Shown: in pieces, positions 1-64,000 of the stretch
Layout: the number at the start of each line of letters is the position of its first letter
Numbering within the stretch: the first letter of the stretch is position 1
Virus record (IMG/VR): IMGVR_UViG_3300012940_000024
Location: 19,838 to 83,837 of that record
Length of the DNA: 64,000 bases
Direction: 5' to 3' (one strand)
From: a virus
Lineage: Duplodnaviria > Caudoviricetes
Program-made: the position numbers and the translations under genes
The notes under the pieces: model-generated
What the model saw: the letters and a program-made list of their open reading frames with translations, nothing else
What the model was told of the DNA's origin: nothing
Database searches by the model: none

Positions 1-3000
1 ACCTTCATAGACATTCAAAGGATTGATTGTAGGATTTAACTCTTGTATATGAGTTGATGTTGTATCGAATTTAATAGCAATAGATGAAAAAGTTTCTCCA
101 CTTTTTACTGTGTAATTTCTTGTTAATTCAGTAGGTTCTTCCACTCTAGGTACATAAATTTGTTGACCACCATAAATGTTATATTCTTCAATCATTGGAT
201 TCAAAGCTAATAAAGTGGCAGATGTTGTATTAAATTTAATAGCAATTGATGATAACGTTTCACCTTCAATTACTGTATATACATCTGTATTTTCCGGCTG
301 TGGTACTTGATAAATAAAATTATGTGTTACTACTGATGATTCGAGTGTTCCATCACTAGCCTTCAATCTTAAATACACCATTGTATTAATTGTGTTAAAA
401 TCTAAAGAATCTAATCGAACTGTTGCCAAACTACCGGAATTTACAAATTCTGATTCTTTTTGCTCTACAAAACCTGAGAAGTTAGAAGATAAGCTTGCTT
501 CAACAATTAATTTGACGGTACTTGAATCAGGATCATATACTTTTGCAGAAATTAATAAATCATTGGCATATGTTCCTAAAGTTGGAGTGATTTCATCAGG
601 TTCATAAGGTGCTTGTGCTTCAATAGTTGGTACATAAATTTGTTGACCGACATATAGATTTTCGGCTTCAACAAATGGATTTAAAGATAATAAATTTAAT
701 GAGGTTGTACCAAACCTATATGCAATATCTCCTAATGTATCTCCGGCTACAATCGTATAAATAGATGTATTTGGAGGTTGTGGATATTGATATACAAAAC
801 TAACATTTACAGGTGACGAAACTAAAGATCCATCACTGGCTGTTACTTTCATATAAATGGTAGTTTTTACCGTATTAATATCATGTCCACTTAAAGTAAT
901 ACTTGCTGTTGTTTCATCATCTACCATATCAGACTCTTGAATGATACTATTAGTGAACATAGAAGAAAGGCTTGATTCAACGATTAATTTAACCTTTCTA
1001 GAATCGGGATCACTAACTGTTGCACTTACTTCAAAATTGTTAACAGTTGTTCCCTGTAAAGGAAGAATATTTGTTGGTGCGTTTGGTGGTTTTGGAATAG
1101 GAACATATATTTGTTGTCCTATATAAATGTTTGAAGGATCTAATATATCTACATTCAAAGCTTGCAATGCTTCAATAGTCATTTTTCTATCATAAGCAAT
1201 TTTCCCAAATGTATCTCCACTTTGAACAATATAAATGACTGTATTTTCCGGCTGTGGATCAACGACACTTGTAATATTGATTGTTACTGTTGCAATTTCT
1301 GAATCATCTTCACCATCATTCGCTTTATATTTAAATGTATCTGTACCATAATAGTTTGGGTTAGGAATATAAACGAATGATCCATCTTCATTAAGTGTTA
1401 ATGTTCCATGCTGAGTAGTTTCCACTAAAATAGCTGTTAATGGAGAATTTTCAATATCAGTGTCATTTTTTAATACACCATTTGCAGAATCAACATTCAA
1501 CGTTGTATCTTCATTTGTTGTATAGGTGTCATTTGAAGAAAACGGTGCATCATTTACACTGTTGATAGTAATAGTTACGGTTGCTACATTTGAATCTAAA
1601 TAGCCATCACTAATTTTATATGTGAATGAATCTTCTCCAAAATAGTTTTCTGTTGGTGTATAGGTAAATGTACCATCACTATTGAATAAAAGTTCTCCAT
1701 GTTGAGTAGTAGTTAATAATATAGCTGTCAATTCTGTACTATCTACATCATAATCATTCTTGATAACACCATTCGTTTCATCTGTAGTTAATACAGTATC
1801 TTCATTTATAATATAGATATTATCTACTGCAACAGGGGGATCGTTGATTGGATTAACAGTGATAGTAACTGTGCCAATATTAGAATCTAATCTGCCATCA
1901 TTTACTTTATAGGTAAAAGTATCAACACCAAAAAAATCATGATCTGGTGTATAAGTAAATGATCCATCTTCATTTAAAGTTAGTTCTCCATTTGCAGGGT
2001 TTGTTACAACGATTGCTGTTAAATCTTCACTGTCAACATCATGGTCATTTGCTATTAATCCGGTTATTACATCAATGGTTAAAGTATTATCTTCATCCAC
2101 GCTATATTCATCATCTTCTACAAAAGGAGGGGAGTAATAATGATAATACTGATAAGGTAATCCAGTTGGTGACATAACAATTCTGCCACTTAAATATTCT
2201 TGATTATAAAAATTCAATGTTACATCTAAAATATTAGTAGGGTTATAAATGTTACCCATTAAATCTGTTCGATCAATGTCCGAAAAAACAGATATAAATT
2301 TCTGCCATGCTTTAGCAAAATACCATAATGTAGCATTATTAAATAAATTCCATGATAAGTAATATTGATTTGCTCCATCTTGGGCAGTACCAATTTTTAC
2401 AATATGATCATAAATTAGTCCTTCATAACCTTCTTCAATGTTGTTATCTTCAATTCTTTGTTTAACATTGTTATGAGCAAAGGCTAAGAAACTCATTATG
2501 CTTGTTACAAGATCTGTATATCGTGTTTGACTGTCATGTTCGCTATATTCTAATAAAGCATAGGCTACGAGATATAATGTTTGTAAATTGATTTTATCAA
2601 TTTGAGGTTTCCAAATATCTTCTTCACGATCATATGTTAATGTATGAGGAAGAACATAGAATTTTTGTCCGGAATAATCCGCATGGATTTTATTTGTTTC
2701 AAGAAAATTCGCAAACATACCACAATCATCAATATAATCTGTATTTTGAGTTGTTTTATATAACAGCAAATAATTTATGATTGCTCTTGAAACAGATTCA
2801 ATACTTATTTCATCAGATACTTTACCTGTTAATTGATCGATAGATGTAAATATTCCACCTTGCGGAACAGAGATAAATCCCATTGTTTCAGTATAATAAA
2901 TATCCGTTGGATCTTTCACTATCGCTTTGCTGTTTTGATAAAAATCGGAAAACTCTTCACTTTCCATTTTGAAGCCTTGCATAAAATAAGAAAAATCTTC

Positions 3001-6000
3001 CAAATAATCCGCACCGTTAATTGTAGCTTTTTCAATGGTTAAATTATTTTCTCCAATTGGTTTTAAATGTGTAACCATTTCTTCAATATTTGATGTTTTA
3101 GAAAGACTTTTTAAATATTTACCATATTTAATTTTTAATCCTTTATTTACATCATCAATCATAGGATTTTCAAAATCGACAATTCGATTCACTGTATCCC
3201 ATTTTAATATAGCGTTAAAAGATGTTGCTACTTGAATTATAAAATCTAAAACAGTCATGTTAGATACATCAAATATCCTTCTTTCTTTGTTCCAATAGAA
3301 ATCAGGATTTTTAATGTTTGCTCCAATTCGCCAATTCAATTGTCCATCTAAAGCAAAAAGTAATGCACTATGAGCCGACCAAATTTCTTCTCTATAATTG
3401 GATATTAATTTATCTTTTAATTCATAGGCCAATGACCATGCATGTATATATTTGGAATTATTTTCACCATAATTGGATATTTCATTAATTATGAAATATT
3501 CTGTTTTATCTCTATATACAAGCTTAATCAAAAATCTTTCTTTGATCATTTTGAAATGATCATTTTCCACTAATTCATTTCTTGTCGATTCTATTTCAAA
3601 AGGAATAGAAAATGTTAATTCATTAAGATCAGCGTATCTTTCAGTGAATGTTACATTATAAGCTTCACTTAAATGTGCAATTACTTGTTTGTTTGGCTTG
3701 CATAAATAAATTTTAGGTTTTGATACAGGCATATTTTTGTCAACTTTGCCTAAAGTTGTTGATAATGGTTCAAGAATTTTAGCATAGACAGTTACACGAT
3801 AACTTTCTGAAAATCCACTACGATCCCCTTGATAATCAAATGCTTCAACTTGAAATGTATGTGTTACATTTGATTCTAGATGATCAATCATATATTTATT
3901 TTCGGTTATATTTGATGCAATTAACCAGCCATCTTTATAGACATTGTAATGACTGTGACCGTACTTTTTCTCATGTTCCCAATTTAATTCAATTCCTCCT
4001 GTTCCTAGTTCTTTATGATAAGTAATTTTTGGAACATTCGGAAAATCAAAAACAGGAGTTGAGAATATTGAATCACTAATTTGAGAAGTGAATCCTTTAT
4101 TTGAAATTGCTTGTATTTTAAAATCATACATTACATCATTTAATAATCCGGCTACCATCAATTCATTTTGAGGATGATTGACTACCGCATATATTTCACC
4201 ATCAAGATATATGTTATAAGATTCAACAAAAGATTCTTCATTCAGTTGCCATGTTAATAAAACTTCACGATCATATGGAACAGCACTTAAACCAGTCGGA
4301 ACGCTTGGAATATCAATTCTTTGAGTAATCGTTCCACTAGTGACTGAATCATTTTCATTATCATATGTGATAATTTCTAGTGTATAATCATAATTTGGTT
4401 TTGCTTCAACATATTTAATAGTATTTTCTGTTACATCACTTGACGTTAATATAATCTTTCCGTTTAAATAAACTTCAAAATGTGAGAAATTTGGACTTTC
4501 TTCTAATTGCCATCTAAATAAAATTGTTTTATGATCTAAAATTTCAGCCTGTAAGTCTGTAGCTTTATTAGGATAATCAGTTATAGGAGTAACAGAAATT
4601 GTTGCTGAATCCGGTGAAACTAATCCTTGTGTTGAAACAGCTTTAATATGGAAATCATATGTCACACCATTTTCTAATCCACTTACGAGATAAGAATTTT
4701 GTTCTGATTCTAATACAGCTACTAAATGATCTCCTTGATATAACAAGAAATTATCAATTTCAACAGGTGGTTCGAGTTCAACTTCTTTTTCAACAAATAC
4801 TTCACCTATTGGAATTGGTTGTGTTGCTACAATATATGGTACAGATACCTCATATTCAATTTCTTCCTCAACGATTCTTTCTACGGTAATGGTTTCATAA
4901 GTAGTTAATGGTTGAGCAAAAATTCCTTCATTCTCGGGAAAAGCAGGATCTAAAGTTAAACCATAATCTTCTGTATTTACTGCAATTCCATGTACTACAC
5001 CACTACCTGTAGCAATCGCTAACTTTCTTCTTCTTACATCTTCAATATAAGTGGGATTTGAAGCATTTGCTCTACGATTAGCAATTGCTACCATTTTTTG
5101 AGTTTCAATTATACCATGAGGTAAGGATGTATCAATGGTAGTAAAATCATTAAAAATTAATGCTTTAGTAGAAGAAGAGATTGACCAGTTTTGAATAGCA
5201 ATATCGAAACATAATGCAAACGCTCTACGAGTAGTTAAGCCGAAAGTATTAAAGTGAACTTTTGCTTGATTAAAGAAGGTTTCTGCATGTTGCACTTGTA
5301 CAGCAATACACTCCGGAGTTACACCTAGATTACGAAAATATGTTCTGTATGGTTCAACAATATTTTTTCCTCCCGAAGTAGAAATGCTTGCACCCCAACT
5401 TACTTGCTGTGATCTAGTCATGTTATAAACAACATTTTTCAACGTATTGTAATAAGAAGGATTGGCATTATAATTAAAAGCATTTTTGACTACATTAGGA
5501 TAATTATCAAACATGGCTCTTAATACAGGTTGCAAAGTACCGGATTTAAAGTTATATTGAAGTGCCCCAAAACTCATACCAGCCTGATCTGAATTTCCTG
5601 CTGTTGCTCCATATGCATCAGGATAACCAGCAGATGTTTCAAATAGTCCAGTTAAAGCCAAGCATTTTGCTTTCAATTCCTCATACGTAGTAATTTGAGG
5701 TGTAACTAGTGTAGTTGTGGGCACTTGCTTTGTTTCTTGAATGACTTTTTGTACTTTTCTAGTTCTTGTTTCTGTTCTAAATTCAATGGTTGTTGGCACT
5801 ACAGGTTGAGTAGGGTTTCTTACGATTAACTTTGATCCAATGATTAAATTGTCAGGATCTACATCAGGATTAAACGCTTGCAATTCATAACTAGGCATAT
5901 TGTATAATTCTTCAATATAGGCAAAGGTATCATGTTGTTGAACAATATGATATTTTGTTCCTTGTGGTAAATCGACAAATAAATATAAAATTTCACCAGC

Positions 6001-7791
6001 TACTAAAGGTTCATCCATTAAATGATAATTCCAAGCGACCACTAAACTGAATTGTGTTCCATGCATTTCTGCAATAGAATCAATTGTATCTTCCGGCTGG
6101 ACAACATAAAATATTGATCCTTCCGGTTGTTCATCAGGTGTTCGTGGAACATCAGGCAATGGTGGAAGATGAAAAAAGTCAGGTTTATCCCATGATATTA
6201 ATGCTTTTCTATCAAATGGTGTAGCTTTTAATCCTTTTACTTGTGGAGGTTTATGCAAGGTTCTATGCGTTACATTAGATGATTCAATATCACCTTGCTT
6301 GTCAACTGCTACAACATAAATATCATGAGGAATATCTACTCTAGCGTTTTTAATAACAAATCTTTCTTCTTGTAAATAATCAGCAAGAATAACTCTATCC
6401 ATCACAATATAGAAATAATCAAAATCTTCATCTTTATGATATGACCATGTTACTTCAATATCCCCATTTTCATACACTTTAGTGCGTAACATAGAAGGGG
6501 GCATAGGTCTTTTAAGAATTGGTGCTATTTGTAACGGATCAGATAAAGGACTAGGATCAGTATGTTCATTGTGTGCTTGAACTTGTAAACTGTAAATTCT
6601 TCCATTTTCTAATCCACGAAAGGTATAAGTAGTTTCTTCTGTATAACCTACTTTTTGACCATCAAGGTAAACAGAATAACCCTTTACTTTTTCACCCTCA
6701 GAATTTTTTTCCCAAGATAATCTAATTTCTCGGTCAAATGCTTCACCAAACAATCCCGAAGGTTTACTAGATCTTCCGGTACGAGTGAAAACAGTATTAC
6801 TTGATTGAGATCTAGAAAATTGACCATTTTTTGAAACTACAGCTATTTGATAACTATAACTTTTTCCATCTTCAACCGTTGTATCATTCCAATAATTTGT
6901 AGTAGGAGGTAATTGTCCTAATCGGATTCCATTCCTCCAAACATCCAATCTTTCAATTCCAGCAATAGGAGCAATAACCCAACGAACTTCAATTGTATTT
7001 GCAGTTGTCAAGCTTGCAACAGGTTTTGTAGTAGCCATTGCTTCTTGCATATCTACAGTATAAAAGGAAGAAATATGATCCAACGATTCAACATAGTTCA
7101 TATCTAATCCAGTAGAAGATACTCCAACAGATTGTCCATTTTGGAAAGGCTGTGCATCACTTGTATATTGCCACATTGCCCAATCTGTCCATCCACCAAT
7201 ATCAGGGATAGAAGTTGTTCTCCATTTTGCGATCCATAATGGCATATCAATTAATATATTTCCACCAGTAGCATAATTAAAATTATTATGTTGTTGAATA
7301 AATGCCCAATTTGTATAAAGTCCTAGTTTTACATTATTATTAAATTTAGCTTCAAATGTTCTTCTAAATTCGTCTACCCATTTAAGCATTTGAGTAGTAT
7401 TTAATTGACTATGCCTACCACCAACATTTTGATTATCTTCCAAATCAATGAAAGGTAGTAAATCGCCCCATTTTCCAACACCAAAAACTTCTTCCAATTT
7501 ATTAGCGTATCTATTCGCTTGTTCTCTTGCTGAATCTAAATCATATTCATTGGAGATTGTACAGAAAAAATATGATCCGCATGGAATACCAACACTTTTA
7601 AATCCTTGTGCATATTCAACTATTCTTGAATCGGGTGAATTAGCTGATCCATATGCTCTTAGAATAGCGAATTTAATTCCGTTGGCTCTTACTTTTGCAT
7701 AATCAATATTTCCTTGATAGGCACTAACATCAATTCCACGCAGATAACCTCCACCTGTTCGCCAATCTCGGATCTTCAAATTCTTCACCAT
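1..7791 (-). CDS. Giant multidomain tail/baseplate-associated protein, >=2597 aa, truncated by the window edge: GH25 muramidase, Fn3 repeats, LysM x2, second lysozyme-like domain, Fn3 repeats, phage tail (Tal-like) domain, three cadherin-like/Big_9 repeats, LysM x4 or more
   Basis: ATG at 7791 reads MVKNLKIRDWRTGGGYLRGIDVSAYQGNIDYAKVRANGIKFAILRAYG (GH25 signature). The same frame at 1-120 reads RNYTVKSGETFSSIAIKFDTTSTHIQELNPTINPLNVYEG (LysM). Internal segments I translated are coherent. The ORF track lists no minus-strand ORF here, consistent with no stop before the edge. Confidence 0.85.
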   Translation of the reverse strand, partial: MVKNLKIRDWRTGGGYLRGIDVSAYQGNIDYAKVRANGIKFAILRAYGSANSPDSRIVEYAQGFKSVGIPCGSYFFCTISNEYDLDSAREQANRYANKLEEVFGVGKWGDLLPFIDLEDNQNVGGRHSQLNTTQMLKWVDEFRRTFEAKFNNNVKLGLYTNWAFIQQHNNFNYATGGNILIDMPLWIAKWRTTSIPDIGGWTDWAMWQYTSDAQPFQNGQSVGVSSTGLDMNYVESLDHISSFYTVDMQEAMATTKPVASLTTANTIEVRWVIAPIAGIERLDVWRNGIRLGQLPPTTNYWNDTTVEDGKSYSYQIAVVSKNGQFSRSQSSNTVFTRTGRSSKPSGLFGEAFDREIRLSWEKNSEGEKVKGYSVYLDGQKVGYTEETTYTFRGLENGRIYSLQVQAHNEHTDPSPLSDPLQIAPILKRPMPPSMLRTKVYENGDIEVTWSYHKDEDFDYFYIVMDRVILADYLQEERFVIKNARVDIPHDIYVVAVDKQGDIESSNVTHRTLHKPPQVKGLKATPFDRKALISWDKPDFFHLPPLPDVPRTPDEQPEGSIFYVVQPEDTIDSIAEMHGTQFSLVVAWNYHLMDEPLVAGEILYLFVDLPQGTKYHIVQQHDTFAYIEELYNMPSYELQAFNPDVDPDNLIIGSKLIVRNPTQPVVPTTIEFRTETRTRKVQKVIQETKQVPTTTLVTPQITTYEELKAKCLALTGLFETSAGYPDAYGATAGNSDQAGMSFGALQYNFKSGTLQPVLRAMFDNYPNVVKNAFNYNANPSYYNTLKNVVYNMTRSQQVSWGASISTSGGKNIVEPYRTYFRNLGVTPECIAVQVQHAETFFNQAKVHFNTFGLTTRRAFALCFDIAIQNWSISSSTKALIFNDFTTIDTSLPHGIIETQKMVAIANRRANASNPTYIEDVRRRKLAIATGSGVVHGIAVNTEDYGLTLDPAFPENEGIFAQPLTTYETITVERIVEEEIEYEVSVPYIVATQPIPIGEVFVEKEVELEPPVEIDNFLLYQGDHLVAVLESEQNSYLVSGLENGVTYDFHIKAVSTQGLVSPDSATISVTPITDYPNKATDLQAEILDHKTILFRWQLEESPNFSHFEVYLNGKIILTSSDVTENTIKYVEAKPNYDYTLEIITYDNENDSVTSGTITQRIDIPSVPTGLSAVPYDREVLLTWQLNEESFVESYNIYLDGEIYAVVNHPQNELMVAGLLNDVMYDFKIQAISNKGFTSQISDSIFSTPVFDFPNVPKITYHKELGTGGIELNWEHEKKYGHSHYNVYKDGWLIASNITENKYMIDHLESNVTHTFQVEAFDYQGDRSGFSESYRVTVYAKILEPLSTTLGKVDKNMPVSKPKIYLCKPNKQVIAHLSEAYNVTFTERYADLNELTFSIPFEIESTRNELVENDHFKMIKERFLIKLVYRDKTEYFIINEISNYGENNSKYIHAWSLAYELKDKLISNYREEIWSAHSALLFALDGQLNWRIGANIKNPDFYWNKERRIFDVSNMTVLDFIIQVATSFNAILKWDTVNRIVDFENPMIDDVNKGLKIKYGKYLKSLSKTSNIEEMVTHLKPIGENNLTIEKATINGADYLEDFSYFMQGFKMESEEFSDFYQNSKAIVKDPTDIYYTETMGFISVPQGGIFTSIDQLTGKVSDEISIESVSRAIINYLLLYKTTQNTDYIDDCGMFANFLETNKIHADYSGQKFYVLPHTLTYDREEDIWKPQIDKINLQTLYLVAYALLEYSEHDSQTRYTDLVTSIMSFLAFAHNNVKQRIEDNNIEEGYEGLIYDHIVKIGTAQDGANQYYLSWNLFNNATLWYFAKAWQKFISVFSDIDRTDLMGNIYNPTNILDVTLNFYNQEYLSGRIVMSPTGLPYQYYHYYSPPFVEDDEYSVDEDNTLTIDVITGLIANDHDVDSEDLTAIVVTNPANGELTLNEDGSFTYTPDHDFFGVDTFTYKVNDGRLDSNIGTVTITVNPINDPPVAVDNIYIINEDTVLTTDETNGVIKNDYDVDSTELTAILLTTTQHGELLFNSDGTFTYTPTENYFGEDSFTYKISDGYLDSNVATVTITINSVNDAPFSSNDTYTTNEDTTLNVDSANGVLKNDTDIENSPLTAILVETTQHGTLTLNEDGSFVYIPNPNYYGTDTFKYKANDGEDDSEIATVTINITSVVDPQPENTVIYIVQSGDTFGKIAYDRKMTIEALQALNVDILDPSNIYIGQQIYVPIPKPPNAPTNILPLQGTTVNNFEVSATVSDPDSRKVKLIVESSLSSMFTNSIIQESDMVDDETTASITLSGHDINTVKTTIYMKVTASDGSLVSSPVNVSFVYQYPQPPNTSIYTIVAGDTLGDIAYRFGTTSLNLLSLNPFVEAENLYVGQQIYVPTIEAQAPYEPDEITPTLGTYANDLLISAKVYDPDSSTVKLIVEASLSSNFSGFVEQKESEFVNSGSLATVRLDSLDFNTINTMVYLRLKASDGTLESSVVTHNFIYQVPQPENTDVYTVIEGETLSSIAIKFNTTSATLLALNPMIEEYNIYGGQQIYVPRVEEPTELTRNYTVKSGETFSSIAIKFDTTSTHIQELNPTINPLNVYEG
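1270..2120 (-). repeat. Three tandem ~95-aa cadherin-like/Big_9 (VCBS-type) repeats within the giant ORF
   Basis: Repeated motifs such as NEDGSFTYTPDHDFFGVDTFTYKVNDG, NSDGTFTYTPTENYFGEDSFTYKISDG, NEDGSFVYIPNPNYYGTDTFKYKANDG, linked by VNPINDPP / INSVNDAP. Boundaries approximate. Confidence 0.8.
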
Positions 7792-7821
7792 CCTTACTAA
7801 TAAGCAATATTTGGTTATTTG

Positions 7822-8091
7822 TCAAAACCATAAAATTTCCTCAATATCTTTATATGAATTTCCATAGGTAAAACCAGCAATTCTAATTCCTTCTACATTT
7901 TTGTGATATAAATTTTCATCAAATGTTTTCTGATAATAATTTAATTTGGCATCTACATTTTCAATTGGATTGATAATCATTTCATCTAAAGGTAAATCAC
8001 CAATATTCATCCTTATGGCAATAAATTTTTGTTTTAATTCAATGGCTCGATAAAATGTTCGTTTTAAATTTTCTAAAGTTAATTCATTCAT
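7822..8091 (-). CDS. Conserved small phage hypothetical protein (89 aa)
   Basis: AAGGAG RBS upstream. Resembles short Bacillus prophage proteins as recalled. Confidence 0.7.
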   Translation of the reverse strand: MNELTLENLKRTFYRAIELKQKFIAIRMNIGDLPLDEMIINPIENVDAKLNYYQKTFDENLYHKNVEGIRIAGFTYGNSYKDIEEILWF

Positions 8092-8307
8092 TATTTTCTA
8101 CTCCTTTATTCGTTCATCTTACGTTTTAAGTCTTACCTATAATCATTTACAATATGCATGTATTTTATTTATCATTTTTTGTCAAAAAACTTATGATAAA
8201 CGAAATTAACATCATAAAAGCATATACACCAATAATTTCCCCAATGACAATAAAGTGACCAACCTGATTATCATCAAGTGTAATTAAATCTCGAAAAAAC
8301 ATAATTT

Positions 8308-9084
8308 TTACAGTCCTAATAAATATTTATATCTATATCTAAATTGAATAGTGCATTTTCCGTATATTTTTAGTTGGTTTTCTCCCATTGGTAATTTCAT
8401 GTAATCTGTTAATACATCTTCAAAATGATATAGGTTTGGCACATTAGATTTAATATCTTCTTTTTCATGATTTAAATATAAATGCTCTCCATCTTTAAGG
8501 TTTACTACTCGAAATTCTCTATTTTCATCAGAAAGATTAATGATTGTAATTTCTCCATCCTCAACTTTTTTTATCCACATTTCAATTTCTAAAGGAACAT
8601 CACCATCATTATTGATTGGAATGATTGTTCCCTCCACTGGATTGTCTGATAAGTCATAATCTTCTGACAAATATTCCTGTGAATAAGCAAAAGCATCATT
8701 AGTTCTCATTGTTAATTCTAAATATCCTTGATTTAATCCATTATGAGTTAAAAAATTGTCTGAAATAGGCATAACAAAAAAACGATATTGAGGAAGATCG
8801 ATAAAGTAAAATTCTTTATAATAGTCCACATTTAACCATCTATTCAATCTTCTTAAATAATCATAATCATATTGCTGAGTAAGAGCAAAAGCCAATGTAA
8901 ATTCCATTGGCTTTAACCCTACTTCTTGAAAATATGGTTTTGTTCTTCCTCTAATGATTTCCTCTAATAATTCTCTAGTTCCAAACAATCTTTCTTTGTA
9001 TAACCCACCTTCTAAATTAATGTTAATTAAACCCATATCGGAAGAAAGTTCATTATTATAAAAAAAATCTAAACTTTCTCTCAT
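8308..9084 (-). CDS. Distal tail protein (Dit)/phage tail family protein, SPbeta YomH-like position
   Basis: Directly follows the tape measure. Typical Dit features (YFQEVGLKPMEF, INNDGDVP, LPMGENQL, FRYRYKY). Confidence 0.8.
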   Translation of the reverse strand: MRESLDFFYNNELSSDMGLININLEGGLYKERLFGTRELLEEIIRGRTKPYFQEVGLKPMEFTLAFALTQQYDYDYLRRLNRWLNVDYYKEFYFIDLPQYRFFVMPISDNFLTHNGLNQGYLELTMRTNDAFAYSQEYLSEDYDLSDNPVEGTIIPINNDGDVPLEIEMWIKKVEDGEITIINLSDENREFRVVNLKDGEHLYLNHEKEDIKSNVPNLYHFEDVLTDYMKLPMGENQLKIYGKCTIQFRYRYKYLLGL

Positions 9085-12000
9085 TAAATTTTCACTCCTT
9101 TTCTCTCTAGCCCTTTGATAATTTCATTGACAAAATTTTCAGCTTCTTTTGCTTGTCCTTCCATTTTTTCAATATTAAAATTGATATTAATTTGTTGATT
9201 TGTATTCGTATTATTGTAAGTGTTAGCTGGAATATTATTTGGATTAAAACCAATTAAAGGATTGGCTATAGGCATATTGTTAATTGTTTCTCCTGTAATT
9301 CTTCCGGCAATCGAACTATAATCACGATTAAATGCTATATCTTGGTCAGTAAGTGAAGTAGCTATACCATATAATCCTGTTTGTAATTGTTCAAATTTAT
9401 CAATAATGTTTTGGGAAATAGCTTCTCCTATTAATTCAGAATTAAGTGCCACATTTTCTTGGAATTGATCAATGGTTGCCATCATTGTTGCAGTATTTCC
9501 AGCTAATAAATCTTCTCTGATTTTTGCGAATGTTCTTTCATTTTCAATTAGATTTTCCCATTTTCTTTCAACCTGTTTAGAATGTTCTTCAAGAGAATCC
9601 ATCATTTTATCATAGCGTTCTTCTTCTGATTCAGTAATTTGTTTTGTTTCTTCTTGCCTAGCTTTTAATTCATCTTCTAATGTTTTTTTTCTTTCCTCTA
9701 ATTGTTTTTGTCTTTGAGTTTCAGCAATTTCTTCTGTAATATCTTGTAATTCTTTTTCAATTTGTCGTTTTCTTTGTTGACCTTGTTGAGAAGTATCTAA
9801 TGAAAGTAATCCAATTTGTTCGATTAATTCCTGTCTTGTTCTTTGCTTTTCAGCTAGTTCTTTTTCATATTGTCTTTTATCTTCTAATTCATCTAGTTTA
9901 TCTAATTGTTCATCAATATTTTTTTCAAAAGCTTCTAAATCTTTTTCATACATTTCTATACGTTTATCATATGCATCTTCCAATGCATCCATTTGTTTTT
10001 CAATGGCTTCTAATTCAAGATCTTCCATTTCTTCATAATAATCTTTCATTGCATCTATAAGTTCATCTATTGCTTCTTCATGTCTCTCTAATTGTTCTCT
10101 TTGGGAATCTTCTATTGCTTCATTAAGTTCTTTTTGCTTTTCAGTCAATTCTGCAATTGAATCTTTCCATGCTTCGTATAATTCCGGAAAATTTCTAACT
10201 GCATTTTCTTCTGCTTTTAATTGTTTTAAATAAACTTCATTGGCACGAATTTGTTTTTCATATTCTCTTCTAATTTGCTGTTGAGCGATAGTGAATTTTT
10301 GTAAATCATTATCAGAAAAATCATTCATTTTTCGTTCTATATCAGCGATTCTTCTATCAGATTCTTCCATGCCTGTTTCATAAAGATTTAAAATTTGATC
10401 TACTCTTGATTGAGCAATTGACTTTTGTAATTCATATATTTCTTTTTGTTGTTCAATATATTTTTTTTGTTGCTCGTCAATCATATCGTAAATTTCATCA
10501 GTTAATTTTTCGTTTAAAGCTAATTCAGCGTTGGTTAATTCTTGATTTAAATAAGCTATACTTTGAGCATTGGCATCTGCTTGTGATTGAAGTAGCTTTA
10601 ATCTTGCTTCTCGGTTATATCTAAATTCTTTGGATTGCTGATCTAGTTTTGAAGCGAGAAATTCATTTTCAACCAAATCAACTTCCATCTTTTTTGATTC
10701 ACGTTCTAATCGTGCAACTTCACTAGATATTAGTTCCTGTAATGTTTTAAAATAATTTTCACGAACTGAGACTCTTTCTTGTAATAATTGTGCCCTTTCA
10801 TCTTTTGCTTGATCAATGGCTTGCTGTCCTTTAGCATCTAAAGTATTAGCAATATTAATTCCTAATTTTGACCATGTTTGTCTACCGACAATACCATCTA
10901 CAGCAATACCAACTTTTTTCTGAAATTCTCTTACAGCACGTTCTGTTTCTTTGCCAAAAATACCATCAGCAGAAATACCCAAAGCTTTTTGTAATTCTTT
11001 TACTTCATTTCCTCTACTACCTACTCTTAAAGTTTTTGCAGTAACTCCTGTTCCTAAAATCTCCGATCCTTTTTCTACTAATCCTGTTTGTTGGATTCTT
11101 CCACTAGCAATTTGAGCATCTAAGCTGGCAGTTTCTTTATCAATAGCTTTTATTTTTTCATTTATAAGTCTTGCTTCTTCTTTTAATCCTTTTTGATATT
11201 CTTTAGAATATTCTGGGTAATCTAACATCAAATTTTGATTTTTGGCAATTTCTTCATTTAATCTTCTCATGGTTTCTTTATATTCATCAGTTATCCAAAC
11301 CATTTCTTTTGTTTCTTTTTGACTTTTATTTCCACCAGCATCTTTTTTTAATGGTGCTTCGGTTTTTTGAATATTGGCAGATAAATCTATATTTTTTAGT
11401 GCTTGAATGTTTGCTAATTCTCTTTCCAGTTCTTGTTTTGCTGACTTCGCTTGTCCTCTTGCGATAACTGTATAACTTTTTACACGTTGAGCAATATAAG
11501 TACCCCAATCTAAAGATTTGACACTCTTTTCACTGATACCCTGTGCTATTAAATTTTGTTGATAGGCAAGTGCATCCGCCGCCGCCATTTGGTGTCCAAT
11601 GATTTCAGCACTTGTTTTTGAAGCATTAATATAAGCTGAATCAAGAAATTGTAATGTTTTCACTTGAACTTCTGCACCTTTAAGAAATGCATTTACTGTT
11701 TCAAGTTGTGCTTTTATTTTGGCTTCTTCTGCTGACAATTTAACTTTTGCACTTTCTTCTTCTTTATCTGCTACTCTTTGTAATGCTTCTTCTTCAATGG
11801 TTAATACATTATTACGTGTACTAATAGCATCCGATAATTCCGGATACATAGATGTTAATTGTGAAACTTGACTTATTGTTAAGCTTTCACCAGCATTTAC
11901 CGTTTGAATTGCTTGTGCAAGAATAATTGCATTTTTTTCATATTCAGCCATAATATTATTACGTTCCATAGCAACCATGTTCGCTAAAGATTGTTCTTGT

Positions 12001-15000
12001 GTTTGAGTTGCTGTTTTAGCCCCTACATCAGCAAGTAAGGTACTTTGATTCGCTAAAAAATAATTAAATAATTGTGCTATATCTTTATTTAAACCTGTTT
12101 GATTAGCCAAGCTTTGTAAAGCTGATGTAGCAAGATTAGATCCATTTACAAGATCATCAAATTTTATTCCTTCACCTGCTATTGAAGATAATGCTTCTTT
12201 TACATTGTCTTTATAATTTTCTAAAAAACTTACATCTATCTGTTTTTTTGAAATGGCTTCAAATAATGCTTCATTTAATATTTCAGCAAATTGACCAGCA
12301 CTACTTTCAACATCTATATTTCTTTCACTTAAAGCATCACTAAATTGTTGTTCAAAATCAATACCTAGTTCTTCAATTCTAGTTTGAATTTCTTCATCAA
12401 ATGATTCAATAGTCCTACCTAAATCATCTCTGCCTTTATTTATATTTGCGACTAAACGATCTACTGCTTCATTAATTCCTTCCCGTTCCGGAGTCCAAAC
12501 ATCTAATGCAGTTGTAGCTTGTGTATATAAATTTTCTGATATTTGACCACGATCATACATTGATTTGATTGATTTTTTTACATTGTCTATTTCAGCTTTT
12601 AATGCTGAATTTTTTTCTTTAAATTTAGCTATATCAGTATCCTTAATAATGTCTCTAATTATATTTACACCTTGAACATCTTTTTCTATAGCCTTCAAAC
12701 GCTCTTTCGCTTTTTCAGCTTCGTTAACAACACCTTGTAATTTTTGAGCCGGAGTTCCAATATTAAAGCCTTCTAATATTTCTTCACCATAATCAGACTG
12801 ACCAATCCAACTAAAAGCTTTTCCTATTCCTGCTTTTCCAAAAGCTTTGTCAGTTTGCTCTTGTGCAATTTTTTCGGAAGTTAATCTCAATTCTTCCCTT
12901 TTTTGTTCATTTAACTCTTTTAAAGTTTCTGCTGATTTTAAATGAGCATTTCCTTGTTCATCGTAATAAGCTACAAATTCATTTCCAAAACTTAACAATT
13001 CTTTTTGTAATTCTGTATATTCTTCTAATTCTTTACTTCCTTGTGTTAAATATCCAGCTTGATCTAAATTTTCTAATTGTGAATATCTTTCAATATCAAA
13101 TTCGTCTAATTGATTTAATACTTTAGACTGTGCATCATATTCTTCTTTTAATTTTTCAATACGCTCATCACTAGTTTCAATTAATTCATCTAATGCATAG
13201 ACAACACCATTTATAGCTGTTCCAACAAGAAAACCAACTACACTCATTTTTAACATTGTTCCAATGGCTAGTCCTGCGGATTTAGCCATACTTCCTACTC
13301 TTTTTAAACCAGTTCCCATTGATACAACTTGTGCATTAAATCTTCCTGCTTCGGTAGTATTAGATCTAAAGGCATTAAATAAATCTTTTTTAAAAATTCC
13401 GGCAATAGGTAATAAAAGACCAGCAAGAGTTCCTACTGATCCAAAAGTATCTATAAACTTTGTTAGTGCTTGAACAGCAGATGTTATCGCACTAATAAAG
13501 CCTTTCATTGTATCATTATCCCAAAAAGTGAGCCAAAATTCTTCAAGTGAAGCCTTTAATTCATCAACTCTATATACTAAAGATTCTTGATATTTTGAAA
13601 ATTCTCGATCCATACTACCCATACTTGTTTCTGCGGTTTTAAGGGCATTTTGGGCATCTTCCCAATTTCCTAACATAGCACTAACTACTGTACCTTGATG
13701 TTTACCACCAATAGCTTCAACTAATCCTGCTCGTTGAATATCAGTTAGGCTATCCCAAACTCCTGCTAATTCTTCAAAAATTTGATAGGTAGATTTAAAT
13801 GTAGTTGCATCTTTCATTAATTCTAAGCCAATATCATTAAACGCTTTTTTTAGTTCCGGTACTGCTCCTGTAAGTTTACCTGTTTCTTCATCTACACCTC
13901 TTAATCTCATTGAAATGGTTTTCATTGCAGTACCAACACGTTTTTCATCTTGAATTACTTTGTTGGCAGAAGCGATCATAGCTACTGATTGTTCTACATT
14001 ATTTCCGGCTTCGGCTAAAACTGCTGATGATCTTTTTAATGCTTCACCAATTCCACTAGAAGTTACAGCAAAATTGTTTCCAACTTCGTTGAAAATATCA
14101 GCATATCTTCTTGATTCTTCTACTGCATTTTTTTCATCAACACCAAAACCAGCTAATGCAGATGTTAAGAAATTTGAAGCATCTTCAACATTCATATCAC
14201 CAACATTGGCATATTTTAAAGCAGTTTCACCTAATGCTCTTGATTCTTGGAATGTGTAGCCTAATTTTTGCATCTCTGTTACTGCTCGAATAACTTCGGC
14301 TGTTGTAACACCTAATTCTTGCCCCATTTGAGAAGCTTCGATCCTAAAATTTTCAACTGCTTCTGTAGTCGCATCTGTTACTTTTGCTAAATCTGTTAAT
14401 GCTTCATCAATTTCATAAATACTTCTAAATCCTTCACTAGCTAATTCTAATATTTCATAGGTCATTCCGAACGTTGCTAGATAAGTGGGCACTCTTCGCA
14501 TTGAAGCTGACATTTGTTCCCAAATAGTTTGTTGTTGGACTAATCGAGTTTGTTGAACACCCATGTCATACATTGATCTTGTAGCCTGATCCAATGCAAC
14601 TGCATAACGAGTAATTTCACCTCTAGCATCTCTATGATCATATGTTAGACGGGTAGTTGTTCCATGTACTGAATCATAAGTATGATTCAATCTAATTAAT
14701 TCATCATTAACATTCTCAATTCCACGCTGTTGTTCAAGATAAGCCTTTGCCAATGCTCTCATTTCATCTTCACGTTCTAAATGAGATCGAGAAGAGTCAA
14801 ATACTCTATCTATTCTTTCCGGTTCTAAGGGAACATCTCTTATGCTTTCAACTCTATCCCCACGTATCCTAACATCTTCTTTTCTTCTTTGTGCTTCAAT
14901 ATCATTATTAATTTTTCTTTGCTGTGCTTCACGTTTCAATTCATTAATTAAGGCTTGAACGTTTTGAATTTCCTTTCGACTTTCTTCATTTCCTTGTCTT

Positions 15001-16232
15001 TTTAATTGATTTATTTTTGTCTGTAAATTTTCTAATTCTTTGGTGAAATGATTCAAATCATCACTTGCATTTAAATTTTTAAAAGTCTTTTGAAAGCTAA
15101 GACCTAAATTTTTAGCCTTATCATCTAAGCTTTGTAATTTTTTATCAAACTGTCCGACTTGATTTAATTCTTTTTCAATCTCTTTAAGTGAAGCAGTAAC
15201 TTGTTTATTCGTATCTGTATATTTTAAATTTTCATCAATCATTTTCCTAATATGTTTGGTATCAAAACCCATACCAGCAAGTTCAGCTTCACGTTTTCTT
15301 AATTCCGGTAATTTTTCAACAATTTTCTGATAATTTTTTTCATGTTGAATAGCTTCTTTGATTTTTTTATTTGCACTATCTAATTGTTGATTATATCTTT
15401 TAAGTGTATCTTCACTTTTATCACTTGCAACAATAACATTACTTTTATTTAAATCTTTTCTTGCTTCTTCGTATTCCCTAATAATGCCTTTATCTACTTT
15501 GTTTGCTTTTAATTCTTGAATTTTTTTATCTATTTCGGCTTGTTTTTCTAAGGCTTGAAGTCTAATTTTTTCTTTTGTTAATAAAGTATCTGTTAGATCG
15601 TTTAATTCTTTTCTTTGTTTGGTAGTTAGTCCTTCTTCTGTATTAGCTTTTGCTAACAATTTCATAAATTGAGTTTTTTGAGCAGATCTTTTAATTTCAA
15701 GTTGAGAAATAAGGTCTTGCACTTCTTTGTATCTTTCAGCTTCTTGTCTTATTTTTTTTGTATTTTCTAGATCTTTTCTACCAATTACTTCTCCTTCTGA
15801 GCCAAAAGACATTTTTGTTTGGTACTTGTCATCACCATAAACTCTTGTTTGACCAACTACATTACCACCAGCATCATATTTGGTTTCTTTTTTTAATAAA
15901 TCATCTGCTTCCATTTTTTTTAATTTTTCGTTATTTTTTATAGCATCTTCATATTGTTTTGCTTGCAGTTTCGCAATTTCTTCTCTTTTCTTCTGTTCTT
16001 TTTCTAACCTTTTTAATGTATCCTTATTGAGATCTTCCATTTTTTTGTTGAGCATATCTATGTTTTGTGCCAACTTACTTAACTGTTCAACAAAATTTCC
16101 TTCATCAATAATCTTAATTTTTATTTCTTTGACAGAATTTTTAATTTTTTCAATTTTTTCTGTAATATTTTTATAACTACTATCATCTAAATCAGCAGTT
16201 AAAATAATCTTTAAAGCATCATCCATTGCCAA
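9084..16232 (-). CDS. Tail tape measure protein (2382 aa) with TP901-type TMP core and an internal peptidoglycan-binding domain
   Basis: Coiled-coil-rich, with core IDEALTDLAKVTD...FAVTSSGIGEALKRSSAVL...VGTAMKTISMRLRG. PG_binding_1-like LRVGSRGNEVKELQKALG..DGIFGKETERAVREFQ..VDGIVGRQTW at ~10863-11032. Confidence 0.9.
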   Translation of the reverse strand: MAMDDALKIILTADLDDSSYKNITEKIEKIKNSVKEIKIKIIDEGNFVEQLSKLAQNIDMLNKKMEDLNKDTLKRLEKEQKKREEIAKLQAKQYEDAIKNNEKLKKMEADDLLKKETKYDAGGNVVGQTRVYGDDKYQTKMSFGSEGEVIGRKDLENTKKIRQEAERYKEVQDLISQLEIKRSAQKTQFMKLLAKANTEEGLTTKQRKELNDLTDTLLTKEKIRLQALEKQAEIDKKIQELKANKVDKGIIREYEEARKDLNKSNVIVASDKSEDTLKRYNQQLDSANKKIKEAIQHEKNYQKIVEKLPELRKREAELAGMGFDTKHIRKMIDENLKYTDTNKQVTASLKEIEKELNQVGQFDKKLQSLDDKAKNLGLSFQKTFKNLNASDDLNHFTKELENLQTKINQLKRQGNEESRKEIQNVQALINELKREAQQRKINNDIEAQRRKEDVRIRGDRVESIRDVPLEPERIDRVFDSSRSHLEREDEMRALAKAYLEQQRGIENVNDELIRLNHTYDSVHGTTTRLTYDHRDARGEITRYAVALDQATRSMYDMGVQQTRLVQQQTIWEQMSASMRRVPTYLATFGMTYEILELASEGFRSIYEIDEALTDLAKVTDATTEAVENFRIEASQMGQELGVTTAEVIRAVTEMQKLGYTFQESRALGETALKYANVGDMNVEDASNFLTSALAGFGVDEKNAVEESRRYADIFNEVGNNFAVTSSGIGEALKRSSAVLAEAGNNVEQSVAMIASANKVIQDEKRVGTAMKTISMRLRGVDEETGKLTGAVPELKKAFNDIGLELMKDATTFKSTYQIFEELAGVWDSLTDIQRAGLVEAIGGKHQGTVVSAMLGNWEDAQNALKTAETSMGSMDREFSKYQESLVYRVDELKASLEEFWLTFWDNDTMKGFISAITSAVQALTKFIDTFGSVGTLAGLLLPIAGIFKKDLFNAFRSNTTEAGRFNAQVVSMGTGLKRVGSMAKSAGLAIGTMLKMSVVGFLVGTAINGVVYALDELIETSDERIEKLKEEYDAQSKVLNQLDEFDIERYSQLENLDQAGYLTQGSKELEEYTELQKELLSFGNEFVAYYDEQGNAHLKSAETLKELNEQKREELRLTSEKIAQEQTDKAFGKAGIGKAFSWIGQSDYGEEILEGFNIGTPAQKLQGVVNEAEKAKERLKAIEKDVQGVNIIRDIIKDTDIAKFKEKNSALKAEIDNVKKSIKSMYDRGQISENLYTQATTALDVWTPEREGINEAVDRLVANINKGRDDLGRTIESFDEEIQTRIEELGIDFEQQFSDALSERNIDVESSAGQFAEILNEALFEAISKKQIDVSFLENYKDNVKEALSSIAGEGIKFDDLVNGSNLATSALQSLANQTGLNKDIAQLFNYFLANQSTLLADVGAKTATQTQEQSLANMVAMERNNIMAEYEKNAIILAQAIQTVNAGESLTISQVSQLTSMYPELSDAISTRNNVLTIEEEALQRVADKEEESAKVKLSAEEAKIKAQLETVNAFLKGAEVQVKTLQFLDSAYINASKTSAEIIGHQMAAADALAYQQNLIAQGISEKSVKSLDWGTYIAQRVKSYTVIARGQAKSAKQELERELANIQALKNIDLSANIQKTEAPLKKDAGGNKSQKETKEMVWITDEYKETMRRLNEEIAKNQNLMLDYPEYSKEYQKGLKEEARLINEKIKAIDKETASLDAQIASGRIQQTGLVEKGSEILGTGVTAKTLRVGSRGNEVKELQKALGISADGIFGKETERAVREFQKKVGIAVDGIVGRQTWSKLGINIANTLDAKGQQAIDQAKDERAQLLQERVSVRENYFKTLQELISSEVARLERESKKMEVDLVENEFLASKLDQQSKEFRYNREARLKLLQSQADANAQSIAYLNQELTNAELALNEKLTDEIYDMIDEQQKKYIEQQKEIYELQKSIAQSRVDQILNLYETGMEESDRRIADIERKMNDFSDNDLQKFTIAQQQIRREYEKQIRANEVYLKQLKAEENAVRNFPELYEAWKDSIAELTEKQKELNEAIEDSQREQLERHEEAIDELIDAMKDYYEEMEDLELEAIEKQMDALEDAYDKRIEMYEKDLEAFEKNIDEQLDKLDELEDKRQYEKELAEKQRTRQELIEQIGLLSLDTSQQGQQRKRQIEKELQDITEEIAETQRQKQLEERKKTLEDELKARQEETKQITESEEERYDKMMDSLEEHSKQVERKWENLIENERTFAKIREDLLAGNTATMMATIDQFQENVALNSELIGEAISQNIIDKFEQLQTGLYGIATSLTDQDIAFNRDYSSIAGRITGETINNMPIANPLIGFNPNNIPANTYNNTNTNQQININFNIEKMEGQAKEAENFVNEIIKGLERKGVKI

Positions 16233-16251
16233 TGAAATTCACTCCTTTACT

Positions 16252-16279
16252 AAAAAAGGCTAGTGAATTTTCACTAGCC
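16252..16279 (-). terminator. Intrinsic terminator-like hairpin just upstream of the tape measure gene
   Basis: Minus strand GGCTAGTGAAAATTCACTAGCC followed by TTTTTT. Confidence 0.65.
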
Positions 16280-16710
16280 TAAAGAATAGTTGTTTCATTT
16301 ACTTCTTCCAAAATTTCACAATAACGCTCAAATATTAATGCTTCCTTTCCACTAAATTCTTTATCACAATTTAGAACAAAATTAGTAACAGCAGAAAACA
16401 TAGGCTCATTAGCTTCATCATTTGATATAATAAATTCTTCACTCATTAATTTTTCATATTCACTTTGAAAAGTGGAAACATCATCAATGTCATAATACTT
16501 TTTACCATTTCTTTCTACTGTCCGGAAATTACCATCTCCATCTTTTTTGCAAAATTCATTTAATAAATCAGTGTGTTCTTGTTGAACTAGTTTTAAATGA
16601 TCTTGTAATTTCCTTACTAACCTGTTTCTCATTCGATTTTCCGTACCTTTTAATTTAAAAGAGAGTAGAAATGTGGCAAATTCTTCAATTTCTCCATTTT
16701 TGATTTTCAT
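16279..16710 (-). CDS. Phage hypothetical protein (DUF1617-like)
   Basis: GGAGG RBS. Composition and size recall DUF1617-type phage proteins. Confidence 0.6.
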   Translation of the reverse strand: MKIKNGEIEEFATFLLSFKLKGTENRMRNRLVRKLQDHLKLVQQEHTDLLNEFCKKDGDGNFRTVERNGKKYYDIDDVSTFQSEYEKLMSEEFIISNDEANEPMFSAVTNFVLNCDKEFSGKEALIFERYCEILEEVNETTIL

Positions 16711-16785
16711 GTTTACTACCTCCTTTTTGTCCTTTATATTGTTAACAGCAAACTTATTTTTATGTAATAAGATTGCGAAAATCTT

Positions 16786-17780
16786 TTATATTTCAAAATT
16801 TCTTTTCTGTTTTTGTAATTTTTTAACATCTTATCGAACATAGTAAATAAGGGTAGTATCAGGTGATTGGTGATTGAGAAGTTTTTGTACATCTTCAAGG
16901 GGCATACCTTTATTAAATAAGATGGAACTGGCAGAATGTCTTAAATCGTGAGCGTGTAAATTTTTACCAATAATTTTTCCGATTTTTTTAATCCAGCTAG
17001 TTTGAATCGTTGTTTTGGAAACTTTTTTCCACCTATTACCATAGCGAGTAATAAAAAGATATTCTGACTCAATCTTTTCTTGTTTTCTTTTTTTGAGAAG
17101 TTCTTTTATTAAGGATAAGGCTAATTCGGAGGGAAATAAATCAACTAAATATCCTTCTTTTTCTAATACTTCTGAAATAATCTCTTTTTCAAAATCAATT
17201 TGATCAATCCGGATATTTGATATAGCATTTACTCTTGCCATAGTTGATATTGATACTTCAAAATAAACTTGTAATTGCAGATCATTTTGTTTTTTTAACT
17301 GTTTACGAATTTCATGTAGTTCTTCCTCAGTTAAAAAATTCTGTACAATTTGTTGCTTTTCACCAGCACGAATTGTAGGTCTTTCTAAATAATCCAATGG
17401 ATTCTCTTTAATCTTTCTTTTTTTCCGTAAATAAAGAAAAAAAGATGAAATTGAAGATAATCTTCTTTGGATTCTTCTTTCATTGTTCCCTAAGAAGGTG
17501 GAACAGAAAGCAATAAAATCCTCCAAAAGATCAACCATTTCTTCAATTCCATCTTTTGAATTTAAAAGCTTGATTATATTTTCTTCATTTATAATTCCAT
17601 TTTGATATTGCTCATAAATAAAATAAAGCCATTGTTTAAAATCATTACTATAAGATTTTTTGTACTTTCAGATAAATTCATATTTTTAAAATTGAAATAC
17701 TTTTTAATCAATTGTTTATTTTCATCTGACACTAATTGATACTTTTCTTCTGTTACATATCTAATGTATTTTCTAGCCAA
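16786..17780 (-). pseudogene. Tyrosine recombinase/integrase (SPbeta YomM-like position) with a frameshift and a premature stop
   Basis: Track ORFs 17589-17780 and 16831-17538 join if one A is added to the A6 run at ~17656-17661 (STKKSYSNDFKQWLYFIYEQ...EEMVDLLE). Motifs ARVNA, HDLRH, LNHQSPDTTLIY. The TAA at 16831-16833 is followed by 14 more in-frame codons (DVKKLQKQKRNFEI) to a stop at 16786. Confidence 0.75.
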
Positions 17781-17807
17781 TTATTATTCACATCCTACAA
17801 CATTCCT

Positions 17808-18311
17808 TTACATTTCAGTATTGATTCCTAAACGTCTTAAACTGTGCTGTAATGCTTTTACATGTGATTTATTCTTTCGTAAGCTTTCTCTTGTGTTAGC
17901 AATAAAAGGTCTTTTGTGATAATATTTATATCTTGGGTGAGGGAAGGTGTAACCTCTATAACCTAATTCTTTTGCTTTTTCATGTCCATATTCAATAACA
18001 GGTGTTAAATATTGATTAGTGTACATTAAATTTCTTTTTGCAATATTATATACTTCAATTGTATTATTCCGTTTAAATTGTACTTTTATGTTATCTTCAT
18101 CCATTAATCCATCATTATGATACCTACGAACATATTTTTTAGGCTTTTCATATGCCATATAAACATCACGTAAAATATGTTTTTTTAGTACATTTTTAAT
18201 TGCTTTCGGTGGTTCATCTTGTATAGCTTTTTTTACTGCTTGTTTTAAAAAATCTTGCAACTTTTTAAAGGAGTTAAATTCTTCCATAGAATCACATTCC
18301 TTTTTCTTCAA
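17808..18311 (-). CDS. Putative tail completion/neck protein
   Basis: Position in the tail module. RPFIANT-like C-terminal motif recalls HK97 gp10-type proteins. Confidence 0.5.
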   Translation of the reverse strand: MKKKECDSMEEFNSFKKLQDFLKQAVKKAIQDEPPKAIKNVLKKHILRDVYMAYEKPKKYVRRYHNDGLMDEDNIKVQFKRNNTIEVYNIAKRNLMYTNQYLTPVIEYGHEKAKELGYRGYTFPHPRYKYYHKRPFIANTRESLRKNKSHVKALQHSLRRLGINTEM

Positions 18312-18819
18312 TAATTTGCTTGATTTTTTCTTTGCTTAATTTATCTGCTTCATTTAATTTTTCAATTTCCTTTGAATTTTTTTCAATGTTCAGTAATATA
18401 TTTTGAGTTGCATGATTTAAATGCAGCATTGCTTTCTCAACTTCTTTCGGTTCAAAATGAGAAAATATTTGAAACAGGATAGTTGTATCGATCATTTTTT
18501 CTAAGATAGCAATTTGCTTTTTAAAATCATTTGGAATATCCAATGAGGAAAAATATTTTATTAACAGCATCATATACCATGATTGAATTAACTCTTCAAT
18601 ATCATTAAAATCTTTAGTGTATTTTTTTAACATATCTAATTTAGACATAAATTCTCGGACACAGGATTTTATTTTATAAGGACTGAATTGCTTGTTAATC
18701 ATCACGTTAGCTTCTTCTATACCATTTTTCGTATAAATATTTATGGTTATTTCTTCTTCTTGATCATATTGATCCGCAACTTCTTCAATAAAATCAACCG
18801 TAAGTTTTTTTTCTTCCAT
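18292..18819 (-). CDS. Phage hypothetical protein, possible tail assembly chaperone
   Basis: RBS present. Lies between tail tube and tape measure genes. Confidence 0.5.
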   Translation of the reverse strand: MEEKKLTVDFIEEVADQYDQEEEITINIYTKNGIEEANVMINKQFSPYKIKSCVREFMSKLDMLKKYTKDFNDIEELIQSWYMMLLIKYFSSLDIPNDFKKQIAILEKMIDTTILFQIFSHFEPKEVEKAMLHLNHATQNILLNIEKNSKEIEKLNEADKLSKEKIKQIIEEKGM

Positions 18820-18846
18820 TATTATTCTCCTTTTACTCGATTATTT

Positions 18847-19245
18847 TTAAGGCTTGATGATAGGGGATTGTTCTTGCTGAATAGCTTGTTGCATTGCTTG
18901 TTGTTCTTGTTGCTTTTGTTTAATTTCTATAATTTCTTCTTTAGTTAATTTACTAATATCAGCTTTTTCAAGTGGAACTTCCCCACTTTTAACATCACTA
19001 ATTTTTTGAGTTGATTTTACACCGGAATATAAACCACTAGCAGATAATCCATAAATAACACCACTTAATAAAATGTGTTGTAAAGTATGATCTTCACTAA
19101 TAAGAAAAGATACACCTACACCGATTGCCAATGATATAAGAGGACTCCATTTTGCTGAAACACCTACAATTTTAAAACATTGAACAATGGCAACAACTAA
19201 AGGTACAACCCAAAAACTATTTTCTAGTGCAACGGAAAAATCCAT
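18847..19245 (-). CDS. Holin-like membrane protein
   Basis: Three hydrophobic segments, GVIYGLSASGLYSGVK motif typical of small Bacillus phage holins, charged C-terminus. Confidence 0.7.
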   Translation of the reverse strand: MDFSVALENSFWVVPLVVAIVQCFKIVGVSAKWSPLISLAIGVGVSFLISEDHTLQHILLSGVIYGLSASGLYSGVKSTQKISDVKSGEVPLEKADISKLTKEEIIEIKQKQQEQQAMQQAIQQEQSPIIKP

Positions 19246-19247
19246 AT

Positions 19248-19754
19248 TTATTCATGCTCCTTTTTAGTAATATTTACTGATTCATCTACTGGAATGTTTT
19301 CTTTTAGAACATCATCAAATAATACGTCATCTTCTACAACTTTTTTTGTGACTTCTTTTTCATACAATCCATCAGATCTTTTTACAAAATTTTCTTCTTT
19401 TTCGACTTTTAATTCTTCAAAATTATCTTCCTCAAAATCATGAGAAGGTGGAATAGCGTTCGGTGGGAGGGGTTCTTCTTCTCTTATTGGATTTATATCA
19501 GATTGTTTTTCGGCTTCATCTCCATTAAAGCCATCCCAAAAACTTTCATCATGTAATAATTGATTGTTATACAACATGTTATTCATTGGAGGATAAATAT
19601 TTGGAACATCTTCTTTATTTTCAACGTCTACTTTATCTATAAAAAATTTATATATCAGCCAAATCAATAGAAGGATCGCTAAAATAGTTATAATACCTTC
19701 AATTGAAAACACCCAATCAAAAAAGCTTTCATATTTTGTTGAAGCGATATACAT
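19248..19754 (-). CDS. Membrane-anchored acidic hypothetical protein
   Basis: Single N-terminal TM segment (GIITILAILLLIWLIYKFF) followed by a D/E/P-rich tail. Confidence 0.65.
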   Translation of the reverse strand: MYIASTKYESFFDWVFSIEGIITILAILLLIWLIYKFFIDKVDVENKEDVPNIYPPMNNMLYNNQLLHDESFWDGFNGDEAEKQSDINPIREEEPLPPNAIPPSHDFEEDNFEELKVEKEENFVKRSDGLYEKEVTKKVVEDDVLFDDVLKENIPVDESVNITKKEHE

Positions 19755-19814
19755 TTTTTCACCTTCCTTTAAAATGTGAATAAAAGCAAAATTTCATTTA
19801 GATACCAAAAAATA

Positions 19815-19842
19815 AAAAAGGGTAGAAAAATCTACCCTTTTA
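19815..19842. terminator. Terminator-like hairpin after the tail tube gene
   Basis: AAAAAAGGGTAGAAAAATCTACCCTTTT inverted repeat flanked by A/T runs. Confidence 0.65.
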
Positions 19843-19867
19843 ATAATAAAGCATATTTTGTTATTTG

Positions 19868-20590
19868 TTAATATTTAATGAAGTGGATCATTTCAGTGCC
19901 CACATCAGGTTTGAAAATATCTAAAGTCATATCGAAAACGGAAGCATCACCTTCGGCTTCCATTGTGATCTCGAAAGCAGAGTTGATTTTAGCTTGTGGA
20001 ATAACAATTTGCCAAGCTTCTTCTTCTTTTGTCTCATAGTTAATAATAGTTGTATCACCAACAACTTTATAGAATCCACTGAAACGGTCAGAACGAATAG
20101 TAAATTTTTCAATTTTTTCTGCCTTTTCATAAGTGTAATATGCAATAACTTTAGAAGAAGTTAAAGTAGTTTCAACTTCCGTTCCGGCAGGTTCATTAAT
20201 TGTTTCTGAATCTTCAATATCAAAGTTGTATCCATCTTCTGTAGCATATAAACGTACATCAGAATTTGGTTGTTGTGATAAAGTAACAGTTCCAGCTTCA
20301 ATATCTAGCACTTCACGCATATGAATAGATTGAGCAGATGTTTCAACTTCAACACCAGCTTGCAATGCAATTGACTTAGGATTCATTAAAGCATCTTGAA
20401 TTTCAAAAGTTGCTGTTCTATTGTAGTCAAATGCTAACAAACGTGGATTCCCACGACCTCCTGTGATATAAGTACGTTCAGCATCATTTGACATATTACT
20501 TAATTTTAATGTATCAAGGAATAATACTGGATTACCTTGTTGATCGTAGAAAGTCACATCACAAACTTCACGACTACCAAATCTTGCCAT
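19868..20590 (-). CDS. Major tail tube protein (putative)
   Basis: Strong RBS and a downstream terminator. Beta-rich sequence with GGRGNPRL and AEGDASVFDMTLD motifs recalled from SPbeta-like tail tube proteins. Confidence 0.7.
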   Translation of the reverse strand: MARFGSREVCDVTFYDQQGNPVLFLDTLKLSNMSNDAERTYITGGRGNPRLLAFDYNRTATFEIQDALMNPKSIALQAGVEVETSAQSIHMREVLDIEAGTVTLSQQPNSDVRLYATEDGYNFDIEDSETINEPAGTEVETTLTSSKVIAYYTYEKAEKIEKFTIRSDRFSGFYKVVGDTTIINYETKEEEAWQIVIPQAKINSAFEITMEAEGDASVFDMTLDIFKPDVGTEMIHFIKY

Positions 20591-20602
20591 AAATAATTCC
20601 TC

Positions 20603-21334
20603 CTAAGAATTTATTTTGGTTGACCAATGCTTCAACTTAACATTTTTTGCACCTTGCATCATTGCAGAAATGCCAGTTTCATATTGATCAATGTGAATTA
20701 ATCTTTTGTATTTATCATAAATTTCAAATATTGTGTAATTTAATAATTCATCTTTACTGATATTTCCTTTAACTGAAATAGCAGAAATAATATCAAACAA
20801 ATCTGTACTATCATCATTTTCACGACTTTTGATTCGTTTTACTTCTTCTCTAGTTCGCTTTAATTTTTCTTGTATTTCTTTAGCTTTACTATTACTCACT
20901 GAAATTTCTGTATTATTTTCTACAGATTTAAAATAATTTTGAAGTTGAATGACATGGCACAAATCATCATAATTTAATCGGGTAATAAATCGAAGATCTT
21001 CACTAGTTGAACCAACAGCAATGATCATTTTTTCTTTGACAATTGTAATTTGCTCCTGCAATATTACCTCTAAAGCTTCTTTCATCATTTTTTCAACAAG
21101 TGGATCTTCTGCCATCATGAGAAAATCAAACACTGTTAATTCTTCCGGTGGATTCTCCATAAACTGTTCTTTTTTAAAAGTGAAAATTTTAACATAATGT
21201 AAGTAATTGATATAACCAATATCAATTATCTGACTCAATGTTAAGGGTTTTACTTCTCCGAAATTATCTATGATGATTGGCTTACCAGTTAACAATCTTA
21301 ATTTGTTATCAATAGTCAACTGCATGAATATCAT
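20603..21334 (-). CDS. Phage structural/assembly protein
   Basis: Head-tail region synteny, overlaps upstream gene. Confidence 0.6.
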   Translation of the reverse strand: MIFMQLTIDNKLRLLTGKPIIIDNFGEVKPLTLSQIIDIGYINYLHYVKIFTFKKEQFMENPPEELTVFDFLMMAEDPLVEKMMKEALEVILQEQITIVKEKMIIAVGSTSEDLRFITRLNYDDLCHVIQLQNYFKSVENNTEISVSNSKAKEIQEKLKRTREEVKRIKSRENDDSTDLFDIISAISVKGNISKDELLNYTIFEIYDKYKRLIHIDQYETGISAMMQGAKNVKLKHWSTKINS

Positions 21335-21803
21335 TCCATCTGATTATTTGACCTTGTATTCGCATACACTGAAACTGATCATTAACTGCTAAATGTGTCA
21401 TTTCTTCAAAACTACATACATCTTTCAGTGCATAAACAATATGTCTTGCTATTTCATATGGTCTAATCTTTTTCTTTTTATTTGAGTCAATAATTGTCCA
21501 AATTGAGGAATGGACAACTATATCAATAAATACCATGCAATTTTCTAGAATTTGATTATTTTCAAATTCTAAAATTGGAAAATAAATATGAATTTGTGAC
21601 CTAATATCAGCGGTGTAATCTATGTCAAATGGGTGAGGGAGTATTCTTTCTTTTTTCCCAAATGGTGCTATTTCTACTGGATTGAAATTCGGTTGATCTA
21701 AAGGATTGGATTGTGTGTAATAAACCAATTTTGCTAATTCCATATTGGTTAGGAGTGAACCCATTAGTTTAACTAGATCATCTGAAAGAGTTAAAAGCTT
21801 CAT
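21309..21803 (-). CDS. Phage structural protein (tail terminator-like position)
   Basis: Synteny and translational coupling. Confidence 0.55.
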   Translation of the reverse strand: MKLLTLSDDLVKLMGSLLTNMELAKLVYYTQSNPLDQPNFNPVEIAPFGKKERILPHPFDIDYTADIRSQIHIYFPILEFENNQILENCMVFIDIVVHSSIWTIIDSNKKKKIRPYEIARHIVYALKDVCSFEEMTHLAVNDQFQCMRIQGQIIRWNDIHAVDY

Positions 21804-22463
21804 TTACCATTCACCCCAATTACTTCCAATATTATCAGCAACATCAGTTTCTAAGTCATCATTGGCACTCAACAGACTTTGTTCTGCTCTAAATTCAATG
21901 AAACCTTTACCGAAATTTACATTAGAAATAGCATCAATCCCACGAATTTCATATGGAATATCATTGATAATAAATCTTTGTAAATGGTTAATTTTTTTTG
22001 TATCATTGTTATATGGAACACGAATAGTCACAGCATTATCAGCTATGATTATTTGTTCTTCTTGATCTAAGTCAAATTTTTTATTTTCAACAACTGCTGG
22101 ATAGAGTTTCATCATGCCTTCTTCATCATTCCATCTTAACCATTCATTACACAGCTTTACATAAGCAGTAGGGTAGACAGTGTTATCTTTGGTGTTTTCA
22201 ACTAACCAATGAGTTTCATCAAAATTAATAATATCTCCCTTAAAAATTTCTGTGTCCGGTCTAAAGAGAATAGATAGCTGATTGTTACTTTTTTCACGAT
22301 CTATCCTAGCATCAACTTTATAGCCATTTAAAAACACCTTTTTATAATTTGGAGCATCTTTGAAAGTATGATCGACAAAATACTTTGTATTTTCTTCCAT
22401 TTCTTCCATAGGATTATGTGAACTCATTCTTCTGCGATAATTATAAAGATCCATTGTTTTCAC
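21804..22463 (-). CDS. Head closure/head-tail joining protein (putative)
   Basis: Synteny. Beta-rich protein with GDII..WLV motif. Confidence 0.55.
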   Translation of the reverse strand: MKTMDLYNYRRRMSSHNPMEEMEENTKYFVDHTFKDAPNYKKVFLNGYKVDARIDREKSNNQLSILFRPDTEIFKGDIINFDETHWLVENTKDNTVYPTAYVKLCNEWLRWNDEEGMMKLYPAVVENKKFDLDQEEQIIIADNAVTIRVPYNNDTKKINHLQRFIINDIPYEIRGIDAISNVNFGKGFIEFRAEQSLLSANDDLETDVADNIGSNWGEW

Positions 22464-22773
22464 CTAAATTCTTTTTCATTTTTTTAACAATGGATATGGA
22501 TTTAAATACATCTGATCGAAATTCCTCAAATTTTATATCATTACTTATCAAATTCTCCAAAGTTCCAGCTAAACTTAAAAATTCTTTTTCATAAAGTAAA
22601 CCTTCCATTAATGTTGAATTTCCTATAAGTTCTCGAATTAAACTTTGGATATACATAGGAAGGGTAGGACATTGTTCTTCTTTCATTGGCAAAATTTTGA
22701 AAATTTTGTCAATGTATCCTTCTAATCCTACTTCTACAGTGACATTAGAAAGTTTTCCATATTTAGTATCCAT
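22441..22773 (-). CDS. Phage hypothetical protein
   Basis: Coupled to both neighbours. Confidence 0.65.
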   Translation of the reverse strand: MDTKYGKLSNVTVEVGLEGYIDKIFKILPMKEEQCPTLPMYIQSLIRELIGNSTLMEGLLYEKEFLSLAGTLENLISNDIKFEEFRSDVFKSISIVKKMKKNLGENNGSL

Positions 22774-23195
22774 CAGTTTAATCCACCTATACCGTCTTTA
22801 TAGGAATATTGGCTCATTAAATGATTTACTTCACTTTTAATTTGATTTTTAAGTTCTAGCATTTTAGAAAGATGATTCGCTTGGCTATATATTTTGTATT
22901 CTTTTGTACCTAAAAATTGCTTCATATTTTCAGTAGCAATGATTTTAGGGTTTAAGTATTCAATAACCATTAACAAAGCTAGGATCTCAATTTCAAGATC
23001 TGTCAAATCACGCTCAAATTCTTTAAATGTCAGATCCTTATCTAAACGATTTCCGGCAGAAAAGAATTTTGCACAAGCACTTCTTAGATATTTTTCAAAT
23101 TCTTCTTCTAATTCTTCATCAGTAAATTTTACAAATGAATAATCAGAAACTTTTGAAAGGAAAAAGCTATATACATCTTCAAAAGGGGTTGCCAT
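22773..23195 (-). CDS. Head-tail connector/adaptor protein (putative)
   Basis: TPFEDVYSFFLSKV...DLTDLEIEILALLM...YSQANHL, recalled from SPbeta-like head-tail proteins. Confidence 0.6.
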   Translation of the reverse strand: MATPFEDVYSFFLSKVSDYSFVKFTDEELEEEFEKYLRSACAKFFSAGNRLDKDLTFKEFERDLTDLEIEILALLMVIEYLNPKIIATENMKQFLGTKEYKIYSQANHLSKMLELKNQIKSEVNHLMSQYSYKDGIGGLN

Positions 23196-23206
23196 TGAAA
23201 TACCCC

Positions 23207-23860
23207 CTAACTACTTAATTTGACATTAAATACATCTTCAATTGCTTTTACTTTTTGAACACTATCTAATTCCTTAGACTTTATTTTTTCTTTAGCCTTT
23301 GACACAACTACATGTGCTAATCCTTTAGGTATGGATTCAATTACTTCAATAAATTGATTTATAGGCATACTAAAAATGCCATCAATTTTTGTGGCATAAG
23401 TTAATTTTTTATACATTTTTGTCAATCCTAAATAATCAACAATTTCATCATCTAAAATAATCAAGAAAGGTTCGTCAAGAAAGACTCTTTGACTTGTCCT
23501 CATTGTCAGTAATTCGTATAATTCGATATATTCAATGTCACCATAATTTTCAAATCGGTATTCACAGCCAGTTTTCCGGCTAATATAAATAAGTTTTCCA
23601 TTAGTTACATTCATAATTGGAACTAAAATATTATTGTCAAGAACTTCTTTTCTTTTTATAATGCTTTTATATTGAGGTGTATCGTCTACTTTTTCCTTTG
23701 CTTTTTCTTCCATTTCAGCTTTTACTTTTGCTAATGCTTCTTCATATAACTGCTTTTTTAATGCTTCAATATCTATAGTAGGGGATTCTTTTGTAACAGT
23801 AGCTTTAGACTCTACTTTTGATTTAGACTCTACTTTTGATTTAGACTCTTTTTTTGCCAT
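23207..23860 (-). CDS. Phage structural-region protein following the capsid gene
   Basis: RBS and synteny. N-terminal SKVESK repeat. Confidence 0.65.
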   Translation of the reverse strand: MAKKESKSKVESKSKVESKATVTKESPTIDIEALKKQLYEEALAKVKAEMEEKAKEKVDDTPQYKSIIKRKEVLDNNILVPIMNVTNGKLIYISRKTGCEYRFENYGDIEYIELYELLTMRTSQRVFLDEPFLIILDDEIVDYLGLTKMYKKLTYATKIDGIFSMPINQFIEVIESIPKGLAHVVVSKAKEKIKSKELDSVQKVKAIEDVFNVKLSS

Positions 23861-23906
23861 AAAAAAAACTCCTTTTACTCTTTTCTTTTAACAATCATTA
23901 AATAGT

Positions 23907-24884
23907 CTATTCCATGCGATAAATAGCATAATTTTCAGAAGCTAAGACCGCAAAACCAGCTTTTTTGATGAAACGGTATTCTCTTTGCATGTCTTTTCTA
24001 CCTTCTGTCACTTCTTCAATTAAGCTATCGCCTTCAAGAATTAGTTTTACAAATGGTTCTAATCCATTTGGAGCAATGATTAAGAAATTGTTATTAATAG
24101 CAAAATCATCTGTTCCGGCTTTATGAGTTTGACGAATTTCAACTAATGGAGATCCATTAAATACTCCGATATAACCCATACGATTACGTTCATCAAGCAT
24201 GTCATCAGTAAGAGTAGAACGAACAACTTTAGACAATGCAGATTTTGTACCTAAGATCATAGCTTGGCTGTTAGTGCTTGCTTCTACATGAGCAATTAGA
24301 TCAATTAATGTGTTTTCTGAAAACGCACCAGTAGCACGATAAGTTGCATTTAATTGATCGAAAGAATTGTAAATAGCATTGTAAATTTCTTCTTGAATTT
24401 TTGCATTGTAAGAACGTGCAACAACATCAATCATACGGTCAAAAGAAACTCTACCAGCAAGGATGCGGTGTAATTCTTCATAAATTGCTACAGCGTAAGT
24501 TTTAGTACGGACAGTTACTTCCGAACTGTCTAGTCTATCCCTACGAATATCACCATTACCGTCTGCAACAATACTTACATCAAACAAACGATTTTCCGGC
24601 AAAGTAAATACTTGGGTATCGCCCCAATCCAGTTGAACAGTTTCAACAAAGTCTTGGAATTGATCTGTGATACCTTCTGAAATTGCAATATCTAAAACCT
24701 GTTCAATGATTTCAAACATTTCCGGATGTTTGCGGAAAGACTTAGGATTTAATTTGTCACTTCCACCGTTTAATTCAATTAATTCTTGTCTAAGAACTTC
24801 ATTAGCTTCATCTTTTGAATAATTGGTAATTTTGCCCTTTCTAAGATCAAGGGCTAATTTTACTAATTCTTTGCTCATTATCAT
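23907..24884 (-). CDS. Major capsid protein (SPbeta YonB-like position)
   Basis: 325 aa after the scaffold and decoration genes, strong AAGGAGG RBS, highly-expressed-type codon usage. Confidence 0.8.
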   Translation of the reverse strand: MIMSKELVKLALDLRKGKITNYSKDEANEVLRQELIELNGGSDKLNPKSFRKHPEMFEIIEQVLDIAISEGITDQFQDFVETVQLDWGDTQVFTLPENRLFDVSIVADGNGDIRRDRLDSSEVTVRTKTYAVAIYEELHRILAGRVSFDRMIDVVARSYNAKIQEEIYNAIYNSFDQLNATYRATGAFSENTLIDLIAHVEASTNSQAMILGTKSALSKVVRSTLTDDMLDERNRMGYIGVFNGSPLVEIRQTHKAGTDDFAINNNFLIIAPNGLEPFVKLILEGDSLIEEVTEGRKDMQREYRFIKKAGFAVLASENYAIYRME

Positions 24885-24915
24885 TTCCTCCTTAAAGAAT
24901 ATTTGGTTATTTGTA

Positions 24916-25383
24916 CTAAGCTGAAATAACTCGTAGAGCGTAAGCTGGTTGATTATTGTAACCTAGAGTAGTTGCTTCAATTACTTCAAATTGCAATCTT
25001 GCACCTTCAACAACAGCACCTAATTTGTATTCATCAACTTGTGGTGAAACAATATCACCAACATCAGGTGCTTCAAGGAATAAATCTTCTGTTAAAGTGA
25101 TTACGTCACCAACAGTAAGATGATATAAACGACATTCTTCACCTATTTCAACATAAAAATCTTCTAGTGCTGATTGTCGTGGATCATACATAACCTCTGG
25201 ACTAGCATGTAATAGTACCTCAGTAGCTAGTACATCAGCAGGAGCAGTAATAGCGTAAGTCTCACGCTGACCTGCAATTAAACCTCTTAATGCAACAAAA
25301 TAACCATTTAACATAACATCTTCTTCATTACGACCATTAGAAAGGTGATTTCCAGTAATTTTATCTAATCTAACAATAGCCAT
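24916..25383 (-). CDS. Capsid decoration/minor head protein (putative)
   Basis: Between scaffold and capsid genes, with a near-identical RBS region to the capsid gene. Confidence 0.6.
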   Translation of the reverse strand: MAIVRLDKITGNHLSNGRNEEDVMLNGYFVALRGLIAGQRETYAITAPADVLATEVLLHASPEVMYDPRQSALEDFYVEIGEECRLYHLTVGDVITLTEDLFLEAPDVGDIVSPQVDEYKLGAVVEGARLQFEVIEATTLGYNNQPAYALRVISA

Positions 25384-25419
25384 ATCATTTCCTCCTTAAA
25401 GAATATTTAGGTATTTGAT

Positions 25420-26862
25420 TTATTTTTTTAAATGCTTTTCAAATAAATGATGGTAAGATGGTTTGCTTTCATCATTTGAATCATTTGGCGTTACATAGAA
25501 TTTTGCAAATTGAGTAGATTTTTTAGTTTTTTCACTAACCTGTTTTTTACCTAAAATGGCATATAATTTTTCTTCAATTTCATCAATTGTATAGTGATAA
25601 ATTTTTTCACGTATTTCTTTTACATCAGAATCATTTAATTTTTCAAAAGAAGATATAAGTGCTTCTACTTTTGCTTTATGATCTTCTTTTTCACGATTCT
25701 TTTTATACTTAGCTAATTCATCACGTTCTTTAACTACTTTTTCAAATTCTTTTTGAAGTTCTTCATATTTTTCTTTCAATTCATTTTCATCTTTTTCATC
25801 AGAATCATTAGTAAATTCTTTGTCATCACCGGATTGTTTTGAATCGAGTTCATCATCTTTAGAAGTCTTTTCATCATCTTTTGGATCTTCTTTTTGACCT
25901 TTAGGCTCATTTTCATCAACCTCTGATTTCTTTTCATCTTTTTCATATTCAGAATTGTCATTATCACCTTTTGTATCTTTATCACTGTTTTGATTGTCTA
26001 CTTTACTTTCTTTGTTGGATTGATCATCTTTTTGTTCAGCTTCTTTTTTGATTCTTTCTAATTCAGCTTTAAATTCATCAATGTTACTATCAGAATAGGC
26101 ATGAATATCGACACCAGCTTCGATAACTTGTTCTCTAGTCAGATCATAGGATTTAAGCAATTCCTCAATATTCACTTGTTGAACCTCCTTTGAATATTTA
26201 TTTGCATACTCCTTCATCATTTTTGCAATTTCCATTTTCAATTTATCCATTGAAAATTTCATTTCAACTTTTGCGGAGTTCATGGCTGGCTCAACATCAT
26301 TTCCTAAAATAGCACAGCCATCAAATTTAAAATTCTCGAATACAAACAATCCATCTTCATTGAAATATCCACTATATTTTTCGGATAATTCCATTGATTG
26401 ACCTTTAACTAAATCTCTTGAAATGATTTCAACTGCATCATCAAATTTTTTCCATACAATTGCATCAACAACTAAGTATTCTCTTTCAACACCATCATCA
26501 CCCACCATAAATTCCCATCTAGCATTATTCTGTTCGGGAATTACACCGTAGGCTTGACCAATATACTTCCATTTAAATTCTCCATCTTCAATAACAAGAT
26601 CAATTTCATGTCCGGCAAAATCTTTACCATTTTCATCTCTTTTTACAAAAGCAAGAAGGGGAGTATTGGCTAAAGTAGGGATAGCACTATTCACAGCTTC
26701 TTTTGTAAAAATCGATCCATTGTAATTTTCACCAGTATGAAGAACATAAATTTTTACTTCTAAAAATCTTTCATCAATCTCTCTGCTTTGCTGATATTGA
26801 ATTGGAATATGTGTGAATTTATATTTCCTCTGAATTTCATTCATCTTTTTCACCCCCTTCAA
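25420..26862 (-). CDS. Prohead protease/scaffold protein (YonD-like position)
   Basis: N-terminal HTGENYNGS...QSMEL...GCAILG domain followed by an acidic coiled-coil scaffold. Confidence 0.75.
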   Translation of the reverse strand: MKGVKKMNEIQRKYKFTHIPIQYQQSREIDERFLEVKIYVLHTGENYNGSIFTKEAVNSAIPTLANTPLLAFVKRDENGKDFAGHEIDLVIEDGEFKWKYIGQAYGVIPEQNNARWEFMVGDDGVEREYLVVDAIVWKKFDDAVEIISRDLVKGQSMELSEKYSGYFNEDGLFVFENFKFDGCAILGNDVEPAMNSAKVEMKFSMDKLKMEIAKMMKEYANKYSKEVQQVNIEELLKSYDLTREQVIEAGVDIHAYSDSNIDEFKAELERIKKEAEQKDDQSNKESKVDNQNSDKDTKGDNDNSEYEKDEKKSEVDENEPKGQKEDPKDDEKTSKDDELDSKQSGDDKEFTNDSDEKDENELKEKYEELQKEFEKVVKERDELAKYKKNREKEDHKAKVEALISSFEKLNDSDVKEIREKIYHYTIDEIEEKLYAILGKKQVSEKTKKSTQFAKFYVTPNDSNDESKPSYHHLFEKHLKK

Positions 26863-26868
26863 ATGGAA

Positions 26869-28392
26869 TTATTCACGATTCGCATTGTCATCTCGATTCT
26901 GTTGTCCTTCACCTTTTTCAGTTAATTCATCCTCATTCTTTTGCGGTCTGCCAGCTTCATTACCAGCTTCTTTAACATCTTTGTTAGATTGAGTATGAGA
27001 AGATTGTAAAGGAATAAATTCATCAATTAGATTCAAGAATGTATTTTCTAGATAAGCCATATTTTTAACACTAGATGGAGAAACACCTAAAACGGATGCC
27101 AACATTAATTTCACTGGAAATCCGTACTGACCAACTTTGATTAACTGATCTATCGTTTCTTCACGATTAAATACAGTTACATCTAGCATTTTAATTTTAA
27201 ATTTCACATTACCTTTAATAGCAATTTTTAATTTTCGGTTAATCCATCTTTCAATTTGTCTTAAAACCGCAAATACTTCCTGTTCATCCACTTTGATGCT
27301 TTTTGCTAAATTGGCTTGGGATGCATTACTTCCATTAAAAAGTAAAGAGGAAGTACCAGCAGATGAATAAAATTCCCTTTCAGCTTCTTCAATCTTATCT
27401 GTATCTGATTTATCTCTTGTGAAATCAATTGTTTCTACATCAAAAGGAACAGTTAACAATCCAATTTCTTCCGGAGTTGTTTCTGATACACGATTATGAA
27501 ACATAGTGACATTTGGCAAGTCGATAAGAAAATCATTATTCACACCACTATCTTTTCTTATCGGAATTTTCTGAACAATGAATTTATAGTTATCAACTGT
27601 GGTAGCTGTTTTCTTTAATGCTTTGTAATCTTCAATATCAAAAATTGAAGCAAAAACATTAGAGAAGGGAGGAAGATCATAATCAAGATGATCATTAATT
27701 TTTATACAAACAGTTTTAGTAGAATCTAATTCAATCCATTGACCTTCTGTACCATTTTTATATTTGTTATATAATTTTTTAAATTCTTTTGGATAAAGTT
27801 CTAATTGTAATTGATTCCGGTCAAAATACTGAAAGTTAAATGAGAAATTATATACTCCATCTTCTATACTACTTATTTGACAATATTCATTCGGTAAAAT
27901 CTGAATAAAGTAGCTGTCTGTTCCTTCATGTTCATAGCCATAAAAAGTATCATTTACCCATGCAACTTTTAAGGCTTTTGAAAATTCATGTTTGATATTC
28001 ATTAGATCTAGTAATTGATTGGTTCTTTCATAAGCAGTTTTAAATGATTTATCATTAACTTTTTCTAAATTCAAATTAAAAGGCTCAATAATATAATCCA
28101 ATGTAGGCATGTTAGCAAAATAATTAATTAATCGCCTATAGTGAGGGGATGCACGATATAAACCTTGTGAAAGATCTCCTAATTCTTTTGAATAACGAAT
28201 AGGGTTATCCAAATATGTTTTTACATCATCTTTTGTGTATTTCTTAACTATCGGATTATTTCTTTCATTTAAATCTTTTAATATCATTCCCGACATTGTA
28301 GCAAAATTTAAATCAACACTTTGTCTTTTAAATTCTTGCTCTTTATCAGTATCTTTTTTCTTTTTGTTAGAGATTTTTGTTTCAACCATCAT
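26869..28392 (-). CDS. Portal protein
   Basis: 507 aa immediately after the terminase, with SPHYRRLINYFANM motif. Confidence 0.8.
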   Translation of the reverse strand: MMVETKISNKKKKDTDKEQEFKRQSVDLNFATMSGMILKDLNERNNPIVKKYTKDDVKTYLDNPIRYSKELGDLSQGLYRASPHYRRLINYFANMPTLDYIIEPFNLNLEKVNDKSFKTAYERTNQLLDLMNIKHEFSKALKVAWVNDTFYGYEHEGTDSYFIQILPNEYCQISSIEDGVYNFSFNFQYFDRNQLQLELYPKEFKKLYNKYKNGTEGQWIELDSTKTVCIKINDHLDYDLPPFSNVFASIFDIEDYKALKKTATTVDNYKFIVQKIPIRKDSGVNNDFLIDLPNVTMFHNRVSETTPEEIGLLTVPFDVETIDFTRDKSDTDKIEEAEREFYSSAGTSSLLFNGSNASQANLAKSIKVDEQEVFAVLRQIERWINRKLKIAIKGNVKFKIKMLDVTVFNREETIDQLIKVGQYGFPVKLMLASVLGVSPSSVKNMAYLENTFLNLIDEFIPLQSSHTQSNKDVKEAGNEAGRPQKNEDELTEKGEGQQNRDDNANRE

Positions 28393-28401
28393 TCCACCTC
28401 C

Positions 28402-30120
28402 TTACCTCCGGCTTTTTGCTTTTCTACCTAAGAAGAAACTTGAAATATCTACAACATTTTCTCGTCTAGCTTTATTCTGTCTCTCTTTATTAACGATCCA
28501 AAATAGACCGTATTCAACAGCACTGAAACGGTCTTTTCCGATACTTTTACTTATTTGCTTTACTTTTGTATTTGTACCACTTTGATAATACTCTAAATTC
28601 ATAAGTTCCTCTTGAAGAAAATCCGTTTCAACATACGGTCTTAAAATTCGAGTCATTTCATCTGGCTCTTTTTTCTTCATTTTATTCTTCATATGATGTT
28701 CAGTTTGTAAAAATTTCACTTGATGTTGTGATATAGCACTAATGAAAATATTATGAATATCACTAGCATTTGTTTCTTTTGTTTGTGATTTAATACAGTA
28801 GACCATTGGAACTGAATTTTGCAATTTGTATTTATCATATCTTGAATCATTTACGACTGAATAAGCCGGATTACTGTCACATTCTGTTATGAGATAATCA
28901 ATAACACCAGCACCTATACCGTTGGCATCACAAATTAATATTTCCGCATTAAAATCATTGACTTTCTGTTTTAAAAAGATCGCTTGATTTCTAAAGTGAG
29001 TACCTTCCATTGAATATAAATTCACAAGAAACTTTTGATAACTTCCATCACCACGATCTATACATTTAAATACAGCAAGAGAAGAAAGGGCATTTTGACT
29101 TCCTTCTGCTCTACTCACATCATAAGATAAAACATACATTGCATTTTTATCTGTGGCTTTATCTTCTGCTTTTTCAATAGTCCGGCATCTTCTAAAGTCC
29201 TCTAAACTCACCAGTGAGTTTTCACTAGTTCCTGACCAAATAGAAGCATATTCACGTTCCCATGATAATAAATTAAAGGTAGAATCTTCTCTCAAATCTT
29301 GGATATATTGAGCAGATAATAGGTTATGCATAACTGGAAGTTCAAAACTAGCACCCAAACAAAATGCTGATTTTCCTTCAACCATATCTCTCATGACTTC
29401 CATATGCTTTTCAAAAGCGTATGTTTGTTTAGCACCAGCAGTTGTTACATATGTAACAGGCTTGCTAATTTCATGAGGATCTTCTCCACCACACATAGCT
29501 ATCCTATTATTTGCTAAAATCGGCATAATTACACTGTTAAGAACATCTTTATCAAAACGTTCATGAATAATTTCTTCTACTGACAATCCATGTCTCCTTA
29601 AACCACGACTTGATTCAGCTAAAGCAACACAGTCAAATCTTGCTCCATTCCAAAACGTCAAACGAGTATAGTCTTTTTCAAATCGTATCTCTTTGACTTC
29701 TCTTTTGAGGATAGGAAAGAAATCCCAAATTGCTTCAATATTTGCTTGGCTGATACCACTTGCCATTTGTTTCTGTGGAGCAGTAATTGTCAATTTAATT
29801 TTTGGATAGAATATACAGCGTAAATATAAAGCTAAAATTTGCAAGAAAGACTTTGAACTACCCCTCGCCAGTACAAAAAATGTAACCCGATACCTAAACA
29901 TGATTCTAAGTATTAAACGCTGATAAAAAAATAAAACAAATGGAGAATTAGAATCTAAAATCATATCCAAAAATAAATCCGGTTTAGAACGGAAAAGGGC
30001 TAAGTATTTTCTCCAATCTTTTTCCATTTCTTTAAAGCTTTTAACGGATGTGATTTTTTTACTAAAATCATGATCCTCATTTGTTTCAATTTTTTTTGCA
30101 AAATTATCATAAGTAGCCAT
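28402..30120 (-). CDS. Terminase large subunit
   Basis: Walker A ARGSSKS, SSRGLRRH, Walker B-like VEE, nuclease YDVSR and KDRFSA motifs. Confidence 0.9.
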   Translation of the reverse strand: MATYDNFAKKIETNEDHDFSKKITSVKSFKEMEKDWRKYLALFRSKPDLFLDMILDSNSPFVLFFYQRLILRIMFRYRVTFFVLARGSSKSFLQILALYLRCIFYPKIKLTITAPQKQMASGISQANIEAIWDFFPILKREVKEIRFEKDYTRLTFWNGARFDCVALAESSRGLRRHGLSVEEIIHERFDKDVLNSVIMPILANNRIAMCGGEDPHEISKPVTYVTTAGAKQTYAFEKHMEVMRDMVEGKSAFCLGASFELPVMHNLLSAQYIQDLREDSTFNLLSWEREYASIWSGTSENSLVSLEDFRRCRTIEKAEDKATDKNAMYVLSYDVSRAEGSQNALSSLAVFKCIDRGDGSYQKFLVNLYSMEGTHFRNQAIFLKQKVNDFNAEILICDANGIGAGVIDYLITECDSNPAYSVVNDSRYDKYKLQNSVPMVYCIKSQTKETNASDIHNIFISAISQHQVKFLQTEHHMKNKMKKKEPDEMTRILRPYVETDFLQEELMNLEYYQSGTNTKVKQISKSIGKDRFSAVEYGLFWIVNKERQNKARRENVVDISSFFLGRKAKSRR

Positions 30121-31028
30121 TATTGCTCAACTCTTTCAATTTTAGGTGTATCACTAGGGGGTTTAGTAAGTTTTTCCATACCTAAAACTTTTCGAGTGTA
30201 ATTTACAATATACATAATGGTGCGATCTACAATATCTTGATTTTCTTTTAAGTCAACATTTAAAGGCTCTACATAACCGTTTGCTTCAACTTCTGCGAAA
30301 ATTTGACTAAAAGATTTAATTCCACTTGCTTCATCACTTGATTTCCTATCAATGGGGCGAAAACCACTAGACTTTTGCAATTCAGCGAATTGTCTAGATA
30401 ATTTTTCATATCCAGTATAATCCCCTTCTGTTAATGCTCTATCCATTAATACGCTTAATTTACAGTAAAAATATAATTGTCTCTCATGCTGTGGAGTTTC
30501 AATACTATTTGCATACAACATTTTTCTATATAATCTTTCCATTTCAAGGATCTCACGATTAGAATAACTACCCCATTTAGAGATTAGTTCTTTTGTAATC
30601 GTAATATTTCCTTGCTCAGTGTCAATGTTATTGATTGTTTCTAATTCTTTTTCTATATCAGACATAAAAGTTTTTTCAATTTTTTCCGGTGACGAACTAT
30701 TCTTATAGGTGAGATTTTTGTATTGGTGTAAGCTACAAATCATTCTCATATATTCGCCAAAAGTATCATTTTTGCTTTCTAATGCTTTCTTCCAAATTTC
30801 TGCTAAAAAGGGTTTATCAATTGCTTGTAAAACTTCATGAACTGAATTTAAATCATCAATATTGATCATTTCTTTTAAACAGTCTTTACAATATGGCACT
30901 TTTCTATCTTTACGGAATAGAGGGGAATTAGAAGTATAAAAATTATTCTTAATGGATTTTTCTCTTGTACACATGGAACAGACTTTTAAATTATGCTTTT
31001 GCTTACCCAAAAATCTCACCTCCTTCAT
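30120..31028 (-). CDS. Zn-finger protein upstream of terminase, probable small terminase (YonG-like position)
   Basis: CSMC...CKDC motifs. Coupled to the terminase large subunit gene. Confidence 0.55.
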   Translation of the reverse strand: MKEVRFLGKQKHNLKVCSMCTREKSIKNNFYTSNSPLFRKDRKVPYCKDCLKEMINIDDLNSVHEVLQAIDKPFLAEIWKKALESKNDTFGEYMRMICSLHQYKNLTYKNSSSPEKIEKTFMSDIEKELETINNIDTEQGNITITKELISKWGSYSNREILEMERLYRKMLYANSIETPQHERQLYFYCKLSVLMDRALTEGDYTGYEKLSRQFAELQKSSGFRPIDRKSSDEASGIKSFSQIFAEVEANGYVEPLNVDLKENQDIVDRTIMYIVNYTRKVLGMEKLTKPPSDTPKIERVEQ

Positions 31029-31871
31029 TTACTGAATAATATTTCCTCCACCGATAAAACGATATTCTAAATGAGAACCTTTGATTGTATCAAAGCGTAC
31101 TCCACCAGTTTTTTGAGAAGCTGTGTGAAGTAAAATACCATTTCCCACATAGATACCGTTGTGTGCAACAGGTTGTGCTTTCACATTAATTCCTTTATAA
31201 TCTTCCGGTTTCCAGCCTTTATAAGACATAAAAAATAAAACATCACCACGTTTAGCTTGATTTAAATCAGTGTAATGACGTTTTGAGAATTTTTTCACAT
31301 ATTCATATTGGCTTGCAGAAGTTTTAGGTAAATCCATACCTACTGTCCATAAATGTACCCAACGAACAAAATCAGAACAATCAAAAGTAACATCTGTATT
31401 CCGGTCTGATCCATATTCATAAGGAGTGCCATAGTAATCCCAAGCTTTTCCGACAACATTATTGACATAATCGCCATTAATCGGTTTTACTTTCGGATTC
31501 ACAAATACTTGATGTATTTCTGGAGATTGCCAAGTATGATGAACATTCATTGGTTTGTAATCCTTATTTACATTTCCAACTTTCTTCATCATTTTTAAAT
31601 CAAAATTACTAGGAGGGTTTTGTACTTCTTTAATCATCTTATCTAAACCAGTATCACCAACTCTTAGCAATTCATCATTTTCTATTAATGCTGGATCATT
31701 CAATTTATTATCTTTCATAGCATTTAATTCTTTTTCAGTGGGAAAAGCATATCCATCTATATGCTTATTCATTTCTGATTGCGTTTGCTCATTTACAATA
31801 TTACCGTTTTTTGAAAAGCAACCAGCCAAAAAAAAACTTGCTATCAAAAGAGATACAATCACTTTCTTCAC
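31029..31871 (-). CDS. NlpC/P60-family lipoprotein peptidoglycan peptidase
   Basis: Lipobox FFLAG-C. FDCSDFV, GDVLFF and HNGIYVGNG..LH catalytic motifs. Confidence 0.85.
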   Translation of the reverse strand: MKKVIVSLLIASFFLAGCFSKNGNIVNEQTQSEMNKHIDGYAFPTEKELNAMKDNKLNDPALIENDELLRVGDTGLDKMIKEVQNPPSNFDLKMMKKVGNVNKDYKPMNVHHTWQSPEIHQVFVNPKVKPINGDYVNNVVGKAWDYYGTPYEYGSDRNTDVTFDCSDFVRWVHLWTVGMDLPKTSASQYEYVKKFSKRHYTDLNQAKRGDVLFFMSYKGWKPEDYKGINVKAQPVAHNGIYVGNGILLHTASQKTGGVRFDTIKGSHLEYRFIGGGNIIQ

Positions 31872-31875
31872 ATTC

Positions 31876-33159
31876 TCACCTCACAATATGTTGCAAAGAT
31901 AGTCGTATTGGTTGTATTTCTCCTTTTTCATCTACAATAAGCAAGCATTGAGAAGCATCCGTATTCGTTTTTAATCTTTTACTGAAAGAATTTCTTCCCA
32001 TTAATGATCCAACGTAAATCTCTAGTGTACCAAAGTCTCTTTCAATGACTTCATGATGATGATAATGCCCCATAATCAAAGCTTTATATAATTTCTTATC
32101 AGCCTGACTATATCTTTGGATTTTATTTTTATCCTTCCGGTTTTCATTATCACCATGAACAAATTTGAGTAATGAATTATTTACTTCTAATTCATAAGAT
32201 AGATTGGACTGATCCGTTGAATCATAAGTCAAACGTGGTATTTTTGATAATGAAATAAATAATTGGATTATATAATTAACCACGTTCATAGCAGTATCAT
32301 CTAAAATATTATCTGCTTTTTGTCCATTCATGCGGTCATGATTTCCACCAATACCAGCAACCGTAACATTTAAATATTGTGCTAAAGATGTGTATAAATG
32401 AATTAATAATTCACTAGCTTTTACTATTTGTTCGGAAAAATTAAATTCACATTCAAAAGCTTGATTGACATTTCTCATAAATACTTGTTCACAAATATCT
32501 CCTAAACAAACAACTCTTAGATCTGTAATTTCATAAATATTACAGTAATCCAATGTTTGTACGATCAATTCATCTATTCTCTTTTTTGCAATGGAGTAAT
32601 TGTAATTATTTCCAGCAACTTCTTTGACCGTTGCCCCGATATGAAAATCAGTTACAACTAATATCCCAACTTTTTTACTAGGTGCGAATTTAGGCTGATA
32701 CATGAATTTAGGAATATCAATAGTAAAATAATCAAGAAAAGTATCCCTGATCTGTTCAGTGATAATTCCATATTTAGAAATTTCACGTTTCAATTTATTT
32801 AACTCTAAAATTTTTTGGTGAACTTCTTCTTTTTGCTGATACAATTCACCAATTTCTTTTTGAATGACAGGAAGATCAATTTGGGAATGAATATCTGATT
32901 TTTTGCTATATCTAGTCAATTTACCGATTTTCTTTTGGTAATATTTAACTAAACAACGGTAGCTTTCATTTGAATCAGAATCATGAAAACCCATTTCCTC
33001 CATCAGATTTTTATGTTTTTTCCAATTGACTCTCCGAGAAGGAGATTCTTCTTGTAATTGTATTTTCAATTCAACAGCAGTTAATAAATGTTCTTCCGTA
33101 ACTTCCACAACTTCATTTTTACTATTGGTATAAGAGTGAAGATTTTCCATATTAATCAC
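31876..33159 (-). CDS. Metallophosphoesterase-domain protein (SPbeta YonJ-like)
   Basis: TDFHIG, LGDI, GNHD, FVHGD and GHYHH motifs. Confidence 0.85.
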   Translation of the reverse strand: MINMENLHSYTNSKNEVVEVTEEHLLTAVELKIQLQEESPSRRVNWKKHKNLMEEMGFHDSDSNESYRCLVKYYQKKIGKLTRYSKKSDIHSQIDLPVIQKEIGELYQQKEEVHQKILELNKLKREISKYGIITEQIRDTFLDYFTIDIPKFMYQPKFAPSKKVGILVVTDFHIGATVKEVAGNNYNYSIAKKRIDELIVQTLDYCNIYEITDLRVVCLGDICEQVFMRNVNQAFECEFNFSEQIVKASELLIHLYTSLAQYLNVTVAGIGGNHDRMNGQKADNILDDTAMNVVNYIIQLFISLSKIPRLTYDSTDQSNLSYELEVNNSLLKFVHGDNENRKDKNKIQRYSQADKKLYKALIMGHYHHHEVIERDFGTLEIYVGSLMGRNSFSKRLKTNTDASQCLLIVDEKGEIQPIRLSLQHIVR

Positions 33160-33352
33160 TTGGTAATTCGGTAGTTTCTCTTATCGAAATTACAACATCT
33201 TTGCCATCGAATTGTTTTACAATAGAGTCAAATGGATATACATGTATCTCAGGATCTTTATTTTTTTTCTCAATAATTTCTGTTACTGTTCCTGCTTTTT
33301 GATCAAAATATCCATGTAAAATGACACTATTATTTTTCTTTGACTTTGCCAT
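33152..33352 (-). CDS. YonK-like small protein
   Basis: MAKSKKNNSVILHG...FDGKDVVISIRE, upstream of the YonJ-like gene as in SPbeta. Confidence 0.65.
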   Translation of the reverse strand: MAKSKKNNSVILHGYFDQKAGTVTEIIEKKNKDPEIHVYPFDSIVKQFDGKDVVISIRETTELPSD

Positions 33353-33472
33353 TTTAAATTCTCCTTTTACACCATATTTAGCTATTTGTATAAAATAAAA
33401 AACCGCCTTAGTTAATAAGACGATTTTTTATTATTTATCTTTCATTTGTGATGCTGGAATTAAAGCTTTTAC

Positions 33473-33835
33473 TTATTCATCTAATTCTCCATCTACTTCG
33501 TCATGATAATATTGTTGTGTAGTACCGAATGAAGCAGGATCGGCAGAAATAGAATTATTTACATTATCATGATATTCAGCATTTGCATTGGCATTTGCAT
33601 AAGATTGTGTATTTAATTCTGCGGTATTCATATAACTTTCAGAAGCAAATTCAGTATCTTGTGCTTGCTGATTTTCACGCTTAATAGAATCGCTTAAACT
33701 TTTTAAGTTAGCGGAAATATTTTTTTGAGTTTGAAGAAGAATTTGGTATTGAGATTTACGACTTGCATTGCTTTCTTTTTGGATTGCAGACTCAATTTCT
33801 TTTACCAATTCTTCTGATTTAGTGTACATGTGCAT
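33473..33835 (-). CDS. N/Q/A-rich small protein with a gamma-SASP-like TEFASE motif
   Basis: RENQQAQDTEFASES. Strong GGAGG RBS. Confidence 0.6.
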   Translation of the reverse strand: MHMYTKSEELVKEIESAIQKESNASRKSQYQILLQTQKNISANLKSLSDSIKRENQQAQDTEFASESYMNTAELNTQSYANANANAEYHDNVNNSISADPASFGTTQQYYHDEVDGELDE

Positions 33836-33885
33836 AACTAATTCCTCCTAATAATTGATTAAGTGAGTGAAACAATGAATTTACT

Positions 33886-34047
33886 TTAAGTATTTTGTTG
33901 CGGTTTTAACCGTTCGCTAATGTTTTGCTGTTCCTGTGCCAATTGTTCAAACTTTGTTCTTTCTTCACTTGGGGGAAGTTCATTAGCATGAGAACGCAAA
34001 TAGTTTGTTAACATGGCACTAGTATTATACAGTTGAGTTAAATCCAT
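33886..34047 (-). CDS. Small hypothetical protein (53 aa), below the ORF track cut-off
   Basis: AGGAGGTGA RBS then ATG. Reads MDLTQLYNTSAMLTNYLRSHANELPPSEERTKFEQLAQEQQNISERLKPQQNT. Confidence 0.65.
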   Translation of the reverse strand: MDLTQLYNTSAMLTNYLRSHANELPPSEERTKFEQLAQEQQNISERLKPQQNT

Positions 34048-34109
34048 TGTTTTCACCTCCTGTCTACTGGTTCAAAGGTAGTTTAACCAATAATTAGGAA
34101 ATAATACCG

Positions 34110-34385
34110 TTATTTAACTGCTTCTTTTAATTTCTTACCAACAGACACACGTACTTGATTATGAGTAGGAATGACTACATTTTCACCAGTTTGAGGATTT
34201 CTACCCATACGCTCTTGAACTTCTTTGATTTTCACTTTTAAATATCCAGTAATATTTACATCTTCACCAGCAGTTACACAATCAGTTAAATGCTCTAATA
34301 CATGCTTTAACTCATTTGTCGCTTGCTTTTTAGAAATTCCAAATTTTTCTGCCATTCCATCAATAAATTCTTTACGATTTACCAT
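34110..34385 (-). CDS. hup: HU-family histone-like DNA-binding protein
   Basis: GRNPQTGE motif, 91 aa. SPbeta yonN position. Confidence 0.95.
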   Translation of the reverse strand: MVNRKEFIDGMAEKFGISKKQATNELKHVLEHLTDCVTAGEDVNITGYLKVKIKEVQERMGRNPQTGENVVIPTHNQVRVSVGKKLKEAVK

Positions 34386-34516
34386 ATAAATTACGCTCCT
34401 TGTTATCTTTTCTATTTTTATTTAGGTTTTCACCTATGTAGCAATTTTGGTATAATTGCTCTCAATCCTTACTATCCTTATTTTTAGAATAATTTAGAAT
34501 AATCGAAATATTAAAA

Positions 34517-35635
34517 TTACTTTTTCTTTCTTCTACATTCTTTACAGATAGGAAATAAGCCATCTTTGCGAGTTGTATCTTTCGTAAAATATTTTTTTGT
34601 CGCTAACCTATTTTGAAAACAGCTAGAACACTGTTTGTAAGTTCCTTTTTTAAGAAAGGTAAAGATCCACTCTTCATAATCCTTTTTATATTGCTCTACG
34701 ATAAGAGTAGGGATCACCTGTGTAGTTAATTGTGTTAATCGAACAGGTGAAATCTTTATTTTAAAATCCTCCGAAATCACATTGATAATTTCCCTTTGAG
34801 AATATCCATTGACTTTTAAATGAAAGATCTTATTTAAAATTGGTTCATTAATTGATTTATTTACAAGTTCATCAAATACAAACAATAAAAATTTAAAATC
34901 ATTTTCAGTTTGATTTAAGACGTTCTTTTTAATCATCTGATAATTGTCGAATAATGTTTTGACATGGGTAATGTTAGAAAAAGAAAAATGATTTAAATTA
35001 TAAAAGGGAGGGGTAGGTTGGATGTTTTTGAAGGTTATATATTTTTTTAATTGTTCTTTTATAGCCACTTCATCTTTTCCAATTTCAATTAAATACCATT
35101 TTAATTTTCTTAAACGTTCATTTGAAATAGAATTTCCGTTGCAATCGACTTTTGAAATAATTTGTTTCTTTAAATGTTGAATTAAATTTCCGGTATCAGC
35201 CAGTTCTTTATATTGTTTACGATCTTCATCTGTCACTTTTATTGAGCCATAAATCTTAACATTTTTTACATACTCTCTTCTTTTTTCATCAACAAAAGTA
35301 AAATTATCGGTTAAGTATTCTTTTTTTTTACGATTATTCTTCATACGCTGGTTTAATACTTTTTCATGCTTTATCTTTTCACGCTGTTCTTTATTATCCA
35401 TATATAGGAGATAATCAGCGACCTTTTCTAAATCCTTACAAACGTAATCAAATTCAGAAGTTTTATCCGATTGATTTAAATTGACTTTCTGATAATTCTC
35501 ATAATAGTCAACTAAATCATTGTCATATTTTCTTAGCAATTCATTTACTTTTGCTTTTCTTTCTTCTAATGAAATTAAAGAATAATCTAATTCATTACTT
35601 AATGAAAAACCCATTACAACACCTACTATAAGCAA
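34517..35635 (-). CDS. Conserved phage protein with a C-terminal Cys4 zinc finger (start may be ATG 35614)
   Basis: CSSC...FTKDTTRKDG...CKEC, preceded by a possible helix-turn-helix region. Confidence 0.7.
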   Translation of the reverse strand: MLIVGVVMGFSLSNELDYSLISLEERKAKVNELLRKYDNDLVDYYENYQKVNLNQSDKTSEFDYVCKDLEKVADYLLYMDNKEQREKIKHEKVLNQRMKNNRKKKEYLTDNFTFVDEKRREYVKNVKIYGSIKVTDEDRKQYKELADTGNLIQHLKKQIISKVDCNGNSISNERLRKLKWYLIEIGKDEVAIKEQLKKYITFKNIQPTPPFYNLNHFSFSNITHVKTLFDNYQMIKKNVLNQTENDFKFLLFVFDELVNKSINEPILNKIFHLKVNGYSQREIINVISEDFKIKISPVRLTQLTTQVIPTLIVEQYKKDYEEWIFTFLKKGTYKQCSSCFQNRLATKKYFTKDTTRKDGLFPICKECRRKKK

Positions 35636-35662
35636 TATTTAGTTATTTGTAGGGAACTTCAT

Positions 35663-37885
35663 TTATAAATGAAGTTCCGATAATAACTGTGGTAAAAATG
35701 TATTTCTAATAGAACTTTTATCCGTTTTAATGGCTTGAATTAAAGCCTTTAATTCACATACTAAAAAACAATGGTGGATGCTTCTTGTTAAAGCAGTATA
35801 TATTAATTGTCTTGATAACATAATGTAAGAAGAATAATCTAAAGCGACAATACAATTTTCAAATTGTGAGCCTTGTGTTCGGTGAACAGTTAAGGCATAA
35901 CTTAATTCAATATCATTTAATTTAGAAAATGGAATTTCCACTTTCCCAACTGTCTCAAAATGGATGGTCATTTTTTCATTGGCTTCATCAATTTTTTCAA
36001 TGATGCCAATCGTTCCATTTAATACTCCTATATTATAGTTATTCCCATTATGAATAACTTTATCCTTTTCTCGATATTCAAATTTCCCTTTTTTAATTTT
36101 CTTTTGAGTGGGGGATGAAGGATTAAATATTTCTTGTAATAATTGATTTAATTCATAAGTGCAAAGTTTTCCACGCTTTTTCATGGGGGTAATAACTTGA
36201 AATTTTAATATATCTTTGTTTTTCTCTTTATATATTTTCGCAATATTTAGAACTTTTTTCAAAACATGATCGGGTTCAGAAAAAGGATAATAATGCAGAT
36301 CCTTTATTTCACCTAAATCAAGCTTTTCATATCTGTTTGATTTAAAGCTAGATATTCCTTCTCTAATTTCATTCGCATAGCTTAATATCCCACTTTTCTT
36401 AGCTTGTCTATGAACAGCAGTCAATTCAACTCTTGTGACTTTGTTATTTTTGCACAGATCGTAAAAGACATTTCCCACTCCAATAGGTTCTAATTGACTG
36501 TAATCACCAGTAATCACCACTTTTGTTCCATTTTTTAATGCTTCTAAAATTTTAGCAAATAAGATAGCATTTATCATACTTGCTTCATCTATAATGAGTA
36601 AATCAACATCAACAGGATTTTTTCTATTATGTATAAAGCGTTTAAAGTTTTTTGGATCTGTTCCAAGAAACTTATGAATAGTAGAAGAGTCCAGTCCGGT
36701 ACTTTCTTTAATACGTTGACTTGCTTTCCCACTCAAAGCAATGGTTTGATAGGTGTAATTTTCACCAGTGCTTTCTAATATCTTTACAATCCCTTTAATA
36801 ATAGAAGTTTTTCCTGTTCCAGCTTTCCCGTTAATTAATAGAACGTTTGTTTCTAGTGCTAAAAAAATGGCTTCACGCTGTTCTCCTGTAAAATCGAATC
36901 CCTGTTCAATTTCAATTTTGATTAGCTTTTCTTCTAATTGATTGACCTTTAATTCATACGAATGATCCATTAGCCTTTTAATATCTTTAGCTATTGCAAC
37001 TTCATTTAAATAATATTGCTTCAATGCAAAACGAGTTTCTTCTATATAAATGTCGCTTATTTCTTTCTCTTTAATGGAAGTGAGAAATTTTTCTATAAGA
37101 AATGATTTTATTTTTAAATAATCCTTCATATATATTGTTACATCTTTTTCTTCCACATAAACATGCCCATTATTCGCCTGTTCAGATAAAACATATTTTA
37201 AACAAGCCATTAACCGATAAGAAGAGTCTTTTTTTATTCCTTTTGTTAATGCTATGGTATCAGCTTGTCTAAATCCGATTCCTTCTACTTCATCAGCAAG
37301 AATATAAGGATTTTCTTTTATTTTATCTAATAACAATTGTGGAGAAGAATAATGCTCAGATAATTTACGGATCTTATTATGGGTAAGTCCATATTCCTGT
37401 AAAGTTGCATAAACATTTTGGAGATCCTTGTTTTCCATAATTTTCTCTTTTATTCGCTGGTATGTTGTATAGCCTATTCCCTTTATTTTTGAATAATCAA
37501 ATTTGTCTTGCTCAATTAGTTCTATAATATTTTCTTTCGGATAAACTGTTAGAATAGAAGCTAATTGTTTTTCAGTGATAAAGGCTTTTAAAAATTTTTG
37601 CTGTTCCTCATGAGTGGATAATTTTTCTTCATATATATTGACAACTTCATATCCTAGACCGTACTTATCTTTTACTTCTTTTAATTTAGCAACATAGGTT
37701 TTAGTGTTTTCTAATTTTGGCATAATACCTTTTACCGTAAAGTTACCATAATTATTGTAAATCACTTTTTTGCTATCCGGATTTTCTTTTGCAATTTCAC
37801 AGGCAAAAACACCGTAATTAGAACTTGAATCATAGTACATATCTTTAACAGGCTTTAAATGAATTTGCAACATATAAACCTCCAA
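35663..37885 (-). CDS. recD2: RecD2-like SF1 helicase
   Basis: GKAGTGKTS Walker A, IIDEASM, GDYSQLEP, YALTVHRTQGSQF, IYTALTR. Confidence 0.92.
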   Translation of the reverse strand: MEVYMLQIHLKPVKDMYYDSSSNYGVFACEIAKENPDSKKVIYNNYGNFTVKGIMPKLENTKTYVAKLKEVKDKYGLGYEVVNIYEEKLSTHEEQQKFLKAFITEKQLASILTVYPKENIIELIEQDKFDYSKIKGIGYTTYQRIKEKIMENKDLQNVYATLQEYGLTHNKIRKLSEHYSSPQLLLDKIKENPYILADEVEGIGFRQADTIALTKGIKKDSSYRLMACLKYVLSEQANNGHVYVEEKDVTIYMKDYLKIKSFLIEKFLTSIKEKEISDIYIEETRFALKQYYLNEVAIAKDIKRLMDHSYELKVNQLEEKLIKIEIEQGFDFTGEQREAIFLALETNVLLINGKAGTGKTSIIKGIVKILESTGENYTYQTIALSGKASQRIKESTGLDSSTIHKFLGTDPKNFKRFIHNRKNPVDVDLLIIDEASMINAILFAKILEALKNGTKVVITGDYSQLEPIGVGNVFYDLCKNNKVTRVELTAVHRQAKKSGILSYANEIREGISSFKSNRYEKLDLGEIKDLHYYPFSEPDHVLKKVLNIAKIYKEKNKDILKFQVITPMKKRGKLCTYELNQLLQEIFNPSSPTQKKIKKGKFEYREKDKVIHNGNNYNIGVLNGTIGIIEKIDEANEKMTIHFETVGKVEIPFSKLNDIELSYALTVHRTQGSQFENCIVALDYSSYIMLSRQLIYTALTRSIHHCFLVCELKALIQAIKTDKSSIRNTFLPQLLSELHL

Positions 37886-37989
37886 GAAATTCTTGCTTGT
37901 CTTAAAAAAGTATGATAAATTTAATACATAATAAAAAGTATGAAATTTTTAAACACATTTTAATACTTTTAGTAAAGGAGATTATTTAC

Positions 37990-39197
37990 ATGAACAACTA
38001 TGAGCCTAACATTTTTGCTATTGATGATGGATATGGAGATACAGTGCGCCCATAAGGGTGATATAGAATTGCGTTTCTAGCAAAACGCTGGGTTCAACCC
38101 TAATTATAGCCCATTACCACCAAACTTATTCATGAGGGAAACCAAGTGAGGAGTGTAGCATGTTTGGAAAGCTATAAGTTGGCAAGTTACCATGCCACGA
38201 CTGAATAGCAAGGTAAAATGTTGTAAACGAGGTTAAAGGCTAAACTGCTTGAAGGATAGACCGAAGGGGGCTACCGTAACCAATGGCGGAAGGTAACTAT
38301 TAACGTCATTCAACTCATGGAGTTAATTATTTTGTGTCTAATTAACTCAAATAGATATGTAATAAATGAAAAGTATTACATATGATAGGGTCAGAGTTGA
38401 CTAAGCATAATCTATGTTAAAGGTCGAAAGTCCTAACCGACATTACAACAAGCTATTCTATATCATCTAAATGGGGATTGCCTGTATTAGCAGATGAAGA
38501 TCCGAAAAGACATAAATTGTTATATGATTTAATCGTTAAAACACATCATGTAAAAATTTCTGTCAACGGAAAAGAATTAGAAGAAAAAGAAATTACTGTA
38601 AAGAATTTGATTATTCGTAAACAACCATTCGGTTCTCTATGTGATGTTATTTTGGATAAGGATGGAAAAATTATTCATCAAGACATTGCAAAAGGATATA
38701 ATGTAATAGCTGATATTGGTGCAAGAACATTCAATTTATATACTTTAAATAAATTAAGACCAATAGCTGATAAAAGTACCTCTACACAACATGGAATGTA
38801 TTCAGCTTATCAAACAGTGAATAAATGGATAGAATCTAATTTAGGAAGTCCAATCCCTGACGGAAAAATTAAATCCTATATAGATGAAGGGAAGATTAAA
38901 GGATACTCACTTGCAAAAATTACTGAATTTGCATATCGTCAATTAGCTAATAGAATCAAAGGGGTTATTGAAAAAACATTTATTAATAATTGGGCAATGG
39001 TAGATCGTATTATTTTTACAGGTGGGGGAGCAACAGAAAAATTATTAAAACCGTATTTAGAAGAAGCATTTAAGGACAAGAAGGTGGAAATCATCTTTTT
39101 AGGAAGATATAATACGGTAAATGGATTAAGAAAATATGGGATGTTGGAATGGAGAAAAACAAATAAAATAAATAAAAGTGATGTGGTGAATCAGTGA
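37990..39197 (+). pseudogene. parM: ParM/StbA-family actin-like ATPase interrupted after codon 18 by a group II intron fragment, with ~80 codons apparently missing
   Basis: Exon 1 (37990-38043) reads MNNYEPNIFAIDDGYGDT after an AAAGGAG RBS. The distal part has GLP, KQPFG, ADIGARTFN, IIFTGGGA and NGL motifs. Confidence 0.8.
38044..38455 (+). mobile_element. 5' portion of a group II intron (domains I-II only, no RT ORF or DV/DVI seen)
   Basis: Begins GTGCG exactly at a codon boundary. Hairpin GAGTTAATTA-TTTTGTGTC-TAATTAACTC (38320-38348) has a loop TGTGTC that pairs with the last 6 exon nt GATACA (EBS1/IBS1, one G:U). The 3' boundary is approximate. Confidence 0.8.
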
Positions 39198-39574
39198 CAA
39201 CAATAAGGAAAACAATTTCTATCTCTAGCAAAGATAAAAAATTACAAGAAATTATTCAAAGCGTACCGAATTATGAAGTCTCTCATGTTATCCGGCAGTT
39301 AATGTATGATGGCATTAAATACCGTAAATTAGTTGAAAATGGAGTAATAAATGATGAAACTGTGGCATTTTTACTCAAAAATAGCGAAAAATCAGTAAAA
39401 AATAGCGAAAATATCGCAAAAATTGAACAAAATAAGCAAAAAATCACAAAAAATGAAGAAAAAATACAAGAAATTGAAGATTGTAGCGAAGAAATAGATA
39501 TAAATGATATAAAATTAGAAGAAATTGATGAAAATGATGAAGATCTTGAAAATTTATTGCTAAATAATGGCTAA
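39194..39574 (+). CDS. ParR-like DNA-binding adaptor (putative)
   Basis: Overlaps the parM stop. RHH-like N-terminus (RKTISISSKD) and an acidic tail. Confidence 0.6.
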   Translation: MTTIRKTISISSKDKKLQEIIQSVPNYEVSHVIRQLMYDGIKYRKLVENGVINDETVAFLLKNSEKSVKNSENIAKIEQNKQKITKNEEKIQEIEDCSEEIDINDIKLEEIDENDEDLENLLLNNG

Positions 39575-39596
39575 AATGCCATTATTTAGCAATTTT

Positions 39597-39998
39597 TTAT
39601 CTTTTTATAGGTATCTGCAATAATGTTTTCTTTACTTTTTCATAATAATCAACTGATTCATCTTGAAATGATATTTTTTGTTTTATTTCTCCATTGGCAT
39701 CTTTCACTACGAAAATCATACTGACTGTCACTTCATGTTTTTGATTCTGTTCCGGATGATTAATATGATTATTATGAAGTAGCCAATCAAGATTGATGTT
39801 ATGCTTTGCAACTAATTTAAAGAAGCCTTTTTCATTGTATATAGGCTTTTGTTTTCCTGTCTCATATTTGGAATACTGCCTGTATTCAATGTCGCAATCT
39901 TTTATAAATTCCCTTTGCGTTTGATTTTTTGATTTTCTAACTAAAGCTAATTTTTCCCCGACTTTTTTCATATTTATTTCCTTCCAATTTACCAGCAT
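39597..39998 (-). CDS. XRE-family HTH transcriptional regulator
   Basis: LALVRKSKNQTQREF...YSKYETGKQKP...NLDWLL. Confidence 0.85.
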   Translation of the reverse strand: MLVNWKEINMKKVGEKLALVRKSKNQTQREFIKDCDIEYRQYSKYETGKQKPIYNEKGFFKLVAKHNINLDWLLHNNHINHPEQNQKHEVTVSMIFVVKDANGEIKQKISFQDESVDYYEKVKKTLLQIPIKR

Positions 39999-40236
39999 CT
40001 ATTTTCACCTCTCCATTTTTATTCACCCAAAGTATAGATACTAAATTATTGTTTAATTTTCCACTAAAAAATATCTCCTTTCCCTTTCATTATTTATTTT
40101 ACAAGCATTGTAGCATTTTCCAATTCAAAAATCAAATACTCAAATAATTACTATTCGATAAATAAACATGGTTGCATTTTTTATAAAAACAAGGTACAAT
40201 ATACATATAATTAATTATATGTAAGGGGCAAACATC

Positions 40237-41265
40237 ATGAATAATACTGTGACAAAACAACCATATAATAAAAAGAAAGTGTATGAATTAAAATTTATTA
40301 AAGAAAAGGTAATTAATTTTTTAAATGATAAAAGTGAAAATACCGCACTGAATTATAAAGTAGATATTAATCAATTTACACAATACTTTTTTAAAAAGGA
40401 TTGGGAATGTGTATTAGAAGAAGAATTAGAAAAAATTGAAGCAAACGATATTGTTACATATAAAAACTGGTTAAGGGAGCAATATTCTAACTCAACCGTT
40501 AATAGAAGAATCAATTCAATGAAAAGCATTTTCGGTTATTTAGAAGCAGACAATCCAAAAATAAGAAAAGCTATATTTAAGGTAACAAAAAGCTTAATGG
40601 AGAATCCCGACAGCTACGGTTCTCTTACATGGGAAGAAGTTTGTGAAATGATTGAAAGGGCAAAAAAATATCCTGATGGTGAAGAGTTTAGCATTTTAAT
40701 TGAAGTAGCTGTAAAAACATGTATCCGGCTAAGTGCATTATTAAGCCTTACATGGGAACAAATATATGATAAAAATCAAAAAGGGGAAAACATTAAGGTT
40801 ATAGAAGTAATAGATAAAGGGCAACCGCACATTAAACCCATTTCAGAAAAGCTATACCAACGGATTGAGACATTAAAAGGAAATGAAGTTGTTTTCCGGC
40901 ACTTCCATCCACATAAAGTAGGGAAGTATATTGAAAAGCTTTGCAAAGAAATGAATATCAGTGAAAAAAGAAATATCAAATTCCACTCATTTAAAAAAGC
41001 TGGTATCAACTATGTATTTGATACTACTGGTGACATTATGCTTGCACAACAACAAGGAAATCATAAATCCAGTACCACAACAATGAAATCTTATCTCCAA
41101 AACAAAGAAGATTTAAGAGATATTCCTTCATATACAATGGGGGAAGATATTAATCTTGACGATTTAAACAATTTAAGCAAGGAACAATTATTAGAAGCAA
41201 TCAATAAATTAAGATCAAGTAGTAAATTAGAATTATTAAGAATTACAAAAGAAATTTTTCGATAA
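40237..41265 (+). CDS. Tyrosine recombinase-family protein, SPbeta YopP-like
   Basis: NSTVNRRINSMKS, CIRLSALLSL, FHSFKK, GNHKSSTTTMKSY. Divergent from the XRE gene. Confidence 0.8.
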   Translation: MNNTVTKQPYNKKKVYELKFIKEKVINFLNDKSENTALNYKVDINQFTQYFFKKDWECVLEEELEKIEANDIVTYKNWLREQYSNSTVNRRINSMKSIFGYLEADNPKIRKAIFKVTKSLMENPDSYGSLTWEEVCEMIERAKKYPDGEEFSILIEVAVKTCIRLSALLSLTWEQIYDKNQKGENIKVIEVIDKGQPHIKPISEKLYQRIETLKGNEVVFRHFHPHKVGKYIEKLCKEMNISEKRNIKFHSFKKAGINYVFDTTGDIMLAQQQGNHKSSTTTMKSYLQNKEDLRDIPSYTMGEDINLDDLNNLSKEQLLEAINKLRSSSKLELLRITKEIFR

Positions 41266-41269
41266 AAAT

Positions 41270-41305
41270 AAAAAAGATCCTGCCGTAATTGATGGGATCT
41301 TTTTT
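41270..41305. terminator. Bidirectional terminator between convergent genes
   Basis: AAAAAAGATCC...GGATCTTTTTT inverted repeat. Confidence 0.7.
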
Positions 41306-41316
41306 ATATGTAATTA

Positions 41317-41628
41317 TCATCTTAATTGAAGGAAGGTAATAACATCTTGAATTTTTAAATCATCAACAAACATTTTTGCATTAACCAAATAAATCCATTT
41401 TAATTTCTTAATATGAGTAATATTAAATTCATAACAGATTTTCGTTTCAATAGCCTTTCTTATTTTAAGATTCATTCTTTTTTTAACTTTAGATGGAGTT
41501 TTCTCTAAATTTTCTCCATAAAAATCTTTTGTTAATCTAAATGCATTAATTTCAATAATTTTTAATAATTCATTTATATCTTTTTGTGACAATCTATTTT
41601 CTCTAGAATTTTCTAATAAATGAGTCAT
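41317..41628 (-). CDS. Hypothetical protein, weak ORF6C-like C-terminus
   Basis: RBS present. The domain call is a weak recollection only. Confidence 0.5.
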   Translation of the reverse strand: MTHLLENSRENRLSQKDINELLKIIEINAFRLTKDFYGENLEKTPSKVKKRMNLKIRKAIETKICYEFNITHIKKLKWIYLVNAKMFVDDLKIQDVITFLQLR

Positions 41629-41762
41629 TTCATAACCCCCATTAATTTAATTTGATGAAAGAATATTTTGAGAATTTAATCTCTTTCTTTTTTTATCTTA
41701 ATCCATACATTAGAATATAATGTGATTTTTAAGAAAATATAATTTTCCTGCTTATGTTGACG

Positions 41763-42062
41763 ATTTCAATCCACACATCTATGTATGATGTGACATATGC
41801 ATATACAGACATTGTAATGCAATTCACTAACTTCAATCCACACATCTATGTATGATGTGACCTGTTTTGACTTGTATTTGTTCAGAAGGGATTCAACTTC
41901 AATCCACACATCTATGTATGATGTGACACGAGCGATAGCAAGCGATCTTATTCTTTTGAAATTAACTTCAATCCACACATCTATGTATGATGTGACAACA
42001 AACAGGACACACAAGGCGTTATGGAAGCCGACTTCAATCCACACATCTATGTATGATGTGAC
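41763..42062 (-). CRISPR. CRISPR mini-array: 5 x 32-bp type I-C-like repeats and 4 spacers (35, 34, 37, 34 nt)
   Basis: Repeat GTCACATCATACATAGATGTGTGGATTGAAGT (minus) at 41830, 41896, 41965 and 42031. The leader-distal copy at 41763 ends GAAAT. Internal stem CACATC/GATGTG. Confidence 0.97.
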
Positions 42063-42225
42063 AGCGAATTAAATATTATTAGTAATTTTTTTACCCATTT
42101 TTGAATTAACATTGAGAAATATTACTTATAAATATTCAAATCAATGTTTAAAACAACTTATTTTTAATAAAATTTAGTGCGAATCATCTTGTAAATTTAT
42201 GTTTGCTTTATATTCGCACTAAAAT
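42063..42225 (-). promoter_or_regulatory. CRISPR leader, type I-C-like
   Basis: AT-rich, with TCGCT immediately before the first repeat and a perfect 12-bp inverted repeat TTTAGTGCGAAT (42173-42184)/ATTCGCACTAAA (42212-42223). Confidence 0.7.
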
Positions 42226-42350
42226 AACAAGATGTGTGAACTGCCTATACGGTAACACAATGTATAGGATTAACCCTTAGGTGAGAGTTTAAAATCAAAT
42301 TTAACCTCACCAGTCGGACATAGTAAGCTTGCCCGCCTATCATTAAAAAT
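42226..42350 (-). ncRNA. Candidate tracrRNA
   Basis: Between effector stop and leader. Stems GGTGAG/CTCACC and CCTATAC/GTATAGG, then anti-repeat TTCACACATCT (42230-42240) complementary to repeat AGATGTGTGGA with one G:U. Confidence 0.65.
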
Positions 42351-42355
42351 ATAGT

Positions 42356-43850
42356 TTATTTTGATGTTATGGTATCATCCGTTTCTTTTATAAATTTTTC
42401 ATTTAGATCAGATTCTTCAATTGGTTTAGCGTTTGCAATATTTTGACTGGCATTATAATCTGCGTTTGCTTCAAAACCACATTTTTTACATTTAAATAAT
42501 TCCTGTCTTACACGTTGACCTTCTTCTAAATTTCCGCATTGGCTACAGGTTTGAGAAGTGTAGCTAGGATCAACAAAATAAACTTTAATTCCTTTTTTAT
42601 GTGCTTTATAAACAATCATAATTTGAATTTGATAATATGACCATAAATCATTAAAGTTTTTTCTTTTCTTTTTTTTGTGATTAAATGATAATTTTTCTAA
42701 ATGTATACTTTCAGCATTATGTTTTACTGCAAAATCAACTATTTTTTTACTTATAATATGACTATGATTTTTGCGAAAGTTTTTTTCTTTTTTTTTCAAT
42801 TTTTCTAATGATTTCATTTTTCGTTGGTATCCTTTTCCAGATCTATTACTATCAGAATCAATTTGAAGTCTCCTTCGCTGTGTTTGAATGGCAGTCCAAA
42901 CTTTTAAACCCTTCTCTTTATAACTTATTTTTTCTTTTATATTTGGTTTATCATTTAATGATACATAAGCAGAAATTTCTATTCCTAGATCTACACCAAC
43001 AATTCTATTTGGAATTGATTTTTTTTCTTTTACGGGAATGTCTAAAGCCAAATTTAAAATTAATTTTTTACCAACACTAATACTACTATCACATAATTTA
43101 TATTCTTTATTGATAACTTTATCTAATAATGATATTAATTCATTTTTTTTTTGCTTTTTGTTTACTTCCTTTTTTTAAAATAATTTTAAATAATACCCCT
43201 TTGCCCCATTCGCTATTTGCCCATTTATTTCTAATATTAAGAAAATAATCATCTCCTTCCTTATAAATAACCATTGAACGATTTCTAATCATTAAATTAT
43301 CAGTTTTTTTATATATTTGTATGGTTCGTTCTCCTTTTAATATCTCATCAATGTTATTTTCAAAATCTGCTTTTACTTTACTTATAATACGATTTACAGT
43401 ATCATAATGCAGTTTAAATTTTTTATGTATTAGATTATCTATTAATGTATCTTCATTTAAAATGATAGCTTTTTGATAAATTTTTTCAGCCTGATTATTA
43501 AATTGTTTTTCTAATTCAGTAAGTTTATCTTTAGCATTATTTAGTTCAATTTGTGCTTTTTGAACTCTTTTAAGTGCTTTTTCTTTATCCTTTGCTTTAT
43601 TAGCTTTTTCTTTTACATTAATTAAATTATTTAATTTTTTTTCAATTTTTTCATTTTGTTCTTCAATTTTTTCATTATATATTTCATTAATTTGTTTAAA
43701 TTCTTGTGTGGCAACATGTTTGAAATAATAATGATTAAGTGTAAAATTCAATGCTAGAAATTGCTTATGTAATTCCTCACGCATAAAAATATTAATTTCA
43801 TCTTTGTTTTCAGAAACAATTTTAATTTCAAACTTTCTTGTTAGTTTCAT
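42356..43850 (-). CDS. cas12f: Cas12f-like (type V-F/V-U3, TnpB-derived) RuvC effector, 497 aa if one A is removed from the A10 run at 43143-43152
   Basis: Track ORFs 43140-43850 and 42356-43051 join as AKKNELISLLDKVINKEYKLCDSSISVGKKLILNLALDIP. RuvC I VGVDLG, RuvC II IHLEKLS, Zn finger CSQC/CKKC, RuvC III NADYNASQNI. Adjacent to the CRISPR array. Resembles CnCas12f1 as recalled. Confidence 0.8.
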
Positions 43851-43989
43851 AAATGTTTTTTCCTTTCTTTGTTTGACGTTTGATGATTATAACATTTGCT
43901 GAATTTACAATTTTTATGAAATGTAAATTTTTCCAATTAGAATAAAAATCCAGTCATTACAAAAAATATAGAAGAAAGGAGGTGATAGT

Positions 43990-44598
43990 ATGAAAAAGAT
44001 TTCCTCCATTTTTCTAGGAATTTTCATGATGTTATTCTTTGCTGGACAAACACATGCACAAGGCATGGACACTTACATTGTTCAGCGTGGAGATAGCATG
44101 TGGAAGATTGCGGTGAAATATCAAATTGGAGTAAGCGAAATTATTAACGCTAACAAACAAGTTCAAAATCCGAACTTGATTTATCCAATGCAAAAATTAA
44201 ATATCCCGAATATCGATCAAACAAAGGGTGTAGAACAGCAAATATTGACTTTGGTGAACCAAGAAAGAGCCAAAGCCGGATTACAACCTTTGCAAATGGA
44301 TTGGGAACTTCAACGTGTTGCAAGGATTAAATCACAGGATATGCAAAGCAAAAGATATTTTAGTCACCAATCCCCAACATACGGAAGTCCATTTGACATG
44401 ATGCGTAAGTTCGGTATTTCATTCCGTACTGCCGGAGAAAACATTGCACAAGGACACCGTACCCCACAACAAGTAATGAATAGTTGGATGAACTCTAGTG
44501 GTCATAGGGCGAATATATTAAATGCAAACTTTACTCATATTGGAGTAGGGTATGAACCAACAAATAATTATTGGACACAAATGTTCATTGGAAAGTAG
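43990..44598 (+). CDS. Secreted LysM + CAP/SCP domain protein (SafA/ExsA-type LysM fused to a YkwD-like domain)
   Basis: Signal peptide, YIVQRGDSMWKIA LysM, VNQERAKAGL...YFSHQSPTYGSPFDMM...GENIAQG...WMNSSGHRANIL CAP motifs. Confidence 0.9.
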   Translation: MKKISSIFLGIFMMLFFAGQTHAQGMDTYIVQRGDSMWKIAVKYQIGVSEIINANKQVQNPNLIYPMQKLNIPNIDQTKGVEQQILTLVNQERAKAGLQPLQMDWELQRVARIKSQDMQSKRYFSHQSPTYGSPFDMMRKFGISFRTAGENIAQGHRTPQQVMNSWMNSSGHRANILNANFTHIGVGYEPTNNYWTQMFIGK

Positions 44599-44607
44599 GA
44601 AGATAAG

Positions 44608-44967
44608 ATGAAAAGGATATTTTCTTTTTTAATTGTTGTTATGGGATCTATCTTTGGTGCAACAACAATTAGTGCTAATCAAATAGGGGAGGGTATGATG
44701 CAGGAAATTTTACTACAAGAAGCTGGTACTAACCCCCCACCACATCATGAAGGACAAGAAGAATTTGGTGAAGAATATAATGAAATTTTAAAGAAGGGGA
44801 TTCTTGAACATAGGGTAGCAGACGGAGATACCCTTTGGAAAATTTCAAATTATTACGGTGCTAATTTTGATGAAGTAGTTGAAATCAATAACCAATTTGA
44901 AGATCCAAATATGATTTATCCTGATGATGTTGTATATGTTCCTGTTCATAAAAGATATGTGGAATAA
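44608..44967 (+). CDS. Secreted LysM-domain protein
   Basis: Signal peptide, HRVADGDTLWKIS...DPNMIYPDDVVYVP. Confidence 0.85.
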   Translation: MKRIFSFLIVVMGSIFGATTISANQIGEGMMQEILLQEAGTNPPPHHEGQEEFGEEYNEILKKGILEHRVADGDTLWKISNYYGANFDEVVEINNQFEDPNMIYPDDVVYVPVHKRYVE

Positions 44968-44971
44968 ATCT

Positions 44972-44997
44972 AATACCACTCATTTGAGTGGTATTTA
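44972..44997 (+). terminator. Intrinsic terminator after the LysM genes
   Basis: AATACCACTC-ATTT-GAGTGGTATT followed by a T-rich run. Confidence 0.7.
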
Positions 44998-45331
44998 TTT
45001 TGATAATAATACTTTAGTGTGCTAAAGTGTCGAGATTTTCCCGTAAATCAAAGACCAATATAATTACCATAAATTACCATGAATAATTAATTAAAAAAAT
45101 ATATATTATATAAATGGGTATTTAAATAAAACAACTTTAATTAATTAAGCTTATTATTACTGATATATATCTTATTTATTTATATATAATATATTATTTT
45201 ATTCACATATATATAATGGACTTTAATTTAGCTGGCAAAAAGCCGACACTTTAGCGGGATAAAGTGAAATTATTCAAATAAAAATATACAAAAAGAGTTA
45301 TTCTGTTTCTATGAATAACTCTTTTGTTTGT

Positions 45332-45727
45332 TTAGATATTCAGATGATAATTGCAAAATAAATCGGTTTCTTCATCCTCTATAAGAAAAGGTAAACGTTC
45401 TTTGTAAAAGCCATGCTTTAAAGCAAAAGACACAGCTTCTTGTGTACTAACACTTTCAATGCTAATCATTTCATAACCATTTGATTGTCCGTATAGTTTA
45501 AGTATTTCAAGTAATTTTCCACCATAACCTTTTCTGCCATGCCGGAATTTGATCCTTGCTATGACTAAACGCTTTGTATAATGATTGAGCCTTAACATCA
45601 ATTCGTTATCCTTACCTTCAATAAATAACCTGCCCATATCAATCCTTGCATGTACTGGTGCTTTTCCATCTTCCTCAAATAATGCAATGATTTCTTTAAA
45701 ATCATATAGAGTCACATTTGGCTTCAT
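45332..45727 (-). CDS. GNAT-like acetyltransferase (putative)
   Basis: RHGRKGYGGKLL acetyl-CoA-binding-like motif, F..KHGF motif. Confidence 0.65.
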   Translation of the reverse strand: MKPNVTLYDFKEIIALFEEDGKAPVHARIDMGRLFIEGKDNELMLRLNHYTKRLVIARIKFRHGRKGYGGKLLEILKLYGQSNGYEMISIESVSTQEAVSFALKHGFYKERLPFLIEDEETDLFCNYHLNI

Positions 45728-45796
45728 GTTCTTGCTCCTTTAAATCCTATTGTAAAAATTATACCAAATAAAATAGGCAAAGATATACTGCTACAC

Positions 45797-46594
45797 TTAC
45801 TTTTTAATAATTGGAGTTTTCCTTGTCTTGTATCTAAATCCATTTGATTCATCAATTTTGATTAATTTCATTTTTTCTAAATTAGTAAGTATTCGATTTA
45901 AGGTTTTTGGAGATACATTTAAGGATAGTGCAATATAAGAACGATATACGTTTGGTTTTGAATTGATGAATTGTTCAAATGTGAATAGGAACGCAAAGAC
46001 ATAGAATAATTCAAAACCGAATTTATACGCTGTCACACACCTTGCAAATATCGTAAAATCAATGCGGTGTGTTTTCTCAAATTCAAAGAATGTGCCAGTG
46101 TAATATGTATCTTTGGGATTCCGGTAAAATCCTTTGATTGGCTTTTTACAAATGAAATTGGCTGGTACATTCATTTCTTCTTTTACGTGTTGTGGTAAAT
46201 CTTGATACATAATAAAGTCGATTAAAGCATTATCTTCAATATTAACTTCAATAGGGAAATTGTTTTCAGAAGTGGTATATCCTAACTGATCTAGGATGCC
46301 ACTTCTTTTTGTGATGTAATTAATTGGCTTGCGATCTCCATAAAGGAGGTTTATCAATGTGAGTGAGAATAGTTTTGAAAGAAGAACATAGCCATATTTA
46401 GCGTTTAAATACAAAGCGGATATTAAGTAATAGATAGAGTAGGAAAATGCCCTGTGACGAAAAGACCTAATTTCTGAATCTGTTATGTCTTTGAAAATCT
46501 CATTTGGAAGGTTGGGATTTAAATCTTTTTCTACATTCCATTGAAAGTAATCGAGAAATTCTGCATAGGTTAAATCGAACTTTGTCTTAATCAT
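45797..46594 (-). CDS. Phage hypothetical protein with a C-terminal winged-HTH-like segment
   Basis: GGAGG RBS. IALSLNVSPKTLNRILTNLEKMKLI. Confidence 0.65.
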   Translation of the reverse strand: MIKTKFDLTYAEFLDYFQWNVEKDLNPNLPNEIFKDITDSEIRSFRHRAFSYSIYYLISALYLNAKYGYVLLSKLFSLTLINLLYGDRKPINYITKRSGILDQLGYTTSENNFPIEVNIEDNALIDFIMYQDLPQHVKEEMNVPANFICKKPIKGFYRNPKDTYYTGTFFEFEKTHRIDFTIFARCVTAYKFGFELFYVFAFLFTFEQFINSKPNVYRSYIALSLNVSPKTLNRILTNLEKMKLIKIDESNGFRYKTRKTPIIKK

Positions 46595-49500
46595 TTACAT
46601 TCCTCCTTTTGATAAATTAGTTATAATCTTTAACAAGTATGAAAGAATATACCACGAATGAAAAAGACAGAATATATAAAATAATTTTAATTAACAAAAT
46701 TTAATTATACTGGTATAAGAAAAACGAAAATCGGATAACATGATACTGTTAGTGATAAACAAACGAATCGCCTTATCCCCTCCTGAGATAAGATGTTCGG
46801 ATAAAAAAACTATTTAAATCAGTTCAGAATCACAACAAGTTCATTTACCTCATCAATGAATGACTAATGAGCATTTTGATTTAACTCGTTTTTATTCCAG
46901 TTTATCACTAACAAGGGTTTGTCTGTAATCTCTCTTGCCAGCAGATTAAAATAGAATATTGAGTATGAATCTCTTTTATTTGTGGAATTTTCCATAACAC
47001 CCCATTGATATTCAAAATTTTAGTTTTAAATATCGAGAATTTCCAAAATGACTACTCAATATTCTATCCGGCAACCTTACTTCATCATAAGAAGAATGGA
47101 GGATAAAAATGTGTAAGAGGAAACAGTTAATAAAAACATACATATAAAAGAAGCAAAAAAGGGAAGAGATAGATTGTAACAGCAATGGTTTTAAAAGGGA
47201 AAAGAATAAATTAAAATAACAGGTAAAAACCAAAAGTAAAATGCCTATTCAATAAGCATGAAAGAAGCAAAATTTGATGATCACGACCTGTAGATTACTT
47301 GCAAGCAAAATTATAATATGAGTAAATGTGTGCAAAATCATACGAAAGTCTACTCATGCTGTACTTAACCTGTTAGCAAATAATCAGCAATGACGATCAG
47401 CAATAGGAATCACCATGAACCGACAAGGCAACTGGATAAATGTAATATGAAATATCATGTGCAAATGTTTTTCTATAGGAATATGAGAAAAGCAAAATAA
47501 GCAAAATAAGCAAAGCAAAAGCCATATAATAAGTGAATATTTATCACCCATCTAGCTTTAAATGTTTATGCTTAACTGTTAATAAGCAAAGCCAATAACA
47601 AAAGCCTAAAAAATAGCCTTAACAAAACCAAAAATGCCTTATGTTGAGAAAGCCAAATTGCAATACGCTATCTATTGCAAATAATCGACAAAAATCTAAG
47701 ACAACTTCAAAGCAAGAAAGTTCAAAAATTAAGTTCAAATGATCAAATAGTTACATGAATATAACTAAATGATCAAAGGTCACTGTTCTTTAAAATCACA
47801 ATCTAGACCAAAAGTTAAGCCAAAGTTTAGATCTCACTAATCAAAACTTATCACAAACAATAGCCGAAATTGTGGTATTCGTATCTCGTTGTACAATTGG
47901 TTTCAATGATTGCATAGCAGAACAACGTTTCTATCCATCATATCATTTTGGTAATTGACATGGTTATTCTCATTATTACATGTATCGGTTAAGTAGTTTT
48001 GATGTTTCCGCTTCTGCGTTATTGGAGTGCTATTTAATTCCTTTCTGTCTTATGACTTACTTTTGACTATTCGCTTAGTTACTTGTTATTTAGGATTGTC
48101 TTGAACCTTTATCTATAGCTGGTATATATCTATTTGTTTGCTCGATTGCTACTGAATATGTTGTTTGCATTAATTGTTTTAGTATTGCCCATTTTTATGA
48201 ATTTTATTCTTCATTATAATGAAGTGGGTTGCTGAATCTGCAAACTATTTCTATTTAATATATGGTAAAAAACATTTGAAAATTTAGTTTGTAAATACAA
48301 CTGTATTCCTTTTCGTACAAATGTTTTTTCGATACAGATCGATCTTAATATTTTAATGAATCGAATGAGACATTAAAATTTATTAATTTTAGATTTGTAA
48401 ATTGTATATTAAATATCTCGATAAATTGAGATTCAGAAATAGCAGGGAAGAAGGGGTTACAGATTTCCTTCATTATTCTTTCTCATGATGTGTAAAAATA
48501 TTTCGTCACTTGTCATAAAGGGAAATATTAAAAATTCGAGATGTAGGCGATCAATTATAGATATGTCTGCATCTTGAATTTTTTTATTTTGGGATTTATT
48601 GGAAGGATAATTATAAGGATAAATATGGGATATTTAATCGCTCACATTTTAAGTCGAGATAATATGTGGGTGAACTGCCGGCTTCCTGATTTTTACAATA
48701 GATCCGTTTGCTGTAAAATATCCCCCATTTTGGCATACACATAATTTATCTTATATGCACCTAAAATTTACCATTATATATAAATGCCAAAATTATCCGC
48801 CTGCAATAGTTTTTTCAACATTATAAATTTTCAGAAAATTTAGCATACTAGAAGATCCAAAAAAATCCAATACCGTACAATTTGAATATTTTGAAAATTT
48901 CGATTCGTTTGAAAAAGGGGATCGCACATGTCCAAATTTTCCCATGCTATGAGAAACGACTATCCAAAATTATCCAATCAAAATATCCATTAATTTCCAT
49001 CCATATTTCCAATAATATCCATTTTATCCAACTCTATATTTCCATATTCTTACAATATACCCTTGTATACAAGAGAAAATGTAAGCGTTTGCATTTACGT
49101 TTTAAGCACATATTAAGGCATCTGATACATATATGTCATACTAGAAAAAGAAAGCACAGCGTGGATATATGAAGCCTACAGCACTGTTCAAAATATTCTG
49201 ACAATAGACAAATATTCATTTTTATGAATATCATATACATTTTTTATTTAAAATTATTCTAAATGAAAATTAATGAAAGCTTGTCATATCAATGATTGTT
49301 AGCATTTATCCCTGTCAATGGTTATTAATGTAAATGTATAAGCAACTTTATAAAATTTACCATTGACATAAATAAAGTGGAAAAATGATCCATTGACAAA
49401 AAATATATCATATGTTAAAATACAAAACTTTCTAGAATATTCTGATAATTTTGATTTCCATAACTGGAAAATATCCCCATTAAATTATTTCCCATAATCT

Positions 49501-49740
49501 ACCAATAAATAAATTTCTAAATTTATCCAATAAAATAAAATTTCCAAATTGTGTAAATTAAAATTCCATAATTTAGGCGATCCGAGTTTCTTCTATATAT
49601 ATATTATAAGAGCAATTGTCTGAATATTTTTAATTAACTTTCTTTTTATAAACCTATTGCATTTTTGTTTGAGTACCTGTATAGTAAGTAGTGTTGAGGC
49701 GGTCAAACAACTTCAACAAGTTTTACCAGTTTTTTTCTTG

Positions 49741-49846
49741 TTGACAGATAACTAGATATGTGTTAATATTAAGTTGTCAGGTTGCTTACCTAGTAAGCGA
49801 CTTGGTAAAAATTACAGTTGACAGATAGCTAGATATGTGTTATGAT
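49741..49846 (+). promoter_or_regulatory. Tandem sigmaA-type promoters
   Basis: TTGACA-17-TAATAT (49741) and TTGACA-17-TATGAT (49818), with near-identical spacers. Confidence 0.8.
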
Positions 49847-49852
49847 GAATTT

Positions 49853-50305
49853 GTAAATAAACGTAGCGACTAGTTTTCCCTTATCAATCAATAAGGTTTT
49901 TGTGTCCAAACAGTTATTAAGTTGTCCGTATCTCTTTAAGCGGTCTGCGAAAAGGCTGGTTGTAATGGTGCAACCTTCTTGCATACGATTGGATCGGGTT
50001 TACCTAGTATGGAGTGATAAGCGATAGACACACTCACAAAATCGAGTCCTACCTAACCATTTACAGTTTATCTGTAATTGACGCACTTGTTTCCTAACGG
50101 ACATTCTCTAATCAGAGAATGGCGATGGGGTGGATGTTCGGGCATTGGCGAAAAATCTCGCTAAGTGTATAGACAGGAATAACAGTTTATTCCGATTGGC
50201 TCTATAACACTAGTGACAAAGTAACCAATGCTAGGAAGAATCAAACACCAATGGGAATTTTTTACGATTCAAGTATCTAATTGATTGGATATTTGAATGG
50301 GAAAA
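49853..50305 (+). ncRNA. Candidate structured non-coding RNA (~450 nt), family unassigned
   Basis: No ORF, GC-richer than surroundings, many perfect stems (for example CATTCTCT/AGAGAATG, GGAATAA/TTATTCC, TTACAG/CTGTAA). Preceded by tandem promoters and ends in a hairpin. Confidence 0.5.
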
Positions 50306-50371
50306 AATACAATTGACTTAAACTTAAATATGCGTTAATATTAAAATATCAAAGCAAAGGGGAAATCGAAA

Positions 50372-51028
50372 ATGGAAATGAATAAAATCCTAGAAAATAT
50401 TGAATATCTCGAAAAATCTATCGCTGATTGGAAGAAAGAAATTGAGGAATGTATTCAAGAGGGTGTAAAACAGGAAATCATTGACGAAAATATGGAACAC
50501 GTTCAAATGCTTATTAAATCACTTGAAAAGTTTACTCAAATGAAAAATGAAGCAGATAAACCTGCAATTAAAGTGAATATGACTGTAAAAGTGGAATTAA
50601 AAAACACTGAAATCATTGGGGTAGTCACTAAAATTTCAGACAATGATTTATTCTATCTTGTGGATGAAAATGGGGATCAGTACAAATTTTATACAGATAT
50701 TAACAAAGTTACTATCATTGAGGAAGGGGCATTTTCTAACAGGGAAAATGTAGAAGTAGTGAATCCATATGATATTAAGTTCTATAATAAAGCTTACCTT
50801 GTAAGTCTACACAACTATGATCAGCATTTCTTTGGAGTCTATGCAAACTGTGAAGGGGATGCATTAGATATGGTAGTGGATCATTTGGACAAAATTGGAA
50901 ATGATTCCTATTTCTATACTTTACATGATGCTATGGAGTACAAAAGGGATGGAGACAGTTTCATAACAGCAGGAAACTTCAGTAGATGGTTAGACTGTGA
51001 ACACATCTATATCATGGAAGTGGAATAA
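50372..51028 (+). CDS. Hypothetical early protein
   Basis: Own promoter and RBS. Confidence 0.75.
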   Translation: MEMNKILENIEYLEKSIADWKKEIEECIQEGVKQEIIDENMEHVQMLIKSLEKFTQMKNEADKPAIKVNMTVKVELKNTEIIGVVTKISDNDLFYLVDENGDQYKFYTDINKVTIIEEGAFSNRENVEVVNPYDIKFYNKAYLVSLHNYDQHFFGVYANCEGDALDMVVDHLDKIGNDSYFYTLHDAMEYKRDGDSFITAGNFSRWLDCEHIYIMEVE

Positions 51029-51080
51029 GTGGATAAGTATCAATCAATGCTAAAAAATGCGTTGACTGACTGCTAAATAT

Positions 51081-51377
51081 GTGTTAATCTTAATTTATCA
51101 ACTGAAAGGGGTAATTGGAATGGAGAAAAAATCTGATAGAGTTTACTTAGAATCAACGTATGGAAAGTTTTACAAAAAGGCATTGGAGTCTGAAAGAAAA
51201 GGTGATATTCAGCTATTTATAAATTGCTATAATTTACTAATGGATGCAATCGCTGAATATGAAGCGTTTGAAGTGAATAACATTCTGAACAAAAAAGCTT
51301 TTCATGATATGTTTTTGAAAGAGTGTGACTATTTAAGATACTTGAAAAATTCAATTGTTGAAAGAAATATGTTATAG
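51081..51377 (+). CDS. Hypothetical early protein (likely start ATG 51120)
   Basis: AAAGGGG RBS before MEKKSDR. Confidence 0.7.
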   Translation: MLILIYQLKGVIGMEKKSDRVYLESTYGKFYKKALESERKGDIQLFINCYNLLMDAIAEYEAFEVNNILNKKAFHDMFLKECDYLRYLKNSIVERNML

Positions 51378-51639
51378 GAGGAATATGGAAATGTATCTAT
51401 TATCTGATAAAATCACTCAAGAATTGGCTCATGAATTATATGATATGGTAAAATGTGGAATCAGCTTTGAATATGCTGAGGATCATATCTGCCAACTAGT
51501 GCTAAACAACTATGATGGTGAAATTTGGGAATTAGTGGATAGTGAGGAAAATACGGATAGCTTGGATTACTACGACTATGCTAATGAGATTGTCAATGAA
51601 ATATCAGTGTTAGCAAAAAATTATCTTAGAGATGAATAA
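51355..51639 (+). CDS. Acidic hypothetical early protein (likely start ~51385)
   Basis: GGAGG RBS inside the track ORF. Confidence 0.7.
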   Translation: MLKEICYRRNMEMYLLSDKITQELAHELYDMVKCGISFEYAEDHICQLVLNNYDGEIWELVDSEENTDSLDYYDYANEIVNEISVLAKNYLRDE

Positions 51640-51736
51640 ATTTCTAATTGACATATAACTAAATATGTGCTATGATTAATTCAGTTGGTAGCAAAGGGAT
51701 TGAATTAATCATAGCAAGAAAAAGGAGCATGGGATC

Positions 51737-51964
51737 ATGGCTGAAATTAAAATTGGTTCAAAGGTAAAATTTAACATTGACGAATTTAAAATCGAAAGAT
51801 GGTGGGATATTACAGAAGATCAAAAACAGTATATCATCTATAATCAAGATAAGATTTTTACAGTGACAATGGAAGATCCAAAATTTGGAGGGCATTTTAG
51901 GATAGACGATCCATTTTTGGCAGATATGCCATTCTTAGACAGGCAATTAATTCCGGTAAAATAA
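51737..51964 (+). CDS. Hypothetical early protein
   Basis: Own promoter and AAAGGAG RBS. Confidence 0.75.
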   Translation: MAEIKIGSKVKFNIDEFKIERWWDITEDQKQYIIYNQDKIFTVTMEDPKFGGHFRIDDPFLADMPFLDRQLIPVK

Positions 51965-52050
51965 TCCGTTTACAAATAACTAAATATGTGCTAATATTAA
52001 ATTGTAGCAAACAACCGATAAAAATCTAACAAGCAAAGGAGAAAACTATC

Positions 52051-52536
52051 ATGACTAAATTTTTCAAAGGAATCACAACTTTTAGGGAATTAAAGGATAC
52101 TTATCGTAAACTTGCTAGGGAATTACATCCTGATATTGAAGGCGGTAACGCTGAATTATTCAAGGCTATGAAAGAAGAGTATGATCGCCTTTTCCAAAAA
52201 ATGAAGGATGGAAAATTTGATACAGAAGCCGAACGGAAAACTCACACAAATGTAAGCTTTGATTATCAAACTGTGATTGATAAATTAATCTTTGTTGACG
52301 GTGCGGAAATTGAAATGATTGGAAACTGGATATGGGTTTGGGGAATCAAAGCGAAAGAAAAGGAAAAACATGCTGTATTAAAATCATTGGGCATGGTATA
52401 TTCAAAGTCGAAAAATGGATGGTATTTAAAAGGCACTGAAAGCAAGTGGCGAAAAAATATGACTAAGGATGAAATGAGAAATGTTTTTGGATCAACAATT
52501 ATTGGCAAAGGTGGAAAGCCTTTGTTAGAGGAATAA
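52051..52536 (+). CDS. J-domain (DnaJ-like) protein
   Basis: ELKDTYRKLARELHPDIEGGNAELFKAMKEEYDRL with the HPD motif. Confidence 0.85.
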   Translation: MTKFFKGITTFRELKDTYRKLARELHPDIEGGNAELFKAMKEEYDRLFQKMKDGKFDTEAERKTHTNVSFDYQTVIDKLIFVDGAEIEMIGNWIWVWGIKAKEKEKHAVLKSLGMVYSKSKNGWYLKGTESKWRKNMTKDEMRNVFGSTIIGKGGKPLLEE

Positions 52537-52720
52537 AACACTTTACAAATATCTAAATATGTGTTAATATAAAATTATAGAAAGGAGGTGATTTTTTAAT
52601 TCCGTAAATTTTTTAGACTTGAATTAATTGAATACGATTGGCAATTGATTCAAGTCTAAAAAATTTATTTACTAATAACATGATATGTGTTAACGTTAAA
52701 TTGGCGAAGGGGAATGTAAA

Positions 52721-53077
52721 ATGTATAGAACAATCGATCAGATGGTAGAGGATCAATTAAACGATTACTTGAATGAAGAGGAATTTATGGATACTTGGGA
52801 TTCTTCAATGGATAGCTTTATCCTTGTAGATGAAGAGGAATTTGAGTTGACAGATGAAGATTTAAAAATATTGGCAATGGATAATCTTAGAAATCGTTTA
52901 TGCAATGAATACGTTGACTTATTAGCAATGGAAGATGCTGGAATTAAATTCACTGAAAGACAGCAAAAAAAATATGATAGACTCCTTATGTACTTTTTGA
53001 AAATTCCAATGAAAAAAATGGAAGAATGGATCAATAGTCCAGTTAATAGCTATTTCCAAATGAAAGGAGAAAAATAA
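52721..53077 (+). CDS. Acidic hypothetical early protein
   Basis: Own promoter and RBS. Confidence 0.75.
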   Translation: MYRTIDQMVEDQLNDYLNEEEFMDTWDSSMDSFILVDEEEFELTDEDLKILAMDNLRNRLCNEYVDLLAMEDAGIKFTERQQKKYDRLLMYFLKIPMKKMEEWINSPVNSYFQMKGEK

Positions 53078-53196
53078 TTAGTACGTTTCTATTATGAGGA
53101 TTAATTTCCTCTTTTTGGAAATAAGTAAAATTACTTTACAAAAAATTAAATATGCTTTAATATTAAATTACACCAATTAGCAAAGGAGTTTTTACA

Positions 53197-53544
53197 ATGA
53201 AAGCATTGCCTATTTCTGTTTATACTAATCCACGTTATAAAGGATGTTCTAACAATGGTATTTCTGAGAAATATGATGAATTATTATTAATTTGTGAAGA
53301 AGGTTATATAGATATTGACGAAAATGATCCGCCTGAAAATTTAGTTAAATTGGTGAAAAGAAAATTATTCGGTGGAATATATATGCATATTGAGCCTTAT
53401 AAAAAAGCACAAGGAGTCGGTTATATGTCTGGCGGTAGTCTAGGATATTCATCTGATTCAAGATTTAGAAGAATGTCACAATATCCGTTATCTATTCACG
53501 ATAGACAGGAATCACAGGATGAATATGATCGATATGGCAGATAA
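53197..53544 (+). CDS. Conserved phage hypothetical protein
   Basis: Own promoter, AGCAAAGGAG RBS, GCSNNGISEKYDELLL motif. Confidence 0.75.
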   Translation: MKALPISVYTNPRYKGCSNNGISEKYDELLLICEEGYIDIDENDPPENLVKLVKRKLFGGIYMHIEPYKKAQGVGYMSGGSLGYSSDSRFRRMSQYPLSIHDRQESQDEYDRYGR

Positions 53545-53845
53545 ATTTGGAATGGAAAATATCGTGCATGACAATAGAGTTTAGAGATATAATTCGTGGT
53601 GAAAAAATAAAAAAGTTATTGCAAAAATCTTCATAAAATGTTATTATATAAGTGTAGCAAAGCTATTGTGATGTGACAACGTAACCTAAGCATGTTCGGT
53701 AAACTGCTTTTTATATACTTGAATCAGTACAAAGCAAAGGATATTGATTCAAGTATATAAATCGAAAACAAATTTTAAAAAGCGTTGACAAGTAACTAAA
53801 TATGCGTTATAATGAATTTAACAAATAGCGAAGGGGATCGGAACT

Positions 53846-55057
53846 ATGAATAATATCAATGAGTATTTAATACATGAAAGTAACTTTCCAGCATTTGAGG
53901 AAAAAGTTGAAAAGCTGAATAAAAAAGCAATAAAATTAAATTTTCCGGCTATCACATTTGAAATTCTAGAAACAGTTGTCAATATTGATGAAAAGACTAA
54001 ACGAGCTGAAAATTTCTTTAAAATCATTCTGAATGGAGAATCACCGAAATTAAACGGATGGAAATTTATTGCTAGGCTGGAAACAATCAAAGAACAGAAA
54101 CACAATCTAGTATTTGTCATTCCGAATGAAAATATACCATTGGCATATAGAGAATCAGGAAGTCAATGCCAGCATTGCAATTCAAAGCGTTATAGAAAAT
54201 ATACTTATGTGTTAATGAATGAAAACGGAGAATACAAACAGGTTGGAAGTAGTTGTTTGAAAGACTTTCTAGGGCATACAGACCCTCACAATTACGCTAA
54301 ATATTTAGAGTGGATGGAACAACTGACAGTATGTGCAAAAGAAGGGGAAACAGTAGATAGAGGTAGCATTTCTAGTCATGATTGTAAATATGAATTAGAT
54401 TATTTTGTCTATTACGTTGCTGAATATATAAAACAAACAGGCTATTTTCTAAGTAAATCAAAAGCAGAACAATTAGAAAGATCTTCAACTGGGGATCTTG
54501 TATGGAATGAAATGTTTAACCGTATGATGAAACAAAATGATAAAATTGTTCAATCAATTTCAGATGAAAGTATAGAACTAGCAAACAAAGCAATTGAATG
54601 GGCAAAAGAATTAGGAAACAAAGAAAAATTAAATGATTATCAACACAATTTATATTTATCATGTATGACTAATTTAGTGGATTATCGATCAAAAGGAATA
54701 GTTGCTAGTCTTATCACGGCTTATCAATACGATTTGGAATTAATCAAAAAGAAAGAAGTGGAAAAACAAGAAAAAAGTTCAAGTCAATATTTCGGCACAA
54801 TTGGAGAAAGAGAAATATTTACATTGACAGTCGTTAAAAAATCACATATAGAATCGTATTATGGATCAAGTATTCTTCATGTATTTGAAGATGAAAATGG
54901 AAATATAGCTACATGGTTTAGTTCAAATAAAGAATTTGAAGAAGGTGAAACAGTAACGATTAAAGCGACTGTAAAAGAACATAAAGAATATAGAGATCAA
55001 AAGCAAACAATCTTAACACGTTGTACAGAAGTAAAAAAGTCGAAAAAAGTTAGTTAA
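53846..55057 (+). CDS. Phage protein with a Cys-rich Zn site and a C-terminal OB-fold-like domain
   Basis: CQHCNSKRYRK...VGSSCLKDF, and YFGTIGER...FEDENGNIATWFSS...TIKATVKEHKEY..QKQTILTR. Confidence 0.75.
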   Translation: MNNINEYLIHESNFPAFEEKVEKLNKKAIKLNFPAITFEILETVVNIDEKTKRAENFFKIILNGESPKLNGWKFIARLETIKEQKHNLVFVIPNENIPLAYRESGSQCQHCNSKRYRKYTYVLMNENGEYKQVGSSCLKDFLGHTDPHNYAKYLEWMEQLTVCAKEGETVDRGSISSHDCKYELDYFVYYVAEYIKQTGYFLSKSKAEQLERSSTGDLVWNEMFNRMMKQNDKIVQSISDESIELANKAIEWAKELGNKEKLNDYQHNLYLSCMTNLVDYRSKGIVASLITAYQYDLELIKKKEVEKQEKSSSQYFGTIGEREIFTLTVVKKSHIESYYGSSILHVFEDENGNIATWFSSNKEFEEGETVTIKATVKEHKEYRDQKQTILTRCTEVKKSKKVS

Positions 55058-55130
55058 ATTTTAGGAGGAAATTTTTCCTCCTAAAAGATATTGACTAATA
55101 ACTAAATATGTGATATGATTAATTTATCAG

Positions 55131-55439
55131 TTGATGGAGGGAATAAAAATGTATTTCAAAACTATGATTAAAAAGATTTCGAATGAAATTATCGAAAAGG
55201 AAAGTAAAATATATGAACAATTAGGAGTAAAAATAAATTTTAATTTAGAAACTTTATATAAATATGAGGATCTTCTTATGACTTGTACGCAATCCAGCAA
55301 TTTTAACAAGTTATTTGAAATTCACAGGAAAGATTTAGAAAAAGAGAATAAAGGAGCAGATGAATATATTTTAAAATTTTATTTCATATGTGATTATGTT
55401 ATAGCGTTTATCGAATGGGAAGGATATGATTTTAATTAA
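55131..55439 (+). CDS. Hypothetical early protein
   Basis: Own promoter and GGAGG RBS (start probably at MYFKTM). Confidence 0.7.
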   Translation: MMEGIKMYFKTMIKKISNEIIEKESKIYEQLGVKINFNLETLYKYEDLLMTCTQSSNFNKLFEIHRKDLEKENKGADEYILKFYFICDYVIAFIEWEGYDFN

Positions 55440-55597
55440 TTTGTAAAGAGGATTTTTCCTCTTTACAAATAACTAAATAAAGTTTATAATAAATTTATAA
55501 ACAGTAAGGAGATAATAATATAAATAACAGTAATTGGAATGAAAATAAGTTAACAGTATATGCATACAATTGGCTATTACTGGAATATGGAATAGAG

Positions 55598-55996
55598 TTG
55601 AATATCCCTATTCGAATCTCTAAAAGATTAAAAAGGACTTTAGGTTATTTCAAACATACAGTGAATAATCCTTTAGAAATACAGTTAAGTTATAATTTAT
55701 TAAATTATCAAAGTGAAGATGTAATAATAGATGTATTTAAACACGAATTAATTCATTATCTTTGTTTCATAACCGGAAAACAATACAAAGATGGATCAAG
55801 TGATTTTGAAAATGAATTAAAAAGGCAAGGTGTTTCAAGTACCCATACACATTCATACAAAGGGAAAGGGCATGAGTATGTTTGCACTTGCTGTAATAAT
55901 ACAATCAAAACAAGAAGAAAAGGATTAGATAAGAAGTATGTTTGTAGCAAAGGGAAAGGAAAATTTATCTATAAAGGCGAAACAATTATAGCATAA
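55598..55996 (+). CDS. SprT-like zinc metalloprotease domain protein
   Basis: HELIHY (HExxH) followed by CTCC and CSK. The start may lie upstream. Confidence 0.75.
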   Translation: MNIPIRISKRLKRTLGYFKHTVNNPLEIQLSYNLLNYQSEDVIIDVFKHELIHYLCFITGKQYKDGSSDFENELKRQGVSSTHTHSYKGKGHEYVCTCCNNTIKTRRKGLDKKYVCSKGKGKFIYKGETIIA

Positions 55997-56001
55997 TTTG
56001 T

Positions 56002-56379
56002 TTGACAGATAACAAAATATGTGTTAAGATAAAAAATATCAATCAGAAGGAGATTAAAGCAATGTTAAAATTCAAGTATAACGGAATCAAATTAGATGGA
56101 AAACTTTATAAAGGTTGGTATTCTAAGGGAAATTATCGTAAAGATTCAAATATTCCAGATGGTACAATCACAATTTATGCTAAGGATTATGAAGATTTTC
56201 CAAAAATTGAAGGATTGAATATTGTAAATAATTCTGATTCAATGATAGATTATTTCGAAAAAGATCGTATAAGAGTAGAACCAACGAATCAGTATTATCT
56301 ATCAGTTTATAAAGCATGGAAGAAACAGGAAGAAAAAAAGCAGCGCACAATCGAAAAGAGAAATGCAAAATATAATTAA
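56002..56379 (+). CDS. Conserved hypothetical early protein (likely start ATG ~56062, MLKFKYNG)
   Basis: The track start coincides with a -35 box. AAGGAG RBS precedes the internal ATG. Confidence 0.7.
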   Translation: MTDNKICVKIKNINQKEIKAMLKFKYNGIKLDGKLYKGWYSKGNYRKDSNIPDGTITIYAKDYEDFPKIEGLNIVNNSDSMIDYFEKDRIRVEPTNQYYLSVYKAWKKQEEKKQRTIEKRNAKYN

Positions 56380-56458
56380 AAAGTTATTGCAAATTACTTT
56401 TTAAAATGTTATACTTAAAACAGTTAAAGCAAGGAAAACACAAAGGAGAGTATAAAAA

Positions 56459-56935
56459 ATGGAACAAATTATATTTGATACTGAAATTGTTACAGAAAAT
56501 AAAATTGAAATTGCTAATGAACATACTTGTTTTGCAAGAATGGAAAGAAAAAATTATCCGAATATAAAAGAACTGGAAAAAGAAATTAAAGCACTAAGGA
56601 AGGAACTAAAAAATAGAAACGTATCATTAGGAAAAACAGATACATTAAAAATTCTAAAAGAAAGTGTAGAAGAATATAATTTAGCAGTAAAGGATTATCA
56701 CGATACATTCAATCAGTATTTAGTTGCATGGGCAAATAAATTGCACATTGGGTTATATGTAGGATATGGAAGTGATGAATATTATAAAGAGATTATTCTT
56801 CCATTGGATTTTAAATTACAAAGATTTAATCATAGAAATACCATTCTTTCTAAAATTTCAGAAATTCAGTATAGAGTAAACAGATTCAAGGAAGAATTAA
56901 GAACTGGGGCAGAATATGAAAAAGTTTGGATTTAA
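56459..56935 (+). CDS. Hypothetical early protein
   Basis: Class B promoter and AAAGGAG RBS. Confidence 0.75.
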   Translation: MEQIIFDTEIVTENKIEIANEHTCFARMERKNYPNIKELEKEIKALRKELKNRNVSLGKTDTLKILKESVEEYNLAVKDYHDTFNQYLVAWANKLHIGLYVGYGSDEYYKEIILPLDFKLQRFNHRNTILSKISEIQYRVNRFKEELRTGAEYEKVWI

Positions 56936-56970
56936 TAAATTGTTGACAAATAACTAAATATGTTATATAA

Positions 56971-57465
56971 TTGAATTATCAATTAGCAAAGGAGATTCTT
57001 ACAATGTTACAAACGTATCCCCGAATCAATTATGAAGGTTTACAAAAAAGGATAGATGCTGTGATGGATAAATTAATAGTCGTTGCCCAAAAAAATTCAA
57101 ATTCCTTAGAAGAATTTAAAAAAACAAAAACATATCGAAAGCTTTTCAAAAAAATAAGAAAAGCACAATATATCAAAAAAAATTATTTTAACTTTCAATT
57201 CAAAGAAAATAAAAGAGAATTTAAATATTTAATTAATCATTTTTACGTGGAATACGATTATGATTATTGGAAAAATGTATTTGTATTTAATACAACAAAT
57301 ATAGATCTAGTCAGATATGAATTAGAAAGATTAGATATTGAATTAAATGGCAGTAATTGGACTAGTGAATATGATTGTACAGGAAAATCGTTCTACCAGC
57401 CTTGTAAATATTATCGACTATCAGATCGAATTATAGTAACACAATCCGGTGCATTGGATGTTTAA
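56971..57465 (+). CDS. Hypothetical early protein (likely start ATG ~57003)
   Basis: AGCAAAGGAG RBS before MLQTYP. Confidence 0.7.
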   Translation: MNYQLAKEILTMLQTYPRINYEGLQKRIDAVMDKLIVVAQKNSNSLEEFKKTKTYRKLFKKIRKAQYIKKNYFNFQFKENKREFKYLINHFYVEYDYDYWKNVFVFNTTNIDLVRYELERLDIELNGSNWTSEYDCTGKSFYQPCKYYRLSDRIIVTQSGALDV

Positions 57466-57565
57466 TATATCCAATGCTTACCAAAAATAAAATTCAAAAA
57501 GTTATTGCTAAATACTTTTAGAACTGATATACTTTAATTAAGATAAAACAAAGGAGATTAAAACC

Positions 57566-58048
57566 ATGACTACAACAAATATGGATTTTGTAATTACTAA
57601 AGATGATAAAAAAATTCTGAAAAATGCTGATAGTATAGTCTTTTTATACAGGGCTGGCAATTCAAGAATTAAATGCAACAAAACAGTTGAAGTTAAAGGA
57701 TATAAAACAGATGTGACTGAAAGTATTCACGTTGAATCAAGAACACTTGCTTATAACGAAAATGAACAAATTCGTGAAGTTATTGAAGGAAGTTATACTA
57801 TTAATTTTGCAAAAAGCGATCTTGAATGGCAGTCCATATTAAAAAATATTAAAGTCAATGATAAAATTATTCTTGAATGGGTAGCTGGAAACTCCAATAA
57901 TATAATGAAAAAACATAATTTAGTTGAAGATGTTTTGTATATGAAAATTAAAAGAAATGATAAAGTTGAGTTATCCTTTAACATTGGCAATTTAATTACT
58001 GAAAGAAATTCGATAGCTAGAATGATTCAAACAGTAATGGTATTGTAA
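57566..58048 (+). CDS. Hypothetical early protein
   Basis: Class B promoter and RBS. Confidence 0.75.
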   Translation: MTTTNMDFVITKDDKKILKNADSIVFLYRAGNSRIKCNKTVEVKGYKTDVTESIHVESRTLAYNENEQIREVIEGSYTINFAKSDLEWQSILKNIKVNDKIILEWVAGNSNNIMKKHNLVEDVLYMKIKRNDKVELSFNIGNLITERNSIARMIQTVMVL

Positions 58049-58116
58049 AGAAGAATTTATTTCTCTTTACAAATAACTAAATAATGTTTAATATTAAAAT
58101 GTAAAGAAAAGGAGTT

Positions 58117-58320
58117 TTGATTTTGAAAAAAGAATTAATTCTTGGATGGGTAGTAATTATATTTTTTACACTTGCAGTTTTGGGAAGTTGTGCTAATTCA
58201 AGTCCTAGATCCACAGTAAATAATGATTGGGATGCTGATGGAGATGCCTTTGATAGAGATGATTATAATAAGTTTATTGAGTACAGAACAAATAAACAAA
58301 TTTCTAATCGTGGTTGGTAA
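58117..58320 (+). CDS. Small putative lipoprotein
   Basis: Hydrophobic N-terminus ending LAVLGS-C. TTG start after AAGGAG. Confidence 0.6.
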   Translation: MILKKELILGWVVIIFFTLAVLGSCANSSPRSTVNNDWDADGDAFDRDDYNKFIEYRTNKQISNRGW

Positions 58321-58493
58321 AAAAATAAGTAACAAGATATGTTTTATGATTAAAATATCTTAACAAAGGAGCATTTCATATGAGTACATAGCTTATAAAA
58401 GAAAATGAATATATGATGATTTATGGAAAAAGAATTTACCGCCTACTGTAAAAGCTTATCTGAACGATTATCAAATAAAGGAGAATAATTATA

Positions 58494-58925
58494 ATGAATA
58501 TACTATTGTATACATTTAAAGAAAGGCTTGCTTATGTTAGTTCAATAAAAGAAGATCTTGCAGATGGATTAATCAAGAAGGAAGAATTAACAGATGAATA
58601 TCTAAAAAATTTAAATGAAGAGATTAAAAGGAATATTTTTCGGAATATCCAAAAATATGTTAAGTTTAATTTATATAATTCAGATGGCAGTTTTTATAAA
58701 TCAATGTTAGGAAATGGAAAGGATATTGATTATAGTGATCTTTTTGAAATTTATAAGCGACTATACGAATGTCATCATGAATCACAAACATTTCAATTAG
58801 AATTAATTGATAATATTATCAAAATTGAAATTAACTATCATGTATATCAGGAACATAATTTAACTTCTCTACTGATGAAATATATAGGTAAAGATTGGCA
58901 ATTAACTATCAGTGACTTTGAATAA
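58494..58925 (+). CDS. Hypothetical early protein
   Basis: AAGGAG RBS. Confidence 0.7.
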   Translation: MNILLYTFKERLAYVSSIKEDLADGLIKKEELTDEYLKNLNEEIKRNIFRNIQKYVKFNLYNSDGSFYKSMLGNGKDIDYSDLFEIYKRLYECHHESQTFQLELIDNIIKIEINYHVYQEHNLTSLLMKYIGKDWQLTISDFE

Positions 58926-58989
58926 GTCGCTGATAGTGTATAAATTATAATCAATGTAACATTCTAAGAACAAAAAGGAGTTAATTAGA

Positions 58990-59427
58990 ATGTTTGAATC
59001 AAGGGAAGGAAAGCAGTTAAAAAATGGTATGCTTGTAGGAGTTCATTTCAATTCAACGAGAAAAGATTATTCAGTCTTAGAAATGAAATCATTACGCACC
59101 GCCGGAAAAGTAATAGGATATGTGAAAAAAGGTGTACTGTTAAACGGTTATCCATTGATATTAAATTCGAGTCAAAAAAAAGTTAAAGCAACCAAACAAA
59201 AAAATAGACATGCTTTTTTGGTTGGTTATTGGCATGGATTTAATATTGATGCTGATAATATAACAGGACAATTGTATTACAATCCTCATAAAGTAGAATG
59301 TTTTGTTGATTATGATTTATACAATGAAAAAGGAATTATAAAAGAAATTGAATCATGTTATCAATTTCATTTAGATTTAATTCATAATGAAAATATAATC
59401 AAGCCAATTGTCAAATATATTTTATAA
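58990..59427 (+). CDS. Conserved phage hypothetical protein
   Basis: AAAGGAG RBS, KNRHAFLVG and YYNPHK motifs. Confidence 0.75.
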   Translation: MFESREGKQLKNGMLVGVHFNSTRKDYSVLEMKSLRTAGKVIGYVKKGVLLNGYPLILNSSQKKVKATKQKNRHAFLVGYWHGFNIDADNITGQLYYNPHKVECFVDYDLYNEKGIIKEIESCYQFHLDLIHNENIIKPIVKYIL

Positions 59428-59492
59428 AAGATTTGACAGGTAACTAAATATGTTTTATAATTAAATTATATTGAAGCAAAGGAGTAACAACA

Positions 59493-59810
59493 ATGAAAGC
59501 AATAGCAGATCGTTTATTACATGGGGAAACAGTTTTAATGGATGAAGTAAAGTATTCCAAACTTATTAAATATCTCGAAAATGAAATAGATGATCTTATT
59601 TATAAGAAGTTTCAATATTTAACAAGCGACTTAAATAAAGAGTATTCATTGGGCACTATCCAATATTATAATGTATATCTTAAAAAACGGATCTCTATTT
59701 GTTCTTGTTGTAATCATAAAAATAAATTTACATCTGATATGATATATCAAGATGTAACAGGAAAATTTATTGTGTGTGATAAGTGTAAAAGTTTTATATG
59801 TATTGAATAA
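59493..59810 (+). CDS. Hypothetical protein with CxxC-like Zn motifs
   Basis: CSCC and CDKC. Own promoter. Confidence 0.7.
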   Translation: MKAIADRLLHGETVLMDEVKYSKLIKYLENEIDDLIYKKFQYLTSDLNKEYSLGTIQYYNVYLKKRISICSCCNHKNKFTSDMIYQDVTGKFIVCDKCKSFICIE

Positions 59811-59888
59811 AATTAAATAACCAAATATGTTTGACAATTAAATTTAAACATGTTATACTTTAAATAACAAAGCAAAGGAGAGGTAAAA

Positions 59889-60248
59889 ATGGGTTTTAAA
59901 ATTACTAGGGATTATGTTAAAGATGAAGGTGAAAAAGGCTGTGTTGGTCTTGAATCAGTTAGACAAAGAGGGATAAATGCATTTTTTTTAACTGAGAAGG
60001 AACAGGAGCAAGCTGAATATCATGGAGGAAAAATTAAAGTAAGATTAAGGGATGAAGATAATAATATTCATTTTCATGCTGTGGTAGATGATGAAGATTT
60101 TTCCTGTGAATTGTTATTAAGATGGGGTGGAACATATAGCGGTGCTACTGATTTAGATTTATATAAAGAAGATTGGGATCGATTAACAAATAATCGTGAA
60201 CATCCATATGTTAGCAAAGATGGAAAATGGGTTTATTATATGGGATAA
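59889..60248 (+). CDS. Hypothetical early protein
   Basis: Own promoter and AGCAAAGGAG RBS. Confidence 0.75.
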   Translation: MGFKITRDYVKDEGEKGCVGLESVRQRGINAFFLTEKEQEQAEYHGGKIKVRLRDEDNNIHFHAVVDDEDFSCELLLRWGGTYSGATDLDLYKEDWDRLTNNREHPYVSKDGKWVYYMG

Positions 60249-60342
60249 TAAAGAAAGATAATCCTTCTTGGATTATCTTTCTAAAATCAAATAACTAAAT
60301 ATTGTTGACAAATAAGGTGATACGATTTATAATTAAAGTATC

Positions 60343-60651
60343 ATGATCAAAGGAGTTGCAAACGTGGTAAAATTTATAGACAAGTTACCGGAATTTAGTT
60401 TTGCATATTTAAATACAACAAATGAAGTTATCATGATCAAGCGTGGAATAAACGGTTATTATCCGCAACCTGATTTAGAAGGTTATTCAGTCGATCAATT
60501 AAATGAAGCATATGGAATTACAAAACCACAAGCAGAAGCAATGTTAAAAGGATCTATGTTTGGTTGGCATGTACCAGCAAGCGATCCGGATATGTGGGAA
60601 AACTTATCAAATGACAGGTTTACTCATAATACTAAATATGGAAAATTTTGA
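60343..60651 (+). CDS. Conserved mobile-element hypothetical protein
   Basis: IKRGINGYY...QAEAMLKGSMFGWHVPASDP, recalled from ICE/phage proteins. The start is probably the downstream GTG. Confidence 0.7.
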   Translation: MIKGVANVVKFIDKLPEFSFAYLNTTNEVIMIKRGINGYYPQPDLEGYSVDQLNEAYGITKPQAEAMLKGSMFGWHVPASDPDMWENLSNDRFTHNTKYGKF

Positions 60652-60837
60652 GAGAGCTAACATATTTAGTAATCTGAGAAAATATATGGAAGTTGAAGTA
60701 AAAGCCAAAGATTATTTTGGGGAATGGTAAGACTTAGAAAGTTATTCTTAATGGAATAACTTTCTAAAAAGAAAAAATAAAAAAGTTATTGTTAATAACT
60801 TTTTAAAATGATACACTTTATTTAAATAAGAAAATGA

Positions 60838-61272
60838 TTGGAGATATTTAAAGTGGAAAATGCATATTTATTATTAAAGAAAAAACATCAACAAGAATTT
60901 AACGAGTTTCCTATGTTCTTTGCGTTCAGTGATAAACAATTCAAAGAGGGTATGGCAACTTTAGGATTAAAGGAAAATGAAACTGATAAAATCTTTTCCA
61001 TTGGAAATGGTGGATTCTACCGAAAATCAGATGCACCAGCTTTTCATGAAATGTTAATTAGACATGACAGGGAAATGCAAGAAGCAATAGACAATGATGC
61101 AACAGGTGATGGTTTTATTCGTGAAATGTTTGAATATGAATTAGCTAATCATGAATATGGATATACAATGAGTTTAGAAGATACATTAAATGCATTGGAT
61201 TTAACCTATGAAGAAATTGAAGCGAATGAAAAATTATTGCATGGGTTAAGATTGGCAACAAAGAAATTTTAA
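60838..61272 (+). CDS. Conserved mobile-element hypothetical protein
   Basis: FPMFFAFSDKQFKEGM...MFEYELANHEY motif. Confidence 0.75.
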   Translation: MEIFKVENAYLLLKKKHQQEFNEFPMFFAFSDKQFKEGMATLGLKENETDKIFSIGNGGFYRKSDAPAFHEMLIRHDREMQEAIDNDATGDGFIREMFEYELANHEYGYTMSLEDTLNALDLTYEEIEANEKLLHGLRLATKKF

Positions 61273-61333
61273 TAATTAACTTGGGTAGTTATCCCACACC
61301 GAATAACTACCCAAAAAAGGGAGGTACAAGAAT

Positions 61334-61548
61334 ATGAGTATTTCAAATTCTAAAAAAAAAAAGAACTGATAAATAGATTTTTTATACTCAATAATGAACT
61401 TTTTGAAATTTGGCATGAAATAAGTCAGTTAAATAGTGGAGAAAGTCAATTTGATTATGTAACAGATCCTCAATTATCAGATGAAGTAGATCGATTACTC
61501 ATTAGAGCGAAAAAAATAAAGAAAATCGTTTATCAGGAAACTAAATAA
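61334..61548 (+). pseudogene. Small gene out of frame at an A11 run (61352-61362)
   Basis: GGAGG RBS, MSISNSKKK, then continues KELINRFFILNNELFEIWHE...YQETK* only if the run is 9 or 12 A. Confidence 0.6.
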
Positions 61549-61667
61549 AATCTGAATTTGATTCAGTTAAATATCTAAATATTGTCTATATAATTAGAAG
61601 GTTATTCTTGATGGAATAACTTTCTAATAAATATTTTTAAAAAAAGATATTGTAAATAACTTTTAAA

Positions 61668-61946
61668 ATGATATACTTTAATTACAAAGTTAAAGGAGTG
61701 CTGGACATGGAAATAAACAAAAATGATTTTCAAGCTATATTTTTTCATCAAGAACAATCTGTAATTATTACGTATAAAGGTAAACATCTTTTTACTTTAG
61801 AACGTGAACAAATTGAACCAAAGGGTATTTTAGAAATTCAAAATGACAATAATAAAATTTTAGATGTAGTCATTGATTGGTATGAATATATTATTAAGCA
61901 ATTCTTATCAGGTGTCGATCATGATGAAATTGATTGGTCAATATAA
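61668..61946 (+). CDS. Hypothetical early protein (likely start MEINKN)
   Basis: AAAGGAG RBS inside the track ORF. Confidence 0.7.
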   Translation: MIYFNYKVKGVLDMEINKNDFQAIFFHQEQSVIITYKGKHLFTLEREQIEPKGILEIQNDNNKILDVVIDWYEYIIKQFLSGVDHDEIDWSI

Positions 61947-61956
61947 AATATAAGGA

Positions 61957-62265
61957 GTGAATCAAATGTTTAACACTAAGCATATTGAATTGAAATTTGG
62001 AAGAATGAGAAAAGCACAAGATTTTGTTTTATACCCATATAAGGAGTCAGATGAATTTATTACTTTGCAGTCCGATAAGTCAATTGGTATTCTATATAAA
62101 GAGACAAGAAAATTTGTCTTTACAAATAAAGGAAGTTATTTTCATCATCTTTCTTTATATGGACAAGAAACGGAACTAGCTGATGAAATTAAAGATCAAA
62201 TTTTCTCACTGTATAATGATTCTAAAAAGTATTTGAACAATGATGGTAAAATAACTATCATGTGA
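61957..62265 (+). CDS. Hypothetical early protein
   Basis: AAGGAG RBS. Confidence 0.7.
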   Translation: MNQMFNTKHIELKFGRMRKAQDFVLYPYKESDEFITLQSDKSIGILYKETRKFVFTNKGSYFHHLSLYGQETELADEIKDQIFSLYNDSKKYLNNDGKITIM

Positions 62266-62625
62266 AGGAGAATGGGGTATGAGAAAAAGCTTTTGAAAAT
62301 ATAAACGTAAAATATATCCATTATATCAATTCAATTTAAAGGAATGGAAAAAATAGAATAAATTTAAGAGGGATTTTTTTCTCTTAACAAATAACCAAAT
62401 ATGCTTAAATAAAGGGAACGTTTGTTTTATTATAGAAAATACTCAATAAACAGCGTTATTTCTTCAAAAAACATTAAACAAATGACTAAAAAAGTAATAA
62501 AACATGTTTATTTGTTTTGATATAAACCTGTAAAATAAAGGGTTTGATAAATAAAATTATTTCTTGACAAATAACTAAATATAGTTTATAATATATAATA
62601 TAACAAGCAAAGGAGTTTTTAGTTT

Positions 62626-62820
62626 ATGGAAATTAAAGTCGTATTAAATGAAGAACAAATTAAAGAAGCATTTGAAAATTGTGAGATAAAATTTTCAAAG
62701 AAAAAGCTGAAAGAATTAAAAGAGGAATTTCAATATTGTGAATTAGATATTTTACAGGCTTTAGAAGAAACTTTTTTAGAACAGTTACAAGAAATGATTA
62801 GTAATCTTTTCGAGGAATAA
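62626..62820 (+). CDS. Small acidic hypothetical protein
   Basis: Own class A promoter and AGCAAAGGAG RBS. Confidence 0.7.
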   Translation: MEIKVVLNEEQIKEAFENCEIKFSKKKLKELKEEFQYCELDILQALEETFLEQLQEMISNLFEE

Positions 62821-62950
62821 ATTAAAATTTGTTTTATCAATCAGTTGCTAATAAAGCAACTGATTGATACAAGAAGTTTTAAAAAAGTTATTGTAAATAA
62901 ACTTATTAAATGGTATTCTTTAAATAAGAAATAGCAAGGGAGTTTTTAAA

Positions 62951-63202
62951 ATGAAGTTTGACAAATGGTTGGATCTATTTTTGGTAGAAAAAGGAATTGA
63001 GAATCTTGTATTTGAAATTGAATACAATGATACCGTTCATTTTGTTGAGCAGGATGTATTAATAACATTTTTGAAGTCTATGCCGGATGATTTAAAAAAG
63101 AAAGTAAAGTCAACCTTTGTTATGATTGATTTTAAAAATGGTGACTGTGTTCATTATTTAAAACATTTAGCAGAAAGTATGATAGCAGTAAATTTCCAAT
63201 AA
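62951..63202 (+). CDS. Hypothetical early protein
   Basis: Class B promoter and RBS. Confidence 0.75.
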   Translation: MKFDKWLDLFLVEKGIENLVFEIEYNDTVHFVEQDVLITFLKSMPDDLKKKVKSTFVMIDFKNGDCVHYLKHLAESMIAVNFQ

Positions 63203-63238
63203 GCTTTTATTATCGAGTAGAGCAAAGGAGAAACAAAC

Positions 63239-64000
63239 ATGAATAAACAACAAGTACCTTTTAATGAAAGTGAATTTGAAGAGTTTTTAAATTCTGATGA
63301 TTGTAATCTATATCAATTAAATGTAGGTGGGTTAGTTCGGAAAATAAGCAAAATAAAAGGCAATGAAGATTGTGTTTGTTTAGTAGATCTTACGTGGATA
63401 AACGTTGATAATTTAAGCCAACTTTATTTTACAAAGAATGTATCATTATTAGCATTTTATTTTCCAGCTACAAATTCTTTAGTTTTTAATCATATGAGCG
63501 AATATGGAAATTTGAAAGATATTTGTAAATCTTTAAATATTTATACTGAATATTCATTGAAAAAAACAATACTTTCTGAAATTGAAAAAGAATTTAAAGA
63601 AAGAGAAGGGTATCTAAAAGAATGTTATAAAAATGAATTGAAAGAATTGAATTTATCTGAAAAAGATAAAATTTGGAAGATGGCTGTCACAGGGAAAGAT
63701 GAAAGATATGTTTATTTAGATGAATATAAATTCGATCAACTATTTAATTATTCTATGGTAAAAGATTATTTTGAAAAGCCTAAACAAATGAAGGCTGATT
63801 TTGTGGATGCTTTCTTAAAAGATCCGAAAAATAAAGATATAATTAAACGTAATATTAGTTTTGAAATAGCTAAAGATAAAATGATACCGGATTTAAAAGA
63901 AAATGAATTGGTAAAAAAAGCTATAAAAATCCATTCATTATTATTTAATGAATTGAAAAATGCAAAAACTCTATGGGTAAAATTTGAAGATGGAAAAAGA
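63239..64000 (+). CDS. Hypothetical protein, truncated by the right edge (>=254 aa), absent from the ORF track
   Basis: AGCAAAGGAG RBS, ATG 63239 MNKQQVPFNE..., open through ...WVKFEDGKR at 64000. Confidence 0.8.
   Translation, partial: MNKQQVPFNESEFEEFLNSDDCNLYQLNVGGLVRKISKIKGNEDCVCLVDLTWINVDNLSQLYFTKNVSLLAFYFPATNSLVFNHMSEYGNLKDICKSLNIYTEYSLKKTILSEIEKEFKEREGYLKECYKNELKELNLSEKDKIWKMAVTGKDERYVYLDEYKFDQLFNYSMVKDYFEKPKQMKADFVDAFLKDPKNKDIIKRNISFEIAKDKMIPDLKENELVKKAIKIHSLLFNELKNAKTLWVKFEDGKR

Follow-up and report, generated by a model that had tools for sequence, protein, structure and literature searches.

Miniature type V CRISPR systems that carry no adaptation genes raise a question that is still open: where do their spacers come from? 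The phage locus analysed here, together with the clade to which its effector belongs, offers a testable answer. The locus lies in a window of 64,000 nucleotides (positions 19,838 to 83,837 of IMG/VR record IMGVR_UViG_3300012940_000024) and comprises, in minus-strand order, a Cas12f gene, a structured RNA, a leader, and a CRISPR array; every element named in the original prediction was found on that strand and where it had been placed. The array starts 293 nt downstream of the Cas12f gene, and the locus is single-copy. The 83.8-kb phage contig, which represents about half (~52%) of the genome, contains portal and terminase genes, so the claim that the system is phage-encoded holds: the carrier is a large siphovirus-like phage of a Bacillales-type host. 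A scan of the locus for promoters and terminators gave counts at the level of shuffles. As set out below, Cas12f/V-U3 profile matches, a conserved tracrRNA candidate, and arrays in homologous loci bear out the proposal of a compact type V system, and we consider it likely that the locus is a genuine subtype V-F1 (formerly V-U3, C2c10) CRISPR-Cas system residing on a phage, with an array and leader homologous to those of type I-C.

The effector and its relatives

The Cas12f gene, as assembled, is not a single uninterrupted ORF of ~400-550 aa but two frames, between which a stretch of ten A (A10; 43143-43152, minus strand) introduces a +1 shift. The N-terminal frame (43140-43850, minus strand; 236 aa, WED/REC part) stops at a TGA right after the run and matches the PADLOC profiles for Cas12f (2.7e-21) and Cas12u3 (3e-15); the C-terminal frame (42356-43141, minus strand; 261 aa from the junction) contains WED, RuvC I-III, and a zinc-ribbon TNB domain, and matches Pfam Cas12f1-like_TNB (4e-24) and PADLOC Cas12u3 (3.3e-90). 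Read through, the protein has 497 aa. The two halves were analysed separately, and an X at the break was used in the tree only. The C-terminal half has the split RuvC domain with D/E/D residues and the CxxC..CxxC zinc ribbon, and the predicted motifs VGVDLG, HLEKLS, NADYNA, and CxxC..CxxC were confirmed: the catalytic and zinc positions (D51, E149, D228, C199, C202, C218, and C221, in C-terminal-half numbering) are invariant in 24 homologues.

We ran the profile-HMM comparison that had been suggested as a check. The best PADLOC matches are Cas12u3 (301 bits, 3e-90) and Cas12f (296 bits, 1e-88), far above the NCBIfam TnpB models on the same protein, IS200_TnpB (67 bits; IS200/IS605 TnpB 1e-18) and IS607_TnpB (65 bits). 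These scores bear on the alternative that the protein belongs to an IS200/IS605 or IS607 element as its TnpB, works with its own omega RNA, and is only a chance neighbour of an orphan array. A generic guided_TnpB model does match (3e-52), and homologues are labelled 'transposase' in databases; however, the margin over the IS200 and IS607 models, the single copy of the locus, and the record itself, in which searches for Y1 TnpA (PF01797) and serine-recombinase TnpA (PF00239) gave zero matches over 83.8 kb, speak against it, as does the guide RNA considered in the next section.

The resemblance to CnCas12f1 noted in the original prediction is upheld. With the C-terminal half as query, CnCas12f1 is the best solved relative (PDB 8HR5, E 1.7e-68), ahead of RhCas12f (PDB 9NZP, E 3e-57), and 8HR5 is the CnCas12f1-gRNA-DNA complex (PMC13186708). 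The Clostridium novyi protein, a V-F1 effector, resembles the phage protein in its 497-aa length, domain order, D/E/D residues, and zinc ribbon, and its system, like the phage locus, places a tracrRNA between gene and array and contains no adaptation genes. The phage C-terminal half is ~51% identical to clostridial proteins that are near-identical to CnCas12f1, whereas similarity between CnCas12f1 and the phage N-terminal half is weak (33% over 80 aa); the phage locus differs further in being phage-borne and in having a frameshifted gene. The K/E-rich coiled-coil stretch, first read as an insert, turned out to be a feature of the clade, common to close homologues of 460-516 aa, and counts as extra only when shorter orthologues, for instance RhCas12f (415 aa), are taken as the reference. 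Likewise, the protein is not an undescribed kind of miniature nuclease: it is a new orthologue (identity to the closest sequence in the databases searched, at most 60%) of the same kind as those known.

In the tree, the phage protein falls in a clade (100/100) with four loci bearing I-C-type arrays, and this clade in turn branches from within a group of clostridial loci that carry I-B-like repeats. Of all tips in the clade, the phage protein sits on the longest branch (0.8 vs. 0.02-0.38), as would be expected from rapid evolution in the phage or from relaxed constraint. Metagenomic and Priestia endophytica loci (L097-L102 and L013), with 54-60% identity to the phage C-terminal half, share with the phage locus the scaffold RNA, an I-C-type leader element, and 32-nt repeats; unlike the phage locus, they have intact genes, arrays of up to 21 repeats, and flanks of cellular or plasmid-like rather than phage character (polysaccharide synthesis genes, Mrr, Toprim). 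The family is rare, since it was present in 2 of 401 Bacillales species sampled: a family-level genome search returned Priestia endophytica only, and an order-level search added one distant relative (37% identity).

A tracrRNA candidate that follows the local repeat

Between the gene and the leader lies a 110-nt scaffold of five helices (42230-42339, minus strand), which scores 84.9 bits (E 3e-18) with covariance model R1. The same model matches at 26 further places outside its training set, just downstream of homologous genes, and the same scaffold family adjoins the genes of the clostridial relatives. In the scaffold alignment, 95.6% of cells are paired, as compared to 35-44% in slid controls, and 23 of 28 pairs show double changes. 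The 3' end of the scaffold is a 14-nt anti-repeat (42230-42243, minus strand) that pairs with repeat positions 15-28. The anti-repeat:repeat duplex has 12 Watson-Crick and 2 G-U pairs and an energy of -23.4 kcal/mol, which is at or below 1% of shuffles and is matched by 3 of 218 window tiles. Across eight loci, cognate anti-repeat tails out-pair non-cognate tails (permutation p 1.5e-4).

Covariation also points to a putative pseudoknot: a tetramer in the loop of scaffold helix 1 (42325-42328, minus strand) can pair with the final four bases of the repeat, and this tetramer tracks the repeat tail across loci. The phage repeat tail is unusual in having G at position -2, and a C in the tracrRNA loop matches it. 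That the loop C compensates a phage-specific repeat tail speaks for the RNA pair having been under selection until not long ago. The proposed tracrRNA is thus upheld, on the evidence of sequence, as a candidate with an anti-repeat: it belongs to a covarying RNA family beside homologous genes, and its anti-repeat follows the local repeat. Since both the anti-repeat and the pseudoknot loop co-vary with the local repeat, we infer that the array is the nuclease's own source of guides.

The guide RNA also bears on the TnpB alternative. The scaffold does not continue into a fused guide; its 3' end is an anti-repeat for a separate repeat-spacer array, with which it co-varies, and homologous loci bear arrays at the same position. 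The TnpB reading, to which we assign a very low probability, is already contradicted by the tests run. For the V-F1 system that we favour, the mechanism would be as follows: transcription of the array would start from the leader; the tracrRNA would join each repeat through the 14-bp duplex and the pseudoknot; a Cas12f dimer would bind the tracrRNA:crRNA, as in the solved CnCas12f1 complex; and the dimer would cut PAM-flanked double-stranded DNA matching the spacer, with competing phages or plasmids as the likely targets.

An inverted repeat that follows the anti-repeat was considered as a tracrRNA terminator. That reading was rejected as the main meaning of the element, because the same inverted repeat is present in genuine I-C array leaders.

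An array and leader of type I-C design

The array (41763-42062, minus strand) consists of five 32-nt repeats (42031-42062, 41965-41996, 41896-41927, 41830-41861, and 41763-41794) and four spacers of 34, 37, 34, and 35 nt. Repeats 1-4 are identical, and repeat 5 is one base off. Past repeat 5, the array continues (41695-41762, minus strand) with a fifth spacer of 36 nt and the remains of a sixth repeat, which matches at 21 of 32 positions (41695-41726). Elsewhere in the window, counting both strands, just three 32-mers match the repeat at 20 or more positions. The leader (42063-42229, minus strand) has a conserved inverted repeat (42177-42219) and a conserved leader-repeat junction. The five 32-bp repeats and leader originally described are therefore present as described, and the array belongs to the module, since homologous Cas12f loci hold arrays, of up to 21 repeats, in the same place. 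In IMG/VR, the repeat core gave three single matches, at or below chance expectation, and zero arrays.

The repeat and leader are of type I-C ancestry. The phage repeat is identical at 24-27 of 32 positions to genuine type I-C repeats and matches arrays adjoining Cas8c, Cas1, and Cas2, and the leader aligns with genuine I-C leaders that, in genomes and plasmids of Bacillales, adjoin I-C cas genes. The array hallmarks of type I-C are all observed, that is, a 32-nt repeat with a stem-loop, a conserved 3' tail, and a homologous leader, and the pairing of the leader inverted repeat is kept in locus L097 through a compensatory change. Bacillales I-C arrays, for example those on B. cereus-group plasmids, share with the phage array the hairpin register, 3' tail, spacer length, leader inverted repeat, and junction. 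In contrast to those arrays, the phage array has none of the I-C cas genes searched for (Cas8c, Cas7c, Cas4, Cas1, Cas2) beside it, is coupled to a tracrRNA and Cas12f, and has a weaker hairpin: in the I-C register, the hairpin of the phage repeat has an energy of -6.4 kcal/mol, no better than shuffles, as compared to ~-11.5 kcal/mol for genuine I-C repeats. The I-C homology of repeats and leader holds across the whole clade of the phage protein, whereas clostridial relatives have 29-30-nt I-B-like repeats. The design is thus a hybrid, in which a V-F nuclease and its tracrRNA are joined to I-C leader and repeats in this clade and to I-B-like repeats in clostridial relatives, and in which the tracrRNA has co-evolved with the resident repeat.

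Adaptation genes are missing at the locus, as is typical of V-U3. Searches of the entire 83.8-kb record detected no Cas1, Cas2, or Cas4, so that the original observation that cas1, cas2, cas4, and TnpA do not occur in the window holds and extends to the record. Of the I-C effector genes, the search covered Cas8c and Cas7c, and neither was found in the record, so that the I-C set of effector and adaptation genes (cas3-cas5c-cas8c-cas7c and cas4-cas1-cas2) is not complete there; the Cas8c model was validated by its detection of the gene in four Bacillales genomes. Because the record is about half of the genome, the missing cas genes could sit in the unseen half. The lack of adaptation genes in combination with an I-C leader and repeat suggests that spacers are most likely inserted in trans by the host. 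We conclude that the phage locus probably relies on host type I-C machinery for new spacers; in mechanistic terms, host type I-C Cas1-Cas2-Cas4 would most likely carry out the insertion, and a phage with such a module could renew its spacers only through host Cas1-Cas2.

This proposal leads to a prediction. If spacers come from I-C machinery, the nuclease should accept the I-C PAM, 5'-TTC. Co-occurrence with type I-B, and use of the same PAM, have been described for V-F/C2c10 systems (bioRxiv 10.1101/2024.04.09.587696). The TTC-like PAM predicted for the phage Cas12f would parallel the combination of I-B-like repeats and CC-type PAMs in clostridial relatives, from whose C-rich PAMs it would differ. 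From a practical standpoint, the locus adds a Cas12f orthologue of 497 aa to those known, with its guide scaffold defined and its PAM predicted to be T-rich. No protospacer was found with the whole array in phage and plasmid collections, with four spacers as exact cores in IMG/VR, in the phage's own record with up to 8 mismatches allowed, or in 401 Bacillales genomes; the spacer and array searches matched other arrays only. The 21-repeat array of the closest relative, compared with phages for PAM derivation, gave no match.

The I-C features admit a further alternative: that the array serves, mainly or also, the host I-C system, with Cas5c processing its transcripts and Cascade-Cas3 being aimed at rivals, with or without Cas12f. 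Repeat length, hairpin register, the 11-nt tail, and the leader are all of I-C design; none of the I-C genes searched for (Cas8c, Cas7c, Cas4, Cas1, Cas2) is present in the record; and an array used in this manner stays useful even if the nuclease gene is broken. However, the same I-C-type leader and array occur beside Cas12f in Priestia endophytica, where Cas8c was not found; covariation of the anti-repeat and pseudoknot loop ties the array to Cas12f; the hairpin that Cas5c requires for processing is less stable in the phage and its closest relatives; and four of the five repeats have a tail that departs from the I-C consensus at position -2. We consider this alternative unlikely.

The frame break and the state of the locus

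A run of ten A is a typical site for assembly errors and for transcriptional or ribosomal slippage. With one A fewer, the Cas12f frame runs into the conserved N-E-L, and a 498-aa homologue (P0005) is colinear with the phage protein over the frame junction with zero indels (37% identity over residues 4-232 for the N-terminal frame). All 12 homologous genes checked are intact, indicating that the break is specific to the phage lineage. A conserved programmed frameshift is ruled out, as homologues have no A-run at the site. Elsewhere, the reading frame is preserved across 14 coding homopolymers, each 8-9 nt long, indicating that the assembly is not generally error-prone. The odds appear about even between a Cas12f that is intact in nature (assembly error) or partly rescued by slippage and one that was inactivated very recently.

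According to the most serious alternative, the locus is a decaying relic, acquired from a Bacillales host but no longer functional: the frameshift would be real, no full-length nuclease would be produced, and the array and RNA would be inert. The broken frame, confined to the phage lineage, is consistent with this alternative, as are the clean reading of the other homopolymers, the long tip branch of the phage protein, and the state of the array, which is short and has a substituted last repeat and a degenerate sixth. However, the break is a single lesion in 497 codons, with no further stop in either half, and is at a site prone to assembly error and slippage; all catalytic residues and zinc ligands are retained; four of the five repeats are identical; and the phage repeat tail is matched by a compensating tracrRNA loop base. 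We regard decay as a substantial possibility, albeit clearly a less probable one than a genuine V-F1 system.

For the genuine V-F1 system, a more elaborate version can be envisaged, in which the array has a dual use: host I-C Cas1-Cas2-Cas4 would load spacers during infection or lysogeny, the resulting crRNAs would serve both Cas12f (via the tracrRNA) and I-C Cascade, and slippage at the A10 run would switch the nuclease on and off. This version is speculative, and we give it little weight; if it were true, the phage would make host adaptive immunity its own weapon against rival elements.

Other phage-borne type V systems provide a comparison. Cas12j/CasPhi and Cas12p ('Cas12 hacker') likewise combine a small RuvC effector and a short phage array without adaptation genes, and have a presumed role in mobile-element conflicts, as proposed for the phage locus. 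Cas12j functions without a tracrRNA and belongs to another effector family, its match to the phage protein being E 3e-4 and limited to the zinc ribbon. Cas12p, for which a repeat of 37 nt, a GTN PAM, and a partner thioredoxin are described, is of a different family, which rules out 'Cas12 hacker' as the identity of the phage effector (bioRxiv 10.1101/2025.01.20.633832).

The cas12f gene and its broken frame

The gene lies on the minus strand in two frames, an N-terminal frame of 236 aa (43850-43140) and a C-terminal frame of 261 aa (43141-42356). The profile search proposed in the original prediction was run on both halves and bears out the assignment of the effector to Cas12f: the C-terminal half matches PADLOC Cas12u3 (3.3e-90), PADLOC Cas12f (1.3e-88) and Pfam Cas12f1-like_TNB (4e-24), far above the TnpB models for IS200/IS605 and IS607 (only about 1e-18), and the two PADLOC profiles also match the N-terminal half through their own N-terminal parts. 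The closest solved structures to the C-terminal half are 8HR5 (E 1.7e-68), the CnCas12f1-gRNA-DNA complex, and 9NZP (3e-57), RhCas12f (PMC13186708), so that the best solved relative is CnCas12f1, to which the original prediction had likened the protein. The three RuvC acidic positions (D/E/D) and the four cysteines of the CxxC..CxxC zinc ribbon are, as originally noticed, all present, and they are invariant across the family. About 120 matching proteins, of 458-650 aa, come from Bacillus, Priestia, Clostridium and metagenomes, the top match showing 60% identity over the C-terminal half. By its sequence, and by its predicted way of working, the locus belongs to subtype V-F1 (V-U3 branch), and we regard a V-F1 locus with cognate tracrRNA and array as very likely. 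The single defining V-F1 feature that the phage locus lacks is an uninterrupted ORF.

The two frames are separated by a +1 shift in an A10 homopolymer (43143-43152, minus strand). A 498-aa metagenomic homologue covers both halves end to end, its residue 248 facing residue 232 of the first and its residue 253 facing residue 1 of the second, and removal of one A yields a 497-aa protein whose junction runs into the N-E-L found there in homologues. A conserved programmed frameshift is excluded, because the homologues have no A-run at the break site; none of the 12 homologous genes checked is broken. Across the whole record, long intact frames contain 14 homopolymers of 8-9 nt, so the assembly is not generally error-prone; the A10 run is the only coding 10-nt homopolymer, and the cas12f break thus falls at the record's single hardest site. 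An A11 run (61352-61362) is the record's longest homopolymer and belongs to no long frame. Stretches of at least nine A favour transcriptional slippage and tRNA-Lys slippage, and it is therefore conceivable that the A10 allele would give some full-length Cas12f. Whether the nuclease is functional in nature we rate as about an even chance.

A probable tracrRNA scaffold matched to the array

The 293 nt from the cas12f stop codon to the first repeat can be aligned with the same region of the closest homologous loci, and the consensus fold of five sequences has compensatory changes in 13 of 35 pairs. A covariance model, R1, made from the 119-position core of the aligned gene-array intervals, matches the window at 42230-42339 (minus strand; 84.9 bits) and at 26 places outside its building set, most of which follow closely on a gene for a Cas12f homologue, among them places on a Clostridium botulinum plasmid and in several Clostridium genomes. 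Among 29 distinct sequences, both partners vary in 23 of 28 pairs, and 95.6% of paired cells are complementary, vs. 71% in shuffles and 35-44% with partners slid, a share inflated by fitting of the alignment to the model, a bias that the slid controls carry as well. The G-U pairs fix the orientation of the scaffold, which is therefore on the cas12f strand. Some loci (L103, L104, L105 and L093) have two scaffold copies, in one case with a copy upstream of the gene on the opposite strand.

At the 3' end of the scaffold, a 14-nt anti-repeat (42243-42230, minus strand) pairs with repeat positions 15-28 through 12 Watson-Crick and 2 G-U pairs, at -23.4 kcal/mol, a value attained by 1% of shuffles and 3 of 218 window tiles. 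In each of eight loci, the tail that follows the last helix can pair with the repeat of that locus, and every repeat type, I-C, I-B or other, comes with an anti-repeat of its own (mean -15.9 kcal/mol for cognate vs. -9.7 for non-cognate pairing; permutation p 1.5e-4). The four-base loop motif of helix 1 tracks the last four repeat bases across loci: in most, the loop is the complement of the common repeat tail; where the tail differs, in two loci, the loop matches it; and in the phage, a G at repeat position -2 corresponds to a C in the loop. This match fits the pseudoknot with the repeat 3' end described for Cas12 tracrRNAs (bioRxiv 10.1101/2025.01.20.633832). The covariation, together with the matches next to homologous genes and the anti-repeat, upholds the reading of the structured gap as a tracrRNA candidate. 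The covarying scaffold, cognate anti-repeat and loop-tail match indicate that the array is tied to the tracrRNA and nuclease.

Type I-C leader and array in a V-F module

Searches of plasmids with the array matched type I-C arrays on Bacillus cereus-group plasmids, and no targets. The plasmid 32-nt repeat is identical to the phage repeat at 24 of 32 positions, with a nearly identical 11-nt tail and a common hairpin register in which two pairs are changed on both sides. The array search also matched 50 of 401 Bacillales genomes; the ten strongest loci all have I-C-type repeats (24-27 of 32 identical), and in the 4 genomes tested Cas8c is encoded a few kb away from the long arrays. Compared with genuine I-C leaders (the interval from cas2 to the first repeat), the phage leader shares an inverted repeat (42177-42219, about 115-155 nt upstream of the first repeat), and the leader-repeat junctions align as the same; the leader is thus homologous to type I-C leaders. 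The I-C hairpin of the phage repeat (-6.4 kcal/mol) is no better than shuffles, vs. about -11.5 for genuine I-C repeats, and is weakened also in the closest relatives, which speaks against I-C Cas5c processing as the main constraint; a host Cascade may nevertheless use the array.

At 54-60% identity, the nearest Cas12f loci are those of three metagenomic contigs and of Priestia endophytica; all four have a leader and repeats of this I-C type, in arrays of up to 21 repeats. In clostridial relatives, among them the ones nearest to CnCas12f1, the repeats measure 29-30 nt and are probably of the clostridial I-B kind. In a maximum-likelihood tree, some rows of which were cut at the first methionine, the phage protein, the longest tip (0.8), and the I-C-type loci form a 100/100 clade nested among I-B-type loci. 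In a preprint, V-F/C2c10 systems are reported to co-occur with type I-B and to have the same PAM, and shared adaptation is proposed (10.1101/2024.04.09.587696); the I-C-type clade and leader homology extend this idea. A limited literature search found no paper on either. The value of the locus is clean evidence of a type V-F module having adopted a type I-C leader and array, and of a phage bearing this module with no adaptation genes.

Compact type V systems on phages are already known, and IMG/VR has at least two further phage contigs, of 139.6 and 97.8 kb (L002, 5001-6093; L003, 5001-6210), in which a less closely related gene (37% and 32% identity) is followed by 3-4 repeats; in L002, R1 also matches weakly in the interval from gene to array. 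The phage locus is therefore a further V-F1 case and not a new kind. In Priestia endophytica (L013, 5278-5887), the array by Cas12f has strongly diverged repeats, many copies unlike each other, and no Cas8c was found in that genome. On metagenome contig JGI24024J18818_10000730 (L100, 5761-5903), an R1 scaffold of 124.8 bits lies downstream of an intact 462-aa relative; within a few bases it is followed by an I-C-type repeat, of which only the 3' half is present, and by one guide-like stretch, with no leader or second repeat at the locus. The arrangement may be a natural one of single-guide or omega-RNA-like type, or else an array that has collapsed. The isolated Bacillus phage Mgbh1 (NC_041879.1) encodes a 433-aa TnpB/Cas12f-like protein annotated 'transposase' (40.6% identity to the C-terminal half of the phage Cas12f); two 37-nt direct repeats, 66 nt apart, about 90 nt ahead of its start codon and just upstream of gp53 (L190, 1776-1878), may be an unannotated mini-array, with no R1 match at the locus.

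Proposed working and phage setting

The record (83,837 bp; IMG/VR completeness about 52%), of which the window is the last 64 kb, contains no Cas1, Cas2, Cas4, Cas8c or Cas7c, in agreement with the absence of cas1, cas2 and cas4 originally noticed in the window. The record also has no TnpA-like transposase, again as noticed for the window. A TnpB insertion element is ruled out by the lack of TnpA, the single copy and the array-borne guide. None of the five spacers matched a target in the phage's own record, and none was found in phage and plasmid collections, in 401 Bacillales genomes or, with exact cores of four spacers, in IMG/VR; rivalry with other mobile elements is for this reason a reasonable guess at the purpose and not a result. 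The parts of the locus and their homologies are established. In the proposed mechanism, which we consider probable as a whole including trans-adaptation, the I-C-type leader would drive array transcription, the tracrRNA would pair with each repeat, a Cas12f dimer would sit on one guide, as in 8HR5, and matching DNA would be cut in a PAM-dependent manner. Host I-C Cas1-Cas2-Cas4 would add spacers in trans, from which a TTC-type PAM is predicted.

Phage genes in the window include portal, large terminase, an exonuclease V/Dda-like helicase, a sigma factor and two giant tail-region proteins. With 55% identity to its counterpart in Brevibacillus phage Sundance and 38-40% to portals of 160-kb Bacillus siphoviruses, the portal places the locus on a phage of a Bacillales-type host. 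The cas12f-array locus lies on the minus strand within an accessory region. On the same strand, the array is followed directly by a 103-aa ORF without a Pfam match (41317-41628), and a tyrosine integrase (40237-41265) lies on one flank. On the other flank, divergent from cas12f, are two signal-peptide-like LysM proteins, one with a CAP domain (43990-44967, plus strand), a secreted pair that is unusual cargo for a phage accessory region.

Follow-up and report, generated by a model that had tools for sequence, protein, structure and literature searches.

Does the gap between a Cas12f1 effector gene and a CRISPR array on a piece of viral DNA hold the tracrRNA that connects the two? The question is posed by a 64-kb stretch (hereafter, the window) that forms part of an 83.8-kb IMG/VR virus record. 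Within it, cas12f1, a candidate tracrRNA and a CRISPR array all lie on the minus strand, in the order gene, tracrRNA, array, with 293 nt between cas12f1 and the first repeat. A first-pass annotation of this gap had proposed a tracrRNA with two stems and an 11-nt anti-repeat. The homologous scaffold, three stems that covary, a tail complementary to the repeat of its own locus, and the gene order together make it very probable that positions 42339-42227 (minus strand) encode the tracrRNA of a type V-F1 CRISPR-Cas12f1 locus belonging to the CnCas12f1/RhCas12f clade.

The neighboring genes encode a partition protein, an integrase, a repressor, an exonuclease V-like helicase and a LysM/CAP protein, a content that fits a temperate phage or phage-plasmid as the host element. 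No Cas1 (PF01867) was detected in the 83.8-kb record, which is about 52% complete by the CheckV estimate, and no type I-C cas genes occur nearby, the adjoining ORFs being phage or plasmid genes.

The effector gene (42356-43850, minus strand) comprises about 497 codons in two frames and was recognized by its match to PDB entry 8hr5_A, its Pfam domains and its RuvC columns. The C-terminal half of the protein matches 8hr5_A (CnCas12f1) with an E-value of 2.7e-68, making CnCas12f1 the closest solved effector, and 9nzp_A (RhCas12f) more weakly, with an E-value of 7e-57; 8HR5 is the CnCas12f1-gRNA-DNA complex and 9NZP the RhCas12f complex (PMC13186708). AsCas12f1, Un1Cas12f1 and SpCas12f1 are more distant from the window effector (E-values of about 1e-43 or weaker). 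The same C-terminal half is approximately 51% identical to CnCas12f1 and approximately 60% identical to its nearest metagenomic relatives, and the closest protein homologs (P0001-P0031) include proteins from Bacillus and Priestia genomes; P0014, P0016, P0018 and P0027 come from genomes of Bacillus, Ectobacillus and Priestia. A Cas12f1-like_TNB domain, a zinc finger, is present according to Pfam, and the window effector carries all three residues of the RuvC D/E/D columns, which are invariant in an alignment with 27 homologs.

Read on the minus strand, the core of the tracrRNA (42339-42227), as matched by two covariance models termed R1 and R2, consists of stem 1, stem 2, a junction, stem 3 and an anti-repeat tail. 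Both stems named in the first-pass annotation are present where it had placed them, and they correspond to stems 2 and 3; the third hairpin, stem 1, had been overlooked. In stem 1 (42335-42315), CGGGC (42335-42331) pairs with GTCCG (42319-42315), as seen in the centroid fold and in the R2 alignment, and the stem extends to about eight pairs beneath a loop longer than in relatives. Stem 2 (42311-42280) is formed by GGTGAGG and TCTCACC and closes an AU-rich distal hairpin, both in the folds and in R2; here GGTGAG (42311-42306) pairs with CTCACC (42285-42280), and a G:U pair brings the total to seven. The junction AAGGGUUAA (42278-42270) is invariant across alignments A2 and A3 and also present in the RhCas12f guide RNA. 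Stem 3 (42268-42244), supported by covariation, joins CCTATAC (42268-42262) to GTATAGG (42250-42244) around the conserved 11-nt loop AUUGUGUUACC. Folded as a single sequence, the region has an unexceptional energy (z = -0.74), so support for the element comes from comparison with other loci rather than from thermodynamics. No Rfam family matches the region.

Viral and metagenome contigs were scanned with profiles, 401 clostridial genomes were searched, and plasmids were searched as well; approximately 190 related loci were gathered in this way. Locus scans with a single protein reached only distant relatives, and it was the profile-based scans and the genome search that yielded useful loci. 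The covariance model R1, trained on 11 sequences, scored the window tracrRNA at 75 bits. In many loci outside its training set it located the element next to the effector, with E-values from 1e-12 to 1e-5. R1 misaligned stems 1 and 2 of the window, both of which were aligned correctly by R2, a model built from ten sister-clade sequences with the window and its relatives L096/L097 and L098 left out. With R2, positions 42339-42227 were the sole match in the 64-kb window (55.4 bits, E = 2.9e-11), and the resulting alignment comprises the three stems with all 20 scaffold pairs canonical.

Covariation across homologous loci had been named as a check in the first-pass annotation. Among the 27 best matches, in an alignment fitted to R1 and hence favoring the structure, standard pairs occupy 93.9% of cells compared with 66.8% in shuffles, and changes on both sides are seen in 18 of the 20 stem pairs. 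The covariation score for these 27 loci is 0.687, against at most 0.10 when the 3' partners are slid by one to three columns. All seven pairs of stem 3 have changed on both sides, with 98.8% of cells paired in the same set. The base of stem 2 covaries as well, reading GGT:ACC in the window, GGG:CCC in L096, GCU:GGC in L176, and UCU:GGA in both the RhCas12f guide RNA and L181. Stem 1 has its counterparts in GGGCG..CGTCC of the Cn-type loci and ACGGCUG..CAGCCG of the RhCas12f guide RNA.

By the sequence of its parts, the window element is a member of the characterized CnCas12f1/RhCas12f guide-RNA family. The 160-nt guide RNA of the RhCas12f cryo-EM structure (Ruminiclostridium herbifermentans, PDB 9NZP; sequence in supplementary file 3 of PMC13186708) runs from stem 1 through AAG, stem 2 (UCUGAGGG...CCACUCGGA), AAGGGUUAA and stem 3 with loop AUUGUGUUACC to a C followed by the anti-repeat, a GAAA tetraloop, the 3' part of the repeat and the spacer (PMC13186708). 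The window matches this RNA in the order of its elements and in its invariant motifs; the two also share a GAG/CUC core in stem 2 and a repeat:anti-repeat duplex that ends 4-5 nt before the spacer. They differ in the loop of stem 1, which measures 11 nt in the window and 6 nt in RhCas12f, and in the distal part of stem 2, which is short and AU-rich in the window, whereas in RhCas12f it mimics the PAM. With 14 pairs in the window, the anti-repeat is longer than in the engineered RhCas12f guide RNA, where it has 7, and its partner in the window is a type I-C-like repeat, while the RhCas12f repeat ends in UGGAAUGUAAAU. In total, the RhCas12f guide RNA has four stems and that of AsCas12f five (PMC13186708).

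The anti-repeat had been described in the first-pass annotation as 11 nt long, with ten Watson-Crick pairs and one G:U. The sequence in question, TTCACACATCT, does lie at 42240-42230 and does complement the repeat, but the pairing is longer: CAGUUCACACAUCU (42243-42230, minus strand), which includes the invariant C, pairs with AGAUGUGUGGAUUG, i.e., repeat nt 15-28, through 14 pairs, 12 of them Watson-Crick and 2 G:U. The assignment is based on the co-fold and on a cross-locus matrix. Including a bulged three-pair extension, the duplex between tail and repeat has an energy of -21.3 to -21.5 kcal/mol. Co-folding of the region with the repeat, also proposed at first pass, gave stems 2 and 3 together with the repeat:anti-repeat duplex. 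When the 17-nt tail was considered at its fixed position after stem 3, none of 5000 shuffles paired as well.

Sixteen tails were then scored against sixteen repeats. Duplexes within the same locus averaged -11.7 kcal/mol and those across loci -6.5 kcal/mol, a result reached in 0 of 20,000 permutations, and the window's own duplex (-21.3 kcal/mol) was the best in both its row and its column. Anti-repeat and repeat change together across loci, which supports the earlier proposal that the tracrRNA ties the effector to its own repeat. The register is kept as well: the partner of the invariant C that follows stem 3 is a G situated 4-5 nt from the repeat's 3' end. In L189 (element at L189:1-90, array from 250) U replaces this C and A replaces its partner G, so that the repeat reads GAATATGAAT in place of GAATGTGAAT, one clean compensatory change between two separate genes.

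These data bear on one alternative, namely that the hairpins arose by chance or belong to a plain 3' UTR or terminator, and that the 11-nt complementarity is a chance match. In favor of coincidence, the DNA is AT-rich (29.5% G+C) and of low complexity, and the minimum free energy of the region is unremarkable, as given above. Searched as a whole, moreover, the 293-nt intergenic region is equalled in its best duplex by 4 of 1000 dinucleotide shuffles (0.4%) and by 5 of 854 tiles from the rest of the window, figures that on their own are only moderately convincing. Against coincidence stand the match of an independent covariance model (E of about 3e-11), stems that covary, shuffled tails that never pair as well as the real one, and invariant motifs held in common with a guide RNA solved by cryo-EM. 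Guide-RNA motifs, covariation, tail pairing and the R2 match effectively refute the chance reading, whose probability we consider negligible.

The arrangement of the locus was compared with that of known systems. L179, from Clostridium novyi, encodes a protein that matches 8hr5_A with 1079 bits over all 497 residues, and on this sequence match it is the native CnCas12f1 locus. Its gene occupies positions 775-2268, its tracr element 2291-2393, and its array begins at 2600; the element thus starts 23 nt after the stop codon and lies about 200 nt before the array. Gene, tracrRNA and array follow one another on one strand with the same scaffold as in the window, in agreement with the first-pass statement that position and layout are those of Cas12f1 tracrRNAs. 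The tracrRNAs of AsCas12f1, Un1Cas12f1 and SpCas12f1 are RNAs of the same kind and role, likewise situated between effector and array. They use two separate repeat:anti-repeat segments; a second segment of this sort was not found in the window tracrRNA in a non-rigorous look.

A different relationship would hold if the element were the 3' scaffold of a TnpB-type omega-RNA, beside which an unrelated type I-C array happens to lie. The omega-RNAs (reRNAs) of IS200/IS605 elements are likewise scaffolds placed directly 3' of a gene for a RuvC nuclease of the same superfamily, and the window effector matches the TnpB model NF040570 with 177.7 bits. The array repeat is indeed of the type I-C kind, and in two related loci, L098 and L017, the scaffold is followed by a single repeat-like handle with no array. 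We nevertheless regard this explanation as very unlikely. The window tail and the array repeat are each other's best match among those tested, and L096, which is the closest of the array-bearing relatives (60% identity), combines a different I-C-like repeat with a matching change in its tail. The gene order, too, equals that of the validated CnCas12f1 CRISPR locus. As a tracrRNA, the window element would receive its guide by base pairing from a separate five-spacer array, whereas the guide of a TnpB omega-RNA is the DNA flanking the transposon end.

L098 encodes an effector 54% identical to that of the window and the same scaffold (L098:3761-3905). Here a 13-nt loop links the anti-repeat to one I-C-like repeat handle (..UGUGGAUUGAAAU), with scaffold and handle fused in a single hairpin. 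From its sequence, L098 resembles a natural single-guide or omega-RNA-like arrangement and is possibly a TnpB-CRISPR intermediate. In L017 (L017:1948-2140), a viral contig on which no array was detected, a repeat-like piece, CTAAGGTGTGAAT, about 100 nt after the scaffold complements the tail ACATCTTAG.

The array of the window (42062-41763, minus strand) contains five repeats of 32 nt each, separated by spacers of 34, 37, 34 and 35 nt. A fifth spacer of 36 nt (41762-41727) leads to a degenerate terminal repeat (41726-41695), in which about 21 of 32 positions are identical as counted from the sequence. Among the five regular repeats, four have the same sequence and one deviates by a single base. 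The degenerate copy sits at the far end of the array, and the leader was therefore placed on the tracrRNA side, where an AT-rich segment (42172-42063, minus strand) extends from a terminator-like hairpin to the first repeat. The motif TTCGCT at the leader-repeat junction was considered as a type I-C leader signal and rejected; it is absent from the L096 and B. thuringiensis arrays and possibly arose by chance. Directly downstream of the array lies a 103-aa ORF (41317-41628, minus strand) that matched neither Pfam nor PHROG and, among NCBIfam models, gave only a weak match below threshold (E = 0.004).

The repeat starts with GTCACATC, contains AGATGTGTGGA and ends with GGATTGAAGT. It is of the type I-C kind, with a length of 32 nt, a GTC start, an internal 6-bp hairpin and an end reading GTGGATTGAA(G/A)T; the features looked for in such repeats, i.e., 32-33 nt, GTC, a palindromic stem and a GTGGATTGAAAT handle, were all found. 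Position 31 is G in four of the five copies, giving the end GAAGT rather than GAAAT. The same length, GTC start, hairpin and end characterize the type I-C repeats of Bacillus halodurans, B. thuringiensis pBTHD521-5 and Bifidobacterium. Identity amounts to 24-26 of 32 positions for most repeats beside cas3-cas5c-cas8c-cas7c and cas2 on pBTHD521-5 (L193), and to 27 of 32 for a lone repeat on a B. safensis plasmid (L194). Unlike type I-C arrays, which are associated with cas3/cas5c/cas8c/cas7c and cas1/cas2/cas4 genes, the window array is coupled to a Cas12f tracrRNA.

The closest array-bearing relatives, L096 and L097, carry another I-C-like repeat and a correspondingly different tail, while Cn-type loci have a different, non-palindromic repeat of 29-30 nt; that of CnCas12f1 itself is 29 nt long and not palindromic, compared with 32 nt and an internal hairpin in the window. 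Sequence comparison thus indicates that the scaffold is conserved while the tail followed the change of repeat class. The tail of L096, CAAUCCACGC, is complementary to the stretch of I-C repeats that is most conserved, and for the window tail a duplex with authentic I-C repeats of B. thuringiensis is computed at -15.7 to -19.6 kcal/mol. One tentative reading, to which we give about one chance in a few, is that in the subclade of the window, L096/L097 and L098 the Cas12f1-tracrRNA module moved onto type I-C-type repeats and its anti-repeat changed to match, maybe using the I-C machinery of the host. The element has no adaptation genes, so it might, speculatively, rely on type I-C Cas1-Cas2-Cas4 of the host for spacer addition; as a further speculation, the window Cas12f1 might even load crRNAs from the host's own I-C arrays. 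Our literature searches returned no description of V-F1 (V-U3) arrays being linked to repeats of type I.

The main interest of the locus lies in this combination of a type I-C-like repeat with a phage setting. It offers a worked example of an anti-repeat that follows its repeat into another class, with no accompanying shift in the protein-binding scaffold, and a phage-borne I-C-like repeat without an adaptation module raises the question of whether mobile miniature type V systems rely on the type I machinery of their hosts for spacers or crRNAs. Repeat arrays similar to the Cn type were also seen on a C. difficile phage-plasmid (L196) and, as an orphan, on a Listeria innocua plasmid (L195), with no annotated cas genes nearby; CnCas12f1-type repeats presumably resemble clostridial type I-B repeats.

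Whether the system is active is a separate matter from its descent. In the record, the effector frame is broken at an A10 run (43152-43143, minus strand), where one extra A splits the gene into ORFs of 236 aa and 231 aa; with A9, a continuous protein of about 497 aa would be read straight through as ..KQKAKKNELISLL... The frameshift is either a sequencing error or a real mutation, and the system may be off or decaying. The tracrRNA gene could accordingly be real by descent while the locus is inactive, a decaying relic with a frameshifted effector and an RNA without present function. Consistent with decay, homologs have no A-run at the matching position, and no protospacer was found for any spacer: the spacers had no match in INPHARED phages or PLSDB plasmids, S1-S4 gave no exact 22-23-mers in IMG/VR, and the 83.8-kb record contained no self-target. 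In the absence of a protospacer, no PAM was derived. The remainder of the locus, however, is well preserved. The halves of the effector abut on their homologs without loss (residue 233 of the N-terminal half corresponds to residue 221 of P0001, and residue 10 of the C-terminal half to residue 224), the RuvC residues are in place, all 20 scaffold pairs are canonical, and four of five repeats have stayed identical. A single homopolymer indel is moreover a common sequencing error in metagenome assembly, and the frame could be recovered if transcription slips on A9-A10 runs. We thus consider an inactive relic improbable.

Upstream of the tracrRNA, no convincing sigma-70 promoter was found, the sites returned by the scan being no more numerous than expected in AT-rich DNA; promoter and terminator scans as a whole gave nothing informative in the AT-rich DNA of the window. 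The best -10 box by eye is TATATT (42351-42346), accompanied by a poor -35. In two clostridial loci an extended -10 box, TGGTATAAT, overlaps the effector stop codon (L176:3255-3266 in C. sporogenes and L179:2258-2269 in C. novyi), and this position suggests that the tracrRNA has its own promoter there. The CnCas12f1 locus thus has TGGTATAAT over the stop codon, whereas the window has only the TATATT box.

Downstream of the anti-repeat, folding predicts a hairpin whose 12-bp stem closes a 27-nt loop (42223-42173, minus strand), followed by a U-rich tract (42172-42165). The same 12-bp hairpin occurs in L096 (L096:3910-3960) with two compensatory changes. By inference it may be the terminator of the tracrRNA, or possibly a leader element; in the CnCas12f1 locus, by comparison, a canonical terminator directly follows a 9-pair anti-repeat, where the window has this large-loop hairpin. 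The hairpin with its U-rich tract and the upstream signals, including the comparison with the Cn locus, suggest a putative primary transcript of roughly 170-180 nt.

By analogy with solved relatives, we infer that the tracrRNA is transcribed, processed and bound by the effector, and that the complex cleaves DNA. The RNA would be transcribed from just downstream of the effector stop codon or processed out of the effector mRNA. Stems 1-3 would fold around the AAGGGUUAA junction and the AUUGUGUUACC loop into the protein-binding scaffold for a Cas12f dimer; in PMC12255294 and PMC13186708, a Cas12f dimer is described as binding one long guide RNA. In the pre-crRNA, nt 15-28 of every 32-nt repeat would be paired to the 3' tail (C42243-U42230), leaving 4 nt (AAGU) between the repeat:anti-repeat duplex and the spacer, and the trimmed tracrRNA:crRNA pair would guide the nuclease to PAM-flanked DNA. 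With the guide-RNA scaffold now defined for a hitherto uncharacterized Cas12f1 ortholog, a single-guide RNA can be designed directly.

A variation on the gene-tracrRNA-array order was encountered on a B. arachidis plasmid (L177), which carries two tracrRNA copies, at 1143-1243 (minus strand) and 3669-3769 (plus strand), mirrored around one effector. Each copy lies beyond its own short array, so that the order there is gene, array, tracrRNA.
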